The position numbers and the translations under genes are program-made. Below the pieces are notes generated by a model that saw only the letters and a list, made by a program, of their open reading frames with translations, made no database searches and had not been told where the DNA came from. Below are positions 1 to 64,000 of a DNA stretch of 64,000 nucleotides, one piece after another; within the stretch, counting starts at the first letter, position 1; each line of letters starts with the position of its first letter. This DNA comes from an uncultured Candidatus Saccharibacteria bacterium. Lineage in GTDB: Bacteria > Patescibacteriota > Minisyncoccia > Phycocordibacterales > UBA918. The stretch lies in NCBI GenBank assembly GCA_964350645.1, contig CAYGJY010000002.1, positions 161,538-225,537 on the forward strand. Reading direction: 5' to 3'.

Positions 1-49
1 TTTTAATGAAGAAATAAGGTCATCACTTTCAACGTCTCCTTACGCTAAA

Positions 50-1129
50 GTGGAATGGGAAACGGAACGCCTTAATCGCCGCATCGCCGAAGCGCGACTT
101 TTAGCGAGTGAGGGTAAGTTGACTGAAGAAGCAGAAGCTGACGTAGCGGCTGCGGTAAAAGAACACAGTGACGCTGCTCAAAAGGGTATCGCCGAACTTC
201 GCGAAAGCGACCAAGATGAGGCTGCGATTGCTGAGATCGCTTTTGAGTCGGCTCTAATTGTGCAGTCTGAAGTATTAGAAAAAGAACTCGCTAAAGAAGT
301 AGCGGCTAACGTTGGTACTGAAGTTGTCCCGGGTCGATCGGTAGCGATCCTCGCGAGCGCCATTGCTGACGCGCAAGCCAGTGTCACTGAAAACCAAAGT
401 GGAGTAGTGCCATCATACGAAAAACTATCTGTCCGTATCGAGCAAGAAACCACTCGAGCGTATGAATTGTTTGACTCAATCAAGCGCACTGCTTCGGCAG
501 CAGAGGTCAACGATGTAGAACGTCGCCTAGCTGATATCGAACGCAAAATTGTTGAGTCAGCAAGTGTACAGGCGGGTGAGCTAGTGGTTGGAGAGGTTGC
601 CAGCAGTACTCCAGATGAGGTTGTTGTGCCAGCAGAAATCACTATCTTGCGAGGTGCTCTGTCTGACCTGCAGAAACTGATCCGCTTCATGACTGACATT
701 GATGTGCGTACGAGTGTCACGGTAGAAGAGTTGGTGCCGGTCACACTTACCGATGCTGAATTGAAAGATAAGTTTTCAACGGCTCAAGCTGAAGCTGAGC
801 GATTGAAAAAAGTTGTTACGGCTGCTCTTGACGCGGGTGAGGCTGAGGCGGTAGCTGAGAAACTTCAAAATGGTTTGGCTGCTGCCGAAGTAGAAGTAAC
901 CGCTGCCAAGAAAGCAGCGGAGTTGGCTAAACATACTCGAGCGGTGTTGTTGAGTGAAGGGGCACTCGCGCTCTTGAGAGATTTAGAGAGTATGTTGAGC
1001 GATAGGCCTGAGGAAGAAGCACTCGAAGTAGCGCCGGCACTGCCAGTTGAAGTAGTAGCGACAACTTCAAGTTCAACTGCAACATCGACTGAAGTTGAGA
1101 CAGCGGTTGACGTAGAAGCAGAATTCTAA
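50..1129 (+). CDS. Ala/Glu-rich coiled-coil protein of unknown function. No in-frame stop lies upstream, so it may be 5'-partial at the window edge. The C-terminus ends -VEAEF.
   Basis: 359-aa ORF starting at GTG, with a low-complexity acidic heptad-like composition; a strong terminator lies immediately downstream. Confidence 0.5.
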   Translation: MEWETERLNRRIAEARLLASEGKLTEEAEADVAAAVKEHSDAAQKGIAELRESDQDEAAIAEIAFESALIVQSEVLEKELAKEVAANVGTEVVPGRSVAILASAIADAQASVTENQSGVVPSYEKLSVRIEQETTRAYELFDSIKRTASAAEVNDVERRLADIERKIVESASVQAGELVVGEVASSTPDEVVVPAEITILRGALSDLQKLIRFMTDIDVRTSVTVEELVPVTLTDAELKDKFSTAQAEAERLKKVVTAALDAGEAEAVAEKLQNGLAAAEVEVTAAKKAAELAKHTRAVLLSEGALALLRDLESMLSDRPEEEALEVAPALPVEVVATTSSSTATSTEVETAVDVEAEF

Positions 1130-1140
1130 AAATTCTGAAA

Positions 1141-1184
1141 ACAAAAGCCGGGCGGCCCCAACGGGGCCGCCCGGCTTTTGTTTT
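1141..1184 (+). terminator. Rho-independent terminator
   Basis: GC stem gccgggcggcccc/ggggccgcccggc followed by ttttgtttt. Confidence 0.6.
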
Positions 1185-1878
1185 CATCCCCTTCACTACA
1201 AAGACACGAAAATAGCCACCAAGTACACAGTGGATACGTCCGTATTTCTGTGATCCTTGGTGGCTTCTATTTTGGCGCTAAATCTCGCGCAAGAACATTG
1301 AGACCGTACTTCTGGTCTCGGGAAGGGGGCGGCTGTCAGGCCGCCCCGGACAGTTTCGTCAGGCCGCCCTAGCGGATTTACCTAGATCTACCCCAACAAA
1401 GCGTGCCGCCTCGATCAGGATCGGGTCGTCAGGACTGATCCCGATACGCCCGTCACGACGCTGGAGGCAAACCCTGACCATATGCTCCATATGGCAGGCT
1501 GCCGCTAGGTTAAGTGTTGCAACAAGCGTTGCCGCCCGCCGATCACGACACTCATCTCGCCGCATGTTCAGCCCGAGCCGTTTTCGCCCGGCGTTCGATG
1601 CGTTGGTTCCTCCCCCTGCATCTGAGGTTGAGGCGTCCGGCGCTTGTCCGTCGGTAGCTTTTTTGCCCGAAGGGGGATATTCAGCATTCCTTCGTTTGCG
1701 TGATCGGCTGCTTCTGCAGCGCTCATTCCCGTAAATTTCATGTGCGTCTCCCGGTTGGCCGTCTCTTCAGACGACTATTGCTATCGCACCTTTCGATTTA
1801 TTCTCAGGTGCAATTTGGAGTGTACCTTAAAGTTCTTCATAACTCAATAGAAAAAGGTGTTGTCAACAAAGAAACTAA

Positions 1879-1907
1879 TTGACATTTTTTGGTGCCAGGG
1901 CTATATT
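1879..1907 (+). promoter_or_regulatory. Sigma70-like promoter: TTGACA, 17-nt spacer, TATATT
   Basis: Near-consensus -35 (1879-1884) and -10 (1902-1907) with a 17-nt spacer. Confidence 0.5.
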
Positions 1908-1914
1908 CAAAGTA

Positions 1915-2028
1915 ATGCAATTCGCAGATACAACAACCGCGCACGTTGATACGGCTGCCCAGTCACGGGCACTCGTCCTCATTCTTGTGATTCTCGCAAC
2001 CTTAGGCGGGCCGGTTATGAGTATCTAA
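1915..2028 (+). CDS. Possible leaderless 37-aa hydrophobic peptide (MQFADTTTAHVDTAAQSRALVLILVILATLGGPVMSI); alternatively a small RNA
   Basis: The ATG sits about 7 nt after the -10; the unit is bounded by a strong terminator at 2055-2097; it is too short for the ORF track. Confidence 0.25.
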   Translation: MQFADTTTAHVDTAAQSRALVLILVILATLGGPVMSI

Positions 2029-2054
2029 GCACTACGCTACGAAAACTCCTGAAG

Positions 2055-2097
2055 AAAAATGACCGGTTTGCCACAAGCGAACCGGTCATTTTTTTTC
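2055..2097 (+). terminator. Rho-independent terminator
   Basis: Stem atgaccggtt...aaccggtcat followed by a T8 run. Confidence 0.65.
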
Positions 2098-2248
2098 CGG
2101 GGATTCAGTCAGAAATGACAGAACGGAAGATAGTTCTTTTACAATCACCTATAACAGTAAGGGTCACAGCCCGTTGCCGGTAGCTAAAGGAAACTTTGGC
2201 TGCCACCACCGGGCTGTGACAGGCACGGTTTGGAAAAGGGAGAAAAAA

Positions 2249-2539
2249 ATGGCTAGGTACAAGAGGCAGAAGCCAAAGCAGCCACATGCAGCTGAAATGG
2301 CTGCTCTGTGTTGTGCAGCAGGATACAAGCCTTGTGAAGTTGCCTCAGTTAGGGCATTGCGCGGGGTTCATGGTTTTGAACTGACTCTTCATAGAGATGA
2401 TGGGGGAATTCATCAGAAACTTGTTGAAGAGCATCGCGTAAAAGGAGCGCTCAACGGACATGGGGATGATCTTTGTAACCACCAAGGTTTCACCGTAAAT
2501 CCGAACGTTTTTGAGTGGACGGCAGAAGTTTCTCACTGA
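2249..2539 (+). CDS. Hypothetical small protein (96 aa)
   Basis: ORF with an internal ATG preceded by gggagaaaaaa (RBS-like); no recognisable motif. Confidence 0.35.
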   Translation: MARYKRQKPKQPHAAEMAALCCAAGYKPCEVASVRALRGVHGFELTLHRDDGGIHQKLVEEHRVKGALNGHGDDLCNHQGFTVNPNVFEWTAEVSH

Positions 2540-2910
2540 GCCCATTCTCAGTTTTACAAATCAATGCCCAAATGGGTGGGCACAAATTCATCAGGGAGAT
2601 GAAGATGGACGACAGCAATGACGTACCGGTAGAGGTACGTGCCTATCAAAAGGTGTCGGAATTCGTCAGTCAGAAGCTTGGCGTGATACTGTCAATGCTC
2701 GACATTCGACGGACTGAAGAAGGTCTGAAGGTTTCCGCTTTTGAATTTGGCGGTAAACAGATACGTATGCGTGAAAAGCTCGCGCGTCGGATCATCAACA
2801 TGATCTCAAAGGTTCTGGGCTTTGCCGACGAGCTCATCTCCGGGGTCATTCTCGACCAGACTCTCGAGTCTGTCGAGTGTATCTGCAATAACGGGTCAAC
2901 AGCGACCTGA
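2515..2910 (+). CDS. Hypothetical small protein; the true start is probably an internal ATG near 2605 (after an agggag RBS)
   Basis: ORF of 131 aa in the same orientation as its neighbours; no recognisable domain. Confidence 0.3.
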   Translation: MDGRSFSLSPFSVLQINAQMGGHKFIREMKMDDSNDVPVEVRAYQKVSEFVSQKLGVILSMLDIRRTEEGLKVSAFEFGGKQIRMREKLARRIINMISKVLGFADELISGVILDQTLESVECICNNGSTAT

Positions 2911-3140
2911 GGCACGAGCAAACAGGCTTGGGGCGCGGATGAGGAGGTGGCTTTGCAGCCACTTTGACACCGCGCCCCAGTCGCCCAATTTTACTGTTTA
3001 TGTGGTATGTTCTTTAAGATGTCTAAGATTCATCGGTATGAATACTTAGACCTCGATATAAGGAGTTGAGCTTTGATTCGACTGTTTATACCGGGAAAAT
3101 CGTCTCATAGTGAGACGTGCCGGAAATGAGGGAAGAGAGA

Positions 3141-3380
3141 ATGGAGATTAAAGAGTTCGTTGGACACATCGAGGGCTGGCTACCCAACGGTAAAAGCCCG
3201 GAGGCGATCGCCGAAGAAGCCCTGTCGCTGTATTGCCCAACGGAGACTCGTTGGGATCTTGAATTTGATCTCGATGGTATCACCGATGAAGTGGTCGCCT
3301 ATGTCATGGCGACGCGGGTGATGAATCCAAATATCAAGCCTGAGGCGATGCTAAATCGCCTTCTGGACCGGTTCGGATAG
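3141..3380 (+). CDS. Hypothetical small protein (79 aa)
   Basis: ATG preceded by gagggaagagaga; no homology recognised. Confidence 0.3.
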   Translation: MEIKEFVGHIEGWLPNGKSPEAIAEEALSLYCPTETRWDLEFDLDGITDEVVAYVMATRVMNPNIKPEAMLNRLLDRFG

Positions 3381-3391
3381 GGGAGAAAAAG

Positions 3392-3706
3392 ATGAGGGTG
3401 ACGAAAGACTATTTGGATCTGGCCCCCAGACATCCGGAGTGGCCAGCGCGACTGAGGTGGGTGTGTGGACTGTGTGTGGAAGTACCCGCTGATCCACAAG
3501 AGGTGTCTCGTCTAGTGGCACTCCGCGTGGCGAAGCTGTCAGCAGAGCAGGTGTGGCTGATGCTCCGACAACTTGATCGTACACGGGAGCTCGAGCTTTC
3601 GATCGATCGATATGACAAGCAGATGTTGCAGAGGCTTATCATTCGTTCTGTGCTTCACGGAACAGTGTGGACACATATCATCGAGGCGGGCGCCAAGACA
3701 GGCTGA
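3392..3706 (+). CDS. Hypothetical small protein (104 aa)
   Basis: ggggagaaaaag RBS followed by ATG; a hairpin terminator follows at about 3690-3730. Confidence 0.35.
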   Translation: MRVTKDYLDLAPRHPEWPARLRWVCGLCVEVPADPQEVSRLVALRVAKLSAEQVWLMLRQLDRTRELELSIDRYDKQMLQRLIIRSVLHGTVWTHIIEAGAKTG

Positions 3707-3784
3707 CTTCGGTCAGCTGCGCCCGCCTCATTCGCACCCCTACAGCCTGTTCCTTTTGTTCTTTCTTTGTATACTTACGAGACG

Positions 3785-4537
3785 ATGAAACCCCAGATTT
3801 TAGCCATTCAATTTCGAGAAAACGTTGACTCTATTGCTGGTGAGCAAAAGAGTATTGTTCGCGAAATTGGCGAGCACGCTGAAGTAACTTTTATCAGCGC
3901 CTTAAATGAAGCCTTGGCGTGGACAGATCCATACGCAATCCTGCAGCACTACCACGGTGTGATCCTCGGTGGTTCTGGTGAGTTTGATTTTGATGGCAAC
4001 CGTAGCGAAGACGATCGCGCCAAGCAGATGTCGCAGGTGTTTTTGGAACGACTACGACCACTCTTTACGTATATCTTTGAGCAGGATATCCCAACCTTAG
4101 GTATTTGCTATGGACACCAGCTTCTAGGTGCGTTTGCCGGCGCGCAGGTGAGTTACGATGTATCACAGAAAAAGACTAGTTCGCATGAACTAAAGCTGAT
4201 GGTAGATAAAAATGATTACTTTCTTTTTTCCGACTTACCGGATTCTTTTGCTGCACATTATGGACATAAAGATGCGCTGCAGCAGATTCCAGAGGGGGCA
4301 GTGCTTCTGATGAACGGCGGCGAGCAGTGCAAGGTGTCAGCCTTAAAGTATAAAAATAATATCTACACAACCCAGTTTCATCCAGAGCTAAACTTTGCCG
4401 ATATGGTGGACCGGATGAAAAACTCACCGGGCTACTTACCAGAGGGGGTGCTGGCACATGAGATTTTTAAAGATGAACCGCACTCCAACACAATCTTACG
4501 GAATTTTGGGAAGTTTGTAGCGCTGCAAGCGAAATAG
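3785..4537 (+). CDS. Class I glutamine amidotransferase-like protein
   Basis: Nucleophile elbow GICYGHQLL and a downstream QFHPEL His/Glu pair, typical of the GATase1 fold. Confidence 0.7.
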   Translation: MKPQILAIQFRENVDSIAGEQKSIVREIGEHAEVTFISALNEALAWTDPYAILQHYHGVILGGSGEFDFDGNRSEDDRAKQMSQVFLERLRPLFTYIFEQDIPTLGICYGHQLLGAFAGAQVSYDVSQKKTSSHELKLMVDKNDYFLFSDLPDSFAAHYGHKDALQQIPEGAVLLMNGGEQCKVSALKYKNNIYTTQFHPELNFADMVDRMKNSPGYLPEGVLAHEIFKDEPHSNTILRNFGKFVALQAK

Positions 4538-4540
4538 TAA

Positions 4541-4567
4541 CGCCCCCGGCCGTGTAGGTCGGGGGCG
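4541..4567. terminator. GC hairpin between convergent genes
   Basis: Stem cgcccccg...cgggggcg; weak T-run. Confidence 0.4.
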
Positions 4568-4597
4568 TGGTTCGCGAAGGTGCATGGCGCTTCCAGC

Positions 4598-5374
4598 TCA
4601 TTCAAAGTAGAGCTGGTCGCCGGTCTTGATCCCGAGCTTCTCAGCGGCACTTTTACCGTTGAGCACGATCTCGAGAAACTCGTTGCCGAATGGGCCCGAG
4701 CTGCCCGTCACGAGGCCCAGTTTGCCGATAGGCACGTCCGAGAGGCGACGGTAGCGAGGAATTTCTTGATTGCTCACCACCAGTGTCTCGCCTTGAAAGG
4801 ACTGGTCGGTCAGAGTGGTTTTGCAATTGCCGAAGGCATCGACGAAGTAGATGAACTCACCCTGCAACGGACTGATCAGTTCTGGCGTGCTCTTGATCTT
4901 GCTGTGCTCCCAAAGGTAGGCGACCAGGAACGGTAGAACGTGCAGGCTTCGAAACTGTGTCCGGATCGCTCGATGTTGTCGCTCTTCGTTGTCAGGGAAG
5001 AGGGTTGCTGCAATCGCCGGGATGTCGATAACATTCACTGTGTCGCCAAAACCCAAACGGGGAAGCAGTGTCAGTCCAGGGCAGTCGACTGTGCTGACAA
5101 TCAGTGTGCCTTCGTGCTCTAGGTAGCCGAACGGAGAACCGTTGGAGCGTTTTGGAGCGTCTGCATCACCTCTTGGAGCAGCGTTACCAATCACAATCCC
5201 TGGTTCTCCCTCGAGCAAAGCGATGTGAGTGGCTATCGCGCCAGCAGCGGTGAGTTTGTGACTTATCCCCAAAAAGCCAGTTAAGGGAATGCCTGCTCGA
5301 ACGTAGTTGGTGTTCTGGCGAGAACGAGCGTCGCCGTCGCGACAGTCGGTGATAAGGGTTACTGGATGCTTCAT
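4598..5374 (-). CDS. SAM hydroxide adenosyltransferase family (DUF62, SAM hydrolase/halogenase-like)
   Basis: N-terminus MKHPVTLITDCRDGDA and overall ~258-aa architecture resemble DUF62 proteins; the start was moved to the internal ATG, which has an upstream gagagg. Confidence 0.55.
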   Translation of the reverse strand: MKHPVTLITDCRDGDARSRQNTNYVRAGIPLTGFLGISHKLTAAGAIATHIALLEGEPGIVIGNAAPRGDADAPKRSNGSPFGYLEHEGTLIVSTVDCPGLTLLPRLGFGDTVNVIDIPAIAATLFPDNEERQHRAIRTQFRSLHVLPFLVAYLWEHSKIKSTPELISPLQGEFIYFVDAFGNCKTTLTDQSFQGETLVVSNQEIPRYRRLSDVPIGKLGLVTGSSGPFGNEFLEIVLNGKSAAEKLGIKTGDQLYFE

Positions 5375-5711
5375 GTGTCCTGCCTCTCTGTTGGGACATG
5401 GGAATGTAAAGAACGGAGACAAAATAAAAATCCTCAAGCGAGGACTCTGATTTCGTCTGGTTTTGTTTGTGGCTAAACCTCGAAAACTGTCCTCGCAGTT
5501 GAGGACATCATCATCATTTCTGAGATGTTTCGAAACGTAGTCACAAATTAAATCTATCAGAATCCACCAAGGCGTCAAGTCTTGGCTATTTTATAAAGAT
5601 TGTGTATACTTTTTTCAATGCAACTGATACACGCAGCAACATATTTCTGGTTTTGGTTTACCAGCGGGGAAGCCCGGTATGTTTTTGCTGAAGTGTAAGT
5701 AACTCAAAGTA

Positions 5712-5753
5712 GAAAACAGCCGCTGGTTTCCCTGGAAACCAGCGGCTGTTTTT
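5712..5753. terminator. Bidirectional terminator-type hairpin with a 16-bp perfect stem
   Basis: aaaacagccgctggtttcc ctg ggaaaccagcggctgttttt. Confidence 0.6.
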
Positions 5754-5766
5754 GTACAATTTGTAG

Positions 5767-5808
5767 CCGGAGCTTTGCAGTCACAGAGAAGTGACTGCAA
5801 GGCTCCGG
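5767..5808. repeat. Second strong hairpin (18-bp stem with one mismatch) directly after the terminator
   Basis: ccggagctttgcagtcac agagaa gtgactgcaaggctccgg. Confidence 0.45.
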
Positions 5809-5867
5809 ACGCAAGTTCGGAATACAACCGCCGCGATGGTCGCGGGAGGGTAAAGAGGGACATATCC

Positions 5868-6179
5868 ATGTACACCGAAAACCAAGTTGCTGAAGCTTTA
5901 AGGACAGCTGGGATGCACGAGCCTTGGGCTAGTTGGATTGCGTCATCGGTTGCCGGACGCATCCCGGAAGGGAGGCTCGGTGACTTTGCACGTGAATACG
6001 CTAAGTCGCGGGACACCGAAGCTGCTTTTGCCGCGGTTGCAGAAGAAGCAATTTCTGCAGAGGAGGCTTCTCAGCCGCTCTTGAGACGGCGATGGAGTCC
6101 GATCAAGGCCACTATCTTATGGTTCAGGGCTCGTCGAGCCAGGTTGCACCGTGAGGCGGTCAAAAGCTTCAACGCATGA
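5868..6179 (+). CDS. Hypothetical protein (103 aa)
   Basis: gggagggtaaagagggac RBS followed by ATG; ends in gcATGA, overlapping the next ORF start. Confidence 0.35.
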   Translation: MYTENQVAEALRTAGMHEPWASWIASSVAGRIPEGRLGDFAREYAKSRDTEAAFAAVAEEAISAEEASQPLLRRRWSPIKATILWFRARRARLHREAVKSFNA

Positions 6180-6493
6180 TCTTTAAACTCCTCACACTGG
6201 TGAGGTGCGCGGTCCGGCAATTCGGTCGGGACGCGTGGGAAGCGGGGCGATTCGGAACGAATCGCCTTTTTGTATGTTTAAAATGGGTATTGGAAAAGCC
6301 GCGGGCTGAAGATTTTTCGGAGGAAAAATGCTCAGCCCGCGGCTGTTTCCGCGTCTTTGCAAAGGGGAGCAAGCTCCCAAAAGAACTGTTAGTTCGCCCA
6401 AAATACCTCAGGCGAGCGATCATCTTACACCTGCCATTTAAAAGTGCAAAGCGACTGTCTGTGCACATTGAGTCAGACATCAAAACCTGTTAG
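6176..6493 (+). CDS. Questionable basic ORF coupled to the upstream gene by an ATGA overlap; it contains a strong internal hairpin, so it may instead be non-coding
   Basis: ATGA stop/start overlap at 6176-6179; hairpin at 6293-6351. Confidence 0.2.
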   Translation: MIFKLLTLVRCAVRQFGRDAWEAGRFGTNRLFVCLKWVLEKPRAEDFSEEKCSARGCFRVFAKGSKLPKELLVRPKYLRRAIILHLPFKSAKRLSVHIESDIKTC

Positions 6494-6522
6494 GCTCTAG
6501 CTATATTCGTTAAGGTTATTCT

Positions 6523-7632
6523 ATGGATTTTGGACTTTCAGATCGGGTGGCAGGGTATCTGCCAGAGATGGTGTACGCGATGCCGTTCTTAGGCACTATT
6601 GATATTGCTCCCTATGTATTGGCAGCAGTATTGTTTATTGGACTCTCAGTTTTCTTCAAAGTGATTTTAGTGTTGCTGATTGCGCGCTTAAAAGCGCTAT
6701 CTGCTCGGACCACGACAACAATTGATGACACGGTGATTGCTGCACTTGAAGGCGTTCGTACTTGGGTGTATACAGTGATTGCGTTATTTGTGGCGCTGCA
6801 GCCATTTACCTTACCGCACTGGGGAGATATAGGACTGAAAGCAGTATTCTTATTTGCTGTTGTGTGGCAGGGGATTGAGATTGTGGTGAAGTTTATTGAG
6901 TACGCCGTTACACATTTGGTAGAAAAAGATGAGGATGGCGATGGTGTCACTGACCCAAATTCAGCTACTGCGGCCGACATGATTAAATTGCTCGCACGGA
7001 TTGCGCTTTGGGCACTTGGAACACTATTTGTGCTGTCTAATTTAGGGATTGAAGTGACGTCACTCATCGCAGGACTAGGGATTGGGGGGATTGCAATTGC
7101 GTTTGCTCTGCAGGGAATTTTATCAGATTTGTTTGCGTCATTTTCAATTTACTTTGATAAGCCATTTCGGATTGGTGACTATATCACTATCGGAACTGAC
7201 TCAGGGACGGTAGAGAGAATTGGTATCAAATCAACCCGAATTCGAACATTACAGGGAGAAGAGTTGGTGGTAAGTAACGCGGAACTGACTACAGCTCGGG
7301 TAAACAACTTTAAGAAAATGCAGGAACGTCGGATCAGTTTCCAATTTGGGGTAACGTACGAAACGCAGCATGAAAAGGTGAAGCAAATTAACGGCATTGT
7401 TGAACGAATCTTTGAGGCTGTTGAAGGTGGGCGACTCGATCGGGTGCACTTCACCAGCTTTGGTGACTCAGCATTATTGTTTGACGTCGTGTATTACGTT
7501 GAGTCTTCTGACTATGGGGTGTATCTCGATATTCAAGAGCGAGTGAATCACGAAATGATGGAGAAATTTGCTGAAGTAGGGATCGAATTTGCGTATCCAA
7601 CACAGACGGTGTATCACAAGCAGGTGAGTTAG
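6523..7632 (+). CDS. mscS: Small-conductance mechanosensitive channel (MscS family)
   Basis: TM helices followed by a conserved core: GIGGIAIAFALQGILSDLFAS...FRIGDYITIG...GTVERIGIKSTRIRTLQGEELVVSN. Confidence 0.85.
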   Translation: MDFGLSDRVAGYLPEMVYAMPFLGTIDIAPYVLAAVLFIGLSVFFKVILVLLIARLKALSARTTTTIDDTVIAALEGVRTWVYTVIALFVALQPFTLPHWGDIGLKAVFLFAVVWQGIEIVVKFIEYAVTHLVEKDEDGDGVTDPNSATAADMIKLLARIALWALGTLFVLSNLGIEVTSLIAGLGIGGIAIAFALQGILSDLFASFSIYFDKPFRIGDYITIGTDSGTVERIGIKSTRIRTLQGEELVVSNAELTTARVNNFKKMQERRISFQFGVTYETQHEKVKQINGIVERIFEAVEGGRLDRVHFTSFGDSALLFDVVYYVESSDYGVYLDIQERVNHEMMEKFAEVGIEFAYPTQTVYHKQVS

Positions 7633-7642
7633 GCGGAAAGGC

Positions 7643-7677
7643 AAAAAGCCGGCGGGCCGTAGGTCCGCCGGCTTTTT
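7643..7677. terminator. Bidirectional terminator
   Basis: caaaaagccggcgggcc gtag gtccgccggctttttg. Confidence 0.65.
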
Positions 7678-7685
7678 GTCTGCAC

Positions 7686-8777
7686 TTACTCACTCATCTC
7701 AGCGTTAAGTATACGACCGAGGAACGGGGCAATGGTGGTGGTGAATAGTCTGGCCCGGAAAGCGAGTTCACCAGTAGATGTGTCTTCAATACTAAAGCCT
7801 GATTCAGCTTTCATCGAACGGTCAATATATGAGACAGTGAGACCCCGTAAACTGGTCTCGCCATCGCTATCTGATCCCTTGGTACTGATTAAGCCAATCA
7901 CTTCACCGGACGCATTCACAACTGGCCCACCTGAAGCACCGAAGGCGCCAACTGCCGATGGAGCAATCGCCAGTACATCAGCTAGTTGACTATCAAAGGT
8001 AAAGAGGTCAGTGATGGTAGTCTCAGCTCGGACTGGTGTTAGTCTGTTAATAGTTGTACTCGAGAAGGTGCCGACTGGATAACCAGCAACGGTGATGCCA
8101 GTATTGATGGAGCCAGTCGTGAGCGGTGCTAGGTTAAGGGAAAGGAACGGGATTCGCGCCGGTAAAGGATCGTTGCCGACTCCCTTAGTGACGTAGAGGA
8201 GGGCGTAGTCGCGTTCACCGGTACCACGAGGTTGTTTTTCTACAATCTGGGCAGCATATTTTTGAATCCAAGCCGGTGAAATGTACAAGAGTTGTGCTTC
8301 ATATTTTGCTATCGCTGGATTCCCAGTACGGATGACACACTTGGTTTCACCAGTAGGATCAATTTCTTTTAGAAGTAAGAATTGGGCGACGTGAGCGTTA
8401 GTCATGATGACACCATCATCATTGATAAAGAAGCCGCTGCCAGTAGTGGCTCTCGTGGCGGTTTCGGTTTGATAGGTACAAAAAATATTTACCAGAGCAT
8501 CAATGGGGTCACTTTGGTTTTTAGTTCCGCTCGTGCGAGTACCGATTACGGTGGCTTGTTGGTAGCCAGTATTTTGTAAAAGGATACTCGGTATAGAGCT
8601 ACTCTCGCTATAGTCAGATTCGAGACGAGTCAGCTGTGGGTTATCAGACATGGTTGTCACTACAACCTTCGATGAAGGAGTTGGCCCAATAACGTTTTGG
8701 ATCTGGTCAGCCAGGATATTAGTAAAAGCTAAATACGCACCTAAGATAAATCCGACTGTTTCAGCAATAAACTGCAT
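7686..8777 (-). CDS. Trypsin-like serine protease (S1C/HtrA-like) with an N-terminal TM anchor
   Basis: Catalytic motifs TNAHV and GASGGPV; Asp region present; N-terminal hydrophobic segment. Confidence 0.75.
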   Translation of the reverse strand: MQFIAETVGFILGAYLAFTNILADQIQNVIGPTPSSKVVVTTMSDNPQLTRLESDYSESSSIPSILLQNTGYQQATVIGTRTSGTKNQSDPIDALVNIFCTYQTETATRATTGSGFFINDDGVIMTNAHVAQFLLLKEIDPTGETKCVIRTGNPAIAKYEAQLLYISPAWIQKYAAQIVEKQPRGTGERDYALLYVTKGVGNDPLPARIPFLSLNLAPLTTGSINTGITVAGYPVGTFSSTTINRLTPVRAETTITDLFTFDSQLADVLAIAPSAVGAFGASGGPVVNASGEVIGLISTKGSDSDGETSLRGLTVSYIDRSMKAESGFSIEDTSTGELAFRARLFTTTIAPFLGRILNAEMSE

Positions 8778-8855
8778 AGAAGAAGTATACCAGTCAGCTC
8801 TTTTTCATCTGGAAATTCATTTGAATAAGTGCTATGCTATCACCCACAAACGAAC

Positions 8856-8926
8856 GCGGGATTAGTTAAATGGTATAACGACTGCCTTCCAAGCAGTAGT
8901 CAGGAGTTCGATTCCCCTATCCCGCA
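8856..8926 (+). tRNA. tRNA-Gly, anticodon UCC
   Basis: Cloverleaf parts: 7-bp acceptor GCGGGAT/ATCCCGC, D-arm GTTA/TAAC, anticodon stem ACTGC/GCAGT with loop CTTCCAA, T-loop TTCGATT (one A-C mismatch in the T-stem); CCA is not encoded. Confidence 0.7.
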
Positions 8927-8937
8927 CAATGCAATTT

Positions 8938-8957
8938 GCCGCCTCCGGGCGGCTTTT
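8938..8957 (+). terminator. Terminator immediately after the tRNA
   Basis: gccgcc tccg ggcggc followed by tttt. Confidence 0.55.
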
Positions 8958-9089
8958 GTATTGTGCGGGATAGGGGTGCAGCTTTTTGGAGAAAAGCGTT
9001 GCACGAATCGAAAAGCTTTTGCGCTAGATTAAGAGCGAAGCGAAATAATATAGCCAAAAGGTGTACAGGTCCTGTAAGGACCGATTCCC

Positions 9090-9833
9090 CTAATACTCCC
9101 CAAACCGATACTCCACCTTCTCATCATCTTCTAGCCTGCCGGTGAACAACGTCTTAATAATCACCACTGGACTCATAAAAATCCAGGAATACCCGTACTT
9201 CAAAAAACGGCGAGCTGAGGTCAGTACTTTTATATTAATTAGTTTGTACGGTCCAAGCTTAGCAGCTTTAAAGGCGTAATCGACATCTTCGCTAATACGA
9301 AGTGATTCATCGTAGCCGCCAATGGTTTCAAACACGTCTCTACGAGTGATTTGGAAGGCGCCACCAAAGTATGGCTTACCAATCAACAGCAGCAGTTGCA
9401 GGGCAACGTGAGCAACGTAATAGAGTAGGATCTTTTCTACCAAACCACCGTCATACGGAGTAAGTTTACCAGTGGCGATAGTGTAATTGTGCTTCGTGAA
9501 CTCAGAAATAAAGTATTCAAAGTCTTTCTCGCTTGGAGCAATCACGTCAGCGTCACAAAAGAGTAGTATGTCGTGCGTAGCAGCTTTGGCACCAGTGTTA
9601 CGCTGCAGGGCAATACCTCGTTCTGTAAGCGGAATGATCTTCAGGGAATGATTTTCTTTCAGGTAGGCATGTGCTGCTTCAGCAACAACACGAGTGCGGT
9701 CAGTTGAGTTTCCGTCGACAACGATAATTTCTAGGTCAGCTGTGTGGGTACTTAGTGAATGTAATAGGAGAGGTAAGTAGTGTTCTTCATTAAGGGTAGG
9801 AATAATAATGCTGATCCGGGGTGGCGTTGCCAT
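9090..9833 (-). CDS. Family 2 glycosyltransferase
   Basis: ISIIIPTLNEE...IIVVDGNSTDRT, with a D-x-D-like region. Confidence 0.8.
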   Translation of the reverse strand: MATPPRISIIIPTLNEEHYLPLLLHSLSTHTADLEIIVVDGNSTDRTRVVAEAAHAYLKENHSLKIIPLTERGIALQRNTGAKAATHDILLFCDADVIAPSEKDFEYFISEFTKHNYTIATGKLTPYDGGLVEKILLYYVAHVALQLLLLIGKPYFGGAFQITRRDVFETIGGYDESLRISEDVDYAFKAAKLGPYKLINIKVLTSARRFLKYGYSWIFMSPVVIIKTLFTGRLEDDEKVEYRFGEY

Positions 9834-9888
9834 ACTAGAATAGTGTACCTCATTGGCCCGCCATCTATTTATTGCTACACTCAGATCA

Positions 9889-10506
9889 ATGTTTGAGATC
9901 ACTCTGGGTAACGTATTTCTTTTTTCGCTTTTTGTGTTGGCGGTATTTTATAGTGCCCCCTGTCTATCTGCACGTCGGTTTGTCGTACCGCATGTTCCGA
10001 CACTGCTCACCTATGTCAGCCTCTTTTCACTTTTTGGGGTAATTGGGGAGGAGTTTGTGAATACTGCATATGAGTATTTTTTAGGGTCACCCTTGTGGGA
10101 GTACCGTCTTTATCCAGCTCATGATGGAAATATTACCTACTGGTTTTTGTTTATCTGGGGAGCTCTTGGATTTTATTCGTATTTTCGGGATACTGTTTTT
10201 TTAGCTGGGAAACACGTGAGTCATTTCTTGGCAGCAGTTATTTTAGGGGTAGAAGCGATTGCGATTGAATTGTTTTTTAATGTGACCTACTTTTGGGTAT
10301 TCAATGATTACATTTTTTATTATTTCCCAGCAAACTTAGGACCGCTGTCGCACTTTTCCTGCCTGCAAGTGATTCCTTTCTATATGATTGTTGGTTTTGT
10401 GATTAGTATATTAATTGCACAGCACCGCAAGCTGCACTTTAGTCGGGGGTCATATATCGTCCTCAGTTTTTACTGGTTTATTACGCTGACATTTGTCTAT
10501 TTGTAA
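9889..10506 (+). CDS. Polytopic membrane protein of unknown function, divergent from the GT2 gene
   Basis: Multiple hydrophobic helices; Trp/Tyr/Phe-rich. Confidence 0.4.
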   Translation: MFEITLGNVFLFSLFVLAVFYSAPCLSARRFVVPHVPTLLTYVSLFSLFGVIGEEFVNTAYEYFLGSPLWEYRLYPAHDGNITYWFLFIWGALGFYSYFRDTVFLAGKHVSHFLAAVILGVEAIAIELFFNVTYFWVFNDYIFYYFPANLGPLSHFSCLQVIPFYMIVGFVISILIAQHRKLHFSRGSYIVLSFYWFITLTFVYL

Positions 10507-10523
10507 GTTTATCGGCATAAAAC

Positions 10524-10558
10524 AAAACAGCGCCGGCTGGGCGCTGTTTTGCTTTTTG
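10524..10558 (+). terminator. Rho-independent terminator
   Basis: cagcgcc ggctg ggcgctg followed by ttttgcttttt. Confidence 0.6.
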
Positions 10559-10661
10559 TGATGGGAAATAGCGTAGATTTACTCTCTGTATTTCCACATA
10601 GCGTAATACCTCCGCTACCCTCACAGTATATCATGAGCTTTTTGAAAGTAGCTGTGGATTA

Positions 10662-10702
10662 TATACAAAAAGGCCGGCGCTTTGCGCCGGCCTTTTTGTA
10701 TA
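10662..10702. terminator. 41-nt perfect palindromic bidirectional terminator (CCGGCGC-core family)
   Basis: tatacaaaaaggccggcgc ttt gcgccggcctttttgtata. Confidence 0.65.
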
Positions 10703-10714
10703 CCGAGTGGAGAT

Positions 10715-10987
10715 TTATTTAACGGCGTCCTTGAGTGCCTTAGCAGCTCGGAACTTTGGCACGCGCATTGCTGGTACTTCAATTGGCTCACCAGTGCGAG
10801 GGTTTCGCGCAGTTCGAGCGTTTCGCATTTTAGCTGAGAAAATACCGAGGCCTGCGATTGAGACTTCGTTACCGTCTTTGAGTGTATTTACGATACAACC
10901 CATCATAATTTCAACTGCTCGCTCTGCGTCAGCCTTAGTGATTCCAAGGTCTTCGTGCACTTTGTTGATGATATCTGCCTTATTCAT
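10715..10987 (-). CDS. hup: HU family DNA-binding protein
   Basis: MNKADIINKV...GLGIFSAK...RNPRTGEPIEVPA, the classic HU/IHF signature. Confidence 0.85.
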   Translation of the reverse strand: MNKADIINKVHEDLGITKADAERAVEIMMGCIVNTLKDGNEVSIAGLGIFSAKMRNARTARNPRTGEPIEVPAMRVPKFRAAKALKDAVK

Positions 10988-11169
10988 ATGATCTGAATAG
11001 TTATTGTTTAATGGCGTGTAATGTGTGCCGCTAGGACACAGCCCGTAATAAATGGCTAAGAACATTATATATCAAGGTTTTGGTGTCGCAACGTCTTGTA
11101 AAGTGTTTTTTGTGTGTTGTGGTTTTAAGCCGTTTTTTAAAGACCTGGCACTGTGTTACTATTGCGCAC

Positions 11170-11736
11170 ATGAAAATTGGCGTCATGGGGGCACACGGTA
11201 GTTTTTCGGAACAGGCCGGTGAGTTATATAAAGTAAACAAAGGTTTAATTGATGCTGACGTTTTACCACTAATTTCTGCTGAGACAGTACTTACTGAACT
11301 AGAAGCAGGGAATATTGAGTACGGTATTTTTCCGATTGAGAACAGTACTGGCGGGATCGTGATTGAGGCGGTCTACGCGATGGCTGGTCATCGGTTTTTA
11401 CTTCAAGAAATGTTTGGTCTTGATATTCATCATATGCTGCTGGTAAAACGTGGCATGACTACTGCACATATCACTAGAATCACTTCGCACGATCAAGCGC
11501 TGAAGCAGTGTAAAGGGTACTTGAGTCGAGTGTGGCCTGAGGCTGAGGTGGTTGAATTTAAAGATACAGCCGCTGCAGCCGCTGCTCTTCAGGCTGGTGA
11601 GCTGCCAGACACAACCGCAGTGATTGCGCCACGTCAGTGTGCAAAGTTGTATGATCTTGATATCCTTGAAGAATCGATTCAAGATTCAAAAAATAATGTC
11701 ACCACGTTTGTAGTGGCAACTAAGATGGCTGACTAG
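11170..11736 (+). CDS. pheA: Prephenate dehydratase catalytic domain protein, with no ACT domain
   Basis: PDT motifs IENSTGG and NNVTTFVV (TRF-like); about 189 aa. Confidence 0.65.
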   Translation: MKIGVMGAHGSFSEQAGELYKVNKGLIDADVLPLISAETVLTELEAGNIEYGIFPIENSTGGIVIEAVYAMAGHRFLLQEMFGLDIHHMLLVKRGMTTAHITRITSHDQALKQCKGYLSRVWPEAEVVEFKDTAAAAAALQAGELPDTTAVIAPRQCAKLYDLDILEESIQDSKNNVTTFVVATKMAD

Positions 11737-11774
11737 AAAAGGCGAAACCGCGGGGAGAACGTGATGTGTCTGCA

Positions 11775-11951
11775 TCAGCGGTCCTCCTCGCGGCGCTTCT
11801 TGGCCATGTGGACCCGGCCGAAGGGGTCTATCATGGCTTCGGTCCAGAAACCGAACCAGATTCTGACTCCAGCTTCAAGAGCGATTGCATGAGCGTTTTT
11901 CAGGCGCTCCTGCATTGCCATATCGGCGGTCGTTAGATTAAACGGATCCAT
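11775..11951 (-). CDS. Small hypothetical protein (58 aa)
   Basis: Strong RBS aaaggaggtga 4 nt before ATG (MDPFNL...). Confidence 0.35.
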   Translation of the reverse strand: MDPFNLTTADMAMQERLKNAHAIALEAGVRIWFGFWTEAMIDPFGRVHMAKKRREEDR

Positions 11952-12060
11952 CGCATCACCTCCTTTCGGTTGTTGCAACGTAGTTTCACAATACGTTGAC
12001 TGTAAAAAAAGAAAAGGGGAGAGTTTGAATAATGATTATTTTGGTGGGGTGTCAAATTGA

Positions 12061-12106
12061 AAAGCGGCTGATTTCCCGAAGGGAAATCAGCCGCTTTTCT
12101 ATTTTT
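12061..12106. terminator. Bidirectional terminator downstream of rny
   Basis: agcggctgatttccc gaa gggaaatcagccgct flanked by A and T runs. Confidence 0.65.
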
Positions 12107-12117
12107 TGCAAGATAAT

Positions 12118-13647
12118 TTATCGAGCGTAGCTAACTACTCGCGTTTCACGAATGACATGAACTTTAATTTCACCTGGATAGCGCAACTGGGCTTCGATAC
12201 TCGTAGCAACTGTACGAGCAAGATCATGTGTTTGGAGTTCGTTGAGTGAATTTGGATTCACCAAGATTCGCACTTCGCGACCAGCAGCAATGGCAAAGAC
12301 TTTATCAACGCCAGGCAAGGCTGAGGCAATCGCTTCGAGTTCAGTGAGACGCTTGATGTAGTTTTCGATTGAATCACGTCGAGCGCCCGGTCGTGCACCA
12401 GATAGGGAGTCTGCGACTTGTACAATAATCGACTCTGGTGTTTCGTATGGGTATTCTTCATGATGGGCCCGCATCGCTAGGATAACTTTTTCGTCGACAT
12501 TGTATTTCTGTAAAATCCGAATACCAATCTCAACGTGTGTTCCCTGGACTTCGTGGCTGACCGTCTTCCCGATGTCATGTAAGAGTGCGCCAGCACGTGC
12601 TATCGCAACGTCGGCACCAACTTCCTCAGCGATGATCGCCGCGATGTGGGACATCTCAACTGAGTGCCAGAGCACATTCTGTCCATAGCTGGTGCGGAAG
12701 TGCAGGCGACCGAGGATGGTGATAAGATCGGGATGGAGGTTCGGGACGTTAGCTTCATAAGCCGCTTTCTCGCCCATTTTGCGGACGGTACCAGCAACTT
12801 CTTTGCGAGCTTCTTCCACCATCTCTTCGATTTTGGCTGGCTGGATGCGACCGTCTTTGAGTAGCATCTCCAGTGCAACCCGAGCGATCTCACGACGAAT
12901 CGGATCAAACGATGACAAAACAATATAGCCAGGAGTGTCATCGATCAGGACGTCAACTCCAGTGAGACGCTCAAAGGTCCGGACGTTACGGCCTTCTTTC
13001 CCGATGACTTTACCCTTGAGGTCTTCGCTCGGTAGTTCCACGCTGGCGGTCATAACGTTGGTTGGCATGGTGTTGCCGATGCGGTGGATGGCAGCGAGGA
13101 GAATGTTACGCGCTTTGTCTTCGAATTGTTCTTCGCCGAGCATCTCAAGTTTATGGAGGCGAAGCGTCAAATCTTCACCTCGATTTTCAGCGGCATTAGC
13201 GATAATACGTTCAAAAGCTTCGTCATGGGTAAGACCAGCAACTTCTTCGAGTTTCGCATCAAGTTCAGCTTTATGGTTGTCTAAGCGAGCTTTGATATCT
13301 TTCACTTCTTCGATCTTTGCTCGAACGGCTTCTTTTTCTGAATCAAGATTGATTTGGCGGTCATCCAAGAGCTCCTCTTTTTTATCAAGACGAGCTTCTT
13401 TGCTGTTTAATTTTTCTTCACGGTCTTTCGCAACAGTCTTGGCTTCGGTTTCGATGTGGTCAGCTTTTGCTTCGGCCTTTTCGACTATTTTTAACGCTTT
13501 TTCTTCGGCCTCAAGCACTTTTTCCTTGATATCAAGTTCAAGTGATGATTTCTGTGAGAGCGCGCGTAGGTAGCGTAAGTAGTATCCAGCAGCAATTCCA
13601 AATATGATTGCAGCTCCGATAACACCGAGTAGCATGAATGGCGGCAT
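12118..13647 (-). CDS. rny: Ribonuclease Y
   Basis: N-terminal TM, coiled coil, KH domain (GKEGRN) and HD domain (LLHDIGK), about 509 aa. Confidence 0.85.
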   Translation of the reverse strand: MPPFMLLGVIGAAIIFGIAAGYYLRYLRALSQKSSLELDIKEKVLEAEEKALKIVEKAEAKADHIETEAKTVAKDREEKLNSKEARLDKKEELLDDRQINLDSEKEAVRAKIEEVKDIKARLDNHKAELDAKLEEVAGLTHDEAFERIIANAAENRGEDLTLRLHKLEMLGEEQFEDKARNILLAAIHRIGNTMPTNVMTASVELPSEDLKGKVIGKEGRNVRTFERLTGVDVLIDDTPGYIVLSSFDPIRREIARVALEMLLKDGRIQPAKIEEMVEEARKEVAGTVRKMGEKAAYEANVPNLHPDLITILGRLHFRTSYGQNVLWHSVEMSHIAAIIAEEVGADVAIARAGALLHDIGKTVSHEVQGTHVEIGIRILQKYNVDEKVILAMRAHHEEYPYETPESIIVQVADSLSGARPGARRDSIENYIKRLTELEAIASALPGVDKVFAIAAGREVRILVNPNSLNELQTHDLARTVATSIEAQLRYPGEIKVHVIRETRVVSYAR

Positions 13648-13735
13648 AGTGTTCTGTATTACATTATTAAATCAATCATCCGGGTCAGACAGTCAGGTAG
13701 GCCTACGATAGCAAATGCCGGTCGGGTTGTCGATA

Positions 13736-13768
13736 AAGGGCCGGAAAAGCGAAGCTTTTCCGGCCCTT
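13736..13768. terminator. Terminator downstream of clpP
   Basis: aagggccggaaaagc gaa gcttttccggccctt. Confidence 0.6.
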
Positions 13769-13785
13769 TATCATCTGTATAGAAT

Positions 13786-14451
13786 TTACTTGTAAATTCT
13801 ATCAACGATCCCGTATTTCTTTGATTCTTCGGCGTCCATGAAGAAGTCGCGGTCAGTGTCGGTTGCAATCTGTTTAAGTGACTTACCAGTTGCCTTAGCA
13901 AGCATGCCATTGAGTCGGTCACGAGTCTTTAAAATATGTCGCGCGGTGATCTCGATATCACTCGCTTGTCCTTGGGCCCCGCCCCACGGCTGGTGAATCA
14001 TAACTTCAGCGTTTGGGAGAATCGCTCGTTTACCTTTCGCTCCTTGCGAGAGGATAATTGATCCCATAGAAGCCGCCATACCAACACACACGGTCGAAAT
14101 GTCTGGTTTGATATGGTTCATGGTGTCGACGATTGAAAGGCCGGCAGTTACACTTCCTCCTGGTGAGTTCACGTATAGGAAAATATCTTTCTTTGGGTCT
14201 TCTGCCTCAAGAAATAGTAGCTGCGCTACCACTAGGTTAGCCATGTGGTCTTCAATGCCCCCAGTTACAAAGACAATGCGTTCTTTCAGTAAGCGGGAAT
14301 AGATATCAAAGGCGCGCTCGCCTTGTTGGGTTTTTTCGATCACCATCGGGACAAGGAAGTCTTGGATGGCGCTGTTGGTATTATCTTTTCTTTCCATAAA
14401 TTTATTATCCTGTTTGTTTACAGAGTGTTTCATTAATTTAGTATCAGTCAT
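13786..14451 (-). CDS. clpP: ATP-dependent Clp protease proteolytic subunit
   Basis: [14 protein letters not shown]...GMAASMGS...MIHQP; conserved tig-clpP order. Confidence 0.9.
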
Positions 14452-14495
14452 TGTGCAGTATGCTTGCTATCGTAGCAAACTTTCACGTGGAAGGA

Positions 14496-14533
14496 AAACC
14501 GGCCGGAAAAGCGTAGCTTTTCCGGCCGGTTTT
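14496..14533. terminator. Terminator between tig and clpP
   Basis: aaaaccggccggaaaagc gta gcttttccggccggtttt. Confidence 0.6.
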
Positions 14534-14545
14534 CTACAGTGCGGT

Positions 14546-15721
14546 TTATTGTTCCTCAAGGAGTTTCATGACTGCCTCATTAGTCATGACTGACTCGACG
14601 TAGACACGTACGCGAGTCTGATCAGCGTCTTTGTACTGTTCCATGAGTTGATCAACTTGCATATCAACCTGGCCTTTGTCAGCTTCAGTGCCTTCGGCTT
14701 TAGCAATTTCGTTTAACACTAGTTGGAGTTTGGCACGCTTTTCAGCCGCGGGTGTCCATTCAGTCGTTAGTTCTTCTTTGGTTTTCTTAATGTGACCGAG
14801 GTAGTCATCCATCTTGAGATTAGCTCGTTTGAGGTCTTCACTCATTTGAGCAAACATTTGATTGATTTCCGAATCAATCAAGAGCTGTGGCAGCTCCATC
14901 TTGGTTTCATCGATAATGGTGTCAGTGAGTTTTGCTCGATGCGCAGCGACAATTTCTTGTTTCTTTTGGATTTCGAGGTGCTCACGTAGTTTGGTTTTGA
15001 AGTCAGCGACAGTTTCAAATTGACCAGGTTCTCCAAGAGTTTTGACGTATTCATCAGTTAACTCTGGGAGTTCGTCGTCACTCACTGCTTTGACATCAGG
15101 GACTTCGTCGTGCGCCGGCCCGTCGTGGACGGTGCCGTCAGCGTGGGTGTGCGTTTCAGCTGCATCTGGAGTTGGTAATGTAGTCGCGCCGTCAAGATCC
15201 TTCGGAGCAGCTGCTTTTTTTTGCAGTCGTTCATAAGCGACTTTCTGACGAATGATATCTTTCGCTTGTTCCTCAACTTCCTCATCAGTTACGTCATCGG
15301 ACGCCTTGTCCTGGTTTACTTTAGCGGCGAGTTCTTTATAGTCAGGAAGGGTGATTTCTGGTAATACAGGAGCAGTCGCAGTAAAGCCAAGCGGGTTGTT
15401 TGGAGCAATTTTTGTAATTTGAATTTCTGGATGGCCGATTACTTCTAAGTTGTGAGCTTTGACTACTTCTGGGTACACACGAGCGAGGGCGCGTTCAGCC
15501 ATTTCGGTAAGAATAGTAATTTCACCAATTTTTTCGATCAACACTTTTTCGGGGACATGACCTTTACGGAAGCCATCGATCTCTATATTGGCACCAAGAC
15601 GTTTAATTGCTTTAGTGCGCTCTTTTTCTAGTTCAGCAAACGGGATTTCTCCAGTAATTTTTATTTGTGAGCCAGCTTCTTTAGTAATGGTAAAGTCAGT
15701 TTTAAAGTCCATAGATATCAA
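14546..15721 (-). CDS. tig: Trigger factor
   Basis: N-terminal ribosome-binding region GFRKGHVP (FRK signature); PPIase and C-terminal arms. Confidence 0.85.
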   Translation of the reverse strand: MISMDFKTDFTITKEAGSQIKITGEIPFAELEKERTKAIKRLGANIEIDGFRKGHVPEKVLIEKIGEITILTEMAERALARVYPEVVKAHNLEVIGHPEIQITKIAPNNPLGFTATAPVLPEITLPDYKELAAKVNQDKASDDVTDEEVEEQAKDIIRQKVAYERLQKKAAAPKDLDGATTLPTPDAAETHTHADGTVHDGPAHDEVPDVKAVSDDELPELTDEYVKTLGEPGQFETVADFKTKLREHLEIQKKQEIVAAHRAKLTDTIIDETKMELPQLLIDSEINQMFAQMSEDLKRANLKMDDYLGHIKKTKEELTTEWTPAAEKRAKLQLVLNEIAKAEGTEADKGQVDMQVDQLMEQYKDADQTRVRVYVESVMTNEAVMKLLEEQ

Positions 15722-15775
15722 GTTAGTTTTTAGATGTCGGGCTAGTGTACCGATTTGGGATAGAAATGCAAATGA

Positions 15776-15809
15776 AAAACGGCCGGGAGCGAAGCTCCCG
15801 GCCGTTTTT
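15776..15809. terminator. Terminator
   Basis: aaaacggccgggagc gaa gctcccggccgtttt. Confidence 0.6.
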
Positions 15810-15819
15810 CGTACTATGG

Positions 15820-16254
15820 TTAAAACTCAGCTTCTAAGGCTGCCTCAAGCTCAGCATCAATTGCCTCAAGCTCAGCATCAAGTGTTTCCATATTAGTGCT
15901 CTCAAGATCAGCTTCTATCGCATCAATTTCGTCTGATGTGCTGACAGCCGTGGCTGTTTCCACATCTGCTTCAGCGTTGGTGGATTCTGGTTCATTGTTT
16001 TCGGCGGCTGTTGGTCGTTCAATCGCTGGAGTTGGTGCAGGCATATTTTGTAACGTTGTACCCCAGAGGTAGAGACCGCCTAAAATCAACACCAGCACTA
16101 CAATTAGTGCTACCAGGATAGCCCCAACTACCGATGACTTTTCTTCGACTGGTGCTGTACCGAACGTCTGTTCAGGCATTTTCATTTCATCAGCAGTAAT
16201 TTCTGGCGTCGGTGCTGTAGCTGGTGGTGTAGTGTTTGTTTCTTCGTTAGACAT
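15820..16254 (-). CDS. Single-pass membrane protein with an acidic repetitive C-terminal tail ending -EAEF
   Basis: One TM (VVGAILVALIVVLVLILGGLYLW); DAELEAIDAELEAALEAEF repeat tail. Confidence 0.45.
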   Translation of the reverse strand: MSNEETNTTPPATAPTPEITADEMKMPEQTFGTAPVEEKSSVVGAILVALIVVLVLILGGLYLWGTTLQNMPAPTPAIERPTAAENNEPESTNAEADVETATAVSTSDEIDAIEADLESTNMETLDAELEAIDAELEAALEAEF

Positions 16255-16281
16255 ATATAAGTAAGTGTAACATGGGTAAGT

Positions 16282-17040
16282 TTATTCGCTGGTCTCGTTT
16301 GTCCCAGTGGCAGTCTCTTGAGTAGTAGTGACAGCGCTGCTGACACCACGATCTAGATCGGTGTTTGCTACAGCTGTTTTAAGGCTGGCAACAGCAGCAC
16401 GTAGTGAGGTTTGGACAGTATTTAATTCAGTTCGAGCTGCTTGGAAAATAGCGCGAGCTGATTGCCAGGCCTCTCGTGGGTTTTCAGAACCAACTACAGT
16501 AGCGGTAGCGCTATCAAGAGTAGCTAAAATTCCGGCTGCTGCAGCTAAGCCAGCTTCAGCCTCCACTAAATGTGCATCAGCTTCTGCAGTGTCGACCCCG
16601 CGTTCAGCTAATTTTGCACTACGAGATTGGATGCGTTCAATAATCTGATCAAAGCGAACTAGGACAGCATCCATCCGGTTAGCCATATTGGCAGAAAGAT
16701 TAGTGATTCTCTCTTGGGCTCGGGCAGACAGTGCTGCTTGACGCTCAATTCGTTGCTCTTGACGTTGTTCTTGCTGGGCTGCTCGCGCGTCGCTAGTTGA
16801 AGCTCGGACTTCAGCTCGATTTTCACGCAATTCGGCTCGTTCAGCTTGGGCAGCTTCCATCTGCTCTGTTCGTTCAGTTCGAGCGGCAGCTTGCGCTTCG
16901 CGCTGTTCTTCCATTACGGCTCGCTGGTCAGGAGTTTCGGCTGGATCAGTTTCCTGGGCGTTGGCAACAAACGCAAGACATGAAATAGCTAACAAAATTA
17001 ATAAACTAATACATGAATACGATACTTTTAAGCTCTTCAT
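16282..17040 (-). CDS. Secreted Ala/Glu/Arg/Gln-rich coiled-coil protein
   Basis: Signal peptide MKSLKVSYSCISLLILLAISCLAFVANA; long low-complexity helical region. Confidence 0.5.
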   Translation of the reverse strand: MKSLKVSYSCISLLILLAISCLAFVANAQETDPAETPDQRAVMEEQREAQAAARTERTEQMEAAQAERAELRENRAEVRASTSDARAAQQEQRQEQRIERQAALSARAQERITNLSANMANRMDAVLVRFDQIIERIQSRSAKLAERGVDTAEADAHLVEAEAGLAAAAGILATLDSATATVVGSENPREAWQSARAIFQAARTELNTVQTSLRAAVASLKTAVANTDLDRGVSSAVTTTQETATGTNETSE

Positions 17041-17104
17041 AAGACAATGATGTTAAATAAAAATTTCCCAACTAAGCTCGAGTGAGTCAGTTTCTATAAG
17101 TATA

Positions 17105-17133
17105 GCGGGGCGGCACCGTTGGTGCCGCCCCGC
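17105..17133. terminator. GC hairpin downstream of ppaC
   Basis: gcggggcggcacc gtt ggtgccgccccgc. Confidence 0.5.
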
Positions 17134-17156
17134 TTATACACATGTGACTCAAATGA

Positions 17157-18077
17157 TTAGCGCTTTAGCACCGGAATGATTTGCTTCTTGCGTGAAACTA
17201 TTCCTGGCAATATTTCAGTGTCACTTTCAACGGTGACGCCAAAAGATTTTTCGACTACTTCCTTGGTGAGGTCATTGTAGGTGAGCACTGTTGCTTCTTC
17301 TTTTAATATATCAATTATAAAGAAGAGGACGTCATCTACGTCACTTTCTTCCGCAACACAGTCAGCAATTGCTTTGGTTAGTCCATCTTTTCGCTCTAAT
17401 ATAATTGCTGGCGTCGTCGTTTCAAGTACTGAAACCCGAAAGTTTTTGTCACCCACTTCGTACTTTTTACTATCAAGTTTGATCAGGCCGCTGTCGGTGT
17501 AACTTGAGACATCTGACTTGGCCGCAAACATCGCTGTTGCGAATTCAGTAATGTCTACGTCGATCATGGCCGCTAGTTTTTCGGCGACATCTTTGTCGTG
17601 TGGGGTGGTGGTTGGGCTACGGAATTCTAGCGTGTCAGACAAGATGCAAGCCAGCATCAGGCCAGCCATGTCTTTTGGTAGTTCAGCCACAGTCTCGCCC
17701 ATCAGGTCGTACATAACTGTCGCGGTGCAGGCGAGGGGTCGGATGGTGATGTCGGCTGGAGCGTCAGTTTCAAGGCCGGCGACGAGTTTGTGGTGATCGA
17801 TTAGTTGAAGCAGGGTTGCGTTACCAATTGTATCGGGAAGCTCTTGGGGATTGTTGGTGTCAACTACCATTACTTCGTCACCCTCGGCAAGACCTTCGAG
17901 CAATGCAGGTGTCGGAACGTCAAACTGACTTAGAACAAAGCTGGTTTCGGTATTGAGATCGCCAAGGATGTACGGTGTGGCGTTTTTGCCGGTGTGTGTA
18001 CTGACGTACCACGCCCACACAATGGCGGAGCAAACAGTGTCGGTGTCGGGTGAAAGGTGTCCAAAAACTTTGATCAT
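17157..18077 (-). CDS. ppaC: Manganese-dependent inorganic pyrophosphatase (family II, DHH)
   Basis: GHxxPDTDTVCSAI, DHH motif (DHHKL), C-terminal GIVSRKKQIIPVL. Confidence 0.8.
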   Translation of the reverse strand: MIKVFGHLSPDTDTVCSAIVWAWYVSTHTGKNATPYILGDLNTETSFVLSQFDVPTPALLEGLAEGDEVMVVDTNNPQELPDTIGNATLLQLIDHHKLVAGLETDAPADITIRPLACTATVMYDLMGETVAELPKDMAGLMLACILSDTLEFRSPTTTPHDKDVAEKLAAMIDVDITEFATAMFAAKSDVSSYTDSGLIKLDSKKYEVGDKNFRVSVLETTTPAIILERKDGLTKAIADCVAEESDVDDVLFFIIDILKEEATVLTYNDLTKEVVEKSFGVTVESDTEILPGIVSRKKQIIPVLKR

Positions 18078-18141
18078 AGATTAGAAATTAAGCGGTAATG
18101 TCGGTTAGTGTAGATCATTGCGTCAAGGCTCGCAAGAGACG

Positions 18142-18178
18142 AAAAACCGCACGACCCCTTTGGGGTCGTGCGGTTTTT
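18142..18178. terminator. Terminator downstream of nusA
   Basis: aaaaaccgcacgacccc ttt ggggtcgtgcggttttt. Confidence 0.65.
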
Positions 18179-18188
18179 CGCTTGTGAC

Positions 18189-19625
18189 TTATTTCTTTTC
18201 TCCTTCACTTTCTGCTGCAGCAGCTTCAGATTCGGCTTCACCTTTAGCCATTTCTGCTTCAGCTTCTTCCGGGGTATCAACTTCGTTGATCTCATCAGAC
18301 TGATCGGTGTCGACCAGATCGCGATCTTCAGTTGCCTGGTCTTCTTCAACAGGTAACTCCTCCTTTGTTGTGGTGGCATCTTCGTTTTCAAGAACGTCGA
18401 CGTCTTTGCCAGTGGCAGTATCTTCCGGGGCAACAATATCAACGTTACCCTGCTCGTCAGCTTCTGCTAGTTCTTCACCAGTTTGGGCTGAGATAATATC
18501 AATCTTCCAACCAGTCAATTTTGCAGCCAAGCGGACGTTTTGACCGCCACGACCAATTGCGAGGGATTGTTGATCAGGCGCAACTTCAACTACAGCATGA
18601 CCACGAGTTTCAGTCGCTTCGTCTGGTTCTGTCTGAATCGTTACTTCCATTACTTGTGCTGGTGAGAGAGCGTCTTCAATAAACTCAGCAGACTCAGGTG
18701 ACCACTCAATGATGTCGATTTTTTCACCACCAAGTTCACTCATAACAGTCGATACGCGCACACCACGTTGTCCAACGAGTGAACCGACTGGGTCGATATG
18801 AGAATCGTTGGCATGCACCGCAATCTTTGAACGGGCACCAGCTTCACGAGCAATTGACTTCACTTCAACAGCGCCACTTTGAAGCTCAGGAGCTTCAATT
18901 GCAAATAAGGCTTCAAGAAACTCTGGGTGTGAACGAGAGAGCTTCAAGAAAATGCCTCGTGAGGTTTCGTCGACAGTAAGAAGAAGCGCACGAATTCGTT
19001 CACCTGGTCGGTAACGTTCTCCCGGGATTTGTTCGTCGTATGGCATGATAGCGGTCACACGACCAAGGTCGACATAGAGATTGCCGCGCTCAAATCGTTG
19101 TACGTGTCCCATAATAATGTCACCAGCTTTCTGACCAAACTCAGCCAAGGCGGCGTCTTTCTCAGCTTCACGAATCTTCTGAATAATCACTTGCTTAGCA
19201 GTCTGGGCAGCAATGCGACCGAAGTCGTCTTTCATTTCTAGAGGGAAGATTAGTTCTTCAGCGAGCTCGACATCCTTTTTGATTAGTCGCGCGCTGTCGA
19301 TCATGATGTGCTTCTCAGCATCAAAGCGTACTTTACGTTCTTCACCTTCAACAAAGGCTACCTCAGCTTCCTCGCCTTCTTCCTCGCCTTCTTCCTCGTC
19401 GTCTTTCAGCATGCTGGCGTCAACTACAACCTTCACTTGCTCGAAGTTGGTGGTGCCGGTGTTGTTGTCGAACTGGGCGCGAATAATTTGGCCGCGTTTT
19501 CCGTACTCTTTTTTGTACGCGGTAGCGAGGGCTTGTTCAATGGCTTCCAAGAGTCGTTCTCGAGGAATACCGCGCTCGTCCTCCATTTCTTGGAGAGCAG
19601 CGTTTAATACTTTTAGATCTAACAT
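18189..19625 (-). CDS. nusA: Transcription termination/antitermination factor NusA with a long acidic C-terminal extension
   Basis: N-terminal domain, S1 and two KH regions (GRGGQNVRLAAKLTGWKIDI); acidic tail. Confidence 0.85.
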   Translation of the reverse strand: MLDLKVLNAALQEMEDERGIPRERLLEAIEQALATAYKKEYGKRGQIIRAQFDNNTGTTNFEQVKVVVDASMLKDDEEEGEEEGEEAEVAFVEGEERKVRFDAEKHIMIDSARLIKKDVELAEELIFPLEMKDDFGRIAAQTAKQVIIQKIREAEKDAALAEFGQKAGDIIMGHVQRFERGNLYVDLGRVTAIMPYDEQIPGERYRPGERIRALLLTVDETSRGIFLKLSRSHPEFLEALFAIEAPELQSGAVEVKSIAREAGARSKIAVHANDSHIDPVGSLVGQRGVRVSTVMSELGGEKIDIIEWSPESAEFIEDALSPAQVMEVTIQTEPDEATETRGHAVVEVAPDQQSLAIGRGGQNVRLAAKLTGWKIDIISAQTGEELAEADEQGNVDIVAPEDTATGKDVDVLENEDATTTKEELPVEEDQATEDRDLVDTDQSDEINEVDTPEEAEAEMAKGEAESEAAAAESEGEKK

Positions 19626-20126
19626 AGTGATATGTGTGGGGTATACCCCTTAGTTTTAAAATGCAGAAGCAATGGAGCGCGCCCGGTGGGCGCGCTCCAT
19701 ATCTGACAAGAGTACTGTACTCTTTCGTATAAAAATTGTCAAAATGAAATACAGCGTGGGCCGATCCATCTCCTTTTTTAGTGGGGAGTGATCTGGGCTC
19801 ACGCTGCTCGAAGTCTTGCCTATCGCTTCCTCGGGTCTACTGACCTCTTCTGCGCTTTTTGCTGCCTCTGTTTTGGGGAGCACCCATTTTTTTTGCCAAA
19901 AAATTACAGCTAGTTGACTCTGTGCTCTTTTTAGAGATACTCGGCCCTACTTAAGGAAGTATCTCACATTGACTCCATGCCGTGGAGTAGTTGTCCAACA
20001 GTACTCTTATTATTTGAAAAATTCAAGTGGAGGTGTAGTGGAATAAGCCACCCTTGTTTCTAAAAATGAAATGCTACAATACATATATTAGAGCTGTTCC
20101 TTTGCTCGTTGTTTTGAACTTTTACT

Positions 20127-21878
20127 GTGCGAATACAAGATGCACAATTGAAGCGGTTTGTGACTGACTCGGGTCTAGTGCCCAAGAAGGATTTGGCTGC
20201 GGCTGAAAAAACCGCCACTGAAGAAAAACGCACCCTAGCGGAAGCGCTGGTCTCTGGTGGGTATATGAGCGAAGACGATATGCGGCGGGTTGAATCCTAT
20301 GTACTGGGGATTCCCTTTGTATCACTGAAAGATAATAAGATTGATTTTACGGTGCTGTCGCTTATTCCTGAGCCGGTTGCGCGCAATCACAACATTATCG
20401 CGTTCAAACAAAATACTGACAGTCTTGAAGTGGCGATGCTTGATACATCAGACCTGCCGGCGATCGACTTTGTGAAGAAGAAAGTTGGTTTAAAGATTTT
20501 GCCCCGCCTGACCGATACTGAATCAATGCGTGAAGCGTTGCAGCAATATCAAAAAACTCTCAAAGATGAGTTTGGCGATATCATTATGAAAGAAACTTCG
20601 GCGCTTAAGCTGGTGGCTGAAGACAACGGCGAAGAGATGAGCGAGGAGGATTTGAAAAAACTGGCTGAAGATTTACCAGTAGTGCGCATTGTCGATACAC
20701 TTTTACGTCATGCGATTATTCAGGGAGCATCTGATATTCATATTGAGCCGATGGAAGAGTCAGTTTTGGTGCGATACCGGATCGACGGTATTTTGCACGA
20801 TGCGATGACGCTGCCGAAGCGGGCGGCCGGTACGCTGGTGGCTCGTATCAAGGTGCTTTCAAATTTAAAGTTGGACCAAAAACGCCTCCCACAAGATGGT
20901 CGTTTCAAAATGGAGATGGATGGTCAAAAAGTAGCTTTTCGAGTATCGATGCTGCCCATTTTTTACGGTGAAAAGGTCGTAATGCGTTTGTTGCGAGAAA
21001 ATCGCTCCGGTTTTAGTCTTGAAGGTATTGGTTTTCACGGCAGTACGCTTGAGCGCGTCCATGGTGCGATGAAACAAACGACGGGAATTATTTTAGTCAC
21101 TGGACCAACTGGTTCAGGAAAGACTACGACGCTGTACACGGTGCTCGATATTTTAAATACACCGGAAGTTAATATTTCTACCATTGAGGATCCGATTGAA
21201 TATCAGATGCAGCGCATTAATCAAACGCAAGTAAAGGCTGATATTGGTTTCACGTTCTCTTCAGGGTTACGTTCTCTCATGCGTCAGGATCCAGACATTA
21301 TTATGGTGGGGGAGATCCGTGACCAAGAAACTGCTAGTTTGGCAATTAACGCAGCCCTTACCGGGCACTTAGTGCTTGCGACAGTGCACACTAATTCAGC
21401 GGCTGGTACGATTGCGCGTTTGGTAGACATGGGAGTAGAGACGTTCTTGCTTACGTCGACACTGCGGGTTGCCGTCGGACAACGACTAGTACGAAAGCTC
21501 GGTGATGCGCGCGAAGCGTATACTCTTTCTTCAAGTGAAAAGTCTGAGCTTGAAAAACACGTTGACTTAGATGCTGTCTTACAGACGTTAAAAACTGAAG
21601 GGATCGTCAAGGATAATGCTAGCTGGAGTAGTATTCCGTTTTATCATCCGAAGCCGACTCCTGATATGCCCGACGGGTATAAAGGACGAGCTGGTATCCA
21701 TGAAGTAATGGAGATTTCGCCGACGTTGAAAGAAATGATTATGGCAGGTAAAACTTCTGATGAAATTGCCGTTCAATCACGGAAGGAAGGTATGCTCACA
21801 ATGCTTGAAGATGGCATTTACAAAGCTGCACGAGGGATGACGAGTATTGAAGAAGTGTTACGAGTAATTAACGAATAA
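20127..21878 (+). CDS. pilB: Type IV pilus assembly ATPase PilB/GspE
   Basis: Walker A GPTGSGKTTTLY, Walker B DIIMVGEIRD, His box GHLVLATVHTN. Confidence 0.9.
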   Translation: MRIQDAQLKRFVTDSGLVPKKDLAAAEKTATEEKRTLAEALVSGGYMSEDDMRRVESYVLGIPFVSLKDNKIDFTVLSLIPEPVARNHNIIAFKQNTDSLEVAMLDTSDLPAIDFVKKKVGLKILPRLTDTESMREALQQYQKTLKDEFGDIIMKETSALKLVAEDNGEEMSEEDLKKLAEDLPVVRIVDTLLRHAIIQGASDIHIEPMEESVLVRYRIDGILHDAMTLPKRAAGTLVARIKVLSNLKLDQKRLPQDGRFKMEMDGQKVAFRVSMLPIFYGEKVVMRLLRENRSGFSLEGIGFHGSTLERVHGAMKQTTGIILVTGPTGSGKTTTLYTVLDILNTPEVNISTIEDPIEYQMQRINQTQVKADIGFTFSSGLRSLMRQDPDIIMVGEIRDQETASLAINAALTGHLVLATVHTNSAAGTIARLVDMGVETFLLTSTLRVAVGQRLVRKLGDAREAYTLSSSEKSELEKHVDLDAVLQTLKTEGIVKDNASWSSIPFYHPKPTPDMPDGYKGRAGIHEVMEISPTLKEMIMAGKTSDEIAVQSRKEGMLTMLEDGIYKAARGMTSIEEVLRVINE

Positions 21879-21881
21879 TAC

Positions 21882-23108
21882 ATGCCAAAGTTTACCTATC
21901 ATGGAGAAAACCAAGCAGGCGAAGCAGTCGTACAGACTGTCGAGGCTAAGGACCGGTTTGAGGTATATGACATTGCTCGCAAAGACGGTAACACGGTGAG
22001 TAGCATTGCAGCTGCTTCTTCATTCAGTTTTAAGTCGATATTGAATGTCGAAAAAATTGAGTACTACATCAGTCGGGTAAAGTCTGACGAACTAGTGATG
22101 GTGACTAAAAATCTCGGCTCGATGATTGTTGCCGGTTTGCCATTATCACGCGCGCTGTCAGTGATCGAGCGGCAGAGTCGTAACCCGCGTCTCAAAGGAA
22201 TTTTCAAAGTAGTCATTGCTGATATTAACAAAGGGTTGCAGTTCCATGAAGCGCTCGCTAAGTATCCAAAAGTATTTGATAACCTTTTTGTTTCAATGGT
22301 GAAGGCAGGGGAAGAGAGTGGGGGTTTATCTGAAGCATTATCGGTCCTCGGTACTCAGATGGAACGTTCATCAAGTCTCAAGAAGCGCATTAAGGGGGCG
22401 ATGATTTACCCGATTATTGTTTTGATTGTTCTCTTTGGAATCGGAATTTTGATGATGTTGTTTGTTATGCCGTCGATTACAGATACGTTCAAAAGTCTTG
22501 ATGTCGATCTACCAGCTACCACGCAAACTCTGATTGCTATTAGTGATGCACTCAATAACCACACCCTGCTTGTGCTTGGTGGCATGTTTGTATCGGTAAT
22601 GGCCTTTGTATACTTCCTCAAAAGCTCGATTGGCCATGTCGTAACATCATGGGTGGTGGTGCGCTTACCGGTTATTGGGGTGATGGCAAAAGAAACCAAT
22701 GCCGCCAGAACAGCCCGAACGCTGTCCTCACTACTTTCATCTGGAGTGGATGTAATCCGGGCGATTAATATCACTGAGGAGGTAGTGCAAAATGTGTATT
22801 ACAAGAAGATTCTAGCGGAGGCTGCGGCTGATGTGCAAAAAGGAACGGCGTTGTCAGAAACTTTTGTGCGCAATACTAAGCTGTACCCGGTCTTAGTGGG
22901 TGAGATGATTATGGTGGGAGAGGAAACAGGACAAATTTCACAAATGCTGCAGCAGATGGCTGAGTTTTATGAAGGTGAGATTGAACAAAAGACCAAAGAC
23001 CTGTCATCGATTATTGAACCGATGTTGATGGTGCTCATCGGAGGTACGGTTGGGTTCTTCGCTTTAGCGATGATTGCACCAATTTATTCGATTTCAGATA
23101 GTATCTAA
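21882..23108 (+). CDS. pilC: Type IV pilus inner-membrane platform protein PilC/GspF
   Basis: Two GspF repeats and three TM segments. Confidence 0.85.
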   Translation: MPKFTYHGENQAGEAVVQTVEAKDRFEVYDIARKDGNTVSSIAAASSFSFKSILNVEKIEYYISRVKSDELVMVTKNLGSMIVAGLPLSRALSVIERQSRNPRLKGIFKVVIADINKGLQFHEALAKYPKVFDNLFVSMVKAGEESGGLSEALSVLGTQMERSSSLKKRIKGAMIYPIIVLIVLFGIGILMMLFVMPSITDTFKSLDVDLPATTQTLIAISDALNNHTLLVLGGMFVSVMAFVYFLKSSIGHVVTSWVVVRLPVIGVMAKETNAARTARTLSSLLSSGVDVIRAINITEEVVQNVYYKKILAEAAADVQKGTALSETFVRNTKLYPVLVGEMIMVGEETGQISQMLQQMAEFYEGEIEQKTKDLSSIIEPMLMVLIGGTVGFFALAMIAPIYSISDSI

Positions 23109-23115
23109 GATAACC

Positions 23116-24876
23116 ATGCAATGTTTACGCCAGCCGACCGATACACGTGGCTTTACGCTGGTTGAAATTGTCGTGGTGATCGCTTTAGTAGCCCTAGTGT
23201 TTGGCGGTTTATTTGCCAGTGTTAACTCACTTATTCTTGTGATTAACAATTCGAAATCAAAAGCTGCCGCCACTGCTCTTATGACTGAACGACTCGAATA
23301 TATCCGCTCACTTTCATATAACAGTGTCGGTACGATTGGTGCACCACCCTATGGGCCGCTGCCACAGCAGAGGCAGGTAGTGCTCAATGGTGAAACGTAT
23401 TATGAACGGGTAATCATTGATTATGTGGATGACCCGGCAGATGGAAGTGGTGGTAGTGATGAGAATACGATCACGAGTGATTATAAACGGGTCGAGATTG
23501 TCTATGAGTGGGATAATAACGGGGCTACCAGTTCAATCTCTAATGTATCAACTGTCGTTCCTGAAGGGATTGAAACTGACGCTGGTGGTGGGTCGCTTCG
23601 CGTGAATGTATTTAATGCCAATGCCGAAGTGGTTGAGGATGCACGTGTCACTGTTATAAACACAGTGCTGTCGACGACAACTAATACCTTCCGTGACACT
23701 AATGCTGATGGACAGATCTTAATTTCAGGCTTGCCGGGTGGAGGGAACTACGAAATTTACGTTACTAAGACAGGGTACTCGTCTGATCAAACATATGCAG
23801 CTAGTAGTACAAATCCTAATCCGATTACACCGCTCGTAGCGATTGCGACGAGTTCAGTTTCGACAATGAACTTTCAGATTGACGAGTTAAGTGACTTTAC
23901 AATTCAAGTAAACGGAGCCGCCAGCTTCAGCGAATTTTCAGATAGTTTCACCACTGCAGCAGATGTCTTTGAACAGGCAAGCACTACGTTGACTGCTGGA
24001 GCAATTGTCTTGACAGACGTTAGTGGGAGCTACGAGACGCCAGGAACAGTCTTGAGTACTACTACCACTCCAAGTAGTATTGATCGCTGGTACGCTGCCC
24101 AATTTTCTGCCACTACGAGTGCTTCAACATCAGTGGCGGTGTCGGTTTATTATGATGATGCCGGGGCACTTCGTTTAGTGCCAGATAGTGATTTGCCAGG
24201 CAATAGCGTTGGTTTTACTAGTGGACCAATTGATCTTGAGAGTTTGTCAGCGATCACCTATCCCACTTTGGCACTGGGAGCGACGCTGACCACTGTTGAT
24301 ACAAGCTATACTCCTGAGCTTGGTGACTGGAGACTGCGTTATGTGACATCGCAGCCAGCAGTATCTGGCGTGACTGTGCAGATAACTGGTAGTAAAACTA
24401 TCGGTACTGATGCAGGAGGACAGCCAGTGTATAAATTTAATACTTCATATGTGACTGACGGTTCAGGAGAAATTAATCTGACTGATATTGAGTATGATCT
24501 ATATACTTTTGAGCTTGCGAGTGGAGCTAGTGACATTCTTGAAGTCTGTCCACGCAGTCCATATTTCATTACACCTAACACCGATGAAGAGATTAGATAT
24601 TCAATCGCTAACTTAAGTGGGTCGTTTTTACAAGTGTACGTGCAAGATCCGCTTGGAGAAGCAGTGCCTGGAGCAATGGTCCGTCTACAAAATAGTGGTT
24701 ACGATGAAATCGAAGAGACCAGCTTGTGTGGCCAAGTATTCTTTAATGGATCAGGGTTGTACAATGACAGTGACTACACTATGACGGTTTCAGCCAGCGG
24801 TTTTGGAACTGAAGTGGTTGCTTCGACTTCAGTTTCAAACACTGCTTCGACAACCGTAACCATTAATCCTCTATAG
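23116..24876 (+). CDS. Large prepilin-type protein: N-terminal methylation motif followed by two carboxypeptidase-regulatory-like beta-sandwich repeats
   Basis: RGFTLVEIVVVIALV class-III signal; DxxGxxxISGLPxGxYxxxVTKTGY-type repeats. Confidence 0.6.
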   Translation: MQCLRQPTDTRGFTLVEIVVVIALVALVFGGLFASVNSLILVINNSKSKAAATALMTERLEYIRSLSYNSVGTIGAPPYGPLPQQRQVVLNGETYYERVIIDYVDDPADGSGGSDENTITSDYKRVEIVYEWDNNGATSSISNVSTVVPEGIETDAGGGSLRVNVFNANAEVVEDARVTVINTVLSTTTNTFRDTNADGQILISGLPGGGNYEIYVTKTGYSSDQTYAASSTNPNPITPLVAIATSSVSTMNFQIDELSDFTIQVNGAASFSEFSDSFTTAADVFEQASTTLTAGAIVLTDVSGSYETPGTVLSTTTTPSSIDRWYAAQFSATTSASTSVAVSVYYDDAGALRLVPDSDLPGNSVGFTSGPIDLESLSAITYPTLALGATLTTVDTSYTPELGDWRLRYVTSQPAVSGVTVQITGSKTIGTDAGGQPVYKFNTSYVTDGSGEINLTDIEYDLYTFELASGASDILEVCPRSPYFITPNTDEEIRYSIANLSGSFLQVYVQDPLGEAVPGAMVRLQNSGYDEIEETSLCGQVFFNGSGLYNDSDYTMTVSASGFGTEVVASTSVSNTASTTVTINPL

Positions 24877-24878
24877 AT

Positions 24879-25508
24879 ATGCACGTTGTCAGTCACAAAA
24901 AAAAATACCTGTCACATACCGGTTTTACGCTCGTCGAGTCTGTTATGGTGGTGGCGTTGTTTACCCTAATGATGTTTGTGATTGCTAACAGTATTGCTGC
25001 CATGTATCGCTATAATGCTTATACTATCGCTCAGGCGTATCAAGTCCGAAACGCTCGGCAGGGAATCCAGTCGCTTGTCCGTGACATCAGAGAAATGACA
25101 TTTGCTGATAACGGCAGTTTTCCGCTCGTTGAGATGGAAGACCATCTGATAAGTTTTTATAGTGATATTGATCGGGATGACAGTGTTGAGTATGTTGAGT
25201 ACGAATTAATAGCGTCGACGACCTTGTATAAAAGGATTTATAATGCAATTGGTACGCCCCCGACATATAACATGTCGACACCTGATGAAACCTACATTCT
25301 CTCTGAGTATGTGCAGAATATTATTCAGGGTACAAGTACATTCGCATATTACGACAGTTCTGGAACAGAGATAGTGTCGGCAGCGAATTTGGTTGATGTG
25401 CGCTATGTGGAGGCACAGTTAATCATTAACATTGATCCAATTCGCGATCCGGGACAATACATGCTCCGCAGTAGTGCCGCTCTTCGTAACGTAAAAGACA
25501 ACTTATGA
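24879..25508 (+). CDS. Prepilin-type minor pilin
   Basis: HTGFTLVESVMVVALF N-terminal class-III signal. Confidence 0.6.
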   Translation: MHVVSHKKKYLSHTGFTLVESVMVVALFTLMMFVIANSIAAMYRYNAYTIAQAYQVRNARQGIQSLVRDIREMTFADNGSFPLVEMEDHLISFYSDIDRDDSVEYVEYELIASTTLYKRIYNAIGTPPTYNMSTPDETYILSEYVQNIIQGTSTFAYYDSSGTEIVSAANLVDVRYVEAQLIINIDPIRDPGQYMLRSSAALRNVKDNL

Positions 25509-26923
25509 TCAATCAAAACTCACAGCAAAAAGGGATGTTGATTGTACTGGTACTAGTGTTTGGGGCAGTCTTTTTAGTAATCGTTACGGCGTTTACTGGT
25601 TTTGTAGTGACACAGACACAGATACAGAGCGCTCGAGTGATCGAAGAACGTTCCTTGGCAATTGCTGAAGCTGGTCTGAATTATTATCGTTGGTATTTGG
25701 CTCACAATCCTGATGACGCGACGCACGGAACAAATACTGCTGGGCCTTATGTTTTTCCATATATTGATACTTCGTCAACTACTATCGGTTCCTTTTCTTT
25801 AGATATTGCAAGCACCACCTATTGTGGGGTGGTGTCGAGTATTGATATTTCCTCAACGGGTTCAACAGTTGAAGAGCCAGGCACAACACGTACGGTGTAT
25901 GGTCGTTATGCGCGACCGACAGTCGCTGAGTATGCTTACATTATTAATTCCAATGTATGGGCTGGATCAGACCGTACTATTATTGGTCCGTATCATTCAA
26001 ATGGTGGTGTGCGCATGGATGGTTCAAATAATTCTACGGTTACGAGTGGGCAGGAGACTTGGTCATGTACGAACTCGTTCGGTTGTAGTCCGACACAAAC
26101 AGCTGATGGGGTGTTTGGATCAGGACCTAATAGTTCGCTGTGGAATTTTCCCTCGACACCGATTAACTTCACCGGTTTAGCGGTTGATTTATCGACTATG
26201 CGCGATCGGGCTGAAAATGGTGGAGGTATTTATATTCCTGATTCTGGTGATTATGGCTACCGGGTAGATTTTCAGAGTGATGGCACACTCGATGTATATG
26301 TAGTTGATCGTACCTATAATTATTGGGGATATACACTTGATGGTGGCTGGAGTACTGAGCGTAACGTTATTGATGATGATGATTTTTATGCCACGTACAC
26401 CATTGATCCGGATTGTCCGTTAATTTTTGTGGAAGATAAAGTTTGGCTTGAGGGAGAGATAAACCAAAAAGTTTCGATTGCGGCTGCTGATACCGATACC
26501 CCGGGCAATGATTACTCGATTATTTTAAACGGCAATATCACCTACAGTGATCCAGACGCTGGCTTACTAGCCATTGCTGAAGAAGATATTTTGGTTGGTT
26601 TGGTAGTGCCTGATCATATGGACCTTAATGGCATTTTTGTGGCTCAAAATGGTCGGTTTGGACGCAATCACTACACGACGAGTGGTTCGCAGGATGTTCT
26701 TAGTACACATAATTCGTATGTGACGCGTGACACGCTGACGATGAATGGAACGATTGTCTCGAACGGTCGAGTGGGAACCCAGTGGAATAGTGGCGGAGTA
26801 CTTAGTTCAGGTTTTAATACGCGCTTTAATTCATACGACCGAGATTTAGTCGATAATCCACCACCACTAGCGCCTAGGACCTCAGATGACTATAAATTTA
26901 TCGAGTGGCGGCAGGGAGAGTAG
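25505..26923 (+). CDS. PilX-like or large minor pilin
   Basis: N-terminal QKGMLIVLVLVFGAVFLVIVTAF hydrophobic segment resembling the PilX N-terminus; Thr/Ser/Gly-rich. Confidence 0.45.
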   Translation: MINQNSQQKGMLIVLVLVFGAVFLVIVTAFTGFVVTQTQIQSARVIEERSLAIAEAGLNYYRWYLAHNPDDATHGTNTAGPYVFPYIDTSSTTIGSFSLDIASTTYCGVVSSIDISSTGSTVEEPGTTRTVYGRYARPTVAEYAYIINSNVWAGSDRTIIGPYHSNGGVRMDGSNNSTVTSGQETWSCTNSFGCSPTQTADGVFGSGPNSSLWNFPSTPINFTGLAVDLSTMRDRAENGGGIYIPDSGDYGYRVDFQSDGTLDVYVVDRTYNYWGYTLDGGWSTERNVIDDDDFYATYTIDPDCPLIFVEDKVWLEGEINQKVSIAAADTDTPGNDYSIILNGNITYSDPDAGLLAIAEEDILVGLVVPDHMDLNGIFVAQNGRFGRNHYTTSGSQDVLSTHNSYVTRDTLTMNGTIVSNGRVGTQWNSGGVLSSGFNTRFNSYDRDLVDNPPPLAPRTSDDYKFIEWRQGE

Positions 26924-26924
26924 A

Positions 26925-26963
26925 ATAAGCAGGGGCGCGGACGAAGTCCGCGCCCCTGCTTAT
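26925..26963 (+). terminator. Terminator ending the pilus cluster
   Basis: aataagcaggggcgcgg acgaagt ccgcgcccctgcttatt. Confidence 0.6.
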
Positions 26964-26983
26964 TCTCTGTTATAATCGAATTA

Positions 26984-27757
26984 ATGAAAGTAACAAAAAA
27001 ACCGCTTGTGGTCGGAAACTGGAAAATGAATCCAGCGACCATCGGTGATGCTAAGAAGACCTTTATTGAAATTCGTACCGGGATCACCCGCGTTAAAAAT
27101 GATGTTGAAGTTGTGATCGCTGCGCCGTTTCCATATTTGCCAGAATTACAAAAATTAGCGCCGAGTAAGCGAGTATTGTTGGCAGCACAGGATGTATATT
27201 TTGAACCAGCGGGGGCGTTCACAGGTGAAGTATCGTTGTCGATGCTGAAGAGTGTCGGAGTGACGCATGTGATTGTCGGACACTCGGAGCGACGCGCGAT
27301 GGGTGAAACTGATGCGCACGTAGCAGCTAAAGTAGCCGCGGTTAGCAAGCATGGATTGATGGTTGTCGTATGTGTCGGTGAGAAGAAGCGTGATAGTCAA
27401 GGAGATTACTTTTCTTTAATTGAAGCACAAATTCAGGCAGCTATCAGCGGTGTTACTAAAAATAAATTGGCACAGGTAGTGATTGCCTACGAACCGATTT
27501 GGGCAATTGGTACCGGTAAAACTGCAAGCGCGCAGGATGTGCACGAAATGAAATTGTTTATCACTAAGGTGTTGAGCGACGCTGTTGGCAGGAATGCAGC
27601 AACTAAGATGCGGATCATCTATGGTGGTTCAGTCAAAGCCGATAATGCTGAGGAGTTGTTTACTGTTGGTGAAGTTGATGGTTTTTTGCCTGGTGGTGCC
27701 AGCCTAAAACCCAAAGAATTTATAAGTATTATCAAAACTGTTGCCAGTCACATATAG
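26984..27757 (+). CDS. tpiA: Triosephosphate isomerase
   Basis: VVGNWKMN, IAYEPIWAIGTGKTAS, GGSVK. Confidence 0.9.
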   Translation: MKVTKKPLVVGNWKMNPATIGDAKKTFIEIRTGITRVKNDVEVVIAAPFPYLPELQKLAPSKRVLLAAQDVYFEPAGAFTGEVSLSMLKSVGVTHVIVGHSERRAMGETDAHVAAKVAAVSKHGLMVVVCVGEKKRDSQGDYFSLIEAQIQAAISGVTKNKLAQVVIAYEPIWAIGTGKTASAQDVHEMKLFITKVLSDAVGRNAATKMRIIYGGSVKADNAEELFTVGEVDGFLPGGASLKPKEFISIIKTVASHI

Positions 27758-27758
27758 T

Positions 27759-28895
27759 ATGTCGTTACCAAAAATTGCTGACCAAAAAGATTTGGTTGGA
27801 AAAAAAGTGTTTGTCCGCACTAACCTCAACGTGCCGATTGAAGACGGAAAGGTTCTCGACCAGTTTCGGTTGTTACGAGGGTTATCAACCATTACGTATT
27901 TGGTTGAACAGGGAGCCAAAGTCATTCTCGCTGGTCATATTGGTCGCGAGCCAGAAAACACATTATTGCCGGTATATGAAGTACTCCAGGAACATCTCAA
28001 CATTCGATTTTCTGGTGATGTCGGTGGACCAGATACCGCAAATGTTGTTGATGAAATGGAAAACGGTCAGGTAGTGTTAATGGAAAACCTGCGACGCGAT
28101 CCGCGTGAAACTCAAAATGACCCTGAGTTTGTCAGGCAGTTAGCGTCTTTGGCTGATATCTATGTTAATGATGATTTTGCCGTGTCACATCGGGCACATG
28201 CTTCAATGGTTGGATTGCCAGGAGTGCTACCTGCTTTTGTTGGGATTAATTTTGCACATGAAGTAGAGGAGCTGAATAAAGCAATGCAGCCTGCTTCGCC
28301 AAGTCTTTTTCTACTTGGGGGAGCTAAGTTCGAAACCAAGATGCCGCTAGTGGCACGTTATCTTGAAATCTATGATCACGTCTTTGTGGGTGGAGCGCTC
28401 GCCAATGATTTCTTTAAGGCTAAAGGTTTTGAAGTAGGGGAGTCACTTGTATCAGATATTGATCTGACTGGTAACTCAGTTGTAACTCATCCGAAGATTG
28501 TCTTGCCGATTGATGTAACTGTTTCGAGTGGTAGTGGGATTCGTGTTTGTACACCAGAAGATGTGCAGCCTGATGAAAAGATCATGGACGCCGGACCTGC
28601 TACTATCGAGCTCCTCGAAGAAAAACACATCGCTGGAGCCAAAACAATTCTCTGGAATGGGCCATTTGGTGATTACGAACATGGTTTTGGGAAAGAAACT
28701 CGGGCCTGTGCTGTAGCTATTGCTGCTTCGTCCGCGTATTCTGTTATCGGTGGCGGAGATACGGTGGCGGCCATCGAAGAGTTGCATAACCAAGATCAGT
28801 ACAGTTTCTTATCGACGGCAGGGGGAGCGATGCTGACATTTCTCGAACATGGCACCTTGCCAGCTATTGAAGCAATTGAAGTGTCTCAGGCGTAA
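27759..28895 (+). CDS. pgk: Phosphoglycerate kinase
   Basis: KVFVRTNLNVP, VILAGHIGRE, C-terminal GGGDT-type motif VIGGGDTVAA. Confidence 0.9.
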   Translation: MSLPKIADQKDLVGKKVFVRTNLNVPIEDGKVLDQFRLLRGLSTITYLVEQGAKVILAGHIGREPENTLLPVYEVLQEHLNIRFSGDVGGPDTANVVDEMENGQVVLMENLRRDPRETQNDPEFVRQLASLADIYVNDDFAVSHRAHASMVGLPGVLPAFVGINFAHEVEELNKAMQPASPSLFLLGGAKFETKMPLVARYLEIYDHVFVGGALANDFFKAKGFEVGESLVSDIDLTGNSVVTHPKIVLPIDVTVSSGSGIRVCTPEDVQPDEKIMDAGPATIELLEEKHIAGAKTILWNGPFGDYEHGFGKETRACAVAIAASSAYSVIGGGDTVAAIEELHNQDQYSFLSTAGGAMLTFLEHGTLPAIEAIEVSQA

Positions 28896-28898
28896 GTC

Positions 28899-29402
28899 AT
28901 GATTGAGTATCATCCAGTTGTTGAAAAAATAAAACAGCTTCTCGATCAGCATCAGTGTGCATATAGTACATTTGAACATGAAGCGGTTCGGACTAGTGAG
29001 GAAGCAGCAGCGTTACGACCAGAGTATACGCTCGCGCAAGGAGCCAAAGCACTGATTGTACGGATTAAGAGAAAAGGTATGTCGGAAGCAGACGAAAAGC
29101 AATTTGTGCAGATTGTGGTACCGGGTGATGCGAAGTTTGATCCCAAAAAAGCTCGACGGGTTTTAGCTGCAAAAGATATCCGGTTTGCGTTACCCGAAGA
29201 AGTGGCTGAAGTGACTAACGGTGTGCAGCCCGGAGGGGTACCACCATTTGGAAATTTGTTTGGGTTGCCGGTGTATGTCGACGAGACGTTATGTAAAAAT
29301 GATGTGATTATTTTTAACGCTGGAGATCGTCGTTATTCGATTGCGTTAACGTGTGCTGATTATGTACGGGTAGTTGAACCTGAAGTGGTTGATATTGTGT
29401 AA
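28899..29402 (+). CDS. YbaK/ProX-type aminoacyl-tRNA deacylase
   Basis: About 167 aa; GGVPPFG-type motif and overall similarity to YbaK. Confidence 0.65.
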   Translation: MIEYHPVVEKIKQLLDQHQCAYSTFEHEAVRTSEEAAALRPEYTLAQGAKALIVRIKRKGMSEADEKQFVQIVVPGDAKFDPKKARRVLAAKDIRFALPEEVAEVTNGVQPGGVPPFGNLFGLPVYVDETLCKNDVIIFNAGDRRYSIALTCADYVRVVEPEVVDIV

Positions 29403-29410
29403 TACCTATT

Positions 29411-29444
29411 AAAAGACCGGCGCCCTTGGGCGTCGGTCTTTTAT
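29411..29444. terminator. Bidirectional terminator
   Basis: aaaagaccggcgccc ttg ggcgtcggtctttt. Confidence 0.6.
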
Positions 29445-29446
29445 AG

Positions 29447-29860
29447 TTATTCTTCGTCTTCGATGGCTGCTTGAATTTGGGTGGCTATTAGAGAGAGTTC
29501 AGCATCGGGCATTTCTTCACCGAGATGGATTTTTTGACCTAGCGGCCGGTCACTGTCCTGCAGGGGATAAAGCTTTATATGAACGTGGGGGACGTCAAAG
29601 CCTTCCACTACCAAACAAGTACGTACAGTGCCAAGGGCCGCATCTGAAGCTTGGGCGACCTTTTTGGCTACCATGAAGATGTGTTGGTAAGTTTTGTCAT
29701 CGAGCGCAAAAGTGTAGTCAGTTTCCACTTTAGGAATTACGAGTGATTGGCCTTTCACTGTGGGAAACTTGTCTAAAATTGCCACACAGATATCATCTTC
29801 ATAAAAAATATGCCCGGGAATTTCGCGGTTGATGATTTTGGTAAAAATTGAAGCTGCCAT
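29447..29860 (-). CDS. HIT-family hydrolase with a variant triad H-V-H-I-K
   Basis: HINT-like fold motifs; histidine triad region VPHVHIKLYP. Confidence 0.65.
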   Translation of the reverse strand: MAASIFTKIINREIPGHIFYEDDICVAILDKFPTVKGQSLVIPKVETDYTFALDDKTYQHIFMVAKKVAQASDAALGTVRTCLVVEGFDVPHVHIKLYPLQDSDRPLGQKIHLGEEMPDAELSLIATQIQAAIEDEE

Positions 29861-29910
29861 AGTTGTACGCGGTTTACCTGAATAAGTGCTCACATGATAT
29901 CATAGCCACT

Positions 29911-31620
29911 ATGACTCGCTACCGCTTGGCCGATCCGACCCCAACGAGCACTGCAACGGCTCTCGCTCATCTCGATACGCTTACTCAGCAGCTTCTCCAT
30001 AACCGCAATATTACTGAAGCAGCTGGTGCCGACTGGTTTCTTGAGCCGGACTACGAACGTAGTTTGCATGATCCATTTTTACTGCATCAGATGTCGGAAG
30101 CGGTCGAACGAATTCTCTTGGCAATCAAGAACGATGAACGGGTTGCTATCTTTAGTGACTACGATTGTGACGGTATTCCGGGAGCAGTCATCCTTCACGA
30201 CTTCTTCATGGCAATTGGATTTACCAATTTTACGAATTACATTCCTCATCGGCATTTTGAAGGTTTTGGCGTGAGTGAAGCAGCGGTCGAGAAGTTGGCG
30301 GCTGACGGTGTACAGCTCATGATTACTATTGATTGTGGAACGAGTGATGTTGAGGCAACTGCAGTGGCGATAGCAGCTGGTATTGATGTCGTGATTACTG
30401 ATCATCATGAGCCAAAGGCAGTCTTGCCTGCCGCACTGGCGATTGTAAATCCAAAACTTGGCGACACATATCCCTTTGATGGCTTGTGTGGAGCAGGAGT
30501 GATATTTAAGGTCGTGCAAGCGCTGATCGAACGGGGACATGCGGCAAAGCAATTTTCCGTTCCAGTCGGTTATGAGAAATGGTGGCTTGATATGGTTGGG
30601 ATCGCGACGATTGCTGACATGGTGCCATTGCTCGATGAAAATCGTGTTTTTGCCCGCTATGGCTTACAGGTACTGCGGAAGTCACGCCGACCTGGCTTAC
30701 AACAACTACTGCGTAAAAATCGCGCCAGTCAACGACATCTTACAGAAGATGATATTGGTTTTACGATTGGTCCACGTATTAACGCCGCCTCGCGTATGGG
30801 TTCTCCCCAAGAAGCGTTTCAACTACTCTCGACCCGTGATGAGGGGTTGGCCGGTGCCCACGTCGATAGTTTGGAAAAACTCAACAATGAACGAAAAGGA
30901 TTGGTTGCAACGATGACCAAAGAAATTCACGCTAAGATGAAACGACTCGACACCATTCCAGACGTTATTGTGATGGGAAATCCTGATTGGCGACCGTCGC
31001 TCGTTGGTCTTGCTGCTAATAAGTTAGCGGAAGAATACAATAAGCCGGCTTTTCTGTGGGGTCGTGACGGACACGGTGTAATTAAGGGTTCGTGTCGCTC
31101 GAATGGCACTGTGAGTGTGGTGCGATTGATGGAATCGCTCAGCGAGACCCTCTTAGAACATGGCGGACATCATATGTCTGGGGGATTTGCGGTTGCCGAC
31201 GAACATATTCATACCTTTTCAGGACGATTACATGAAGCGTATCAAACACTTGGAGAAGCGGCGTTAATTGATGAAGAGGTGGTGCTCGATGCGACACTGA
31301 CGCTTGAAGATATTAATCGTGATCTCCTTCGGGTACACGCTGCTTTAGCGCCATTTGGACACAGTAACCCAAAGCCGCTGTATGAATTTAAAAATATCAC
31401 ACCAACTGAAGTGCATTTGTTTGGTAAAGGCAAAGAGCATTTAAAATTGAATTTTATGTCACGAACTGGCGCAGTTGAAGCAATCGCTTTTTTTCGAACT
31501 GAAGAAAATTGGACGCGCCGGCCGGAGGCCGGCGCGTCTCTTACTCTCATCGGCCACGTCGAACAATCTTTTTTTATGGGCCGCATGCAAACTCGGATCA
31601 GGATTATCGATATTTTATAA
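29911..31620 (+). CDS. recJ: Single-stranded-DNA-specific exonuclease RecJ
   Basis: DHH motifs (DYDCDG, IDCGTSD, ITDHH) and DHHA1 GGH region. Confidence 0.8.
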   Translation: MTRYRLADPTPTSTATALAHLDTLTQQLLHNRNITEAAGADWFLEPDYERSLHDPFLLHQMSEAVERILLAIKNDERVAIFSDYDCDGIPGAVILHDFFMAIGFTNFTNYIPHRHFEGFGVSEAAVEKLAADGVQLMITIDCGTSDVEATAVAIAAGIDVVITDHHEPKAVLPAALAIVNPKLGDTYPFDGLCGAGVIFKVVQALIERGHAAKQFSVPVGYEKWWLDMVGIATIADMVPLLDENRVFARYGLQVLRKSRRPGLQQLLRKNRASQRHLTEDDIGFTIGPRINAASRMGSPQEAFQLLSTRDEGLAGAHVDSLEKLNNERKGLVATMTKEIHAKMKRLDTIPDVIVMGNPDWRPSLVGLAANKLAEEYNKPAFLWGRDGHGVIKGSCRSNGTVSVVRLMESLSETLLEHGGHHMSGGFAVADEHIHTFSGRLHEAYQTLGEAALIDEEVVLDATLTLEDINRDLLRVHAALAPFGHSNPKPLYEFKNITPTEVHLFGKGKEHLKLNFMSRTGAVEAIAFFRTEENWTRRPEAGASLTLIGHVEQSFFMGRMQTRIRIIDIL

Positions 31621-31641
31621 TCTAATGCTATAGTAATCCCT

Positions 31642-32055
31642 ATGAAAAAAATCACAGTCTTTACTGATGGTGGCGCGCGCGGCAACCCAGGGCCAGCAGC
31701 TATTGGGGTGCAGGTACTTGATGACAGTAACGAAGTTGTGACCGAGGTGTCGCAAACGATCGGTGAAGCGACCAACAATGTCGCTGAGTACACGGCAGTC
31801 AAAGTTGCCATGGAACATTTAAAACAAGTTTTTCCTGACACCAAAGCACTCCAGGTATTATGTAAACTCGATAGTCAGTTAGTCGAGCGTCAGCTAGGTG
31901 GTGCTTATAAAATCAAAGATCAAAATTTGAAGATCTACGTCGACGCGATTAAAGTTTTGGAACATGAATTTTCATCTGTCACCTATGAGCATATTCCCCG
32001 CAGTGAAAACAAAGAAGCTGATCGGTTGGTGAATGAGGCCCTTGACGCAGCATAG
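31642..32055 (+). CDS. rnhA: Ribonuclease HI
   Basis: TDGGARGNPGPA, NNVAEYTA, DSQLV, HIPRSENKEADRL. Confidence 0.85.
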   Translation: MKKITVFTDGGARGNPGPAAIGVQVLDDSNEVVTEVSQTIGEATNNVAEYTAVKVAMEHLKQVFPDTKALQVLCKLDSQLVERQLGGAYKIKDQNLKIYVDAIKVLEHEFSSVTYEHIPRSENKEADRLVNEALDAA

Positions 32056-32118
32056 TTTTGTGACTACCGACCCGGCTTACTTCAGCGCCTGGGCTACACT
32101 TTTTGCTACACTTGGAAT

Positions 32119-33684
32119 ATGCCGGTGTGGTTTTTTTATATAGCAACGCTTAGTTTTGCGCTCGGGATTGCGCTCTGTTCGTTTGTACCGCTTGGTCTAC
32201 CCGATATACTTTTTATACTGATGATGAGTTTTGGGGTGGGGGTTGTAGCGGGCCGGAGAAGCTCTGCTTCCTCGGCCCGCTACGGCTGGTTGATCAGTAT
32301 ATTTTTAGTGGCATTAGCACTGGGTATTTTGCGCATGGACATTGCTACCTGGTCAGCAGTAGAATCTCCGTGGCCAACGTTGGTAGATACTGAAGTATTA
32401 GTCACTGGCATTATAGTTCGTGAACCAGATATTCGTGAGACCAGCGTGCAGCTCTATACACAAGTTGATAATGAATTATTGCTTGTTACTACTGATCGAT
32501 TTCAATCATTTACCTACGGCGATGAAATAACTGTTTCTGGCACACTGACTAAACCAGTAGCCTTCGAAACTGATCTGGGACGTACCTTTAATTATCCTGG
32601 GTATCTTGAAGCTCGTGGTGTGTCGTATATGATCCGATTTGCGGAGGTCACAGGGGTATCAGCTGGGAATGGCAATCCAATATTGGCGACACTTTTAACT
32701 TTTAAATATGAGTTTATGCGTGTTCTTGAAGGCCAACTGCCTGAGCCACAGGTGGGTTTGGCCGAAGGGTTATTGCTTGGTGTGAAGCGTGCTCTTGGCA
32801 CTGAACTTGAGTCTGCGTTTCGCAGTACGGGCATTATTCACATTGTCGTGCTGTCTGGGTACAACGTCATGCTTGTGGTGGCTTTTGTCACGTACATCTT
32901 GGCATTTATTATTCCATTTCGCTACCGAGTCTTTTTTGGTGTTGGAGCTATCATCGCCTTTGCGCTCATGGTTGGTTTGTCTGCAACGGTCGTACGCGCG
33001 AGTATCATGGCCTGTTTAATACTCATTGCCAAAGCCACTAATCGTATTTATATGGTGTTGCGGGCACTTCTGCTTGCTGGAACAGTGATGCTTATCTTGA
33101 ACCCATATCTGCTTATCTACGATACAGGTTTCCAGCTTTCATTTATGGCGACTCTTGGTTTGATCTTGGTTGCGCCATATCTAGAAGAGCGATTAACACT
33201 TATGCCAAAAAGTATCGGACTGCGGGAATTTTTGACAGCTACGCTTGCCACGCAAATCTTTGTATTACCGATATTGTTGTACCAGATCGGTGAGTTTTCA
33301 GTGGTAGCTGTGATAGTAAATGTTCTGGTACTACCACTAGTGCCACTCGCGATGCTACTGACGTTTATTACGGGCTTGCTTGGCTTTGTGTCGAGTGCCC
33401 TAGCTTTGCCGTTTGCGTACGCAGCGTATCTATCGCTTACGTACATAATTACCATTGCTACTTGGTTTGCATCTCTACCATTCGCTTCATTTGCCGTACC
33501 AGCGTTTCCGTTTTGGGTAGTGATTGTTTCGTATGCTGGGATTGGATATGGTTTGTGGCGCTATGCGCATCGAGGAGACGCTCTTTTGGAGGCAGAGCTA
33601 GCTGATTGGGTTATTGAAGAAGGACGGTCAGTTGAGGAAAGTGTTGTTTCGAAAACCCACAACACACCAATTTTCTTTCGTTGA
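32119..33684 (+). CDS. comEC: ComEC/Rec2 DNA internalisation channel (DUF4131 plus competence domain, no MBL domain)
   Basis: TGIIHIVVLSGYNV motif and polytopic membrane architecture. Confidence 0.8.
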   Translation: MPVWFFYIATLSFALGIALCSFVPLGLPDILFILMMSFGVGVVAGRRSSASSARYGWLISIFLVALALGILRMDIATWSAVESPWPTLVDTEVLVTGIIVREPDIRETSVQLYTQVDNELLLVTTDRFQSFTYGDEITVSGTLTKPVAFETDLGRTFNYPGYLEARGVSYMIRFAEVTGVSAGNGNPILATLLTFKYEFMRVLEGQLPEPQVGLAEGLLLGVKRALGTELESAFRSTGIIHIVVLSGYNVMLVVAFVTYILAFIIPFRYRVFFGVGAIIAFALMVGLSATVVRASIMACLILIAKATNRIYMVLRALLLAGTVMLILNPYLLIYDTGFQLSFMATLGLILVAPYLEERLTLMPKSIGLREFLTATLATQIFVLPILLYQIGEFSVVAVIVNVLVLPLVPLAMLLTFITGLLGFVSSALALPFAYAAYLSLTYIITIATWFASLPFASFAVPAFPFWVVIVSYAGIGYGLWRYAHRGDALLEAELADWVIEEGRSVEESVVSKTHNTPIFFR

Positions 33685-33712
33685 GTACCATAGCTTGCGT
33701 TATAATAAAGAC

Positions 33713-34297
33713 ATGAAAAAATTACCAATTTGGGAAACGTTCGAAGCAGGCTTCGAACACTTTACTCGCCGTGGCTGGTATCTCGCCGGCCTTACTGCTG
33801 CGGTATTACCATTATCACTTTTTGTTGTGGGCGACGCTGTTACTACAGCACTCTATAGTATTTTATTCGTAGGATATATTTCACTCTTACTTAAACATGC
33901 CCGCCAAGAGACAATCACCTTCGACGATTTGTTTGTAACTGATAATCGCTGGATTTATTATGCTTTTGGGTCAGTGATAAAAGCATTGTTAGTCATCTTG
34001 GGGTTACTTTTGTTTGTTGTTCCAGGGATCTACTTGTCGATTCGATGGATGTTTAGCGATATGTATATTTTAGATAAAGGCATGCGTCCCATTGAGGCGC
34101 TGAAAGCTAGTAGTGAACTTACTAAACACTATTGGTGGCCGTTGTTTTGGTTCTCAATGTTGACACTGGTGATCATTTTGTTTGGCGTGTTGGCGCTTGG
34201 AGTCGGATTGTTTGTGGCCGTGCCGGTGACTGGGCTTAGTTATATTCTACTGTTTTGGAAACTGCAGGAAATTCAGTATCTCAATAGCCAAGGGTAA
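33713..34297 (+). CDS. Membrane protein of unknown function
   Basis: Four hydrophobic helices; no recognised motif. Confidence 0.4.
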   Translation: MKKLPIWETFEAGFEHFTRRGWYLAGLTAAVLPLSLFVVGDAVTTALYSILFVGYISLLLKHARQETITFDDLFVTDNRWIYYAFGSVIKALLVILGLLLFVVPGIYLSIRWMFSDMYILDKGMRPIEALKASSELTKHYWWPLFWFSMLTLVIILFGVLALGVGLFVAVPVTGLSYILLFWKLQEIQYLNSQG

Positions 34298-34304
34298 ATA
34301 ATAC

Positions 34305-34341
34305 AAAAAACGGCCGGAGCCAAAGGCTCCGGCCGTTTTTT
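34305..34341. terminator. Bidirectional terminator
   Basis: aaaaaacggccggagcc aaa ggctccggccgtttttt. Confidence 0.65.
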
Positions 34342-34348
34342 GTATTAT

Positions 34349-34906
34349 CTATACTCGCGACGCCACAACTTCCCAATTAAGGTTTTTGAAGAAGGCTTCA
34401 ATGTAGTTTTTCTTCTCGCTCGGTGCATAGTCGAGCATATATGAATGTTCCCACATATCGAGTGCCAAGACGAGCTCAACATTAGTTAATTGCCCAAGGT
34501 GTTGCTCATCAACCCAAGTGCAGACAAGTGTATTAGTCGAGCGATCGATACAGCACATTGCCCAACCAACACCACGAGTAGCGGCGATTCCTTTTAGGTG
34601 GTCAATAAAATTATCGAGTGAAGCAAATTGCTGTTCCACCAACGTCAGGAAGGATCCTTCTGGACAGGCAGCTGCTCCTCCTTCAAATTGAGCAAAGTAG
34701 CACTCGTGGTTTTTCATGCCACCAAACTCGAAGCCAAGCCGTCGTTGCATCTCTGCTTTAGCGTATGAATCAGTTACATTCGCTAATTCAGCGTGAATGT
34801 GGTTCACGTGCTTCACGTAACCAGTATAGAGACCAACGTGCTCTTCAATTGTTCGACTTGAGATACCGTCTAGTTCTGGGATAGAAAATGTTTTTGCTTC
34901 GTACAT
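34349..34906 (-). CDS. sod: Fe/Mn superoxide dismutase (divergent)
   Basis: DMWEHSYMLDY (D-x-W-E-H signature); His ligands at HV..HV and KNHE. Confidence 0.75.
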   Translation of the reverse strand: MYEAKTFSIPELDGISSRTIEEHVGLYTGYVKHVNHIHAELANVTDSYAKAEMQRRLGFEFGGMKNHECYFAQFEGGAAACPEGSFLTLVEQQFASLDNFIDHLKGIAATRGVGWAMCCIDRSTNTLVCTWVDEQHLGQLTNVELVLALDMWEHSYMLDYAPSEKKNYIEAFFKNLNWEVVASRV

Positions 34907-34960
34907 ACGTTATGAGAATAAGTCATTATTTTTAAGTACTTACGATTGTATCATAAGCTT

Positions 34961-35824
34961 ATGTCTGATCAGATTATCCGTTTACGGCTCTTGGTGCTCT
35001 TGTTTCTCACTGCTGCTAGCATGGGCACCTGGGTGGTGCTTGCTGCTCCACTTGATGACTCGAGCTCGTTACTGCAGGTGCATTTTTTAGATGTGGGCCA
35101 GGGAGATGCAATTTTTGTTGCTACGCCTGATGGAGTGCACGTACTGATTGATGGTGGTCGGGATGCGAGTGTCTTGCGGGAGTTAGGGCGAGAAATGTCA
35201 GTGGCAGATCGGAGTATTGATATGGTGGTAGCGACGCATCCAGACGCTGATCATATTGGTGGGTTGGTTGCTGTTTTGGAGCGTTATGACATTGCTAGGA
35301 TTCTTATGACTGAAAATCAGTCAGACAGCCAGGTAGCTACTCGATTTAATGAGGAGATTAATAAAGAAGGCGTCGATGTAGTGTTTGCTCGTCGCGGTCA
35401 GGTGTGGCAGCTGGGGGCTTCAACGACGCTTGAAGTTTTGTTTCCTGAGACTGATCCGAAGGATCTAGAAAGCAATACAAGTTCGATTGTACTGCAGCTT
35501 AAGTATGGTGAAGTTGAGTTTATGTTGACGGGAGATTCACCCAAAAGTATTGAAGAATATTTAGTGCTTCGCGATGGTGAGCATTTAGAGAGTGAAGTGC
35601 TTAAAGTTGGTCACCACGGATCCCGAACTTCAACCTCAGAATTGTTTTTGGGAGAAGTAAATCCACGGTATGCTGTAATTTCAGCTAGTGCTGACAATTC
35701 GTACGGTCACCCACATAGTGAGGTGACGGACATGTTATTTAACAACCGAGTGGAAACGCTGAGCACTGCCGAGTCAGGGACGATCACTTTTTATAGTGAT
35801 GGAGAGGAGGTGTGGCTTGAGTAG
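34961..35824 (+). CDS. ComEC-type metallo-beta-lactamase domain protein (stand-alone)
   Basis: VHFLDVGQGDAIFV, HPDADHIGG, VGHHGS; signal/TM N-terminus. Confidence 0.7.
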   Translation: MSDQIIRLRLLVLLFLTAASMGTWVVLAAPLDDSSSLLQVHFLDVGQGDAIFVATPDGVHVLIDGGRDASVLRELGREMSVADRSIDMVVATHPDADHIGGLVAVLERYDIARILMTENQSDSQVATRFNEEINKEGVDVVFARRGQVWQLGASTTLEVLFPETDPKDLESNTSSIVLQLKYGEVEFMLTGDSPKSIEEYLVLRDGEHLESEVLKVGHHGSRTSTSELFLGEVNPRYAVISASADNSYGHPHSEVTDMLFNNRVETLSTAESGTITFYSDGEEVWLE

Positions 35825-35943
35825 TTATACACAGTCTAGCAGGACAAAATAGCGCTGGCGCTATATAAATATATGACAGGAGGCCGGTCCCGCAAGGGAC
35901 CGGCCGTTTCTGTGTCTTTAGTAGTTTAGTAATTAATATACAA

Positions 35944-36651
35944 ATGACGAAACAAGTATTTCGTGCAGAACATATAGCAGCCATTGTGATGGGAGTTGCT
36001 CTATGTCTTGCATTCACTTCAGCAGTTCAGGCTGAAGAAACTAGCGATAATACAGGTGCGGCTATGTCGCAATCTGAAAAGTATGCACAACTCAAAAGCC
36101 TCCAAGAAAAAGTGAAGGCAATGCGAGAGTCTATGCAGGGAGTACGGACAGAAAACCGTGCCATGATAGACGAATTAAAAGAGGAACGTAAAGAAGAAAA
36201 TAAAGCAGTTCGAGTAGAATCGCGCGAAGCTTTTATGGCAGAGATTGCTAATTTAAGTGGCGAAGAGCGGCGAGCTGCGATTATGGCGTATGTCTCAGAA
36301 TTACGTGCACAAGTAGAGGCACGCAAAGCCGAGATGCAAGCCAATCGTGCTGCGTATAAAGAAACCAAAGTAGCTGATCGTGAAGAATTTCAAGCTAGTC
36401 TTGAAGGCCTATCATTGCCAGAGAAGCTGGCGGCGATCCAAGCTCGGTTAGCAGCTATTCGAGCAAATGCCGAAGAGCGAAACGAAAAACTCTCTGATGC
36501 ACTCGATGATGATGCAGAGGATGGTGAAGTAGAAGACGAGTCTGAAGATGAGTCCGATGAAGATTCAGAGGATGAATCTGATGACGAAGAAGACGAAGAA
36601 GGTGAAGACGAGGAAAGTAATGACGATGAGTCAGAGGAAGAGCAGTCATAA
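35944..36651 (+). CDS. Secreted coiled-coil protein with a poly-acidic (D/E/S) C-terminal tail
   Basis: Signal peptide; REAE-rich helices; DEESDEDSEDE tail. Confidence 0.45.
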   Translation: MTKQVFRAEHIAAIVMGVALCLAFTSAVQAEETSDNTGAAMSQSEKYAQLKSLQEKVKAMRESMQGVRTENRAMIDELKEERKEENKAVRVESREAFMAEIANLSGEERRAAIMAYVSELRAQVEARKAEMQANRAAYKETKVADREEFQASLEGLSLPEKLAAIQARLAAIRANAEERNEKLSDALDDDAEDGEVEDESEDESDEDSEDESDDEEDEEGEDEESNDDESEEEQS

Positions 36652-36662
36652 AGACTGAACGT

Positions 36663-36709
36663 ACAAACAAAAAGACCGGCGCCCAAGGGCGCCGGTCTTT
36701 TTGTTTGTC
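36663..36709. terminator. Extended perfect palindromic bidirectional terminator (CCGGCGCC family)
   Basis: acaaacaaaaagaccggcgcc caag ggcgccggtctttttgtttgt. Confidence 0.65.
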
Positions 36710-36952
36710 TTAGATAAGTTTAGCTTTCTTCAGTACTGCGTACGCGCCGTTTTTGGCGATGGTGCGGATTCCCTTGGTAGAAACCTTAACGGTTACATGT
36801 TTATCAATTTCTGGTACGTAAATTCGTTTCTTTTGGAGGTTTGGTGAACGCTTAACTTTGCCACACGGGTTAAACTGCGTCGCACGAGTGCGGTTACTGT
36901 ATCGGCCTCCAATCTGGGTTTTCTTCCCAGTGATGTCGCATTGCTTTGCCAT
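36710..36952 (-). CDS. rpmB: 50S ribosomal protein L28
   Basis: MAKQCDITGKKTQIGGRYSNRTRATQFNP. Confidence 0.9.
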   Translation of the reverse strand: MAKQCDITGKKTQIGGRYSNRTRATQFNPCGKVKRSPNLQKKRIYVPEIDKHVTVKVSTKGIRTIAKNGAYAVLKKAKLI

Positions 36953-37006
36953 ATAAGTATCAAATTAGTGGCGCTATCCTACCACAGCAGTTCATTTTAG
37001 CAAGTC

Positions 37007-37675
37007 ATGACATTCATGCTATGCTATTTTGTATCTATGGAACAAATCATTATCATCATCGCGCTGATCATGTCGATCGTTTTACACGAAATGGCCCATG
37101 GCTACGCAGCCAACTGGCTTGGTGACCCGACCGCTCGGTTACAGGGCAGATTGTCCGGTAACCCGATTGTACACATGGACTTACTTGGTTCAGTGATTAT
37201 CCCAGGACTGCTGTTTTTCTCTCAGGCTGGGATTTTGTTTGGCTGGGCCAAACCAGTCCCGTATAACCCCTATAACCTATCAGATCAAAAATATGGCGAA
37301 GCAAAAGTCGCTGCTGCTGGTCCTGCAGTAAATATACTCCTGGCCTTGATCTTTGCTGGATTAATTCGTCTCGCGCCACTACTTGGATTGCCGGGTTCAT
37401 TTATCGAGATCGCTTCATATATAGTGTATCTCAACATCCTTTTAGCGTTCTTTAACATGATTCCGCTGCCGCCACTTGATGGTTCAAAGATTTTGTTAGC
37501 ATTCTTGCCGTTTGGGGCAGCTATGAAATATCGTGAGCTGATGCGTTTAGTGGAGCGCTATGGTTTGTTTATTACCTTCGCCTTTATCTTCATTTTTATC
37601 AATGTCCTTTGGGGGCCATTTTCAGAGGTGGTTGGAGCAGTATTTACACTGTTCACCGGTTTACGGTTCTTTTGA
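37007..37675 (+). CDS. Site-2 protease family (M50) membrane metalloprotease
   Basis: HEMAHGYAA (HExxH) and NMIPLPPLDGSKIL (N-x-x-P-x-x-x-x-DG). Confidence 0.75.
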   Translation: MTFMLCYFVSMEQIIIIIALIMSIVLHEMAHGYAANWLGDPTARLQGRLSGNPIVHMDLLGSVIIPGLLFFSQAGILFGWAKPVPYNPYNLSDQKYGEAKVAAAGPAVNILLALIFAGLIRLAPLLGLPGSFIEIASYIVYLNILLAFFNMIPLPPLDGSKILLAFLPFGAAMKYRELMRLVERYGLFITFAFIFIFINVLWGPFSEVVGAVFTLFTGLRFF

Positions 37676-37812
37676 TGAATTTTCTATTCATTGTTCTTGG
37701 AATTTGTTTTGTGTAAAGAAACAAATTTGGAACTAAATTCACAATAGTCGTTACTTGCCTTTGTTCATGTATCTTGCAAAATAACCTATTTGTAGTATTC
37801 TTTCGGAGCTTT

Positions 37813-38226
37813 ATGGCAACAATCAATCAATTAACAAAAAATCGTCGACGCGATCCTGAAACGAAATCAAAGCGTGGAGCCCTCCACACTGGTTTCAATA
37901 AGATCAAGAACGCGCCAAACAAATACAACTCACCATTTAAACGTGGTGTGTGTACTCGTGTCACCACGAAGACTCCGCGTAAGCCGAACTCAGCGATTCG
38001 AAAAATCGCTCGTGTGCGTCTCACAAATGGTCAAGAAATTACTGCGTACATTCCTGGTATTGGGCATAGCCTACAGGAGCACTCAGTGGTACTTGTCCGC
38101 GGTGGTCGTGTGAAAGACATTGGAGTCAACTACACAGTTGTACGCGGTAAGTACGATGCTACCGGAGTAGACGCGCGCCGACGAGGCCGCTCACGCTACG
38201 GAGCCAAACGACCAAAGGCTGAATAG
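37813..38226 (+). CDS. rpsL: 30S ribosomal protein S12
   Basis: MATINQL...KPNSAIRK...[18 protein letters not shown]. Confidence 0.95.
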
Positions 38227-38376
38227 AGGCCTCATTATAACTAGTCTATATTCGCTTTAGATTATCGGACGCGGTTCAAGCAGTAATGCTTCGGAACCAA
38301 CGTATGCGAAGAATGAAAAACTGATTTGTCATTTTCTCATTCGCAATCTAACGCATTAGTAACCTAATCATTAGTC

Positions 38377-38850
38377 ATGCGACGACCAATTAAAAAACGA
38401 CCAGTAGTCAATCCAGACATTAAGTTTGCGTCAGTTGATGTGGAACGCCTCATTAACTATGTGATGCTTCGTGGTCAAAAAGAAACAGCTCGCAAAATTG
38501 TGTATGCTGCTTTTGAAGAAATTAAAAATGCCAAGGAAGGTGGTGGTGACCCAATCGAGGTTTTCAACACAGCTCTAAGAAACGCTGGTCCATCAATGGA
38601 AGTTCGCTCACGCCGGGTTGGTGGAGCCAACTATCAAGTGCCTCGTGAAGTTCGCCCTGAACGACGACTGTCACTCTCACTACGATGGCTGATCGGAGCT
38701 GCTCGCGGTGCCAAGGGTATCCCAATGCACAAAGCGCTCGCCAACGAAATTATGCTCGCAGCCAAGGAAGAAGGAGTAGCCGTGAAGAAGAAGGAGGATA
38801 TGCATAAGATGGCGGAGGCTAACCGTGCTTTCGCGCATTTTGCCTGGTAA
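38377..38850 (+). CDS. rpsG: 30S ribosomal protein S7
   Basis: Full-length S7 signature; conserved rpsL-rpsG order. Confidence 0.95.
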
Positions 38851-39056
38851 TTTAGGAGTCGTTAGACGAACTAAATTCCAGTTGCAAATGCGGTGATACC
38901 CCTTGCGGGTGCGCGCACTTCGCTTGGTAAGAAATTCCACAATTGGCGCTGCGCTTCGTTGCCGCACGAAAAATATTCTTCACCGTACCCCAAGTACGAC
39001 TCAGAATATTTTTCGCTAGCGCCTCGCGCAGCATCCAATTCTGAAATTCCTACATG

Positions 39057-39088
39057 AAAAAGCTCGCAGTTAACTGCGAGTTTTTTCG
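39057..39088 (+). terminator. Terminator ending the rpsL-rpsG transcript about 210 nt after rpsG
   Basis: ctcgcag ttaa ctgcgag followed by tttttt. Confidence 0.6.
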
Positions 39089-39238
39089 TGCAAACTTGGT
39101 AGTGCATTCCAAGATAAAATCAATGTTGAGTAACAAGTGTGCTAGAAGTTGTCTTTCTATTTGCCCAATGCTGTAGTTAGGAGTATGTTTTAAATATAAA
39201 CTCAGTCAGCATGAAGTGAGTTCAGAGTAAGAATATAT

Positions 39239-39898
39239 ATGTCAAAAGAAATTATTTTAGATAAAACAAAAAATGAAATTCGAGAAGTAGTCTGCATCAG
39301 ATGTGATAATACTACAAATCATATAGTTTGTGGATCAGTAAAATTAGAATGGCGCAACGAAGATATACAAGGATACGATATCTACGAAACAATACGTTGC
39401 TTAGGGTGTGACAATGTTTCTTTTCGCATTGCATCTGGAAATTCAGAAGACTACTACCACGATGACGAAGGTCATAGCTTTTATCCTGAAACTGAGGAAA
39501 TTTATCCCAGCCGTTTGATGGGTAGAGTGCCTCTTAAAGACATGTATTCTCTACCTGATAAGGTACGATTAATATATAAAGAGACTCATGCGGCATTATG
39601 TACAAAATTGAAAGTTCTAGCTGGAGTCGGCATAAGGGCATTAGTTGAAGCTGTGTGTTCAGAAGAAAAGGCGAAGGGAGGTAATCTTGAGAAAAAGATT
39701 GACGATTTAGTCGAGAAAAATATTCTTACAAAGAAAAATGCTGAAGTATTACATCGTACTCGTCTTTTGGGTAATAAAGCAGCACATGAGAGTAGTGCCC
39801 CCGCAGATTCTGAATTGGATGTTGCTTTTGATATTGTAGAAAATCTTCTTGAAACTGTTTATATTATCCCCAAAAAGGCTGAACGATTAAAATCGTAA
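39239..39898 (+). CDS. Zinc-ribbon plus DUF4145-like protein in a strongly AT-rich segment; defence-island type
   Basis: CIRC...C / CLGC Cys pairs; C-terminal ...LVEKNILTKKNAEVLHRTRLLGNKAAHES...DIVENLLETVY matches the DUF4145 pattern (R.LGN.AAHE); local GC about 30 percent. Confidence 0.55.
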   Translation: MSKEIILDKTKNEIREVVCIRCDNTTNHIVCGSVKLEWRNEDIQGYDIYETIRCLGCDNVSFRIASGNSEDYYHDDEGHSFYPETEEIYPSRLMGRVPLKDMYSLPDKVRLIYKETHAALCTKLKVLAGVGIRALVEAVCSEEKAKGGNLEKKIDDLVEKNILTKKNAEVLHRTRLLGNKAAHESSAPADSELDVAFDIVENLLETVYIIPKKAERLKS

Positions 39899-40014
39899 AT
39901 TTAGAATTATGTGTGCATATTTATACTAATTCTAATTAAAACTATAGGACAATAATCGTATAAAAGTTCTCGTTTGTTCGATAGTAAACTGGTATTTAGT
40001 TTATACTTACAAAT

Positions 40015-40362
40015 ATGAATACTCTTCTCAAGCTCGAAATGATTATACTGATAGTGCTGGCCGTGTGGCTGTTTAGTCTGATGGGTTTTGCCTGGTGGTG
40101 GTTTGCGGTGTTGTTTTTAGTGCCAGATGTTGGGATGATCGGGTATGTTGCTTCACCGAAGGTAGGGGCGTGGACATACAACCTCACGCATCACCTTGGT
40201 CTGGCGACGCTGATAATCATCGCCGGGTCTGAGCTGGCTATTCCGTGGGTAGAGCTCGCGGGCATCATTATGCTCGGGCACTCCGCCTTTGACCGAGTGC
40301 TTGGCTATGGTCTGAAGTACCCCGATGCATTTAAACACACGCATCTAGGTTGGCTTAAGTAG
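40015..40362 (+). CDS. Small polytopic membrane protein
   Basis: Three to four TM helices; Trp-rich. Confidence 0.4.
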   Translation: MNTLLKLEMIILIVLAVWLFSLMGFAWWWFAVLFLVPDVGMIGYVASPKVGAWTYNLTHHLGLATLIIIAGSELAIPWVELAGIIMLGHSAFDRVLGYGLKYPDAFKHTHLGWLK

Positions 40363-40404
40363 TTTTGTCTAAAAAAGAGACCTTTTCGGGTGTATAGTTA
40401 AAGT

Positions 40405-40719
40405 ATGAAAAACCTTATTAAAGAGCACATTGAGTATTTAAAAGATAATCCAGAAGGGTATTGGTTTAAGCGGAAGCTCTATGGCTACGGCTGGACACCA
40501 GCAACTAAAGAGGGTTGGGTGGTGACTCTAGGAGCTATTGCGGTGATTGTTGGTAACGCAGTGCGTTTTGAACGCGGTGGGTATGCCGACGGTGACGTTG
40601 TACTACAGATGTTGGCACCGACGTTCTTAGCTGTCGCCGTTTTGTTGTACTTTTGTTTTACAAAAGGTGAAAAGCCAAAGTGGCAGTGGGGCAGTGACAT
40701 TGCAGAAGATAAAGATTAG
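40405..40719 (+). CDS. Small membrane protein
   Basis: Two TM helices. Confidence 0.35.
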   Translation: MKNLIKEHIEYLKDNPEGYWFKRKLYGYGWTPATKEGWVVTLGAIAVIVGNAVRFERGGYADGDVVLQMLAPTFLAVAVLLYFCFTKGEKPKWQWGSDIAEDKD

Positions 40720-40767
40720 GTTTTTGGTCTTTGTTTTGCTATAAATAATCACCTCAAAAAACAGGAG

Positions 40768-41229
40768 ATGATGATGGATAGGCCATCGTGGTTGCCGCCT
40801 TATCGGTGGAAGTACCTGCTCCTCGCGTGGTTTTTTAACGGGGTAGCAGTGTTCATTATTAACCAAAACGAAGGAGGTGTCGCTGGAGCTAGCATGGCAG
40901 CACTTGTTCAGTTCGGCGTTTCGACTTTGGCTGGATATAGTGTTCCGTTCTGTCAAAAACATGTTTTTGACAGGCCAATTGCCAAAGCATATTTCTACGG
41001 ATCGCTCACTATGGCGTTGGTGATCGCCAGTGCTGGTGCGCTCGCTCACTTTATATTTCAAACGCCTGACTATTGGTCGACCGTCGCTTGGAACTTCTGG
41101 CTCAACCTAGTTGGCGGGTTTGTGTTGGTAAGCTGCAAGCGCTCGAATGCGTTTGTCACCCGTCGCCTACGACATTCAGTGGGTCTAAAGGTGGCAATGA
41201 CTTATTATCGGTTTTGGAAGAGGCTCTAG
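40768..41229 (+). CDS. Membrane protein of unknown function
   Basis: caggaga RBS; four TM helices. Confidence 0.4.
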   Translation: MMMDRPSWLPPYRWKYLLLAWFFNGVAVFIINQNEGGVAGASMAALVQFGVSTLAGYSVPFCQKHVFDRPIAKAYFYGSLTMALVIASAGALAHFIFQTPDYWSTVAWNFWLNLVGGFVLVSCKRSNAFVTRRLRHSVGLKVAMTYYRFWKRL

Positions 41230-41346
41230 TTGCGTGTGTATTCTGCGACTAGAGCCTCTGTGTTTTTGATTATACAAAGTGCAGAAAGCCGCCGGTAGAA
41301 GAGTGGGAGTCTTCATTTCCGACGGCCTTTTTAGTCAATCGTCGAG

Positions 41347-41697
41347 CTAGGTTTTTAGGCCTAACGTGGTGAAGCTAAATCCAATCAGTATTGACCCGCT
41401 TGATCCTGGTATGACGAATTTGATCAGTTGGTGGGTCACCACGCCGTTTGTCTCGGCTTTTCCAACGACTGACTGCCAGACTTTCCTGGCTTCCCCGCCA
41501 ATCGAAGTAATTTGGTGACACCCGTCTGGCAGAGTAAGACTCGATCGATACTGATCAAGCTTTGTCACCAGATCAGTAGCTTGCTCTAAGGTCTGGCAAA
41601 TCGTAGCGCCAGTGATCCATACCCATCTCCCGTCTTCAGCTTTGGCGGGTGAAGCGATACAGCTGAAGCAGAAAAATAACAATACAATCCGTCCCAT
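41347..41697 (-). CDS. Small secreted protein
   Basis: Signal peptide MGRIVLLFFCFSCIASPAKA. Confidence 0.4.
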   Translation of the reverse strand: MGRIVLLFFCFSCIASPAKAEDGRWVWITGATICQTLEQATDLVTKLDQYRSSLTLPDGCHQITSIGGEARKVWQSVVGKAETNGVVTHQLIKFVIPGSSGSILIGFSFTTLGLKT

Positions 41698-41767
41698 TTT
41701 GTCCTCCGGTATTCGTCTGTGGGTGATGAATTAGGTATACCTCTAAATGCTCAAAGCAGCAATACTT

Positions 41768-42853
41768 TTATTGATTAGGCCTTCCGCCAACGCGTTTGGC
41801 AACCTTGAGTAAGATAAAGAGAATCAGGAAGAGGAGGCTGAGTTGTACTAAGACCGGGTGACCAAGATAAAGTGAGAAGATGAGTAAGATGAAGGTGTAG
41901 ATTCGGTCGATGATAGTAACAAAGATGTCAGTGATTTTTTGGAACCAGCCGACAGAAGCCCCTTGTTCTTTTGGTGTGTCTTGGCTACGGGAAACAGAGC
42001 CAAAACCATTTTCGTTGGTTACAGTGTCGAGATTGCTGGCTGTTTCTGAGGTAGTGCTCGACGAGCTGGCTGATTCGCTTGGCGAATCAGCCAGCTCGTC
42101 TTCAGTCGGCGTGAGCACCTCCCCGTCAGTGCTCCGGGCACTGCGGTAGGCATCGATTCTTCTCTTTGTTTCATTGATACTTTCGGTAAAGGTAGACAGA
42201 ATGTTATCGGCCCGACTTTCGGTTAGGTACTGCTCGAGGCCGTCAGGTTCGCTACCGTTTTGATCAACATTCACGTTAGTTTCTTGTGTGGCCTCAGGTG
42301 GATCTTCGTTGTCTGATTCGGTTGCGGTCGTCTCTGGTGGTGCTGGATCGTTTGGATCAAGTGGGTCGGTGCCATCAGCTTTTTCTTTGTTGTCACTTAT
42401 ACCATCGTTGTCGTCGTCTTGATCATCAGTATTGCCGATACCGTCACTATCAGTATCACGATCGACAAAGACTGTGTCCTCAGCCAACGCTGATACAACT
42501 TCAGCAGTCTTGGTGGTGCTGCCGACTTTGCTTAACTCAATTCGTGAGAGTGACGCAGTGATAGTGTGTTCACCAAAGCTTGGCGCCCAGTCTGCCCAGG
42601 TTTCGATAATTCGGTTATCAAGGGCGGATACGTTGGTTCGTTCGATGAGTTCACCATTGTCATAGAATTCCACTCGACCAGATAAATCAGCACCGGTGTT
42701 GTTGCGGATGGCGACGTAGATCCTGGTGGTGTCACCAACAAATAGTACGTCACGGTCATACCACAGACCTTGTACAATCCCGGCATTAAATTCTTGGGCA
42801 GAGACAGCTGAAGCGGATATGATAAATATAAGGACGGCACATAGCCATTTCAT
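41768..42853 (-). CDS. Surface protein with thrombospondin type-3-like Ca-binding repeats and a C-terminal TM anchor
   Basis: Signal peptide; DTDSDGIGNTDDQDDDNDGISDN repeats; Ser-rich linker; C-terminal hydrophobic helices. Confidence 0.55.
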   Translation of the reverse strand: MKWLCAVLIFIISASAVSAQEFNAGIVQGLWYDRDVLFVGDTTRIYVAIRNNTGADLSGRVEFYDNGELIERTNVSALDNRIIETWADWAPSFGEHTITASLSRIELSKVGSTTKTAEVVSALAEDTVFVDRDTDSDGIGNTDDQDDDNDGISDNKEKADGTDPLDPNDPAPPETTATESDNEDPPEATQETNVNVDQNGSEPDGLEQYLTESRADNILSTFTESINETKRRIDAYRSARSTDGEVLTPTEDELADSPSESASSSSTTSETASNLDTVTNENGFGSVSRSQDTPKEQGASVGWFQKITDIFVTIIDRIYTFILLIFSLYLGHPVLVQLSLLFLILFILLKVAKRVGGRPNQ

Positions 42854-42895
42854 ATGATCTTAGTATACCGAAATTTCTCGTAAAATTATGATATT

Positions 42896-43555
42896 GTGAC
42901 CACAATGAAGATTACAGAGATTTATAAAAAATATCCGATCAACCAGGGCTTGCAGCGACATATGGTGCAGGTCGCAGCAGTTGCAAAGCAAATCTGCGAT
43001 CATATCTCAGTACCCGTCGATACTCATTTTGTGGTGAGTGTGTGCTTAGTTCATGACCTTGGTAATCTGGCTAAGATAAAGTTTGGCCTAGGTCATGATT
43101 ACCACTTTGAGCCCGAAGGTCTAACTTACTGGCAAGAGAAACAAACTGAAGTGTGGGAGACGATTAGTCGTGATGAACATGAAGTGACCAATTATTATCT
43201 GGATGATTTGGGTTTGTCACCTGAAATAAAAGCGGCAGTTAATGTAATGGGACTTTCAGAATTATCCGAGACAGCTATACATAGATCGACTGAACACCAG
43301 ATTATTACCTACGCTGATATGCGAGTAGGGTTGCACGGTATTGTCTCTGCCGGAGAGCGTATGGCTGATCTTAAAAGACGCTATGTGCCCGAACGCCATA
43401 CTGGGGCAGAGATCGATGAATGTACAGACGTATTGCTTGCTATGGAAAGGAAGTTGTTTGCTGGGTCAGGTATCAACCCGGCAGATATTACCGATGTTTC
43501 GACCGCTGAGATTCAGAAAGAATTGTTGGAGTGGAAGATTGAGACGGTGCAGTAA
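42896..43555 (+). CDS. HD-domain phosphohydrolase
   Basis: H...HDLGN...D motif set; GTG start at 42896 or ATG at 42905. Confidence 0.6.
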   Translation: MTTMKITEIYKKYPINQGLQRHMVQVAAVAKQICDHISVPVDTHFVVSVCLVHDLGNLAKIKFGLGHDYHFEPEGLTYWQEKQTEVWETISRDEHEVTNYYLDDLGLSPEIKAAVNVMGLSELSETAIHRSTEHQIITYADMRVGLHGIVSAGERMADLKRRYVPERHTGAEIDECTDVLLAMERKLFAGSGINPADITDVSTAEIQKELLEWKIETVQ

Positions 43556-43585
43556 TGGACCGGCGCCGAAGGTGCCGGTCATAGT

Positions 43586-45097
43586 TTATTGCCGCGCCTG
43601 TAACTTCTCAACTGGGGCAAAGTCATCGGTGAGAAGAATTTCAGAAGTTAAATCAAATGTAGTCAGGTCAAGTGCAAGGTTTTGCACAGTGCTTGTTCCG
43701 CCACCAGTGAAGGTAATGTGCTGGTCGGTAAAATTGATAGGAGCACCTCCTTTGCGGGCGACCAATATTACATTCTGCAACTGTGAGAGTTCGTTTTTTT
43801 CAATGGCATAGGCTCGTGTATTTGGAAACACTGCCAGTAGTGTTTTTGTGACTGATCCAAATAGTGATGGGATGCTTGTTTCTGGGATACCGACAAAGTT
43901 TACTAGTAAGACTCCCTCGTCATGTAAGTGTTCTGAAATTCGTTGATAAAACTCAAGAGTGGTCAAATGAAATGGGGCTGCCAAATCCGTCCCAAAGGCA
44001 TCAGCAAAGATGACGTCGTACCTCTTATTCGTCCCCTGTAGAAATACCCGCGCATCCATTGGGTAGTTGGTAATTCGCGAGGTGTCAGATAGATCGAAAT
44101 ATTCCTGAGCCAAATCAAATAAGATTGGCTCAATTTCAACAACGTCGATATTGAGTTCGGGATTTGCTGCGCTGAGCGTGCGCGGGATAGTATACGCTCC
44201 GCCACCGATTAATAAAAAATCCTCAGCTGAGGGTACTAAGATGTTATAGAATTCTGCAAACTGCGTGTAAGCAAACGGTAGTTCTTTTGAGGTAAGGTAG
44301 ATGGCGGAAGAGTTATTAGTATCACGGTTAAGTAGTCGGCCAGCCCGATTGTTTATCAAAACATCTCTGATTTTGATTGAGCTGTAGAGACCATCACTAT
44401 AATACAGATAAGAAGCCTGGTTACGTGTGTGGATGAGGTTGATGCTTCCGAGTAAGAGTATGCTGACACCAATGATTAGTGCTATCCAAATGAGATGTCG
44501 GACCTGTCTGAGATAGAGCGGCATTAGCAGACCAAGAATAATGAGGCAGGCACCTGATGTCATAATTGTATTTTGGACGCCGAGGGTGGGAATGAGCCAA
44601 AAGCCAGTGAGAAGACTACCCAAAATACTACCAGCAGTGCCCCAAAAAAAAGTTTTACCGACAACACTACCGATGTGTTCGGTTGGGGTATTGATTGATT
44701 GAATTTTTATAATGTACGGCGAGACTATTCCCAATAAAAAAGCCGGTACAAAGAATAGGGCTAGGCTAAAGACAAGAGGTCCGAGCTGTGGCCCGAGTTG
44801 TGCAGCGGCTGCGGGTAAGACAAAAAGGGCGACTAGCTCTAAGAGTAAAATCAAAACACCACTGAGGGTGATTATTTTGTACAGCTCAGATATAGATTGC
44901 TTTGAATCAGCCCGTTTACCGCCGTACCAATAACCGCAACTGAGGGCGGCGAGAATGATCGATAACACACTCGAAAAAACATAAAGTGATGAACCGTAAT
45001 AAGGTGAAAGTAGGCGAACCGCTGCAACTTCAAGAATAAGGACAGCTGCACCAGTAATAAATACGCTGACAAACAGGGCAGAATTTAGCTTACGCAT
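43586..45097 (-). CDS. Membrane-anchored spermidine synthase-like (PABS fold) protein
   Basis: N-terminal ~7 TM helices; C-terminal IGGGAYTIP, VDVVEIEP, DVIFADAFG motifs. Confidence 0.7.
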   Translation of the reverse strand: MRKLNSALFVSVFITGAAVLILEVAAVRLLSPYYGSSLYVFSSVLSIILAALSCGYWYGGKRADSKQSISELYKIITLSGVLILLLELVALFVLPAAAAQLGPQLGPLVFSLALFFVPAFLLGIVSPYIIKIQSINTPTEHIGSVVGKTFFWGTAGSILGSLLTGFWLIPTLGVQNTIMTSGACLIILGLLMPLYLRQVRHLIWIALIIGVSILLLGSINLIHTRNQASYLYYSDGLYSSIKIRDVLINNRAGRLLNRDTNNSSAIYLTSKELPFAYTQFAEFYNILVPSAEDFLLIGGGAYTIPRTLSAANPELNIDVVEIEPILFDLAQEYFDLSDTSRITNYPMDARVFLQGTNKRYDVIFADAFGTDLAAPFHLTTLEFYQRISEHLHDEGVLLVNFVGIPETSIPSLFGSVTKTLLAVFPNTRAYAIEKNELSQLQNVILVARKGGAPINFTDQHITFTGGGTSTVQNLALDLTTFDLTSEILLTDDFAPVEKLQARQ

Positions 45098-45177
45098 TGG
45101 CTAATAGTAGCAAACTTTATCGTCAGAGGAACGATGTGTGGTTGAGTTGTGCTGAGAATGCGCTAGGATAGAGCGCT

Positions 45178-46662
45178 ATGACACAGCCGCAAGGACTTAT
45201 TACCTTTAATGACGTATCGTACGAGCACGACGTCACCAAACCAATTTTGATTGAGTCGTCATTTTCGGTGCGCCGGGGCGCTAAGTTTACGTTGATGGGT
45301 CAAAACGGTGCTGGGAAAACTACACTCTTTAAATTGATTACTGGAGAGCATCAGCCAGATGAAGGCATGATCCATATTGCGACGCGTACCAGTATTGCGG
45401 TATCAAGACAAGTTATTCCGCGAGCAGAGCTTGAACTCACGTTGCGAGAATTTTTTGCCAAGTGCTTTACGGAGACCGTGTATGATATCGACCCGAAGAT
45501 TGATGCTATTTTGGAGGTGGTGAATTTAACACCGACAAATCCAGAGGTTGCAAAGAATTTTAAAGAGCGGATTATTGGGAGTTTTTCTGGTGGTCAGCAA
45601 GCGCGACTTCTACTTGCGTCAGCTTTGATTCAAAAACCAGATATTCTACTTCTTGATGAACCGACTAATAACCTCGACTATGAAGGAATTGAACATCTGA
45701 CCCAGTTTCTCAAAGACTACCGTCAGACAGTAATTGTGATTTCTCATGATTCTGATTTCTTGAATGCCTTTACTCACGGTGTGCTCTATCTCAATACCCA
45801 AACAAGAAAGATCGAACAATATAATGGAAACTATCACGACGTGGTTAAAGAAATTGGTGCTCAAGTAGAAAAAGAACGCCGGAAAAATGCGCAGTTAGAA
45901 AAAGAAATTCAAGCCAACAAAGACAAAGCTAACTTCTTTGCGAATAAAGGTGGCGGTATGCGTGCGGTTGCCAAGCGGATGCGTGAGAAAGTCGATGAAT
46001 ATGAAGATAACAAAGTTGAAGTGCGCAAAGAAGATCGAACAATTCGTGACTTCACTATCCCCACTCAGGCAGGTGTACCGCTCGACGTACTGAAGTTGAG
46101 CTCGTATCAAGTGATTAAAAACCATAACCCAAAAGTGGTCGAGTGTGACTTGACCCTTAAGCGTGGTCAGCATTGGCGTATCATTGGTCCAAATGGTATT
46201 GGAAAAACGACATTGCTTGAGTCATTAGCTTCAGGGCATGCGGCCGGTGAACACGTCGCTTCGGGAGTGAAGATTGGCTATTACCGGCAAGATTTTTCTA
46301 ACTTAGATTTTGAAGAAACAGTCGCGGCGTGTCTGATGAAGGCGATGGAGAGTAAGCTTGAGGAGAAAATGCGTAGTGTCGCTGCGGGGTATTTACTTAC
46401 TGGCGACGTGATTAAAACAAAGATCGGGTTACTCTCCGAAGGTCAGAAAGGTTTGGTCGCATTTGCTCGACTACAACTGCTCGAGCCAGGTTTGCTGATT
46501 CTTGATGAGCCGACCAATCACATCAATTTTCGACATATCCCCGTTATCGCTAAAGCGCTTCATGCCTTTGAAGGTGCTATGATAGTAGTCTCGCACGTTG
46601 AAGATTTTGTCGAACAGATTAGAATCGATGAGGTGCTAGATTTAAATAAGAAACATAAATAA
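45178..46662 (+). CDS. ABC-F family ATPase (two ABC domains, no TMD)
   Basis: GQNGAGKTT / LSGGQQARL / LLLDEPTN, then IGPNGIGKTT / LSEGQKGLV / LILDEPTN. Confidence 0.8.
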   Translation: MTQPQGLITFNDVSYEHDVTKPILIESSFSVRRGAKFTLMGQNGAGKTTLFKLITGEHQPDEGMIHIATRTSIAVSRQVIPRAELELTLREFFAKCFTETVYDIDPKIDAILEVVNLTPTNPEVAKNFKERIIGSFSGGQQARLLLASALIQKPDILLLDEPTNNLDYEGIEHLTQFLKDYRQTVIVISHDSDFLNAFTHGVLYLNTQTRKIEQYNGNYHDVVKEIGAQVEKERRKNAQLEKEIQANKDKANFFANKGGGMRAVAKRMREKVDEYEDNKVEVRKEDRTIRDFTIPTQAGVPLDVLKLSSYQVIKNHNPKVVECDLTLKRGQHWRIIGPNGIGKTTLLESLASGHAAGEHVASGVKIGYYRQDFSNLDFEETVAACLMKAMESKLEEKMRSVAAGYLLTGDVIKTKIGLLSEGQKGLVAFARLQLLEPGLLILDEPTNHINFRHIPVIAKALHAFEGAMIVVSHVEDFVEQIRIDEVLDLNKKHK

Positions 46663-46731
46663 TATGGCCAAAGGTCAAGATAAAAAGAAAGAGGTGAAGA
46701 AGCCAAAGAAAGACAAGGTGAAGAAATAAAT

Positions 46732-46768
46732 GAAACAGCGGGGCGCCTATGGCGCCCCGCTGTTTTTG
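46732..46768 (+). terminator. Terminator
   Basis: aaacagcggggcgcc tat ggcgccccgctgttttt. Confidence 0.6.
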
Positions 46769-46805
46769 TTGGCAGTTCATTGATTGTCATTTATACTGTC
46801 GCCCT

Positions 46806-47861
46806 ATGGAACATCGAACATTAGGCACAAGCAATATCAAAGTCCCGGCAATTTGTTTGGGGACCATGACATGGGGCCAGCAAAATACTGAGGCAGAAGC
46901 ACATGAGCAGCTTAGCTATGCCGTTGATGAGCGGGGCTTATATTTTTTAGATACTGCAGAAATTTATCCAATCCCGCCTGAGAAAGAAAAACAGGGTCGA
47001 ACTGAAACGTATATTGGCACGTGGCTTGCAAAGCGGGGAAAGCGTGATGATCTCATCATTGCGAGTAAGGCATGTGTTGCGCCACCAATGATGCGGACTC
47101 GGGATGCAAGTGTGGCAGCGCACTACAGTAAAGAGAGTATTCACAGCGCAATCGACGGCACACTCAAACGATTGCAGACTGATTATATTGATCTGTACCA
47201 AATCCACTGGCCTGAGCGTCCCACCAATTTCTTTGGTCAGCGGGGCTTTGCTGAAGATGTCGAACACGACTCAACACCGATTCGAGAAACCCTCGAAGCG
47301 TTAGCTGAACTCGTAAAATCTGGGAAGGTGCGACACGTTGGTATTTCAAACGAAACTCCTTGGGGGGTTTCGGAGTATCTGCGCCTAGCTCGAGAAGAAG
47401 GATTGCTGAAGATTGTGTCCATTCAAAACCAGTACAGTCTCACAAACCGCACATACGAAATTGGTTTAGCAGAAATCACTATGAAAGAACAGGTGAGTCT
47501 GTTGGCATACTCGGCCCTTAATATGGGAGTGTTGACCGGTAAGTATCTTGATGGAGCACGGCCTGAAGGTGCGCGATTTACCATGTTTGATCGAAATAAA
47601 GAACGTTACAATCCACCGTACGAGCACGCACAGTCAGTGATCAGAATGTACGTTGACTTGGCTAAGAAGTACGATCTTGATCCAGCGACGTTGGCTTTGG
47701 CATTTGCTACCAACCGAGCCTTCACCACCTCGACTATTATCGGTGCGACAACTATGGAACAACTTAAAGTCTGCATTGATGCTGGTGATGTGACATTGTC
47801 CGAAGAGATTATGAGCGAGATTGAACACATTCAAAAAGAACATCCAGACGTAACGACCTAG
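46806..47861 (+). CDS. Aldo/keto reductase (Tas-like)
   Basis: LGTSNIKVPAICLGTMTWG N-terminus and AKR core motifs. Confidence 0.8.
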   Translation: MEHRTLGTSNIKVPAICLGTMTWGQQNTEAEAHEQLSYAVDERGLYFLDTAEIYPIPPEKEKQGRTETYIGTWLAKRGKRDDLIIASKACVAPPMMRTRDASVAAHYSKESIHSAIDGTLKRLQTDYIDLYQIHWPERPTNFFGQRGFAEDVEHDSTPIRETLEALAELVKSGKVRHVGISNETPWGVSEYLRLAREEGLLKIVSIQNQYSLTNRTYEIGLAEITMKEQVSLLAYSALNMGVLTGKYLDGARPEGARFTMFDRNKERYNPPYEHAQSVIRMYVDLAKKYDLDPATLALAFATNRAFTTSTIIGATTMEQLKVCIDAGDVTLSEEIMSEIEHIQKEHPDVTT

Positions 47862-47869
47862 CTTAAAGA

Positions 47870-47908
47870 ACACAAAAACCGGCGAGCAAGGCTTGCCGGT
47901 TTTTGTGT
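47870..47908. terminator. Bidirectional terminator
   Basis: cacaaaaaccggcgagc aag gcttgccggtttttgtg. Confidence 0.65.
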
Positions 47909-47923
47909 TCTTCGCACCAGGGA

Positions 47924-48661
47924 TTAAAAAGCATCTAGTAAGATGCTCAGATCAGCGGTTGAAACCCGGCCGTCAAGGTTGAAATCCGAACGGAGATTGT
48001 TAGTCGCAAGGTGCCGCATAAAAATGCTGACGTCAGCTAGCGATTGGCGGCCATCTTCGTTAAGGTCTGGGCTCGGAGCTTCAGGCACAATTCGTACTGT
48101 TGGTCCAAGCAGGCTTTTCCCAAAGACGGTTTCTGACTGCATGGTTGTTTCATTGGTGATCGCAAAAATAGCGTCTACGGGGCTGGATAGCGGTGCGTCG
48201 GTACCTAAGCCATCGTGCTGAAGAATTCGCGCTTCTTTTAAACTGATAGCCGCGTCACCCGTTTCTTTGGTGGTAAAGATTACCGTTATGAGTGTATCTT
48301 CACCGACAAATCCACCAGATCGTGTGCTACCGCCAATGAAGTTAATTGTGCCTTCACCATTGCTATACCATGGTTCTTCTGCCCAGAGGTCAGCGATTGA
48401 GGTGTTATAGTCAATTTGTTTGACGGCCAGTTTATCTGCGTCAAAAAGAATGTCACCTTTGTATACATTTACTGGGATATCGCTTGCGACTTGGATTCTA
48501 ATTGTAAAGGTCTCGCCAGTTATGGCAGAGCCAGATGCAGGATCAATAAACATACTGGTACTAGGGGCGGTAATAGTGGCACCCATTAGCCAGCCACCAA
48601 CAGCAACTATACTGGCAATTAGGGTTGTAAAGGCTATACGACTCAAAGTAATGCTTGGCAT
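47924..48661 (-). CDS. Secreted protein with a cohesin-like N-terminal domain and a C-terminal dockerin-like pair of Ca-binding repeats
   Basis: Signal peptide; GETFTIRIQVASDIPVNVYKGDILFDADKLAV (cohesin-like); DLNEDGRQSLADVSIF...DFNLDGRVSTADLSILL (dockerin-like). Confidence 0.5.
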   Translation of the reverse strand: MPSITLSRIAFTTLIASIVAVGGWLMGATITAPSTSMFIDPASGSAITGETFTIRIQVASDIPVNVYKGDILFDADKLAVKQIDYNTSIADLWAEEPWYSNGEGTINFIGGSTRSGGFVGEDTLITVIFTTKETGDAAISLKEARILQHDGLGTDAPLSSPVDAIFAITNETTMQSETVFGKSLLGPTVRIVPEAPSPDLNEDGRQSLADVSIFMRHLATNNLRSDFNLDGRVSTADLSILLDAF

Positions 48662-48734
48662 AGATACTATAAGTATGCCATAGCGAAAGAGGCTCTGTCC
48701 GTAGTTTTTCTGAGGGTGTGTTTAGTAGTGATTG

Positions 48735-50804
48735 TTATTTTCGTTTCAGGGTTTTTGAAAGAATGATTGAGACGACGAAAATGAGGGCAGAAAGACCTAA
48801 AAACTTAAGATCAATCACACCACGTGAGATGCCGCCTGTTCGTAATTCTTCAACATCAAGTGAGGCTCCGACCGCCACAAAGGTAGCAATACCAAGTAGC
48901 GTACCGACGAAGTTTGCTAGGACAAACGGAATAAATTTTATCTTGAGAATTCCAGCGGCAAAACTGACTAGGTCAAAAGGAAGAAAAATGAGGCGCGTAA
49001 TCAGGACTGATTCAAAAGGATTGTCTCGCAGCGGTTGTATCCACGAACCGAGAGCTGTCTTTTCTAGCTTGAGATCACCACCAAAGAAGCGTCCAATGCC
49101 ATAGGCAGCAGCAGCTGAGATATTAGCGGCGATAATGGTCAGGAGCGTCCCAACCCAAAAGCCAAAGAAGACACCCGAGAGAATCGTCAGCGCAGTCCCG
49201 GGAAAAAAGACCAGTGGTCGCAGGGTGTACGCTGCGATGTAGATCAGTGCCCCCCATGCTGACAAGGCAATAAAATCAAAAATCACAAAAGCGGTTTCAA
49301 ATGCTGACAGGTTCTGGGCTTGTTGGTACATGTAGAGATAGTACAGACCAACTGCCCAGAGCGCCGCGACGATAACTTTCAAGGCGTGTTTTTTGACGAA
49401 GTGGGTAAGGTCGGTTTTGAGATGAGCGATTTGGGTCGCAAAGAAATAGTCACCGAGTTTTTTGATAATCAGTGAGTAGGTCGGGTAGGCGAAGATAGTG
49501 TTGCGCAGTTTCCACATCGAAATCTTTTGATCGATGGCGAGTGTGAACACGCTGAGGATTTCACCCGCTGCTGGACCAGCAATATGCGCACCAAGTACTC
49601 GGCCGCTGAGACGCTTTGCGATCACGATTGCGATGCCATCAGTAGTGTCTTCGGTTTTGGCCCGATCGTTGGCACTAAAAGGGGCTTCAATGCGAAAAAT
49701 GTTTTCTTCACCATAGTGCTCGAGTGCTTCCGTGTATGAAAGACCGACTTGCGCCACCTCGGGAGTGATATAGGTGACTTTTGGGACGGCTTTGTTGTCA
49801 CGCACTTTGAGAAGGCCTTTGCTGATTACCCGTGTGACCACTTGTCGAGCAATATTATCCGCGGTATGAGTGAACTTGAGACGCTGCGACACGTCCCCAA
49901 GGGCGTAGACTGATGCGTTGGTGGTGCGGTACTGGCTATCAACTTTGATACCGTAGGGTTCGCTCTGAATACCGGCGACTTCAAGACCATTTGGTAGGTT
50001 CGGTACTCGGCCAATCGCGACGAGCACTTTATCAAATTGGACTGACAATGATCCAGTCACTACTTTACCTTCTTTGCGGTCAAAAATCGCGACGCGATTT
50101 TTGACCTCGCTTAGATGCGCGTTCAGCTCAATCCTGATACCCAGTTCTTTAAACTTCCGCTGTACTATTGGACGGATAGCTGGGTCCTCCAGGCGGGCAA
50201 ACTCACTATCGATGGAGGCGATAGTGACGTGGCTACCGAGCATAGCAAACGCTTGACCAAGCTCCATGCCAATTGGTCCAGAGCCAATGACGAGTAGTTT
50301 CTCGGGGATACTTTTGAGGTCAAAGACGTTTTGGTTGGTGAGAACATCAGCGGGGTTGAGTCCGGGTACACTGATCATCCGTGGACTAGATCCAGTGGCG
50401 ATGATAGCTGTTTTAAAGGTGTAGGTAGCGTCGGCAACTTTAATAGTTTTTGTGCCAACAAATTCGGCTTCACCCATGATGACGTCGATGCCGATTTTCT
50501 CAAACACGTCTGGTGTCTCCTCGGCTAAGATCTCATCAATGATGTTACGAACGTAGGCAAACGCGTCGGTGCGAAAAGCTGCGCTTTTCACACCTTCACC
50601 CGCCACCTGCGTCGCCCGATGATACTCTCGCGCGTGATGCAAGAGTGCTTTGCTCGGCACACAGCCAGTGTTGGTACACTCACCGCCCATATGCTCACGT
50701 TCTATAAGAAGTACTTTCTTGCCGACTTTAGAGAAACCGACGGCTGAGGTAAGGCCGCCTGAGCCGGCCCCGATTACTATGACGTCGTAGTGTGTGTCTG
50801 ACAT
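48735..50804 (-). CDS. Fusion protein: class-I pyridine nucleotide-disulfide oxidoreductase (DLD/mercuric-reductase-like) plus a C-terminal DedA/TVP38 membrane domain
   Basis: GAGSGG FAD site, redox-active GGECTNTGCVPSK, second Rossmann GSGPIG; C-terminal about 220 aa with multiple TM helices and DedA-like segments. Confidence 0.7.
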   Translation of the reverse strand: MSDTHYDVIVIGAGSGGLTSAVGFSKVGKKVLLIEREHMGGECTNTGCVPSKALLHHAREYHRATQVAGEGVKSAAFRTDAFAYVRNIIDEILAEETPDVFEKIGIDVIMGEAEFVGTKTIKVADATYTFKTAIIATGSSPRMISVPGLNPADVLTNQNVFDLKSIPEKLLVIGSGPIGMELGQAFAMLGSHVTIASIDSEFARLEDPAIRPIVQRKFKELGIRIELNAHLSEVKNRVAIFDRKEGKVVTGSLSVQFDKVLVAIGRVPNLPNGLEVAGIQSEPYGIKVDSQYRTTNASVYALGDVSQRLKFTHTADNIARQVVTRVISKGLLKVRDNKAVPKVTYITPEVAQVGLSYTEALEHYGEENIFRIEAPFSANDRAKTEDTTDGIAIVIAKRLSGRVLGAHIAGPAAGEILSVFTLAIDQKISMWKLRNTIFAYPTYSLIIKKLGDYFFATQIAHLKTDLTHFVKKHALKVIVAALWAVGLYYLYMYQQAQNLSAFETAFVIFDFIALSAWGALIYIAAYTLRPLVFFPGTALTILSGVFFGFWVGTLLTIIAANISAAAAYGIGRFFGGDLKLEKTALGSWIQPLRDNPFESVLITRLIFLPFDLVSFAAGILKIKFIPFVLANFVGTLLGIATFVAVGASLDVEELRTGGISRGVIDLKFLGLSALIFVVSIILSKTLKRK

Positions 50805-50890
50805 GAAGGAGGAGTAAAGTTATGAATAGTTGCCTTTGATACGAGTATAGCAAGGAATTCTTTCAGATTTTGAGTATAAAAATAGGAAAA

Positions 50891-50920
50891 GCGCTCATCT
50901 AGGGAGGGAGATGAGCGCCA
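50891..50920 (-). terminator. Terminator for the minus-strand secreted-protein gene
   Basis: gcgctcatct agggaggg agatgagcgc, followed on the minus strand by ttttcctattttt. Confidence 0.5.
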
Positions 50921-51006
50921 ATCCGAATGCTTATTCGGTGCGCGACTCCTTTTCTAGTTGAGCGCTGGTGTGCGGCCCCTGCTGGTGCGGGACCGCGCGT
51001 TTTGGT

Positions 51007-51978
51007 TCATTCGGTCTCGGCGTCGATCAGGCCGATCCTGTTTGTCGCCCCGAGCTGCTCACGCAGGTCGAGAACGATTTTCAGGTAGGTCTCGACGAGC
51101 GGTAAGCCGCCTTCTTCTTTCCGACGCAGACCGAAGCGGACGTAGTAGGGGTCCGCGTTCCATCCAAGATGGGCTACTGTCCGCTCCCAACGGGAAGTGA
51201 CGGCACGGACGTCGTCGCTGGCCTGCTCCCAACGTGACTTCGCAAGGTCCCTTTCTTTTTCGGCGGCCTTAATAGCACGATCGCGAGCCATCTCATCGAC
51301 GTACTTGCCATCCCTTGCCACTTGGAGCGCCTCATTCCGCTTATCGTCTGAGGGGTATGTGGCCCGCGCCGCTGCACTGATTGCCTCCGATCGGGCTACT
51401 TCGTCGACATAGATAGCAGCTCCCGCTTCACCCACCTTGTCGATCTCGCTCCGGTACCGGCCATACAGTCGGGTTGAGCGATCTGCTGCCAGAAGCAGTT
51501 CGCTGTATGGCAAAGTGATTTCCGGCTTCATGCCGAGAGTGAGACTGTCCGCCAGAGTGGCGAGATGTTGGACGCAGGATGCGTATCTGTAGTTTTCCAG
51601 AAGGGCCATTTCGGACAGGACACTCTCCCGGTGTTGCTCCCAATAGTCCCAGAGGACAGTCGGGTCAGTCAGGTGATTGCGAGCTTCCTCGCGGAATTCA
51701 TCGATCACGAAATCGACGAATCCGCCCTCTTTGATCTGACGTTGTACGATGCCCTCAGCTTCGTTTGGGCCAGGGCATTGGAGAACGAGTTTTGCGATGA
51801 CCTCGTCCCCAATCATCCAGTTGATCAGCGGACCGATCGCTTTCGGCCAGGGCGATTCTGTTGAAACGGTCGCCGGGGCGTCCGACAGCAAAAAATCGAT
51901 CGTCTCAGCGTTTTGGTCCTGCGCGAAGGCAGTGCTGGCGGCGAATGCAACAACAGCTGCGGCAAGTGCTAATTTCAT
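51007..51978 (-). CDS. Secreted protein of unknown function encoded in a locally GC-rich segment
   Basis: Sec signal MKLALAAAVVAFAASTAFAQDQ; GC clearly above the neighbouring genes. Confidence 0.5.
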   Translation of the reverse strand: MKLALAAAVVAFAASTAFAQDQNAETIDFLLSDAPATVSTESPWPKAIGPLINWMIGDEVIAKLVLQCPGPNEAEGIVQRQIKEGGFVDFVIDEFREEARNHLTDPTVLWDYWEQHRESVLSEMALLENYRYASCVQHLATLADSLTLGMKPEITLPYSELLLAADRSTRLYGRYRSEIDKVGEAGAAIYVDEVARSEAISAAARATYPSDDKRNEALQVARDGKYVDEMARDRAIKAAEKERDLAKSRWEQASDDVRAVTSRWERTVAHLGWNADPYYVRFGLRRKEEGGLPLVETYLKIVLDLREQLGATNRIGLIDAETE

Positions 51979-52157
51979 GGCGTGTCTCCTAATAGCCAAT
52001 GATGAACCTAGTAGTCAAAAAACGTGTTGCGATAGAGAGGTGGTTCATTTGAACCTCTCTACCCTGCTAGTAAAATAGCATAAAAATAGACAAAAGTCAA
52101 TATACATGGCATAAAATAGAGGTTTTTGGTTATGGAGGTGGGGCGGGTGGTGTGGCG

Positions 52158-52196
52158 CTCCAGGCTGGCAAAAGCAACGCTTTTGCCAGCCTGGAG
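52158..52196. repeat. 39-nt perfect hairpin (18-bp stem, 3-nt loop) with no T-tract
   Basis: ctccaggctggcaaaagc aac gcttttgccagcctggag. Confidence 0.55.
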
Positions 52197-52361
52197 CAGC
52201 TGAAGACGGTTGCCATCGCTACTTAAATACCGTATGATAGCGCCGATTAGCCCAATTTGGGCTTGTTTCTATTTTGCGCTGAGTGCCCGGCGCCAAAGGC
52301 GCCGGGCTTCGCTGCATATAGGGAGAATTTATCATTAGTTATACATATATAAGTAAAGTTT

Positions 52362-54542
52362 ATGGCACGAGCATTTCCAATCGCAAAACTACGAAACTTC
52401 GGGATCGTAGCCCACGTTGACGCGGGTAAGACCACCACCTCTGAACGCATCCTTTTCTATACCGGGATGAGTCACAAAATCGGCGAGGTACACGACGGGG
52501 CAACCGTCACCGACTGGATGGAGCAAGAACGTGAGCGCGGTATCACCATCACCGCGGCGGCGATTTCTTGTAACTGGGCAAAAACCCTTGAGACAGATCG
52601 CAAGAACAAGGACAAGCAACACACCTTTAACATCATCGATACTCCAGGGCACATCGACTTTACCGCAGAGGTAAAGCGATCGATGCGTGTACTTGACGGT
52701 GCTGTCGTCGTATTCGACGGCGCGGCTGGTGTAGAGCCACAAACCGAAACCAACTGGGGCTACGCTGATGAAGCTGGTGTACCACGAATTTGTTTTGTAA
52801 ACAAAATGGACAAGCTGGGTGCTGATTACAACGCTTCAGTAAAGTCTATCGAAGAGCGACTCTCTAAAAAAGCTGTCCGGATTCAACTCCCGATCGGGGC
52901 AGAAGACGCACTCTCTGGTGTGGTTGATTTGATCACGATGAAGGCCTATCGGTTTGCTGGTGAGATGGGTATGGAGGTGACTGAAGAAGAGATTCCTGAG
53001 AATATGGTTGAAGACGCTAAGAAGTGGCGCGCTGAAATGATCGAACGCGTTGTTGAACACGACGACACGCTGATGGAAGCGTTTCTTGAAGGGACCGAGC
53101 CAACGCTTGAAGACCTCAAGAAGACCTTGCGAAAGGCGGTATTGGCTAACGAAATTTTTCCAGTCATGACTGGTTCAGCACTGAAGAACATCGGTGTGCA
53201 GCTCGTGCTTGACGCGGTAGTTGATTATCTGCCAGCACCAACTGACCTCCCACCAACGCACGGTCATGATCCAGATGATGAAGAAACTATTATCGAACGA
53301 CTGCCAACAGACGAAGACCCATTCAGCGCTCTTGTATTTAAACTACAGGACGACAAGTTCGTTGGGCAGCTGGCTTTCTTCCGGGTGTATTCAGGTACGG
53401 TGAAGTCTGGTTCATACATTTTGAACTCTTCAACGGGAAACAAGGAACGAATCGGACGAATTGTTCGTCTGATGGCTGACAAGCGAGAAGAAGTAGACGA
53501 AGTATATGCGGGCGAGATTGCGGCCGCTGTAGGGATCAAGGAAGTAAAGACATCGCACACTATTTGTGACGAAGCGAAGCCAATTGTACTCGAGCAAATT
53601 ACGTTCCCAGCCCCAGTCGTTGCTGTGCGTGTTGAGCCAAAGACTAAAAATGACCAAGAAAAAATGGGTGTAGCCTTAAAGCGCCTGTCAGATGAGGATC
53701 CGACGTTTGTCGTATCAACTGACGAAGAAACGCTCGAAACCATCATTGCTGGTATGGGTGAGTTGCACCTCGACATCATTGTTGATCGTATGAAACGAGA
53801 GTTTGGAGTAGAGGCCAACATTGGTCAACCACAAGTAGCGTACCGAGAAACAATCCAACGTGAAGCTGAAGCCGAGCATAAATACATTAAGCAGTCTGGA
53901 GGACGCGGACAGTACGGACACGTCAAGATTCGCATCAAGCCACTGGTGCCGCTCGCGAAAGATGAAAACGGGGAAGATGAGAAGGTTGCTAAGAACGTTA
54001 CTCGCGATGATCACTTTGAATTCATCAACAGCATTAAGGGAGGAGTCATTCCACAGGAATACATTCCAGCTGTCATGAAGGGAGCTAAAGAAGCGATGGG
54101 TCGCGGATTTGTCGCTGGCTATAAAATGGAAGATGTATCAGTTGAACTCTTTGATGGTTCATTCCACGATGTTGACTCGAGTGAAATCGCCTTTAAGTTG
54201 GCTGGTATTAACGCCTTTAAGGATGCAGCTGCAAAGGCGAGTCCGGTTATCCTTGAGCCAATCATGAAGGTTGAAGTACGAACACCAGATGAATACATGG
54301 GAGACATTCAAGGGAATATTTCATCGAAGCGCGGTCAGATTGAAGGCTCAGAAGAAATGGGAGGCAAGACAATCGTCAACGCCAAGGTGCCACTATCAGA
54401 AATGTTTGGTTACACCAACTCACTGCGTTCAATGACTCAAGGTCGTGCGAGTATGACGATGGAGTTTGATCACTATGAAGTGGTCCCACCAAACGTGGCT
54501 GAAGAGATTAAGAAGGCGAGAGGGGTGAAAGCAGAGGCATAA
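52362..54542 (+). CDS. fusA: Elongation factor G
   Basis: [15 protein letters not shown]...; full-length EF-G. Confidence 0.95.
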
Positions 54543-54553
54543 TCTCTGTGCTC

Positions 54554-54600
54554 TGAACATACAAAAGGCCGGCGCTTCGCGCCGGCCTTTTGTATGTTCA
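54554..54600. terminator. 47-nt perfect palindromic terminator between fusA and tuf
   Basis: tgaacatacaaaaggccggcgc ttc gcgccggccttttgtatgttca. Confidence 0.7.
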
Positions 54601-54826
54601 GTTTCTCGATCTAGCTTGCAAAAATCAGCCGGTTTGCTAAGATTGCCCCACCGCACCGGCATCTGGCTGGGTCGGAGTATACATATTGTTTGCTCTTTCA
54701 CACTCACGTGTACTAAGAGATAGCGTAACTGTTCTCGTGACGCTTTCCCTCAGTGCTCGTGCATGGCTTTTCATATGAAAAGCAGCCGTGTGCGGATTAT
54801 TAATTAACTAAATTTTATTTAGTATT

Positions 54827-56014
54827 ATGGCAGATTTTGATCGATCAAAGCCGCACATTAACGTAGGTACTATTGGTCACGTTGACCACGGTAAGACTAC
54901 GCTTACGGCTGCGATCCTAACAACCCTTAAAGCGAAGGGAAATGGCTATGACGCAAACGTCAAGGCAGTAGAAGATATTGATAAAGCGCCAGAAGAAAAG
55001 GCGCGCGGTATTACTATTTCACTTTCACATAGTGAGTACGAAAGTCCAAACCGACACTACGCACACATCGATGCGCCAGGTCACGCCGACTATATTAAGA
55101 ACATGATTACTGGTGCTGCCCAAATGGACGGTGCAGTTCTCGTAGTTGCAGCAACTGACGGAGCAATGCCACAAACTCGTGAGCATGTTCTGCTTGCAAA
55201 GCAGGTTGGTGTACCAAACATCATCGTGTTCCTCAACAAGTGTGACATGGTAGATGACGAAGAAATGCTTATGCTCGTTGAAGAAGAACTTCGTGAACTT
55301 CTCACTAAGAATGGATTCGACGGTGTCAACGCGCCAATCATTCACGGTTCTGGTTTGAAGGCACTTGAAGGTGACGCAGCCTACCAAGAGAAAGTGGTTG
55401 AACTCGTCGATGCGATGGATTCATATTTCCCACTGCCTGAGCGTGAACTCGACAAACCATTCCTTATGCCAGTTGAGGACATCTTCTCAATTGAAGGACG
55501 CGGTACAGTTGTAACTGGTCGTGTAGAACGAGGAGCAGTTAAGGTTGGTGAGGAAATTGAAATCGTCGGCATGAAGCCAACTGCTAAGACTACAGTTACT
55601 GGAGTTGAAATGTTCAACAAGCAACTAGATGCAGCGCAAGCTGGAGACAATGCTGGTATTCTCCTTCGTGGAACGAAGAAAGAAGACGTGCATCGTGGAC
55701 AGGTACTCGCGAAGTCAGGTTCTGTAACTCCACACACTGAGTTCGAAGCTGAGGTGTACGTACTTGGAAAAGAAGAAGGCGGACGACACACCCCATTCTT
55801 CTCAGGCTACAAACCACAGTTCTATATCCGAACCACTGACGTAACTGGAGATGTTACCCTCGCTGAAGGTACTGAAATGGTCATGCCAGGTGATACTGCA
55901 ACTTTCAAAGTGAAACTGGTTGCTCCAGTAGCTCTCGAAGACCAGCAAAACTTTGCGATTCGTGAAGGTGGTAAGACAGTTGGAGCTGGTGTTGTAACTA
56001 AGATCGTTGCGTAA
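54827..56014 (+). CDS. tuf: Elongation factor Tu
   Basis: [14 protein letters not shown]...DCPGHADY...NKCDMV. Confidence 0.95.
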
Positions 56015-56037
56015 GCAATCGCTAACTACACACTATT

Positions 56038-56394
56038 ATGGCTACAAACACATCATCTAAATCAAAGAAAGACGCAGCGGCTGGCGAAATCCAGAAGCTT
56101 CGTATTCGTGTTCGCGCTTATGAGCACAAGATTCTTGACGCTTCAGTCAAGCAGATTACTGACACAGCCGCTCGCTTTGATGCGACTGTTGTTGGACCAA
56201 TTCCGCTACCAACTGAAATCAAGAAGTACACAGTAAACCGTTCAACGTTCGTCCATAAGGATGCGCGAGAACAATTCGAGATGCGCATGCACAAACGTGT
56301 CATCGACATCATGAATCCGAGCGGCAAAGTCATTGAGGCTTTGACCAACCTGTCACTGCCCTCTGGCGTGAACATTGATGTAAAGATGATCTAA
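56038..56394 (+). CDS. rpsJ: 30S ribosomal protein S10
   Basis: KLRIRVRAYEHKILD...GPIPLPT; conserved tuf-rpsJ order. Confidence 0.9.
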   Translation: MATNTSSKSKKDAAAGEIQKLRIRVRAYEHKILDASVKQITDTAARFDATVVGPIPLPTEIKKYTVNRSTFVHKDAREQFEMRMHKRVIDIMNPSGKVIEALTNLSLPSGVNIDVKMI

Positions 56395-56405
56395 GTGTTG
56401 CTATA

Positions 56406-56442
56406 ACAAAAGGCCGGCCCCGTAGGGGCCGGCCTTTTGTGT
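56406..56442. terminator. 37-nt palindromic terminator, identical in sequence to the one at 62166-62202
   Basis: acaaaaggccggcccc gta ggggccggccttttgtgt. Confidence 0.7.
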
Positions 56443-56460
56443 GGTTACTTCACCAGCAAT

Positions 56461-56853
56461 TTACCCAGCGATAAAGACATCTGAGTAGAGAGTAGTGCCA
56501 TCGAATTCGCAGGTAACCAACTTCCACATGTTGTTGGTATTGTATGCAATTGATTCACAAAGTGTACGAGCCTCGGCTTCTGATGCAACTTCGTTTTGAA
56601 GAGTAGTGCCGCCTTCAATCGTGATAGTTACAGTTTTGAGAGCAATCATTTCTTCGCTAGTTTCAAACTGAATACCAGCTACTTCACCAGCTGGACTCAT
56701 ACTTTGTTTGGCAGCATCAAGATTGAGCTGTAAAACTGCTAGGTCAGCTTTGGCTGCGTGTAACTCAGCGAGCAAGTGCTCAACAGTAGACGCCTGGGCT
56801 AACGGAGCTACTAAAAAAGTAGCTAGGGCAAAGATTGAGAAGATAAATTTCAT
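56461..56853 (-). CDS. Small secreted protein
   Basis: Signal peptide MKFIFSIFALATFLVAPLAQA. Confidence 0.45.
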   Translation of the reverse strand: MKFIFSIFALATFLVAPLAQASTVEHLLAELHAAKADLAVLQLNLDAAKQSMSPAGEVAGIQFETSEEMIALKTVTITIEGGTTLQNEVASEAEARTLCESIAYNTNNMWKLVTCEFDGTTLYSDVFIAG

Positions 56854-57332
56854 ACTTTATGTATTAAGATTGAATAGATATTGAAACTAAACTGTAATAA
56901 GTATACTGATTAATTAACTTTTGTCAAGTATTAGCGACTCAAAAAGTAAAGAAAAAACTCGTCACCTGAGGGCTACGAGTTTTTTCTTTACCTCCAACGT
57001 ACAGGTGCCTGTGGACACAAGTGCGTTAGTTTATGTGTGATGGGAAATGCAGTAGCACATTCCCGTGCACTACTGCCTAGTCTAAACAGCGGCTGGCTGC
57101 CTAAACAGATGTGGATCGTGTAGAGCACATCCTACTTACTATGACGCACCAGGTAGCAAAATCTTTCAGAAGTAGTGGCAGCTAGCGCACCCTAGTCAAA
57201 ACTGACTACCTCACTCCCGCACTGCCCCAGCCAAGCCGACCCATTACGAGATCGCTCGCCCGCTAGCTTTGGACAGAGGGGTTTCAAAACTTCTCGTTAT
57301 TATAGTAAGGCAGTCTCAACAACCTAATATTT

Positions 57333-57350
57333 ACTATCATATATGATAGT
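57333..57350. promoter_or_regulatory. Operator-like perfect palindrome ACTATCATATATGATAGT (copy 1), 15 nt after the yerC-like stop
   Basis: 18-bp perfect dyad. Confidence 0.5.
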
Positions 57351-57364
57351 GAGATTACATTGGA

Positions 57365-57781
57365 TTATTTTGATCCGGGAAAGAGTAAGAAGTGCAATGG
57401 ATATTTTTTCTTTAACGCTGCTAGTCCAAATGGATTAGCTTTGATATCTCGCTGGTTTTGTCTCTTTTGTAATTCAGACTCAAGTCCTTTGATGGCGTCC
57501 CGATATCCTGGCATTTGTTTCCGTAGCCATTTCTCGACCTTAACAATTGTATTGGGTCCAACTTCTAACTGTTCACCAATGTCTGCATGAGTATGACCAG
57601 AGAGCAATAGCCTCGCAATCCATATGCGCCTTCCCAGCATGATTCGCTCACTTGGAGTTAAGAGTTCTTTTAAAAATGCTTTAGTAGCATCTCTGCCTTT
57701 CACTGCTCCGGCTGCAGTATAAAGCATATCAAGAGTCTCCATTTGTTGCTGGTTAGTCAGCTGATCTAATTTTTTCTTCAT
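57365..57781 (-). CDS. TrpR-related YerC/YecD-family DNA-binding protein
   Basis: LTPSERIMLGRRIWIARLLLSGHTHADIGEQLEVGPNTIVKV, a Trp_repressor-like HTH. Confidence 0.7.
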   Translation of the reverse strand: MKKKLDQLTNQQQMETLDMLYTAAGAVKGRDATKAFLKELLTPSERIMLGRRIWIARLLLSGHTHADIGEQLEVGPNTIVKVEKWLRKQMPGYRDAIKGLESELQKRQNQRDIKANPFGLAALKKKYPLHFLLFPGSK

Positions 57782-57789
57782 ATATAAAT

Positions 57790-57807
57790 ACTATCATATA
57801 TAATAGT
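57790..57807. promoter_or_regulatory. Operator copy 2 (ACTATCATATATAATAGT, one mismatch), 9 bp upstream of the regulator start codon
   Basis: 17 of 18 identity to copy 1; overlaps the likely promoter. Confidence 0.5.
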
Positions 57808-57856
57808 AAGTTCGTAAGTTACTTTGTGCCATGAAGTGAAAAAATAAAGATTTTTC

Positions 57857-57874
57857 ACTATCATATATGATAGT
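57857..57874. promoter_or_regulatory. Operator copy 3 (perfect ACTATCATATATGATAGT)
   Basis: Perfect dyad about 76 bp upstream of the regulator start. Confidence 0.5.
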
Positions 57875-57906
57875 GAAATAGAGGATGTTGGAATGTTCAA
57901 ATTTAC

Positions 57907-57955
57907 AAATGAAAACACCCCACCGCAATGAGTTATCCCTCCTTTCTTCCGCGCT
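57907..57955. repeat. 49-bp direct repeat, copy A
   Basis: aaatgaaaacaccccaccgcaatgagttatccctcctttcttccgcgct. Confidence 0.6.
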
Positions 57956-57967
57956 CACGATGTACAC

Positions 57968-58978
57968 CTAATCTTGATGAGTAAGTCTTTCAGCTAACGT
58001 AGGTATTTTACTGAAATCAAATTCAGGATTATGTGTCTGTATATAGTCAATAGTGGCGTCAAGTGTTTCTATCATTATTTCTTCGGCTAATGGCTCCCGT
58101 TCTGCTTCCGGTGCTGCATACAGACCCTTAATTTTTTCATTGATGGCTGGTAGGTGTACGCTATTCAGTTCTACTGCACCAGAATCTGTTAATACATCGT
58201 AGTATGTTTGCAGCCTTTCGCTTGCCGACAGATCTTTGTGTGAGTGATATAGACTGCCAAGGAGTAGAAAAGGCGCTAGCTGATAGTAAGTGTTAAGTCC
58301 ATTGCTAATAAAGGCTGCTCGGAAATTCTGCTGCGTCTCTAGATCGGGACTGAATAAGTGCAGTCCGTTACTGGCTGTGAACACTTCTGATGGGATATCT
58401 TTTTTTGCAACAGCGCACAGTAATAACAGATTCGCAACCGCTGAGGTGGTGTGTTCTTGGTCGCCACAGACACCGTGCATAGCTTCGTGGCAAATTAATT
58501 GGAGAAACTCGATCGCTGGGATATCGCCTCGCATCAAAAGTAGGTTCGCCCCCTCAGCGTCAGCTGACTCGTGCATGAATCTACCTAGGAGTGATTTTGG
58601 ATTATCTAATGGCCCAAAGGTCTGCACTGAAGTTTCTTTATCAAACACTACCATAGCAGTAGTTGTGGACATGCCGTCAAATGCTTCTGGAATAGCTTCC
58701 TGGAGTCCATTTTTTCCAGAAACTTGTGAAAAGGCCCATTGTAAAAAATTGACAAATTCTCGCTGCTCTCTTTCTGTCAGGTCTGCCACTATTGTTTCGG
58801 TGTCTTCGAGAAGTGTAAGTAGTTCAGTGGCATCCCAGTCGCCCTCAATTGTTTCAAATTGATGTGCTATGTAGCCAGCTGACTCCTGTGCTTTCAATAT
58901 TTCAGGCAAAGCTGCAGTCCCACCAAGTGCAACGGCACTAGTGATAAATTCCCTTCTGTTTAGTAGTGGTTTTTCCAT
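57968..58978 (-). CDS. Tat-signal protein with an HExxH motif (putative secreted zinc-dependent hydrolase)
   Basis: N-terminus MEKPLLNRREFITSAVALGGTAALP (RRxFI twin-arginine-like); LICHEAMHGVCGDQEH. Confidence 0.5.
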   Translation of the reverse strand: MEKPLLNRREFITSAVALGGTAALPEILKAQESAGYIAHQFETIEGDWDATELLTLLEDTETIVADLTEREQREFVNFLQWAFSQVSGKNGLQEAIPEAFDGMSTTTAMVVFDKETSVQTFGPLDNPKSLLGRFMHESADAEGANLLLMRGDIPAIEFLQLICHEAMHGVCGDQEHTTSAVANLLLLCAVAKKDIPSEVFTASNGLHLFSPDLETQQNFRAAFISNGLNTYYQLAPFLLLGSLYHSHKDLSASERLQTYYDVLTDSGAVELNSVHLPAINEKIKGLYAAPEAEREPLAEEIMIETLDATIDYIQTHNPEFDFSKIPTLAERLTHQD

Positions 58979-59008
58979 ATAACATCAATAATATCGTATC
59001 GATCATAA

Positions 59009-59057
59009 AAATGAAAACACCCCACCGCAATGAGTTATTCCTCCTTTCTTCCGCGCT
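59009..59057. repeat. 49-bp direct repeat, copy B (48 of 49 identical); here it is extended into a complete hairpin
   Basis: aaatgaaaacaccccaccgcaatgagttattcctcctttcttccgcgct, followed by gtgcggtgggggtgttttc. Confidence 0.6.
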
Positions 59058-59074
59058 GTGCGGTGGGGGTGTTT

Positions 59075-59347
59075 TCATTTGGTGGGGATATTTGTGTTCC
59101 TGCTGAGTATCAGCCAGGCGGCGTTACTGCCGCCAATTGGGCATTCTAGTACTCCGATACATCCCAGTTCTTCAGCTGAGACAAGCATTTCAGCTTGCGT
59201 GCCACGTTTAAGTTTTTGATGTTCTCCGTTTTTAAGCAGTGCAAAGAATGCGTTGACGAAGTTGAAAGTTTCTTTATTCAATTCCGTGTGCAGCCTGCAC
59301 CCAAGTTCTGCAAGGATGAGCATGACTGTATTGTGCGGTATCTCCAT
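59075..59347 (-). CDS. Hypothetical small protein (90 aa)
   Basis: ORF in the same orientation as the three other insert genes. Confidence 0.3.
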   Translation of the reverse strand: MEIPHNTVMLILAELGCRLHTELNKETFNFVNAFFALLKNGEHQKLKRGTQAEMLVSAEELGCIGVLECPIGGSNAAWLILSRNTNIPTK

Positions 59348-59475
59348 CGGAGCCTCCTATTTTGCATGTGAACCATAAACCCTTGCAAAGCGCAACAAAA
59401 TCCGTATACTACCGGGAGCTTACTAAAGACCTATGTTCGGTGATGGCTCGCTTGCGAGCTTGAGAACCAATGGGC

Positions 59476-59533
59476 AGAAATCGCGCCGTTTTGCGTGCGA
59501 GCATTCTGCTCGCGTCAAAACGGCGCGATTTCT
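59476..59533. promoter_or_regulatory. Very stable nested hairpin upstream of rplC (18-bp outer stem plus 7-bp inner stem) with no T-tract; candidate leader or regulatory RNA structure
   Basis: agaaatcgcgccgttttg cgtgcgagcattctgctcgcgt caaaacggcgcgatttct. Confidence 0.4.
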
Positions 59534-59575
59534 CATTTGAGGTCTAATAAGCAAATTATTAGATAAGGTTACAGA

Positions 59576-60196
59576 ATGAAATTCATTTTAGGAACCAAGG
59601 CAGGGATGACCCAAGTTTTTGACGAACAAGGAGTCGCTTTCCCAGTAACGCTATTGCGTGTGCCGAAGACCATCGTAACGGCTGTGAAAACAGTTGAGAA
59701 AGATGGTTACGAGGCGGTGCAGGTAGCAGCTGGTGAACAAAAAGAGTCTCGTGTTGCGAAAGCAACTCGAATCGGACTCGGCGGCGCGTACCAATTCGTG
59801 CAAGAATTTCGTCCCCGCAAAACCCAAAGTGAGTCAATCGACGGGATCGAAAAAGGGGCTGAGTTTGACGCTTCAGTTTTTACTGCAGGCGACACGGTTA
59901 CCGTTTCAGCAATCTCGAAAGGAAAAGGCTTCCAAGGGGTAGTAAAGCGTCATAACTTTGCTGGAGACAAGGCGTCACACGGACGCAAACACTCTGGACG
60001 TTCACCAGGTTCAATTGGAGCAACTGGACCAGCTCGAGTTTTCAAAGGAAAGAAGATGGCTGGACGAATGGGAACTGATCGGGTAACGGTCAAGAATCTT
60101 ATGGTTGTCCAAGTTAATCCAGAAGAAAATATTCTGCTTATTAAAGGAGCAGTCCCCGGTCGAAAAGGAACATTAGTAGAGGTTCGTAGCGCATAA
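59576..60196 (+). CDS. rplC: 50S ribosomal protein L3
   Basis: MKFILGTKAGMTQVFDEQG... Confidence 0.95.
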   Translation: MKFILGTKAGMTQVFDEQGVAFPVTLLRVPKTIVTAVKTVEKDGYEAVQVAAGEQKESRVAKATRIGLGGAYQFVQEFRPRKTQSESIDGIEKGAEFDASVFTAGDTVTVSAISKGKGFQGVVKRHNFAGDKASHGRKHSGRSPGSIGATGPARVFKGKKMAGRMGTDRVTVKNLMVVQVNPEENILLIKGAVPGRKGTLVEVRSA

Positions 60197-60198
60197 GT

Positions 60199-60882
60199 AT
60201 GGAAACAACAGTATTCACACAAGCTGGTAAAGAATCAGGCAAAGTCACTCTACCCGAAACGGTATTTGGTGTCGCTTGGAATCCTGATCTAGTTCATGAG
60301 GTCGTTGTTTCTATGACAAGCAACGCACGGACAAGTACTGCTCACACCAAAGATCGAAGTGAAGTACGCGGTGGTGGACGAAAGCCATGGCGACAGAAGG
60401 GAACTGGTCGCGCGCGACATGGTTCTCGACGTTCACCGATTTGGACTGGTGGAGGAGTTACGTTCGGCCCTCGAAACGAAAAAGATTATTCAAAGAAGAT
60501 CAATAAGAAAGTGCGAGCGAAAGCTCTCGCGAGTACATTGTCAAAGAAGCACGCTGACGGGGAAGTTCTTTTCCTCGATGCACTGAACTTTGATGGGCCA
60601 AAAACCGCTGAAGCAAAAGTTGCTATTAAAGCAATTGCAACTGGTAGCAAGCGAGATGATATGGCAACAAAGCGCAAGAACGCTGCTTTGATTGTTCTTT
60701 CAGAACGAAATGAAGCGGTTGAGAAAAGCTTCCAAAACTTTGGCAACGTCCTCGTTGCTCAAGTAAAAGATATCAACCCGGTTGATCTTCTTACCTACAA
60801 GTATGTTGTGGTAACAGAACCAGCAAAGGCCCTAGAAACCCTAGTGTCACGTATTGGTACTACAGCTAAGTCAGAAAAATAA
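60199..60882 (+). CDS. rplD: 50S ribosomal protein L4
   Basis: Conserved L4 core; rplC-rplD order. Confidence 0.9.
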   Translation: METTVFTQAGKESGKVTLPETVFGVAWNPDLVHEVVVSMTSNARTSTAHTKDRSEVRGGGRKPWRQKGTGRARHGSRRSPIWTGGGVTFGPRNEKDYSKKINKKVRAKALASTLSKKHADGEVLFLDALNFDGPKTAEAKVAIKAIATGSKRDDMATKRKNAALIVLSERNEAVEKSFQNFGNVLVAQVKDINPVDLLTYKYVVVTEPAKALETLVSRIGTTAKSEK

Positions 60883-60883
60883 C

Positions 60884-61270
60884 ATGCCTTTATTTGGAAA
60901 AAAGAAAGACGCTGACAGCGCTGCCCCGAAAGAGACTGCAGAGGTAACTAAGAAAGTTGCTCCAAAGAGCACTGCTTTGGTTACTGATCGCAACCTTTCA
61001 TCAGTCATCATCAAACCACGGATAACTGAAAAGGCAGTGAAGCAAGGTGAACGCAATGTGTATACATTTGTCGTTCGCCAAGATGCGACTAAGTTTGACA
61101 TCCGTGACGCCATCAAGGCGCACTATGGAGTCACTCCAGTCAAAGTGCATACCGTGACCCAGACACCCCGACAAGTTATGTCGCGGAGTAAAGGTCGCAA
61201 AATTGCGCAAAAGGGTTTGAAGAAAGCCTATGTGTACTTACAAGCCGGTGACTCAATTGAGCTCGCATAA
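60884..61270 (+). CDS. rplW: 50S ribosomal protein L23 with an N-terminal extension
   Basis: VIIKPRITEKAV...YTFVV... Confidence 0.85.
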   Translation: MPLFGKKKDADSAAPKETAEVTKKVAPKSTALVTDRNLSSVIIKPRITEKAVKQGERNVYTFVVRQDATKFDIRDAIKAHYGVTPVKVHTVTQTPRQVMSRSKGRKIAQKGLKKAYVYLQAGDSIELA

Positions 61271-61284
61271 TCTAACTCAGATAT

Positions 61285-62148
61285 ATGAAAAAACTCAAAC
61301 CAACATCACCAGGCCGACGCGGGATGACCGTGATCGAGTACAAGAAGAAGCTCACGACAAACCAAAGTAACCCACATAAGTCACTTACGAAAGGTAAGCG
61401 CAGTACTGGTGGACGCAACTCACAAGGTCGCATCACTACCTGGTACCGTGGAGCTGGTAACAAGCGAAAGTATCGTGCAGTTGACTTTAAGTTCGACAAG
61501 AAAGATATTCCCGCTAAGATCGAAACAATCGAGTACGATCCATACCGATCAGGTTTTATTGCTCTTGTGTTGTATGCCGATGGTGAACGTCGGTACATCC
61601 TGGTGCCACAAGGTATGAAAGAAGGAGATACCTTCATTGTGTCTGAAACAGCGAAGACAACGACTGGTAACCGTTTGCCACTCGCAAAAATCCCACTCGG
61701 TACTTTTGTGTACGGGATTGAAACGAAGCCAAACGGCGGTGCGCGCATTGCTCGCTCAGCCGGTAACTACGCTGAAGTGGTAGCACATGACGCGGGGTAC
61801 ACCCAAGTCAAGATGCCATCAACTGAAATTCGTAAGATTCTCTCAAGCTGTTGGGCAACCATTGGTGAAGTATCAAACGAAGAACACCGATTGGTAACGA
61901 TTGGTAAAGCGGGGCGCGCTCGGCATATGGGACTTCGACCGAAGACTCGTGGAACTGCCAAGAACCCAGTTGACCACCCTCATGGAGGTGGAGAGCAAAA
62001 ATCCCCACGTGGTCATCGTCGGCAGCGAACCAAGCAAGGTCGCCCGACTGGTAAAGGTCAAAAGACCCGATCACCGAAGAAGTATTCCAACAAGCTTATC
62101 GTCCAACGACGAAAGCCAGGAAAATTGATGCAAGGTAACAAGAAGTAG
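61285..62148 (+). CDS. rplB: 50S ribosomal protein L2
   Basis: MKKLKPTSPGRRG...GGGEQK... Confidence 0.95.
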   Translation: MKKLKPTSPGRRGMTVIEYKKKLTTNQSNPHKSLTKGKRSTGGRNSQGRITTWYRGAGNKRKYRAVDFKFDKKDIPAKIETIEYDPYRSGFIALVLYADGERRYILVPQGMKEGDTFIVSETAKTTTGNRLPLAKIPLGTFVYGIETKPNGGARIARSAGNYAEVVAHDAGYTQVKMPSTEIRKILSSCWATIGEVSNEEHRLVTIGKAGRARHMGLRPKTRGTAKNPVDHPHGGGEQKSPRGHRRQRTKQGRPTGKGQKTRSPKKYSNKLIVQRRKPGKLMQGNKK

Positions 62149-62165
62149 CCAAGCAAAAAATAAAC

Positions 62166-62202
62166 ACAAAAGGCCGGCCCCGTAGGGGCCGGCCTTTTGT
62201 GT
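62166..62202. terminator. 37-nt palindromic terminator identical to 56406-56442
   Basis: acaaaaggccggcccc gta ggggccggccttttgtgt. Confidence 0.7.
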
Positions 62203-62211
62203 TTAATTTAT

Positions 62212-62532
62212 TCAAACCCCGGGCTTTCTGGTTCGTTCTTTGAATTCAAAGAGTTTGAGTTTTTTGTCTTCCTGTAGTTGCTGGAAAATTTGTGGAGCGG
62301 GTGAGGTTGTATGAACAGCGACTTTCTGGGCTGACTGGCCGGAAATGAGAAGCTCCATACCAGCGGTGGTATAGGTGGCCGTAACATGGCGCGCGCCGCC
62401 CCGGCGGCGCGCGCCCGTACGAATTTCACCGGGAGCGATCATTTTTACTCCGGGAAGCTTTTTTAGAACCTGCACCACTAAAGCAGCGGTCTCAGTTAGA
62501 GTAGTATGTTCGTTTCCTCGGGGTTTTGGCAT
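62212..62532 (-). CDS. Questionable 106-aa ORF inside the rplB-rpsS insert. No SD and no recognisable family. It contains a 28-nt all-GC palindrome read as RRRGGAR.
   Basis: ORF length only. Confidence 0.2.
   Translation of the reverse strand: MPKPRGNEHTTLTETAALVVQVLKKLPGVKMIAPGEIRTGARRRGGARHVTATYTTAGMELLISGQSAQKVAVHTTSPAPQIFQQLQEDKKLKLFEFKERTRKPGV
62388..62415. repeat. 28-nt 100%-GC perfect palindrome (12-bp stem, tetraloop)
   Basis: ggcgcgcgccgc cccg gcggcgcgcgcc. Confidence 0.6.
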
Positions 62533-62577
62533 GAGTGAACCTTACCACACTTCTGTATCACGCAGTCTAGAAAACCA

Positions 62578-62612
62578 TTGACACTCCTATATATTTCGCG
62601 TAGTATTTGCGC
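62578..62612 (+). promoter_or_regulatory. Promoter-like TTGACA, 17-nt spacer, TAGTAT, pointing toward rpsS
   Basis: Consensus -35 with an acceptable -10 and a 17-nt spacer. Confidence 0.4.
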
Positions 62613-62859
62613 GTTCCCAACCTCAGTGTTCTAAAAGCCTGGCAGCCGATAGAACACAAACCAAATAAGAAATCCCAGGTAGTTGGCCGTTAACCAGCCC
62701 TGGATCAAAGATTTCGGACAGAAAGCACAATAGTGGTGCTTTTTATTAGTTAATGGAGTTCAGCGAAACGTTAGAGTGCGTGTTCCAGGAATTCGCCCTA
62801 GGAATGGGGCGAATTCGGAACTAAATTCTGAATAGTCGTTACACTCCTTTCATCATTTA

Positions 62860-63189
62860 ATGTCACGATCACTACACAAAGGACCAAACGTTGACGAACG
62901 TCTTCTGAAGAAGATTGCTGGTAAGAAGCCAGTCGATTTCAAGGAGCCGATCAAAGTTTGGAACCGCGCCGCAGTCATCTCTCCAGAAATGGTTGGCTTT
63001 ACCTTTGGCGTGCACAACGGCAAAGAACACAAGCCAGTTACACCATCAGAAGAAATGGTTGGTCATAAACTCGGTGAGTTTTCAGAAACTACCCGATTCT
63101 GGCGTCATGGAGGTAAGATGCAGAAAGAACTTGATCAGAAGAAGAAAGAAGCTGAAATTTCAGCTGCTAAAGCTGCTAAGGCTGCCTAA
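62860..63189 (+). CDS. rpsS: 30S ribosomal protein S19 with a Lys/Ala-rich C-terminal extension
   Basis: MSRSLHKGP...[10 protein letters not shown]... Confidence 0.9.
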
Positions 63190-63194
63190 GTATT

Positions 63195-63512
63195 ATGAAA
63201 GCAGTACTAAAAAATTACCGCCAATCACCTCGTAAAGTCCGCCTTGTGGCTGATCTCGTGCGAGGTAAGAAGGTGAAGGATGCTCTCAACACGTTACGGT
63301 TTGTTGATAAGCGAGCATCAGAGCCGTTTGCGAAGGTTATCAAGTCAGCGCTGGCTAACGCCACTGACAAAGGTGTCAACGCAGATACACTCAAAATTAC
63401 AAAGGTCACTGTCGATAAGGGCCCAACGTACAAGCGCATGATGCCACGAGCTCGTGGTAGCGCTTCACGGATTAATAAGCGTAATAGCCACATCACTGTG
63501 GAACTTGGATAG
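63195..63512 (+). CDS. rplV: 50S ribosomal protein L22
   Basis: [19 protein letters not shown]... Confidence 0.9.
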
Positions 63513-63515
63513 ATA

Positions 63516-64000
63516 TGACACACGTAGCACATCCATACGTTCAGCGTATTGGCATCAACCGAGACTGGCGGAGTCGCTGGTTTGCCGGTGATAAGAAAAA
63601 ATTCCGAGAGTATCTCCGCACCGACGCAGCGATCCGTAAGCTCCTTGAAAAAAAGCTCAAGGGTATGTCGATCGATGCAATTGAAATCGAGCGTGATGAA
63701 AAGGCATTACGCATTCTCGTGAAGACCTCACGACCAGGATTGGTCATTGGTCGGAGCGGAGAAGGGGCGGTTACTCTGAAGAAGGAGGTAGATATGCTTC
63801 TGCGTACTCTCAAGCTTTCAGAGAAGCCTGATATCAAAATCGATATTGAAGAAATTCGTTCACCAGAATCATCAGCCGCGATTGTTGGCCAGATGATTGT
63901 TGAGGGACTTGAGAAACGATTTCCGTTTCGCCGTGTTCTTAAACAAACTGTTGAAAAAGTCATGGCTAACCGTGACGTCGAAGGAGTGCGTATCATTCTT
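63516..64000 (+). CDS. rpsC: 30S ribosomal protein S3, 3'-partial at the window end
   Basis: MTHVAHPYVQRIGINRDWRSRWFA...KH-domain region; the ORF runs off the window. Confidence 0.85.

Follow-up and report, generated by a model that had tools for sequence, protein, structure and literature searches.

The DNA analysed here, a 64-kb stretch referred to as the window, comes from a CPR/Patescibacteria bacterium and covers a ribosomal-protein region with fusA, tuf, rpsJ, rplC, rplD and rplW. Within this region rpsJ is split from rplC by a 3.2-kb minus-strand island which carries the gene for a 138-aa regulator of the TrpR family. Upstream of the regulator the island encodes a 336-aa protein with a Tat-like signal and an HExxH motif, and the rest of it is made up of a gene for a 130-aa secreted protein, a 450-nt ORF-free stretch and a 90-aa ORF. 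A first-pass annotation had drawn attention to three copies of an 18-bp palindrome around the regulator gene, and this was borne out: when the whole 64 kb was searched for ACTATCATATATGATAGT with up to three mismatches allowed, exactly three matches were found, two of them perfect and one with a single mismatch, all around the regulator gene (Table 1), and neither a fourth copy of the palindrome nor a second TrpR-like gene was found within the window. The number of matches expected by chance is 0.04 (mean of shuffled sequences), and three matches were obtained in none of 100 shuffles.

Table 1. Positions of features at the regulator locus, numbered from the first base of the window
Feature	Position	Strand	Remarks
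Conventional bidirectional intrinsic terminator, without the palindrome as apex	56946-56991		17-nt perfect arms, A and T runs at flanks
ORF-free region downstream of copy 1	56992-57300	-	GC-richer, moderately structured; membership of the system uncertain
Copy 1, candidate downstream operator or 3' hairpin	57333-57350		Perfect match; 14 nt past stop codon; 457 bp from copy 2
Gene for TrpR-superfamily HTH protein, CPR-specific clade, 138 aa	57365-57781	-	Conserved C-terminal tail NPF..ALKKKYPLHFLLFP
Predicted extended -10 element TGATAGTAT of a putative promoter	57788-57796	-	Right arm of copy 2 plus two bases
Copy 2, candidate proximal operator ACTATCATATATAATAGT	57790-57807		One mismatch; centre 17.5 nt 5' of ATG
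Copy 3	57857-57874		Perfect match; core of 26-nt perfect palindrome TTTCACTATCATATATGATAGTGAAA at 57853-57878

The regulator and its flanking palindromes

The centres of copies 3, 2 and 1 lie at -84.5, -17.5 and +439.5 relative to the regulator ATG, with 67 bp between copies 3 and 2. Between copy 2 and the ATG at 57781 there are eight bases, and not the 9 bp given in the annotation. On the minus strand copy 3 has a T-rich tail and hence resembles a terminator hairpin past the upstream 336-aa gene; indeed, a terminator scan called it on this strand, with 11 pairs and the tail AATCTTTATT. Copy 1 is without a T-run.

The label ‘YerC/TrpR-like’ that had been attached to the 138-aa protein is correct as regards the superfamily but not as regards orthology. 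The protein matches the Pfam family Trp_repressor (PF01371) over residues 16-99 with 46.3 bits (cutoff 27, E=4.5e-12), yet it falls below the cutoffs of both relevant NCBIfam models, scoring 23.3 bits against 67.25 for the TrpR equivalog TIGR01321 and 25.3 bits against 42.2 for YerC/YecD (HisR), TIGR02531, so that a TrpR or a YerC/HisR orthologue was ruled out. Trp_repressor was its only Pfam or NCBIfam match, and no HUH, transposase, recombinase or nuclease domain was found in it. Profile comparison with the PDB gave 3frw as the best match (E=5e-9) together with 3g1c, both HisR-type structures, followed by E. coli TrpR (1tro/1co0) at E about 4e-3. An AF2 model, built from 24 sequences, is all-helical, with eight helices and a pLDDT of 74, and its top Foldseek matches are 3frw, 1tro and 3g1c (probability 0.96-0.99); the E-values of these matches are weak, as is expected because the model represents one chain of an intertwined dimer. 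As modelled, then, the protein has a TrpR-like helical fold with a helix-turn-helix.

The family to which it belongs numbers 990 homologues when clustered at 90% and 837 representatives when clustered at 50%; the latter are mostly full-length (135-155 aa), and identity among the best 120 hits is 60-86% over the whole length. Homologues occur in MAGs labelled Saccharibacteria, Kaiserbacteria, Nomurabacteria, Paceibacteria and Parcubacteria. The family has a C-terminal extension of ~40 residues with an invariant K-YP-HFL-F motif (YPLHFLLF), which is absent from TrpR and HisR.

The conserved bracket, the predicted promoter and the recognition helix

In 38 distinct homologous genes of CPR a palindrome with the core CATATATG precedes the ATG by ~17-18 nt, and a further copy is found 5-55 nt past the stop codon. 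This bracket was seen in 22 genome loci, which had been fetched by protein similarity, and in about 18 metagenome loci of homologues, and it is present likewise at loci obtained by exact protein look-up and in the gene-containing loci of the metagenome scan described below. Nearly every gene in the 22 genome loci has two palindromes and many have a third copy 70-180 nt upstream, with distal upstream hairpin copies also in loci L002, L004, L014, L019 and L020. The distance from the proximal centre to the ATG is 17-18 nt in 23 of 36 genes, and the downstream copies are often extended to perfect palindromes of 26-62 nt. In two loci (L002 and L075) a conventional terminator stands separately beyond the downstream palindrome, which indicates that the palindrome is not needed for termination there.

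All copies within any one locus have the same arms, and the arms are lineage-specific (ACTATC.., TGTATC.., CTTATC.., GCTATC.., ATTTCC.., CTACC.. and others). Three paralogues in one MAG (CAYHYY; L009, L012 and L015) have three different palindromes; a distant paralogue in L011, 38% identical over the HTH, is bracketed by a palindrome of its own, ACTATACGATATATCGTATAGT, and still more distant paralogues in L051 and L076 are bracketed by the canonical 18-mer. We compared the arms with the proteins in 34 gene/operator pairs, taking residues 73-86 (the turn and the recognition helix) as the recognition segment. Half-site distance correlated with recognition-helix distance (Spearman 0.35), as against -0.03 for the rest of the protein, and a partial Mantel test of arms against recognition helix gave r=0.37 (permutation p=0.0005). 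Helices with Pro-Asn-Thr pair with GATAGT arms, those with Ser/Arg-x-Thr and Trp/Tyr-Arg-Val pair with GATACA arms, and those of the type x-Ala-Thr..Tyr-Arg-Val pair with G(A/G)AAAT arms. This co-variation, together with a dyad that is perfect through its centre, as expected of a dimer site, speaks for a dimer of the adjacent protein that reads duplex DNA directly, and the TrpR-family dimer encoded beside the palindrome very probably has it as its operator.

The proximal copy coincides with a predicted promoter. Counting from the A of the ATG, the window has TG at -15/-14 and the hexamer TAGTAT at -12 to -7, and when the 38 upstream regions were aligned at the start codon the dyad centre was typically followed by TATGATAGTAT, six bases and the ATG. 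The pattern TGnTAnnnT with a leader of 0-3 nt is present in 24 of these 38 regions, and a Shine-Dalgarno-like (SD-like) core in only one. From an extended -10 element with its expected start at the A of the ATG, we infer that the regulator mRNA is leaderless. A dyad that overlaps the predicted promoter of its own gene, and that is conserved there in orthologues, is the arrangement expected of an autoregulated repressor, and judged by these features the regulator gene is probably autoregulated through several sites. The original suggestion of an operator for a dimeric HTH protein, with autoregulation at multiple sites, thus gains strong comparative support from the bracket in the 38 homologous genes, its fixed geometry and the co-variation of arms and helix.

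It had further been proposed that copy 1 controls the adjacent ORF-free region, which could be a 3' UTR or an ncRNA. The TATAAT on which this proposal drew is indeed present on the minus strand at 57299-57304, and copy 1 might then be the operator of a promoter driving an ncRNA in 56992-57300, a reading that is compatible with autorepression but that we consider unlikely. Such an RNA would agree with the folding of the region, which is better than that of shuffled sequences on the minus strand only (z=-2.66, as against -0.93 on the plus strand), with the strong terminator at its end, and with the structured ORF-free segments that adjoin palindromes beside the regulator in L095 (z about -7) and in L015/L012. 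However, copy 1 would lie at about -58 to -41 of this promoter, upstream of a poor -35 and so in no repressing position, and a promoter scan made no call at the TATAAT. No known RNA was found in 56880-57330 (Rfam at gathering and at E<=5; ARAGORN), and blastn detected no homologue of the region among 158 loci. Moreover, control of such a region is not supported as a general feature of the system: homologues keep the downstream copy whatever lies beyond it, be it a 5S rRNA, a convergent rpoC or an mnmA operon, with a spacer of usually 20-170 nt before the next gene. Since the downstream copy is kept in homologues that have no such region, it is not there to control one. Locally, copy 1 may control an RNA in the ORF-free region. 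A conserved ncRNA 3' of the regulator was rejected, most loci being without room for an RNA gene, and the gene-free stretch of L026-L032, which had been considered as an ncRNA, proved to be the 5S/23S rRNA operon. The terminator at the far end of the window's ORF-free region would stop any read-through out of the regulator gene.

Solitary copies of the palindrome

A metagenome scan for the exact 18-mer returned at least 120 loci. Among the matches listed, about 20 loci have a homologue or a distant paralogue bracketed by 2-5 sites, and about 100 have a solitary site without a regulator gene; as the solitary sites were ascertained by exact match, their apparent conservation is inflated. The first-pass annotation had reckoned with the palindrome being a frequent, generic repeat unrelated to the gene. 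This applies in part, as the palindrome is also dispersed elsewhere in low copy number, on hairpins that resemble terminators; the dispersed copies change what the element is and are no argument against its being bound by the regulator.

Among the matches listed, the 18-mer of a solitary site mostly caps a larger perfect palindrome, and each locus has a lower stem of its own; A and T runs flank many of these hairpins (for example, caaaaccc-18mer-gggttttg and aaagaaaac-18mer-gttttcttt). The palindrome is lengthened by at least 4, 7 and 10 base pairs in 68%, 50% and 35%, respectively, of 100 testable solitary sites among these matches, compared with 4.7%, 0.18% and 0.02% of random positions in the same loci, and 29 of 106 sites listed have both an A-run and a T-run. 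The solitary sites listed lie mostly at gene 3' ends, 20 of them between convergent genes, 2 between divergent genes (p=1e-4) and 40 between genes in tandem, and they have no start-codon peak at a distance of 17-18 nt, from which it follows that they are not promoters of the copy 2 type. Variants with two mismatches are mostly symmetric (9 of 14), and palindromy thus appears to be under selection.

The genes flanking solitary sites include gyrB, pgk and genes for HIT, aminoacyl-tRNA synthetases, NYN, MFS, HhH-GPD and tRNAs; as these are unrelated housekeeping genes, a coherent metabolic regulon was rejected. There were no trp genes near any site and no his genes nearby. The gyrB beside one solitary site is of the Paceibacteria/Parcubacteria type, which identifies the solitary-site contigs as CPR, and a solitary site and a matching regulator were shown to belong to one genome in only a few cases (L030/L050, and L012 with L015). 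Other kinds of dispersed site were considered and set aside. The density is far too low for a DNA-uptake sequence, and neither a DNA-uptake nor a parS-like role accounts for the locus-specific lower stems. Sites for Xer recombination, dif, have conserved ATAA/TTAT features; the arms of the palindrome are without these and the outer 11-bp arms are not conserved.

The number of solitary sites was estimated from ~350 kb not chosen by the palindrome, consisting of the window, four 22-kb gyrB loci and the flanks of protein-selected loci, in which there were only two. Contigs of 74-189 kb among the matches listed have one exact site each, and the resulting density, about one per 100-200 kb, points to a handful of solitary sites in a genome of 0.5-1 Mb, which agrees with solitary and gene-linked loci standing at 5:1 among the matches listed. 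Five related contigs retain the site 3' of gyrB, and no other part of the spacer, which has otherwise diverged, is as well conserved; the L157 site is altered at its centre alone, the would-be loop, CAGTTATG, and in three genomes with GyrB 81-82% identical the place of the site is taken by an ordinary terminator. Solitary sites thus appear, from these comparisons, to persist within genera and to turn over beyond them. They have no conserved set of targets, and turnover or selfish spread fits this as well as function does. Among the matches listed there are also five loci, ascertained by exact 18-mer match, in which the 18-mer lies in frame (coding LSYMIV) inside genes for DGR-type reverse transcriptases with an LGNLTSQ motif. 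The lower stem at these loci is 7 bp long, and two of its pairs differ in a compensatory manner between RT lineages (GAAAT/ATTTC vs AAAAC/GTTTT), which indicates that the hairpin is maintained even within coding sequence.

It might be argued that elements of this kind act solely as RNA, being ordinary terminators or mRNA-stabilising stem-loops that no protein recognizes, with the regulator gene merely lying between two of them. Such stem-loops would be expected to have the lower-stem extensions, the A- and T-run flanks and the 3'-end placement that we observed, and would account for the L157 variant, with its change confined to the would-be loop, and for the compensatory changes inside the RT ORFs. 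On the other hand, an RNA hairpin requires neither a palindromic loop nor a stem that is identical genome-wide and across CPR classes, and has no bearing on the recognition helix with which the arms co-vary. Copy 2 and its counterparts, which lie within the predicted promoter at a constant spacing from the ATG, would be missing from a leaderless transcript, and the proximal mismatches are not consistently wobble-compatible on the sense strand (T-G in the window, C-A in L038). We regard a purely RNA-based explanation as very improbable.

A different possibility is that palindrome and gene form a selfish or mobile pair comparable to REP/RAYT, in which the protein maintains or spreads the palindrome, autoregulation is incidental, and the palindrome accumulates where it is tolerated, e.g. 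in terminator loops and at gene 3' ends. A self-bracketed gene with solitary copies at 3' ends and several paralogue/palindrome classes per genome, as in CAYHYY, where the palindrome class of one paralogue is also found as a solitary site on another contig of that genome, is what such a pair would produce, and the solitary positions are not conserved between genera. The gene and its palindromes occur, besides, in varied contexts, between rpsJ and rplC in the window, after rplB (L095), beside 5S/23S (L026-L032) and between dnaG and rpoC (L002); a 144-nt palindrome-adjacent element is duplicated and inverted in one MAG, and the presence of the 18-mer inside RT genes would agree with mobility as well. 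Nevertheless, we think it unlikely that the pair is selfish in this sense. The protein is an HTH domain with a short tail and no catalytic domain was matched; the solitary sites number about one per 100-200 kb and not hundreds; and only an apex of 18-22 bp is shared between sites, the self-complementary, locus-specific lower stems implying selection on each hairpin. Furthermore, the regulator diverges about as slowly as GyrB in the same genomes (roughly 81-83% identity), which is how a core gene under vertical inheritance should behave.

The window's outer flanks are weakly complementary to each other (83% over 36 nt, palindrome included). A cassette inserted into a hairpin and leaving solo footprints was rejected as a general model because the flanking palindromes in other loci each have a self-contained lower stem.

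Working hypothesis and relation to known systems

The explanation that we favour, and hold to be probable on the sequence evidence, is that of an autorepressor whose operator doubles as a terminator or boundary hairpin. According to this hypothesis the TrpR-family dimer encoded between the copies binds the 18-bp dyad as its operator. Copy 2 would be part of the regulator's promoter, its right arm and two further bases forming the extended -10 element, and transcription would start at, or at most 3 nt from, the AUG to give a leaderless mRNA; protein bound to copy 2 would then occlude RNA polymerase and repress its own gene (negative autoregulation). Copies 3 and 1 would present the same site at both ends of the transcription unit, copy 3 as a stem-loop ending the upstream 336-aa gene and copy 1 as a hairpin just past the regulator stop codon. 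These two copies are probably auxiliary operators, whether by cooperative binding or by DNA loops of 67 and 457 bp, although copies 3 and 2, at 67 bp from each other, are not separated by a whole number of helical turns, which counts against the hypothesis; they may also be protein-reinforced terminators or roadblocks that keep read-through out of the autoregulated gene, or the protein may do no more than tolerate a hairpin at its site. For a gene that is autoregulated, leaderless and monocistronic, it makes functional sense to be shielded from the transcription of its neighbours. The same operator would be reused a few times per CPR genome at gene 3' ends, where it would form the top of terminator hairpins that are locus-specific and in other respects ordinary, and such reuse at terminators would make the protein a boundary-binding factor and not a pathway regulator. 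The sequences themselves show the anatomy of the sites, their conservation and the co-variation of arms and helix, whereas binding, repression, the leaderless start, looping and the roadblock are all steps that we infer from them.

A bolder proposition, which we put forward only tentatively, is that CPR have a family of small TrpR-like proteins whose chief task is not to regulate pathways but to mark the ends of transcription units by binding a dyad at the terminator apex, or that these proteins and their palindromes are hitherto unrecognised self-propagating pairs that do without a transposase. If the former holds, terminators or insulators would be reinforced by protein and possibly tunable, every paralogue would have a palindrome class to itself, and the same dyad would provide for leaderless autoregulation; bacteria with minimal genomes would then possess a protein-assisted mode of termination or insulation. 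If the pair is selfish, it would represent a new type of palindrome-gene symbiosis.

To our knowledge, almost nothing is known of the control of transcription in CPR, which make up a large share of bacterial diversity and have very few regulators. In the literature on YerC/TrpR in Patescibacteria and on CPR promoters and terminators we found no description of a palindrome-regulator system. A TrpR-family autorepressor with a multi-site operator is of a known kind; the routine placement of such an operator in putative terminator hairpins across CPR is, as far as the literature was searched, undescribed. This study presents a probable, radiation-wide pair of CPR regulator and operator that can be read directly from sequence, and the paired classes of operator and protein would be ready-made orthogonal parts for the newly tractable Saccharibacteria.

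The nearest classical parallel is E. coli TrpR, a dimer that binds dyads of 18-20 bp in the trpEDCBA, aroH and trpR operators and represses its own gene at an operator overlapping the promoter. The protein of the window belongs to the same fold superfamily (PF01371), and its candidate operator is likewise a dimer-type dyad of this size over its own predicted promoter. It differs from E. coli TrpR in having ~40 extra C-terminal residues, an operator of unrelated sequence, and sites that bracket the gene and lie in terminator-like hairpins, and neither tryptophan as corepressor nor a biosynthetic regulon is indicated. The three-site layout recalls that of the lac repressor, which acts by looping between operators O3, O1 and O2 at -82, +11 and +412; both have an operator at the promoter with auxiliary sites ~70-90 bp upstream and ~400-450 bp downstream. 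The candidate auxiliary sites of the TrpR-like system, copies 1 and 3, would be as strong as the main site, copy 2, or stronger, and both form hairpins, in contrast to lac. In REP/RAYT systems a gene is flanked by its own class of palindrome, copies of which are dispersed at gene 3' ends, with several classes per genome. Own-class palindromes that flank the gene and are dispersed in intergenic regions are found in CPR too, but the protein has no HUH/Y1 transposase domain, the copies amount to a handful and not hundreds, and only the apex is conserved.

HisR (YerC of B. subtilis), a protein of <100 aa that controls his genes and transporters, binds a 20-bp palindromic operator with the motif cacTTTAnnnnnnTAAAgtg and a lineage-specific consensus, a site being present upstream of hisR in about half of genomes (PMC9413887). 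The CPR regulator resembles it as a TrpR-family protein with a lineage-specific palindromic operator, and has its closest solved structures in 3frw and 3g1c; its operator, however, is nnTATCATATATGATAnn and not cacTTTAnnnnnnTAAAgtg, and its sites flank housekeeping genes without a common pathway. In E. coli, the LexA operator has been identified with the palindrome of the yobI terminator, where bound LexA blocks the ruvA promoter and lowers read-through (Fletcher et al. 2026, bioRxiv 10.64898/2026.08.19.745784). As in that case, the palindrome of a terminator-like stem-loop would in CPR also be a repressor operator. Whereas LexA/yobI is a single case involving a promoter-coupled terminator, in CPR the arrangement would be a regular habit of one regulator family, with the operator always at the apex, often between convergent genes without a promoter, and with the regulator's own gene bracketed. 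The CPR system thus looks like a systematic version of the LexA/yobI case, and would be, among natural examples so far, the most systematic in which a single DNA sequence acts as promoter element, operator and terminator stem, an idea that has only just been raised from that single E. coli example.

Interruption of the S10 operon by the regulator island

The S10 ribosomal-protein operon is broken in the window, where a 3.2-kb opposite-strand island carrying the regulator gene lies between rpsJ and rplC; the loci behind this observation are 56395-59575 of the window and two comparison loci from related genomes or metagenomes, L095 (1-4977) and L048. In a distant lineage, whose regulator is 50% identical, the island instead follows rplB, and there too rpsJ is not found upstream of rplC.

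The segment directly upstream of rplC (59397-59565) is 72-77% identical to its counterparts in L095 and L048, despite an identity of ~62% between the RplC proteins themselves. It contains an inverted repeat (see table), has no match in Rfam and is possibly a conserved ribosomal-protein leader. A further repeat, a 52-nt direct one (57904-57955 and 59006-59057; copies 96% identical), brackets a 336-aa gene whose product has a Tat-like RREF signal and a HEAMH motif. The upstream copy forms half of a 73-nt hairpin (59009-59081) with AAGGAGG within its loop; at the downstream copy the second hairpin arm is absent.

Coordinates of non-coding features in the window
Feature	Position	Strand	Remarks
Perfect inverted repeat, 18-nt	59476-59533		Inside the region upstream of rplC
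ORF-free stretch, 300 nt	56992-57300	minus	Ends at terminator 56946-56991
Perfect palindrome, 18-nt, GCTTTTCATATGAAAAGC	54766-54783		Between fusA and tuf

Structured segments next to the palindromes

The ORF-free stretch beyond the regulator gene has a GC content of 49-52%, as against 31-44% in its flanks, and only its minus strand folds better than shuffled sequences (z -2.66, vs -0.93 for the plus strand). No Rfam family was found for it, nor any homologue among the 158 comparison loci; the stretch may represent either a lineage-specific ncRNA or a long 3' UTR belonging to the regulator gene. In L095, a 258-nt ORF-free segment (3796-4053) lies between two exact palindromes directly downstream of the regulator gene and forms long GC-rich hairpins (z ~ -7 on both strands), again with no matching Rfam family. 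A 144-nt structured element adjoins the downstream palindrome of one paralogue in MAG CAYHYY (L015 4463-4606) and recurs in inverted orientation, at 91% identity, on another contig of that MAG (L012 1373-1514), where, between convergent genes, it borders a solitary copy of that palindrome class.

Palindromes in other settings

Downstream of a 143-aa homologue in L086, an array of sites stands in place of a single downstream copy, four palindromes at 136-147 bp spacing filling an ORF-free stretch (640-1330). Two tRNA genes (L063 4704-4916 and 6723-6906; L092) each have a palindrome of this family ~95-125 nt downstream, one exact and one a GCTATC..GATAGC variant, with flanks conserved in several metagenome contigs. 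The palindrome between fusA and tuf, whose cognate gene is absent from the window, is similar to the class TTTTCATATATGAAAA that belongs to a paralogue elsewhere, its centre being 2 bp shorter.

The 18-mer also occurs in frame within DGR-type reverse transcriptase genes (L039, L047, L125, L146 and L152), just past the YADD motif, where it codes for LSYMIV; its 7-bp lower stem carries two compensatory pair changes between reverse transcriptase lineages.

Follow-up and report, generated by a model that had tools for sequence, protein, structure and literature searches.

rpsJ and rplC are normally adjacent and belong to one ribosomal-protein operon. In the window, that is, the whole 64-kb stretch of DNA analysed here, the two genes lie 3.2 kb apart, and the gap is occupied by four minus-strand genes: a 130-aa ORF, yerC, a 336-aa ORF, and a 90-aa ORF (Table 1). 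The genome is of the Patescibacteria type, and the best match of its L3 protein was found in a Paceibacteria genome (64% identity). In this closest relative found, the rpsJ-rplC gap is approximately 3.5 kb long and contains entirely different genes on the opposite strand; hence, the gap is a place of gene turnover. Genes for DNA uptake, of the ComEC type and the PilB and PilC types, are present in the window, which speaks for insertion of DNA in this genome. A Pfam scan of 44 window ORFs identified no integrase, transposase, resolvase, or Cas family. The lack of a recombinase among these 44 ORFs and in the inserted segment discussed below, together with the lack of a second example, counts against insertion. 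No CRISPR array was seen in the repeat searches of the window.

Table 1. Genes, repeats, and hairpin elements in and around the rpsJ-rplC gap (positions refer to the window).
Feature	Position	Strand	Remarks
tuf		plus	
rpsJ	56038-56394	plus	
130-aa ORF	56461-56853	minus	hydrophobic, signal-peptide-like N-terminus
yerC	57365-57781	minus	YerC/TrpR-family regulator gene downstream of copy A; context, outside the repeat unit
Repeat copy A	57907-57955	minus	loop and 3' arm, partnerless; repeat search, pattern scan, folding, alignment
Unique DNA between copies	57956-59008	minus	1053 bp = 30 nt + ORF + 12 nt
336-aa ORF	57968-58978	minus	between the repeats; twin-arginine-like N-terminus (NRREFI), HEAMH motif
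Repeat copy B	59009-59057	minus	28 of 29 loop nt and whole 3' arm of the intact hairpin; repeat search, pattern scan, folding, alignment
Complete hairpin B	59009-59080	minus	21-bp stem, one bulged C, 29-nt loop; fold energies, z-scores
Non-duplicated arm	59059-59080	minus	22 nt, 5' arm on the coding strand; holds the TGA of the 90-aa ORF at 59075-59077
90-aa ORF	59075-59347	minus	AGGAGG 5 nt before ATG; stop codon inside the hairpin
rplC-rplD-rplW-rplB	from 59576	plus	

The 336-aa protein matched only itself in a word-indexed search of 5.8 billion clustered proteins and in an exhaustive HMMER scan of 1.84 billion representative proteins. No significant match was obtained in Pfam, PHROGs, or NCBIfam, none among PDB sequences, and none by tblastn in phage or plasmid records. 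A single-sequence AlphaFold model had a mean pLDDT of 48.7 and was too poor for use. The codon usage of the ORF ranked 11th lowest of 56 ORFs, and both codon usage and GC content were within the spread of the window genes. This ordinary composition means that the gene bears no mark of recent import from a distant donor, a point against insertion. The 3' end of the ORF is clean, with no sign of fusion or truncation, and lies 12 nt from the repeat.

The 90-aa protein likewise matched only itself among the 5.8 billion clustered proteins. That both adjacent ORFs lack homologues, and that the loop of the hairpin between them is unlike that of the usual terminators, speaks for insertion. A larger tandem duplication, which would have left homology between the 90-aa and 336-aa proteins, was considered and rejected; the two proteins show no similarity.

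Three ACTATCATATATGATAGT palindromes are located in the yerC region (57330-57355, 57787-57812, and 57854-57879). YerC homologues with 60-86% identity are common in this radiation and have different surroundings; one relative was checked, and its yerC is followed downstream by 5S and 23S rRNA genes. The similarity of the YerC relatives to the window is confined to the gene, the operator palindrome, and approximately 30 nt preceding the gene, and the 49-nt repeat described below is absent from them.

The sequence-only reading had reported two 49-bp direct repeats with one mismatch, 1102 bp apart and closely flanking the 336-aa gene. The repeat search, the pattern scan, and blastn-short all recovered this pair (copies A and B). 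The extended pair (57904-57955 and 59006-59057) has a length of 52 nt, 96% identity, and a spacing of 1102 nt. The sole mismatch in the 49-nt core is a C at 57937 in copy A and a T at 59039 in copy B. The tight flanking holds as well, with 12 nt between the stop codon and copy A and 30 nt between copy B and the ATG. The enclosed DNA is therefore one ORF with 30 nt and 12 nt of spacer, a compactness that favours insertion. Together with one repeat copy, the 1053 bp of unique DNA makes a 1102-bp unit, which would be the unit gained or lost if the element is mobile. On its other side, copy A stops 16 nt short of the outer limit of the operator region of yerC.

A 44-nt pattern derived from the repeat, with up to three mismatches allowed, matched only copies A and B in the 64-kb window and matched none of 100 dinucleotide-preserving shuffles. 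Alignment of the two copies by blastn-short gave an E value of 4e-21. A chance origin of the pair is far outside expectation. A wider search for the 49-mer had been proposed beforehand, with a common element dispersed independently of gene boundaries as the alternative. Run on the 64-kb window, this search returned the two flanking copies and no other. Low-stringency blastn over the whole window also revealed no further copy of the 49-mer or of the hairpin, whole or partial. As regards dispersal of the MITE or REP type, one complete and one partial copy were counted in these 64 kb of a contig of approximately 450 kb.

In a pairwise alignment, identity switches on and off abruptly at both repeat ends. 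The flanks have no residual similarity, which indicates a discrete junction and not decay. The repeat ends lie within 1 nt of landmarks of a hairpin: one end is 1 nt inside the loop at the arm/loop junction, and the other coincides exactly with the base of the stem.

This hairpin consists of a 3' arm of 21 nt (59009-59029), a loop of 29 nt (59030-59058), and a 5' arm (59059-59080). The 21-nt arm sequence is AAATGAAAACACCCCACCGCA, and the ends of the hairpin read AAATGAAAAC and GTTTTCATTT. Its folding energy is -34.2 kcal/mol (z = -4.3) as minus-strand RNA and -40 kcal/mol (z = -5.4) as plus-strand RNA; as single-stranded DNA, either strand has a z-score of about -5. For copy A, folding does not surpass that of shuffled sequence (z = +1.2 and +1.4). 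Because the repeat covers all but 1 nt of the loop and reaches the stem base, copy B completes the hairpin and copy A cannot fold. The earlier description of a full hairpin at copy B and half of one at copy A is thus upheld by folding, and the assignment of the missing arm needs correction. It had been called the 3' arm; since the four genes of the rpsJ-rplC gap are all encoded on the minus strand, the repeat read on the coding strand comprises the loop and the 3' arm, and the arm missing at copy A is the 5' arm. The intact folding of one copy, the partnerless folding of the other, and the sharp limits of the repeat are direct observations, as are the single tightly packed ORF between the copies and the variable rpsJ-rplC gap around them.

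When the flank of copy A was put in place of the downstream flank of copy B, the stem gained one C-G pair, and the folding energy was -36.9 vs -33.9 kcal/mol. The lengthened stem is a weak hint that the flank of copy A (GTAAATTTG...) is the native downstream flank of the hairpin.

Hairpin B resembles a terminator of the 90-aa ORF. It overlaps the stop codon of this ORF, has a folding energy of -34 kcal/mol, and precedes a UUUUUAU on the minus strand. It is nevertheless atypical for the genome because its loop is 29 nt long. The 25 longest close-spaced inverted repeats of the window are dominated by 3-nt loops, G+C-rich stems, and A/T runs, and a consensus terminator scan did not report hairpin B on the minus strand. 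Rfam matches to the hairpin were at chance level only (e.g., microRNA models). ARAGORN and Rfam gave only one tRNA or tmRNA gene in the window, a tRNA-Gly at 8856-8927. The hairpin is neither a tRNA nor an RNA of a known family, an observation that counts against insertion.

Sequence collections were searched for an empty site and for other copies of the element. An exact 21-mer across the arm/loop junction was absent from species-representative genomes, JGI metagenomes, and viral contigs, and a 23-mer of the loop was absent from viral contigs. Two metagenome sequences matched a pattern of the two arms with a free loop. They shared only the searched bases, and their number was by our estimate about that due to chance; they were rejected as relatives. 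The 49-mer, the hairpin, the 336-aa ORF, and the 90-aa ORF had no relative in any collection searched. No empty site was found in these collections, and all three read sets that contain this strain carry the filled site, which counts against insertion. The neighbourhoods of the YerC homologues gave no view of the ancestral site.

On the most reasonable reading, the locus bears the scar of a gene insertion whose general kind is known and whose place and host are unusual. More specifically, we see about an even chance that a single event put a 1.05-kb segment with one gene into the hairpin at the end of the 90-aa gene, and that the two 49-nt copies are its scar. The proposal that a cassette was inserted into a pre-existing hairpin had been made from the sequence alone. 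The anatomy of the site agrees with it (an intact hairpin, a displaced half, sharp ends, and a variable gap), and the empty site that was to be looked for did not turn up. We infer from this anatomy the occurrence of an insertion, its direction, and the kind of enzyme. Given that no empty site, no relatives, and no recombinase among the 44 ORFs were found, the mechanism outlined below is drawn from one locus.

Before the event, the minus strand would have carried the 90-aa gene, the 5' arm, the loop, the 3' arm, GTAAATTTG..., and the yerC operators, in this order. The reconstructed empty site would read CCACCAAATGAAAACACCCCCACCGCAC AGCGCGGAAGAAAGGAGGRATAACTCATTGCGGTGGGGTGTTTTCATTT GTAAATTTGAACATTCC on this strand. 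The donor may have been a circular DNA containing the gene and a 49-bp match to the loop and 3' arm. The likeliest route would be one reciprocal crossover between the chromosomal hairpin and the circle, as in att-type or Campbell-type integration. The crossover could have been carried out by a recombinase encoded elsewhere or by host homologous recombination; RecA-dependent recombination and a staggered break were also considered as possible enzymology. After the event, the first copy of the loop and 3' arm would serve as partner of the original 5' arm, so that the 90-aa gene would keep a complete hairpin, and the second copy would be left stranded after the new gene. Such a crossover would give exactly the layout observed, and precise loss of the 1102-bp unit would also be possible. 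The junction of an excised circle would then read ...GGTGTACATCGTG, the 49-mer, and TTATGATCGATACG... in succession. Why a donor should match the loop and one arm only has no explanation, and this weighs against insertion.

If the insertion is real, the locus would be a cleanly delimited case in which a reduced genome of the candidate phyla radiation gained a gene without known relatives. The gene would have landed between rpsJ and rplC with the 3' hairpin of its neighbour left intact. From its sequence, the exact junctions expected of the empty site and of an excised circle, should there be one, can be specified. As one locus with no comparators, it is of value mainly for annotation and for the generation of hypotheses.

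Insertion was compared with known systems. The length of 49 bp is within the range for integration sites of the anticodon-loop type. As with islands in tRNA and tmRNA genes, direct repeats of tens of base pairs lie at both ends of the insert. Also as in these islands, the repeat is the 3' part of a structured element, from the loop to the 3' end, which one copy completes and the other leaves stranded. In the Islander work, a regenerated target and a displaced fragment mark the ends of inserts in tRNA and tmRNA genes (Islander, PMC4383910). The att-type boundary is seen at this locus, where copy B together with 59059-59080 makes the complete hairpin and copy A is the displaced fragment. Unlike these islands, the target is a terminator-like hairpin, and the insert, 1.05 kb long, contains one ORF and lacks an integrase. 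A further difference is that neither an empty site nor a second occurrence was found for this locus.

The segment resembles an integron cassette in having one compact orphan ORF, little spacer, no clear promoter of its own, and a hairpin that looks like a recombination site. The consensus of the attC core sites is RYYYAAC / GTTRRRY. An integron cassette was rejected because no intI was present among the 44 ORFs, the ends (AAATGAAAAC... and ...GTTTTCATTT) are unlike core sites, and copy A is incomplete. In integron arrays, each cassette has a complete attC; copy A, in contrast, has one arm missing altogether.

Minimal mobile elements of Neisseria are variable cassettes between conserved genes, which are exchanged by transformation and flanking homology. 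They are defined by strain comparison, and flanking repeats are not needed. The rpsJ-rplC gap is similar in that it contains wholly different genes in the closest relative and in that DNA-uptake genes are present. It differs in that the half-hairpin duplication is distinctive here and in that the comparison is with one distant relative. The term minimal mobile elements is used for Neisseria in two publications (PMC3082526; PMC1538595).

Direct duplication of the target on either side of an insert is also produced by transposons, by CRISPR spacer integration, and by casposon integration, and the present locus is like them in this respect. Transposon duplications are usually 2-15 bp and are accompanied by terminal inverted repeats and a transposase. 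Transposon insertion was rejected on the basis of the 49-bp length of the duplication, insert ends (TTATGATCG... and ...ACATCGTG) that do not form inverted repeats, and the lack of any match to a transposase family. The locus is unlike a product of CRISPR or casposon integration in that no CRISPR array was seen in the window and no Cas family was found among the 44 ORFs scanned.

A different history of the repeat is unlikely. Each of the two orphan genes may once have had a complete 72-nt hairpin, and copy A may later have lost its 5' arm by a deletion ending in the loop. For example, the two genes may have arrived together from a donor that reuses this terminator, or integration may have duplicated the whole hairpin. 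Long palindromes are prone to breaks of the arm-deleting type. On the coding strand, the two copies are similarly placed after the preceding ORF, beginning 17 nt (copy B) and 12 nt (copy A) past its stop codon, as two hairpins would be; a distance of 12-17 nt also fits a 3' module for each gene and counts against insertion. The genome does reuse identical terminators, since a 37-nt terminator occurs with 100% identity at 56406-56442 and 62166-62202. Also in support of this history, the hairpin is of a type foreign to the terminators that the genome usually employs, and the ORFs next to it are both orphans. This history, however, requires two events in place of one. Upstream of copy A there is no trace of a 5' arm, the aligned flanks have no common run of bases, and the clean 3' end of the 336-aa ORF, 12 nt before the repeat, shows no sign of such a deletion.

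A functional role, by which the repeat is kept in two copies, is improbable. The repeat would act as a ribosome-binding stabiliser of mRNA, as the start of a small ORF, or as part of a promoter. The coding strand of the repeat contains AGAAAGGAGG (CCTCCTTTCT on the plus strand, 59040-59049 in copy B), whose 10 nt match the complement of the 3' tail usual for 16S rRNA, with a TTG 9 nt further on. The motif and its spacing to TTG are present in both copies and would open small ORFs of 30 aa (copy B) and 44 aa (copy A). These ORFs are alike in the first seven codons only and then diverge. Many real starts in the window lack a motif of the AGGAGG type, and such motifs often lie within genes; therefore, the motif by itself means little. 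A sequence of the Shine-Dalgarno (SD) type that does not initiate translation can bind the 30S subunit and so make an mRNA more stable (PMC4113751). In the STAB-SD of Bacillus thuringiensis cry3A (PMC4113751), an extended SD-like sequence lies tens to more than 100 nt upstream of the start codon, and the motif in the repeat has a similar position. As in STAB-SD, it is too distant to start translation of the downstream gene. Unlike STAB-SD, the motif is in a hairpin loop in one copy, and the half-hairpin layout is not explained. A STAB-SD-like function of the repeat would be speculative.

The promoter variant fares worse. A shared promoter module for the two downstream genes had been offered as the alternative to insertion, and it is not supported, for two reasons. 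First, the distance to the next start codon is 30 nt for copy B and 125 nt for copy A. Copy B contains a weak promoter-like TTTTCA with TATTAT 18 nt downstream, approximately 10 nt before the ATG of the 336-aa ORF; this -10-like hexamer is found with copy B only, the match is weak (9/12), and copy A has no -10 element at the matching spacing. Second, relatives of yerC keep the promoter-proximal sequence and the operator palindromes without the 49-mer. A functional module, moreover, would account for the retention of two copies and not for the origin of one complete and one half hairpin.

An extension of the insertion reading seems to us a long shot. It would posit an undescribed cassette system of Patescibacteria, in which one-gene circles with a loop and arm of approximately 49 bp enter terminator-like hairpins and regenerate the upstream hairpin, with a recombinase provided in trans or a nuclease that recognises hairpin shape. 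The present case is its single basis. Were it correct, the cargo would be integron-like (compact orphan genes) and the site architecture different, and the system would help to explain how orphan genes build up in the ribosomal-protein operons of reduced genomes.

The assembly at the repeat was checked in three independent read sets (ERR3534981, ERR3534985, and ERR3534994), whose contigs matched the window at 100% identity across the junctions. Every contig that covers the C/T difference between the copies retains it. In ERR3534981, the contig breaks coincide with the 30-nt exact core common to the copies, and the piece formed by the 336-aa gene is 1132 nt long, with the same 30-mer at its start and end. 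Such breaks are expected of a de Bruijn graph with k = 31 (k was deduced from the common 30-mer) and therefore do not bear on whether an empty allele exists. An assembly artefact or a chimeric join at the short repeat, which these breaks could suggest, is hardly credible, given the identity of the contigs from all three read sets, the preserved C/T difference, one ERR3534985 contig that spans both copies, and one ERR3534994 contig that spans copy A and both its flanks.

The ribosomal operons of this genome are broken up repeatedly. The genes for S12 and EF-G are usually neighbors in the same operon; here, they lie approximately 14 kb apart, and the interval is occupied by unrelated genes, including those for an ABC ATPase, an aldo-keto reductase, and a pyridine-nucleotide disulfide oxidoreductase fusion. 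Several proteins of this interval had no family match. The S10 ribosomal-protein operon is broken at two sites by minus-strand non-ribosomal genes, and each site carries a copy of the terminator hairpin ACAAAAGGCCGGCCCCGTAGGGGCCGGCCTTTTGTGT, one immediately 3' of rpsJ and the other immediately 3' of rplB. The two copies are identical direct repeats with a spacing of 5760 nt.

The rpsJ-rplC gap is an apparent hotspot of gene turnover. It spans 3.2 kb in the window and approximately 3.5 kb (1243-4798) in L004, a locus of the closest relative, which is a Paceibacteria genome with a 64% identical L3 protein, yet the gene content of the gap differs entirely between the two and lies on opposite strands. 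In the window, the gap harbors a 336-aa ORF and an adjoining 90-aa ORF, neither of which had a match other than itself among billions of public proteins. The coding signature of the 336-aa ORF is clear (GC1 0.58, GC2 0.38, and GC3 0.36), and its product has an HExxH motif and a twin-arginine-like signal.

Coordinates of the genes and sequence elements discussed (window positions unless indicated).
Feature	Coordinates	Remark
rpsJ-rplC gap	56395-59575	
S12 gene	37774-38226	
EF-G gene	52362-54542	
336-aa ORF	57968-58978	
90-aa ORF	59075-59347	
ACAAAAGGCCGGCCCCGTAGGGGCCGGCCTTTTGTGT terminators	56406-56442, 62166-62202	37 nt, 100% identical
ACTATCATATATGATAGT palindromes	57330-57355, 57787-57812, 57854-57879	n = 3, around the yerC/trpR-like gene
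Gene-free stretch	56940-57300 (-)	
Perfect hairpin	59476-59533; L004, 4697-4756	18-19 bp, 22-nt loop, ~40 nt upstream of rplC
48-nt module	37724-37771, 62710-62757, 62812-62859	
Inverted repeat	8914-8934, 8956-8976	21 nt, 95% complementary
tRNA-Gly	8856-8927	

The hairpin upstream of rplC is conserved between the window and L004 in position and in much of its sequence. It may be a regulatory leader of the operon that now starts at rplC. A 48-nt module lies immediately upstream of the S12 and S19 genes (starting at 37774 and 62860, respectively), and these two copies are 81% identical. It carries GGAAC followed, after 15 nt, by CGTTA, resembling an ECF-sigma-type promoter. In contrast to the 49-mer direct repeat flanking the 336-aa ORF, this module gives the impression of a genuinely shared promoter or leader.

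The ACTATCATATATGATAGT palindromes are probably operators of YerC, the YerC/TrpR-family regulator encoded in the gap; similar palindromes were found near yerC in relatives (L084-L089). In L084, the single relative checked for gene neighborhood, yerC adjoins the 5S and 23S rRNA genes.

Downstream of yerC, approximately 360 nt are devoid of genes. A TATAAT-like box is situated near 57296, and a strong terminator occupies 56946-56991; the predicted RNA fold of the stretch reaches -141 kcal/mol (z = -5.7). No Rfam match was obtained for it, and it is a candidate for an undescribed structured RNA.

The left arm of the inverted repeat covers the final 14 nt of tRNA-Gly; a reversed copy of that 3' end therefore follows the gene at a distance of 29 nt.

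Follow-up and report, generated by a model that had tools for sequence, protein, structure and literature searches.

The window, by which we mean the whole stretch of 64,000 nt that was analysed, carries a ribosomal-protein cluster at its right end. The gene rpsJ (56038-56394, plus strand) is followed by 3.2 kb of minus-strand ORFs that extend to rplC (59576-60196); rplD and rplW come after rplC, rplB lies at 61285-62148 on the plus strand, and rpsS (62860-63189, plus strand), with rplV and rpsC behind it, heads a unit encoding S19-L22-S3-L16-L29-S17-L14-L24-L5. In most bacteria rplB and rpsS are adjacent, rpsS being an internal gene of the operon. The gap reported between them here, 62149-62859, is real, as is clear from the gene ends on both sides (3' end of rplB at 62148, 5' end of rpsS at 62860). 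From left to right it contains a terminator palindrome, a minus-strand gene for a DUF2103 protein with a conspicuous all-GC run in its coding sequence, a candidate promoter, and two structured elements, referred to below as module A and module B, the second of which extends up to the rpsS start codon.

The genes rplB and DUF2103 are convergent, and the palindrome that separates them (62157-62209) has 25-nt arms, a 3-nt loop, an A-run upstream and a T-run downstream. It starts 9 nt past the rplB stop codon and 3 nt past the end of the DUF2103 gene, its stem of 20 pairs includes 12 GC pairs, each strand has a T-rich tail, and a terminator is scored in either direction; with a GC-rich stem-loop, a T-run and a position after a stop codon it has the attributes of an intrinsic (Rho-independent) terminator. 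In good agreement with what had been noted before, its 37-nt core, ACAAAAGGCCGGCCCCGTAGGGGCCGGCCTTTTGTGT at 62166-62202, is identical to 56406-56442 just after rpsJ, a match that 0 of 100 shuffles reached. This second copy lies between the convergent rpsJ (plus) and an ORF at 56461-56853 (minus), and a related palindrome is found at 54553-54601, after fusA. Since the perfect GC-rich stem, the flanking A-run and T-run and the placement between convergent stops are all shared with the bidirectional intrinsic terminators of convergent genes, the palindromes are ordinary members of that class. Their sole oddity is the 37 identical bases at two sites 5.7 kb apart, and this identity suggests copying between the two terminator sites.

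Module B occupies the other end of the gap. The 78 nt immediately preceding the rpsS ATG share 80-90% identity with sequences of distant species and with a second copy within the window (37687-37774, plus strand) that lies upstream of rpsL (ATG at ~37813); the motif that the first-pass annotation had described as shared with the rpsL upstream region is thereby confirmed, a covariance model giving 103 bits to 62776-62862 and 81.5 bits to 37687-37774. The rpsL copy is 40 nt away from its ATG and is followed by its own TG-TAGTAT box and a GGAG Shine-Dalgarno (SD) sequence. The element is predicted to fold into two plus-strand hairpins. The first, HP1 (62782-62821), has a 5-bp base (GTTCC/GGAAC), an AG bulge and a 10-bp upper stem, with a folding energy of about -25 kcal/mol; on 15 copies it is 97.3% paired, and 10 of its 15 pairs change on both sides. 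The second, HP2 (62822-62859), is weak and AT-rich, its stem being interrupted by two internal UC/UC loops, and the rpsS ATG follows immediately on the last base of its 3' arm. It follows the pattern UAAAU-UC-NNNA...UNNN-UC-AUUUA with the conserved apex AUAGUC-RY-UAC-RY-UC, and is 93.3% paired on 56 copies. Six of its pairs covary, with up to four pair types (pair 14-35 is GC in 21 copies, AU in 13, UA in 11, CG in 10 and mismatched in one), and the two apical RY/RY pairs covary as well. Mean folding energies are -20 kcal/mol for the stable HP1 and -1.8 kcal/mol for the weak HP2.

On which strand this structure is formed is a question to which the two hairpins give opposite answers. HP1 has 30 G-U as against 9 A-C pairs, which favours the sense strand. 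HP2 shows the reverse, pair 7-42 being A-C in 19 of 56 copies; furthermore, the antisense fold is the more stable one in 57 of 71 module B copies, and the conserved UC/UC internal loops of HP2 become tandem G-A pairs if read on the other strand. The strand signals for the module B fold conflict.

Several other identities for module B were considered and rejected. A small upstream ORF or leader peptide running through HP1 and ending at a conserved TAG has an open frame in 37 of 76 copies, and only 19 have an upstream start. Pairing of an upstream GTTnGAnT motif with the 5' arm of HP2 is present in the minimum-energy fold of the window and fails by eye at the related loci L074 and L081. Against an ECF-type promoter (GGAAC-N15-CGY) stand the short spacing and the fact that GGAAC and the RY positions are base-paired and covary; the bases of a boxA/nut-like site (CGCUC) vary; and a kink-turn would require a 3-nt bulge with G-A pairs behind it, which the sense strand lacks.

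When metagenomes were scanned for the exact pattern, 107 stretches with module B were retrieved; there are multiple copies per genome, some of them in tandem. In 42 of 85 non-redundant copies an ORF starts at most 8 nt from the end of HP2, the commonest arrangement being an ATG right after the last base; among the other 43, 10 have a long ORF further downstream, four are inverted at a stop codon, 24 have no clear ORF and five run off the contig end. Inverted copies that abut a stop codon thus make up about 5%. The downstream genes encode S19, S14, L11, TopA, RecR, EF-P, DnaX, MreB and a T2SS/T4P ATPase, while Hsp20, GreA-like and DnaB-like genes start further from the element. Genes here, rpsS included, are without SD sequences. 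In the 120 nt upstream of the module B copies, promoters are not enriched over shuffled sequence.

Some orthologous rpsS leaders have module B between module A and the ATG and others lack it, and the closest strain in the comparison, L001, illustrates how the element is exchanged. The window and L001 are 99.3-100% identical over rpsS-rpsC and 99% identical in module A, but only ~70% identical at 62774-62850, where both stem arms have been replaced and the changes are paired. Replacement of both arms between near-identical strains argues that module B is exchanged as a unit. Judged by its distribution, module B is a dispersed cassette of many unrelated housekeeping genes, probably part of their 5' UTRs, and not a ribosomal-protein leader.

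Alternatively, module B could be a selfish, MITE-like DNA repeat, with arms kept at the level of DNA or single-stranded DNA and with no role in rpsS expression. This would be in keeping with several of its properties: copies are multiple per genome and can be tandem, presence differs between orthologous loci, the cassette is swapped between near-identical strains, both orientations occur, and the strand signals conflict. However, 52 copies point at the downstream gene as against four inverted ones, the spacing to the ATG is fixed at 0-8 nt in half of the copies, the stems covary instead of staying conserved like transposase-binding ends, and the G-U excess of HP1 is on the sense strand. Moreover, no transposase gene was seen beside module B copies, and neither target-site duplications nor terminal inverted repeats distinct from the hairpin arms were identified. 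We consider this alternative unlikely, and prefer to regard module B as a 5'-UTR cassette.

Upstream of module B, a near-consensus promoter, TTGACA-17 nt-TAGTAT, had been proposed. The site at 62578-62606 (plus strand), of the sigma-70 type, does score 10/12, higher than any other in 59-64 kb. As a class, promoter-like sites are no more numerous than chance would allow (six found versus 4.6 expected); the site is credible because it is conserved in other species, not by virtue of class frequency. TTGACn-N17-TAnnnT recurs at about 45-46 related loci, always reading toward rpsS and at the same distance before a GTTCC(C)A(A)ACCTC motif, which is the 5' motif of the leader. The RNA is predicted to start ~7 nt after the -10 box and to begin GUUCCCAACCUC.

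The first ~135 nt of this predicted RNA constitute module A (62613-62751, plus strand), the rpsS leader. It opens with the 5' motif GTTCCCAACCTC (62613-62624, plus strand), continues with hairpins P2 (62626-62657, plus strand, loop GCCTGGCAGC) and P3 (62670-62714, plus strand, apex loop CCGTTAA), and closes with a terminator-like hairpin, AGCAC...GTGCT, plus T-run (62723-62751, plus strand). The predicted fold, two hairpins plus the terminator-like one, has a z-score of -2.9. The last of these, a 5-6-bp hairpin followed by TTTTTATT, is the short hairpin and T-run that had been singled out as a possible attenuator; the terminator-like hairpin as such is supported by comparison with other species.

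The bulk of the comparative evidence for module A comes from an alignment of 18 species that we call the majority type. Its main hairpin (apex GGCCGUUACCUGU) is 96.8% paired, with nine pairs changed on both sides and several switching between G-C and G-U; these pairing values were reached by no shuffle, and slid controls were far lower. Since G-U on this strand is C-A on the other, the fold belongs to the sense strand of rpsS. A covariance model built from the 18 majority-type sequences, with the window left out, matches in 37 of 65 related loci, always just upstream of rpsS and on the same strand. In the region 61000-64000, searched with filters off, its top match is exactly 62613-62747, at 14.7 bits only. 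The window leader is of a divergent type, which we call the window type and which is common to L001, L028, L115, L067, L026, L032 and L054. Direct reading of the leaders of the window, L028 and L115 shows compensatory differences in the stems, with the loops GCCUGGCAG and CCGUUAA retained along with the final hairpin and its U-run. An alignment of the window-type leaders was too poor for a consensus fold. Module A is specific to rpsS.

We identified no conserved alternative antiterminator pairing in module A. Mimicry of rRNA, assessed by local alignment of both modules to E. coli 16S, 23S and 5S rRNA with shuffles, was negative overall: the P2 loop resembles the 5' end of 5S rRNA (z 3.1, 1/200 shuffles), a weak signal across 15 comparisons, and a likeness to 16S positions 975-995 was discarded at z 0.67.

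Module A might also be read as a free-standing, trans-acting small RNA running from the promoter at 62578-62606 to the terminator at 62723-62751, with rpsS transcribed separately. A strong promoter, a compact structured RNA of ~135 nt with a terminator-like end, and the 5' 11-12 nt, which are invariant, single-stranded in the consensus and seed-like, would all suit such an RNA. Its invariable position, directly upstream of rpsS and on the same strand, would not; in many species some 20 nt separate the last hairpin from the rpsS ATG, leaving no room for another promoter, the T-runs after that hairpin are often short (AUUUAU) in other species, and in the window no second promoter was found between 62751 and 62782. 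We hold a trans-acting RNA to be distinctly improbable here and interpret module A as a leader acting in cis, most likely by attenuation or as a site of feedback through a bound protein.

The minus-strand ORF at 62212-62532 encodes a strongly basic protein of 106 aa, and had been suspected of being non-coding. Against Pfam family PF09876 (DUF2103) it scores 26.8 bits (E 4.9e-06), which passes the gathering score of 22.4, by a small margin; the match spans residues 7-77 and profile positions 8-83 of 98. We found 653 homologues (E≤0.001), nearly all of 105-106 aa and with identity down to ~50%, most of which bear the same precomputed Pfam match. Nineteen aligned sequences contain 36 invariant columns, including EH[TS][TS]LTETA, MIAPGEI and GxELxISGQSxQK; H9, H74 and several T, E, R, K and Q residues are among the invariant ones. 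The window and L001 alleles differ by 31 synonymous and nine non-synonymous codons. Given the Pfam score, the homologues, the invariant columns and the 31:9 ratio, the ORF is a real gene under purifying selection, contrary to the first-pass annotation, whose view that the insert may be entirely regulatory or RNA-encoding is wrong. The ORF had also been described as the only one in the gap; there are two others, neither with support. The statement that it lacks an SD needs qualifying, since TAAGG is found 9-13 nt upstream of its start, and the argument built on it is weak: an absent SD says little because the ribosomal-protein genes here lack SDs too. A search for a minus-strand promoter of the DUF2103 gene yielded none.

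The name of PF09876, 'predicted metal-binding protein', is a prediction and not a tested property. The window protein has zero cysteine in 106 aa and so departs from the metal-binding residues that the name implies, which makes the label doubtful in its case; it also differs from the family description in being a housekeeping-type gene beside ribosomal operons. An AlphaFold2 model computed with 82 sequences is of good confidence (mean pLDDT 82.5, pTM 0.72), has an alpha/beta fold and adds to the case for a real gene. The PDB sequence search and the NCBIfam search gave no match, and a Foldseek search of the model against the PDB produced nothing better than E 0.15 and TM 0.40. Repeated weak Foldseek matches to a ~70-residue chain of eukaryotic large ribosomal subunits were not significant, and this likeness was set aside.

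We assessed gene order around DUF2103 in one genome per species, at 64 loci, all of them in Patescibacteria MAGs labelled Parcubacteria, Paceibacteria, Nomurabacteria, Kaiserbacteria or "Saccharibacteria". At 57 of the 64 loci rpsS and rplV are on the opposite strand and divergent from DUF2103, and at 42 rplB, rplW, rplD and rplC converge on its other side, the genes being some 50 bp to several kb apart. Of the seven loci without rpsS, three end at a contig edge, yet have the rpsS leader still visible. In the contig of the window's genome the rpsS unit is broken again beyond L5 by an opposite-strand gene, which implies that the S10/spc cluster is fragmented throughout the lineage; its most stable link is DUF2103 beside the rpsS leader. 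The segment is a junction between two ribosomal-protein transcription units that is typical of Patescibacteria, in particular of Parcubacteria/Paceibacteria-type MAGs, and the wedging of DUF2103 into the S10 cluster appears to be previously unreported.

Because the rplB / DUF2103 / rpsS order is held across the lineage, the segment is not the recent insert that the earlier label suggested. The view that foreign or mobile DNA was recently inserted into an intact S10 operon could draw on the adjacency of rplB and rpsS in most bacteria, on the identical 37-nt palindrome that bounds two interruptions of the cluster, on DUF2103 alleles 15% divergent between strains (the window and L001) with ribosomal genes 99-100% identical, and on 1.6 kb of extra genes that L001 has between DUF2103 and the promoter. 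With the same gene order in 57 of 64 species, DUF2103 identity down to 50%, and a GC content that is not unusual, we regard it as very unlikely. By the shared order and the depth of DUF2103 divergence, the break between rplB and rpsS is an ancestral one, at a locus that is nonetheless a recombination hot spot.

The gap also contains an all-GC run of 30 nt (62388-62417), in a window of 46.6% GC where the next-longest such run is 14 nt. The earlier description of it as all-GC and extreme for this genome stands; as a palindrome it is imperfect, with 13-nt arms around an unpaired central CC, and not the perfect 28-nt palindrome claimed. On the minus strand, which codes for DUF2103, it reads GGC GCG CGC CGC CGG GGC GGC GCG CGC and specifies GARRRGGAR, a loop that is kept as protein in close homologues. 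As DNA, the palindrome recurs unchanged in L001 and nowhere else: L012 specifies these nine residues by GGC GCT CGT CGT CGT GGC GGT GCT CGT, in which no GC run exceeds 6 nt, and a long GC run at these codons was seen in none of the other species compared. The palindrome is not exceptional in being identical between the window and L001 alleles, which have other unbroken stretches of identity of 29-41 nt in common. We read the run as a strain-level codon choice in an Arg/Gly loop, not as a functional nucleic-acid element; that template-switch mutation sharpened the palindrome is speculation. An insert that is all regulatory or RNA-encoding, with a spurious ORF and a functional GC palindrome, deserves next to no credence, for the extreme composition of the run, its identity in two alleles of a gene that is 15% divergent and its folding energy of about -30 kcal/mol are outweighed by the conserved protein family under purifying selection, which already refutes the ORF part, by the other identical stretches in the same allele pair and by the L012 codons together with the lack of a long run in other species. 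An extreme GC palindrome can be ordinary coding sequence.

Taken together, the segment is best explained as a junction at which a DUF2103 gene and a shared terminator are followed by a promoter with an attenuator or feedback leader, module A, and by module B acting in the mRNA; we assign this explanation a probability of roughly 0.7. Here rplB and the convergent DUF2103 gene end at one bidirectional terminator, and transcription of the rpsS unit would start near 62613. Module A would serve as a transcription attenuator or as a protein-binding feedback leader for the S19-to-L5 unit. Module B would be transcribed as part of the 5' UTR and act in the mRNA, with HP1 as a stable clamp and the weak HP2 holding the 15 nt upstream of the SD-less start codon; it may tune translation initiation or mRNA stability, and recombination would move the cassette between genes. 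The regulatory part of the earlier reading, i.e. the promoter, the leader hairpin and the rpsL motif, is retained in this explanation and is supported by the comparison with other species.

A bolder version of the role of module B is that it is a portable RNA structure that replaces the Shine-Dalgarno sequence. Two stacked hairpins with a conserved apex would then place, protect or present the SD-less start codon on the ribosome, and recombination would carry the cassette from gene to gene and from strain to strain as a shared plug-in start in bacteria with tiny genomes. Linked to this is the possibility that the DUF2103 protein, whose gene is always found beside the rpsS leader, binds the RNA of module A or is associated with the ribosome as a protein particular to this lineage. 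We put this forward tentatively, as a long shot.

How do these elements relate to known systems? A search of the window with Rfam 15 (4227 families) at gathering scores returned tRNA only; at E≤10 all matches in 62100-62900 were below the gathering score and the best ones fit only the terminator palindrome, and 11 related loci gave no match. Module A resembles the ribosomal-protein operon leaders (the E. coli S10 leader with L4, and the Rfam leaders for L10, L13, L19, L20, L21 and S15) in being a promoter-proximal structured 5' leader with covarying hairpins, conserved loops and a terminator-like final hairpin. It is set apart by the lack of a match to any Rfam 15 family, by its place before rpsS, a gene that lies inside the operon in other bacteria, and by the negative outcome of the search for rRNA mimicry. 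A survey of r-leader candidates (Eckert & Weinberg 2020, PMC7247131) has none for rpsS or for Patescibacteria. Our own literature search for the module A and module B motifs, or for DUF2103 in a ribosomal-cluster setting, found nothing. By these comparisons module A is probably a new ribosomal-protein operon leader.

The transcribed intergenic repeats that fold into hairpins, such as BOX, ERIC, Correia/CREE and REP, are the closest relatives in kind of module B. Like BOX, ERIC, Correia and REP, it is short, dispersed, multi-copy, hairpin-forming, untranslated and variably present at orthologous sites. Unlike them, it directly abuts the start codon in half of its copies, is 80-90% conserved over many species, has two defined hairpins with a conserved apex, and is without identified terminal inverted repeats or target duplications. 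Module B is thus likely to represent a new sort of hairpin-forming intergenic repeat, unusual in its start-codon ending and in its conservation across species.

To our knowledge, bacteria of the candidate phyla radiation cannot be grown alone, and next to nothing is known of how they control gene expression. The locus analysed here offers two conserved RNA structures that are supported by covariation and absent from Rfam, as well as a small basic protein with no significant fold match in the PDB whose gene interrupts the ribosomal cluster throughout the lineage. All three parts, module A, module B and DUF2103, are small enough for work in vitro or in a surrogate host. Should module B turn out to act in the initiation of translation, it would reveal by what means these organisms begin protein synthesis in the absence of Shine-Dalgarno pairing.

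Module B, the dispersed two-hairpin cassette (HP1 followed by HP2) whose copy in the window ends at the rpsS start codon, also occurs in other arrangements in related loci. In L109 it forms a tandem pair (1424-1604), with the two copies 121 nt apart and the first truncated within HP2. Inverted copies end at the rplE stop codon in L012 (1211-1297) and at the rpsJ stop codon in both L035 (10586-10673) and L039 (10984-11068), and in all three loci they sit at further points where the ribosomal cluster is interrupted. Past the right end of the window, in the same genome (L176, 161-1896), the cluster is broken once more, 3' of rplE, by an opposite-strand methyltransferase-like gene. Because of this break, S14 and S8 lie outside the rpsS unit.

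One terminator theme recurs in the window. A perfect 23-nt inverted repeat 3' of fusA (54553-54601) has the core ACAAAAGGCCGGC in common with both of the 37-nt terminators that follow rpsJ and rplB, and terminators on this theme recur in loci L008, L011, L026 and L056.

The rplC gene has its own promoter-like site and leader within 59383-59575. The promoter-like site (TTGCAA-16-TATACT, 59383-59410) is followed by a perfect 18-nt inverted repeat (59476-59493 / 59516-59533) and then by TTTCTCATTT; the region is a candidate for a further leader, structured or acting as an attenuator, of the rplC-rplB unit.

Two minus-strand ORFs are bracketed by repeats. A 26-nt palindrome, TTTACTATCATATATGATAGTGAGAT with the core ACTATCATATATGATAGT, occurs three times within 57317-57890, flanking the ORF at 57365-57781 (138 aa); the copies look like candidate operators, the putative regulator being a small DNA-binding protein encoded between them. 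The ORF at 57968-58978 (336 aa) lies between two 96% identical copies of a 52-nt direct repeat (57904-57955 and 59006-59057), which contains AAAACACCCCACCGC; this pairs with GCGGTGGGGGTGTTTTC at 59058-59081.

In many copies of module B, a semi-conserved GTTnGAnT motif, which is only loosely similar to a T-loop sequence, lies within 4-14 nt upstream of HP1. In the window it occupies 62768-62775, and falls within the segment that is swapped between strains. We compared positions 2105-4000 of L001, the near-identical strain, with window positions 62533-62627. L001 carries 1.6 kb of additional DNA between the DUF2103 gene and the rpsS promoter, in which two small ORFs accompany a cdsA-like gene (CTP_transf_1). 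The ribosomal genes of L001 are 99-100% identical to those of the window, and its DUF2103 allele is 15% divergent. By the sequence comparison, the DUF2103-rpsS locus is a recombination hot spot.
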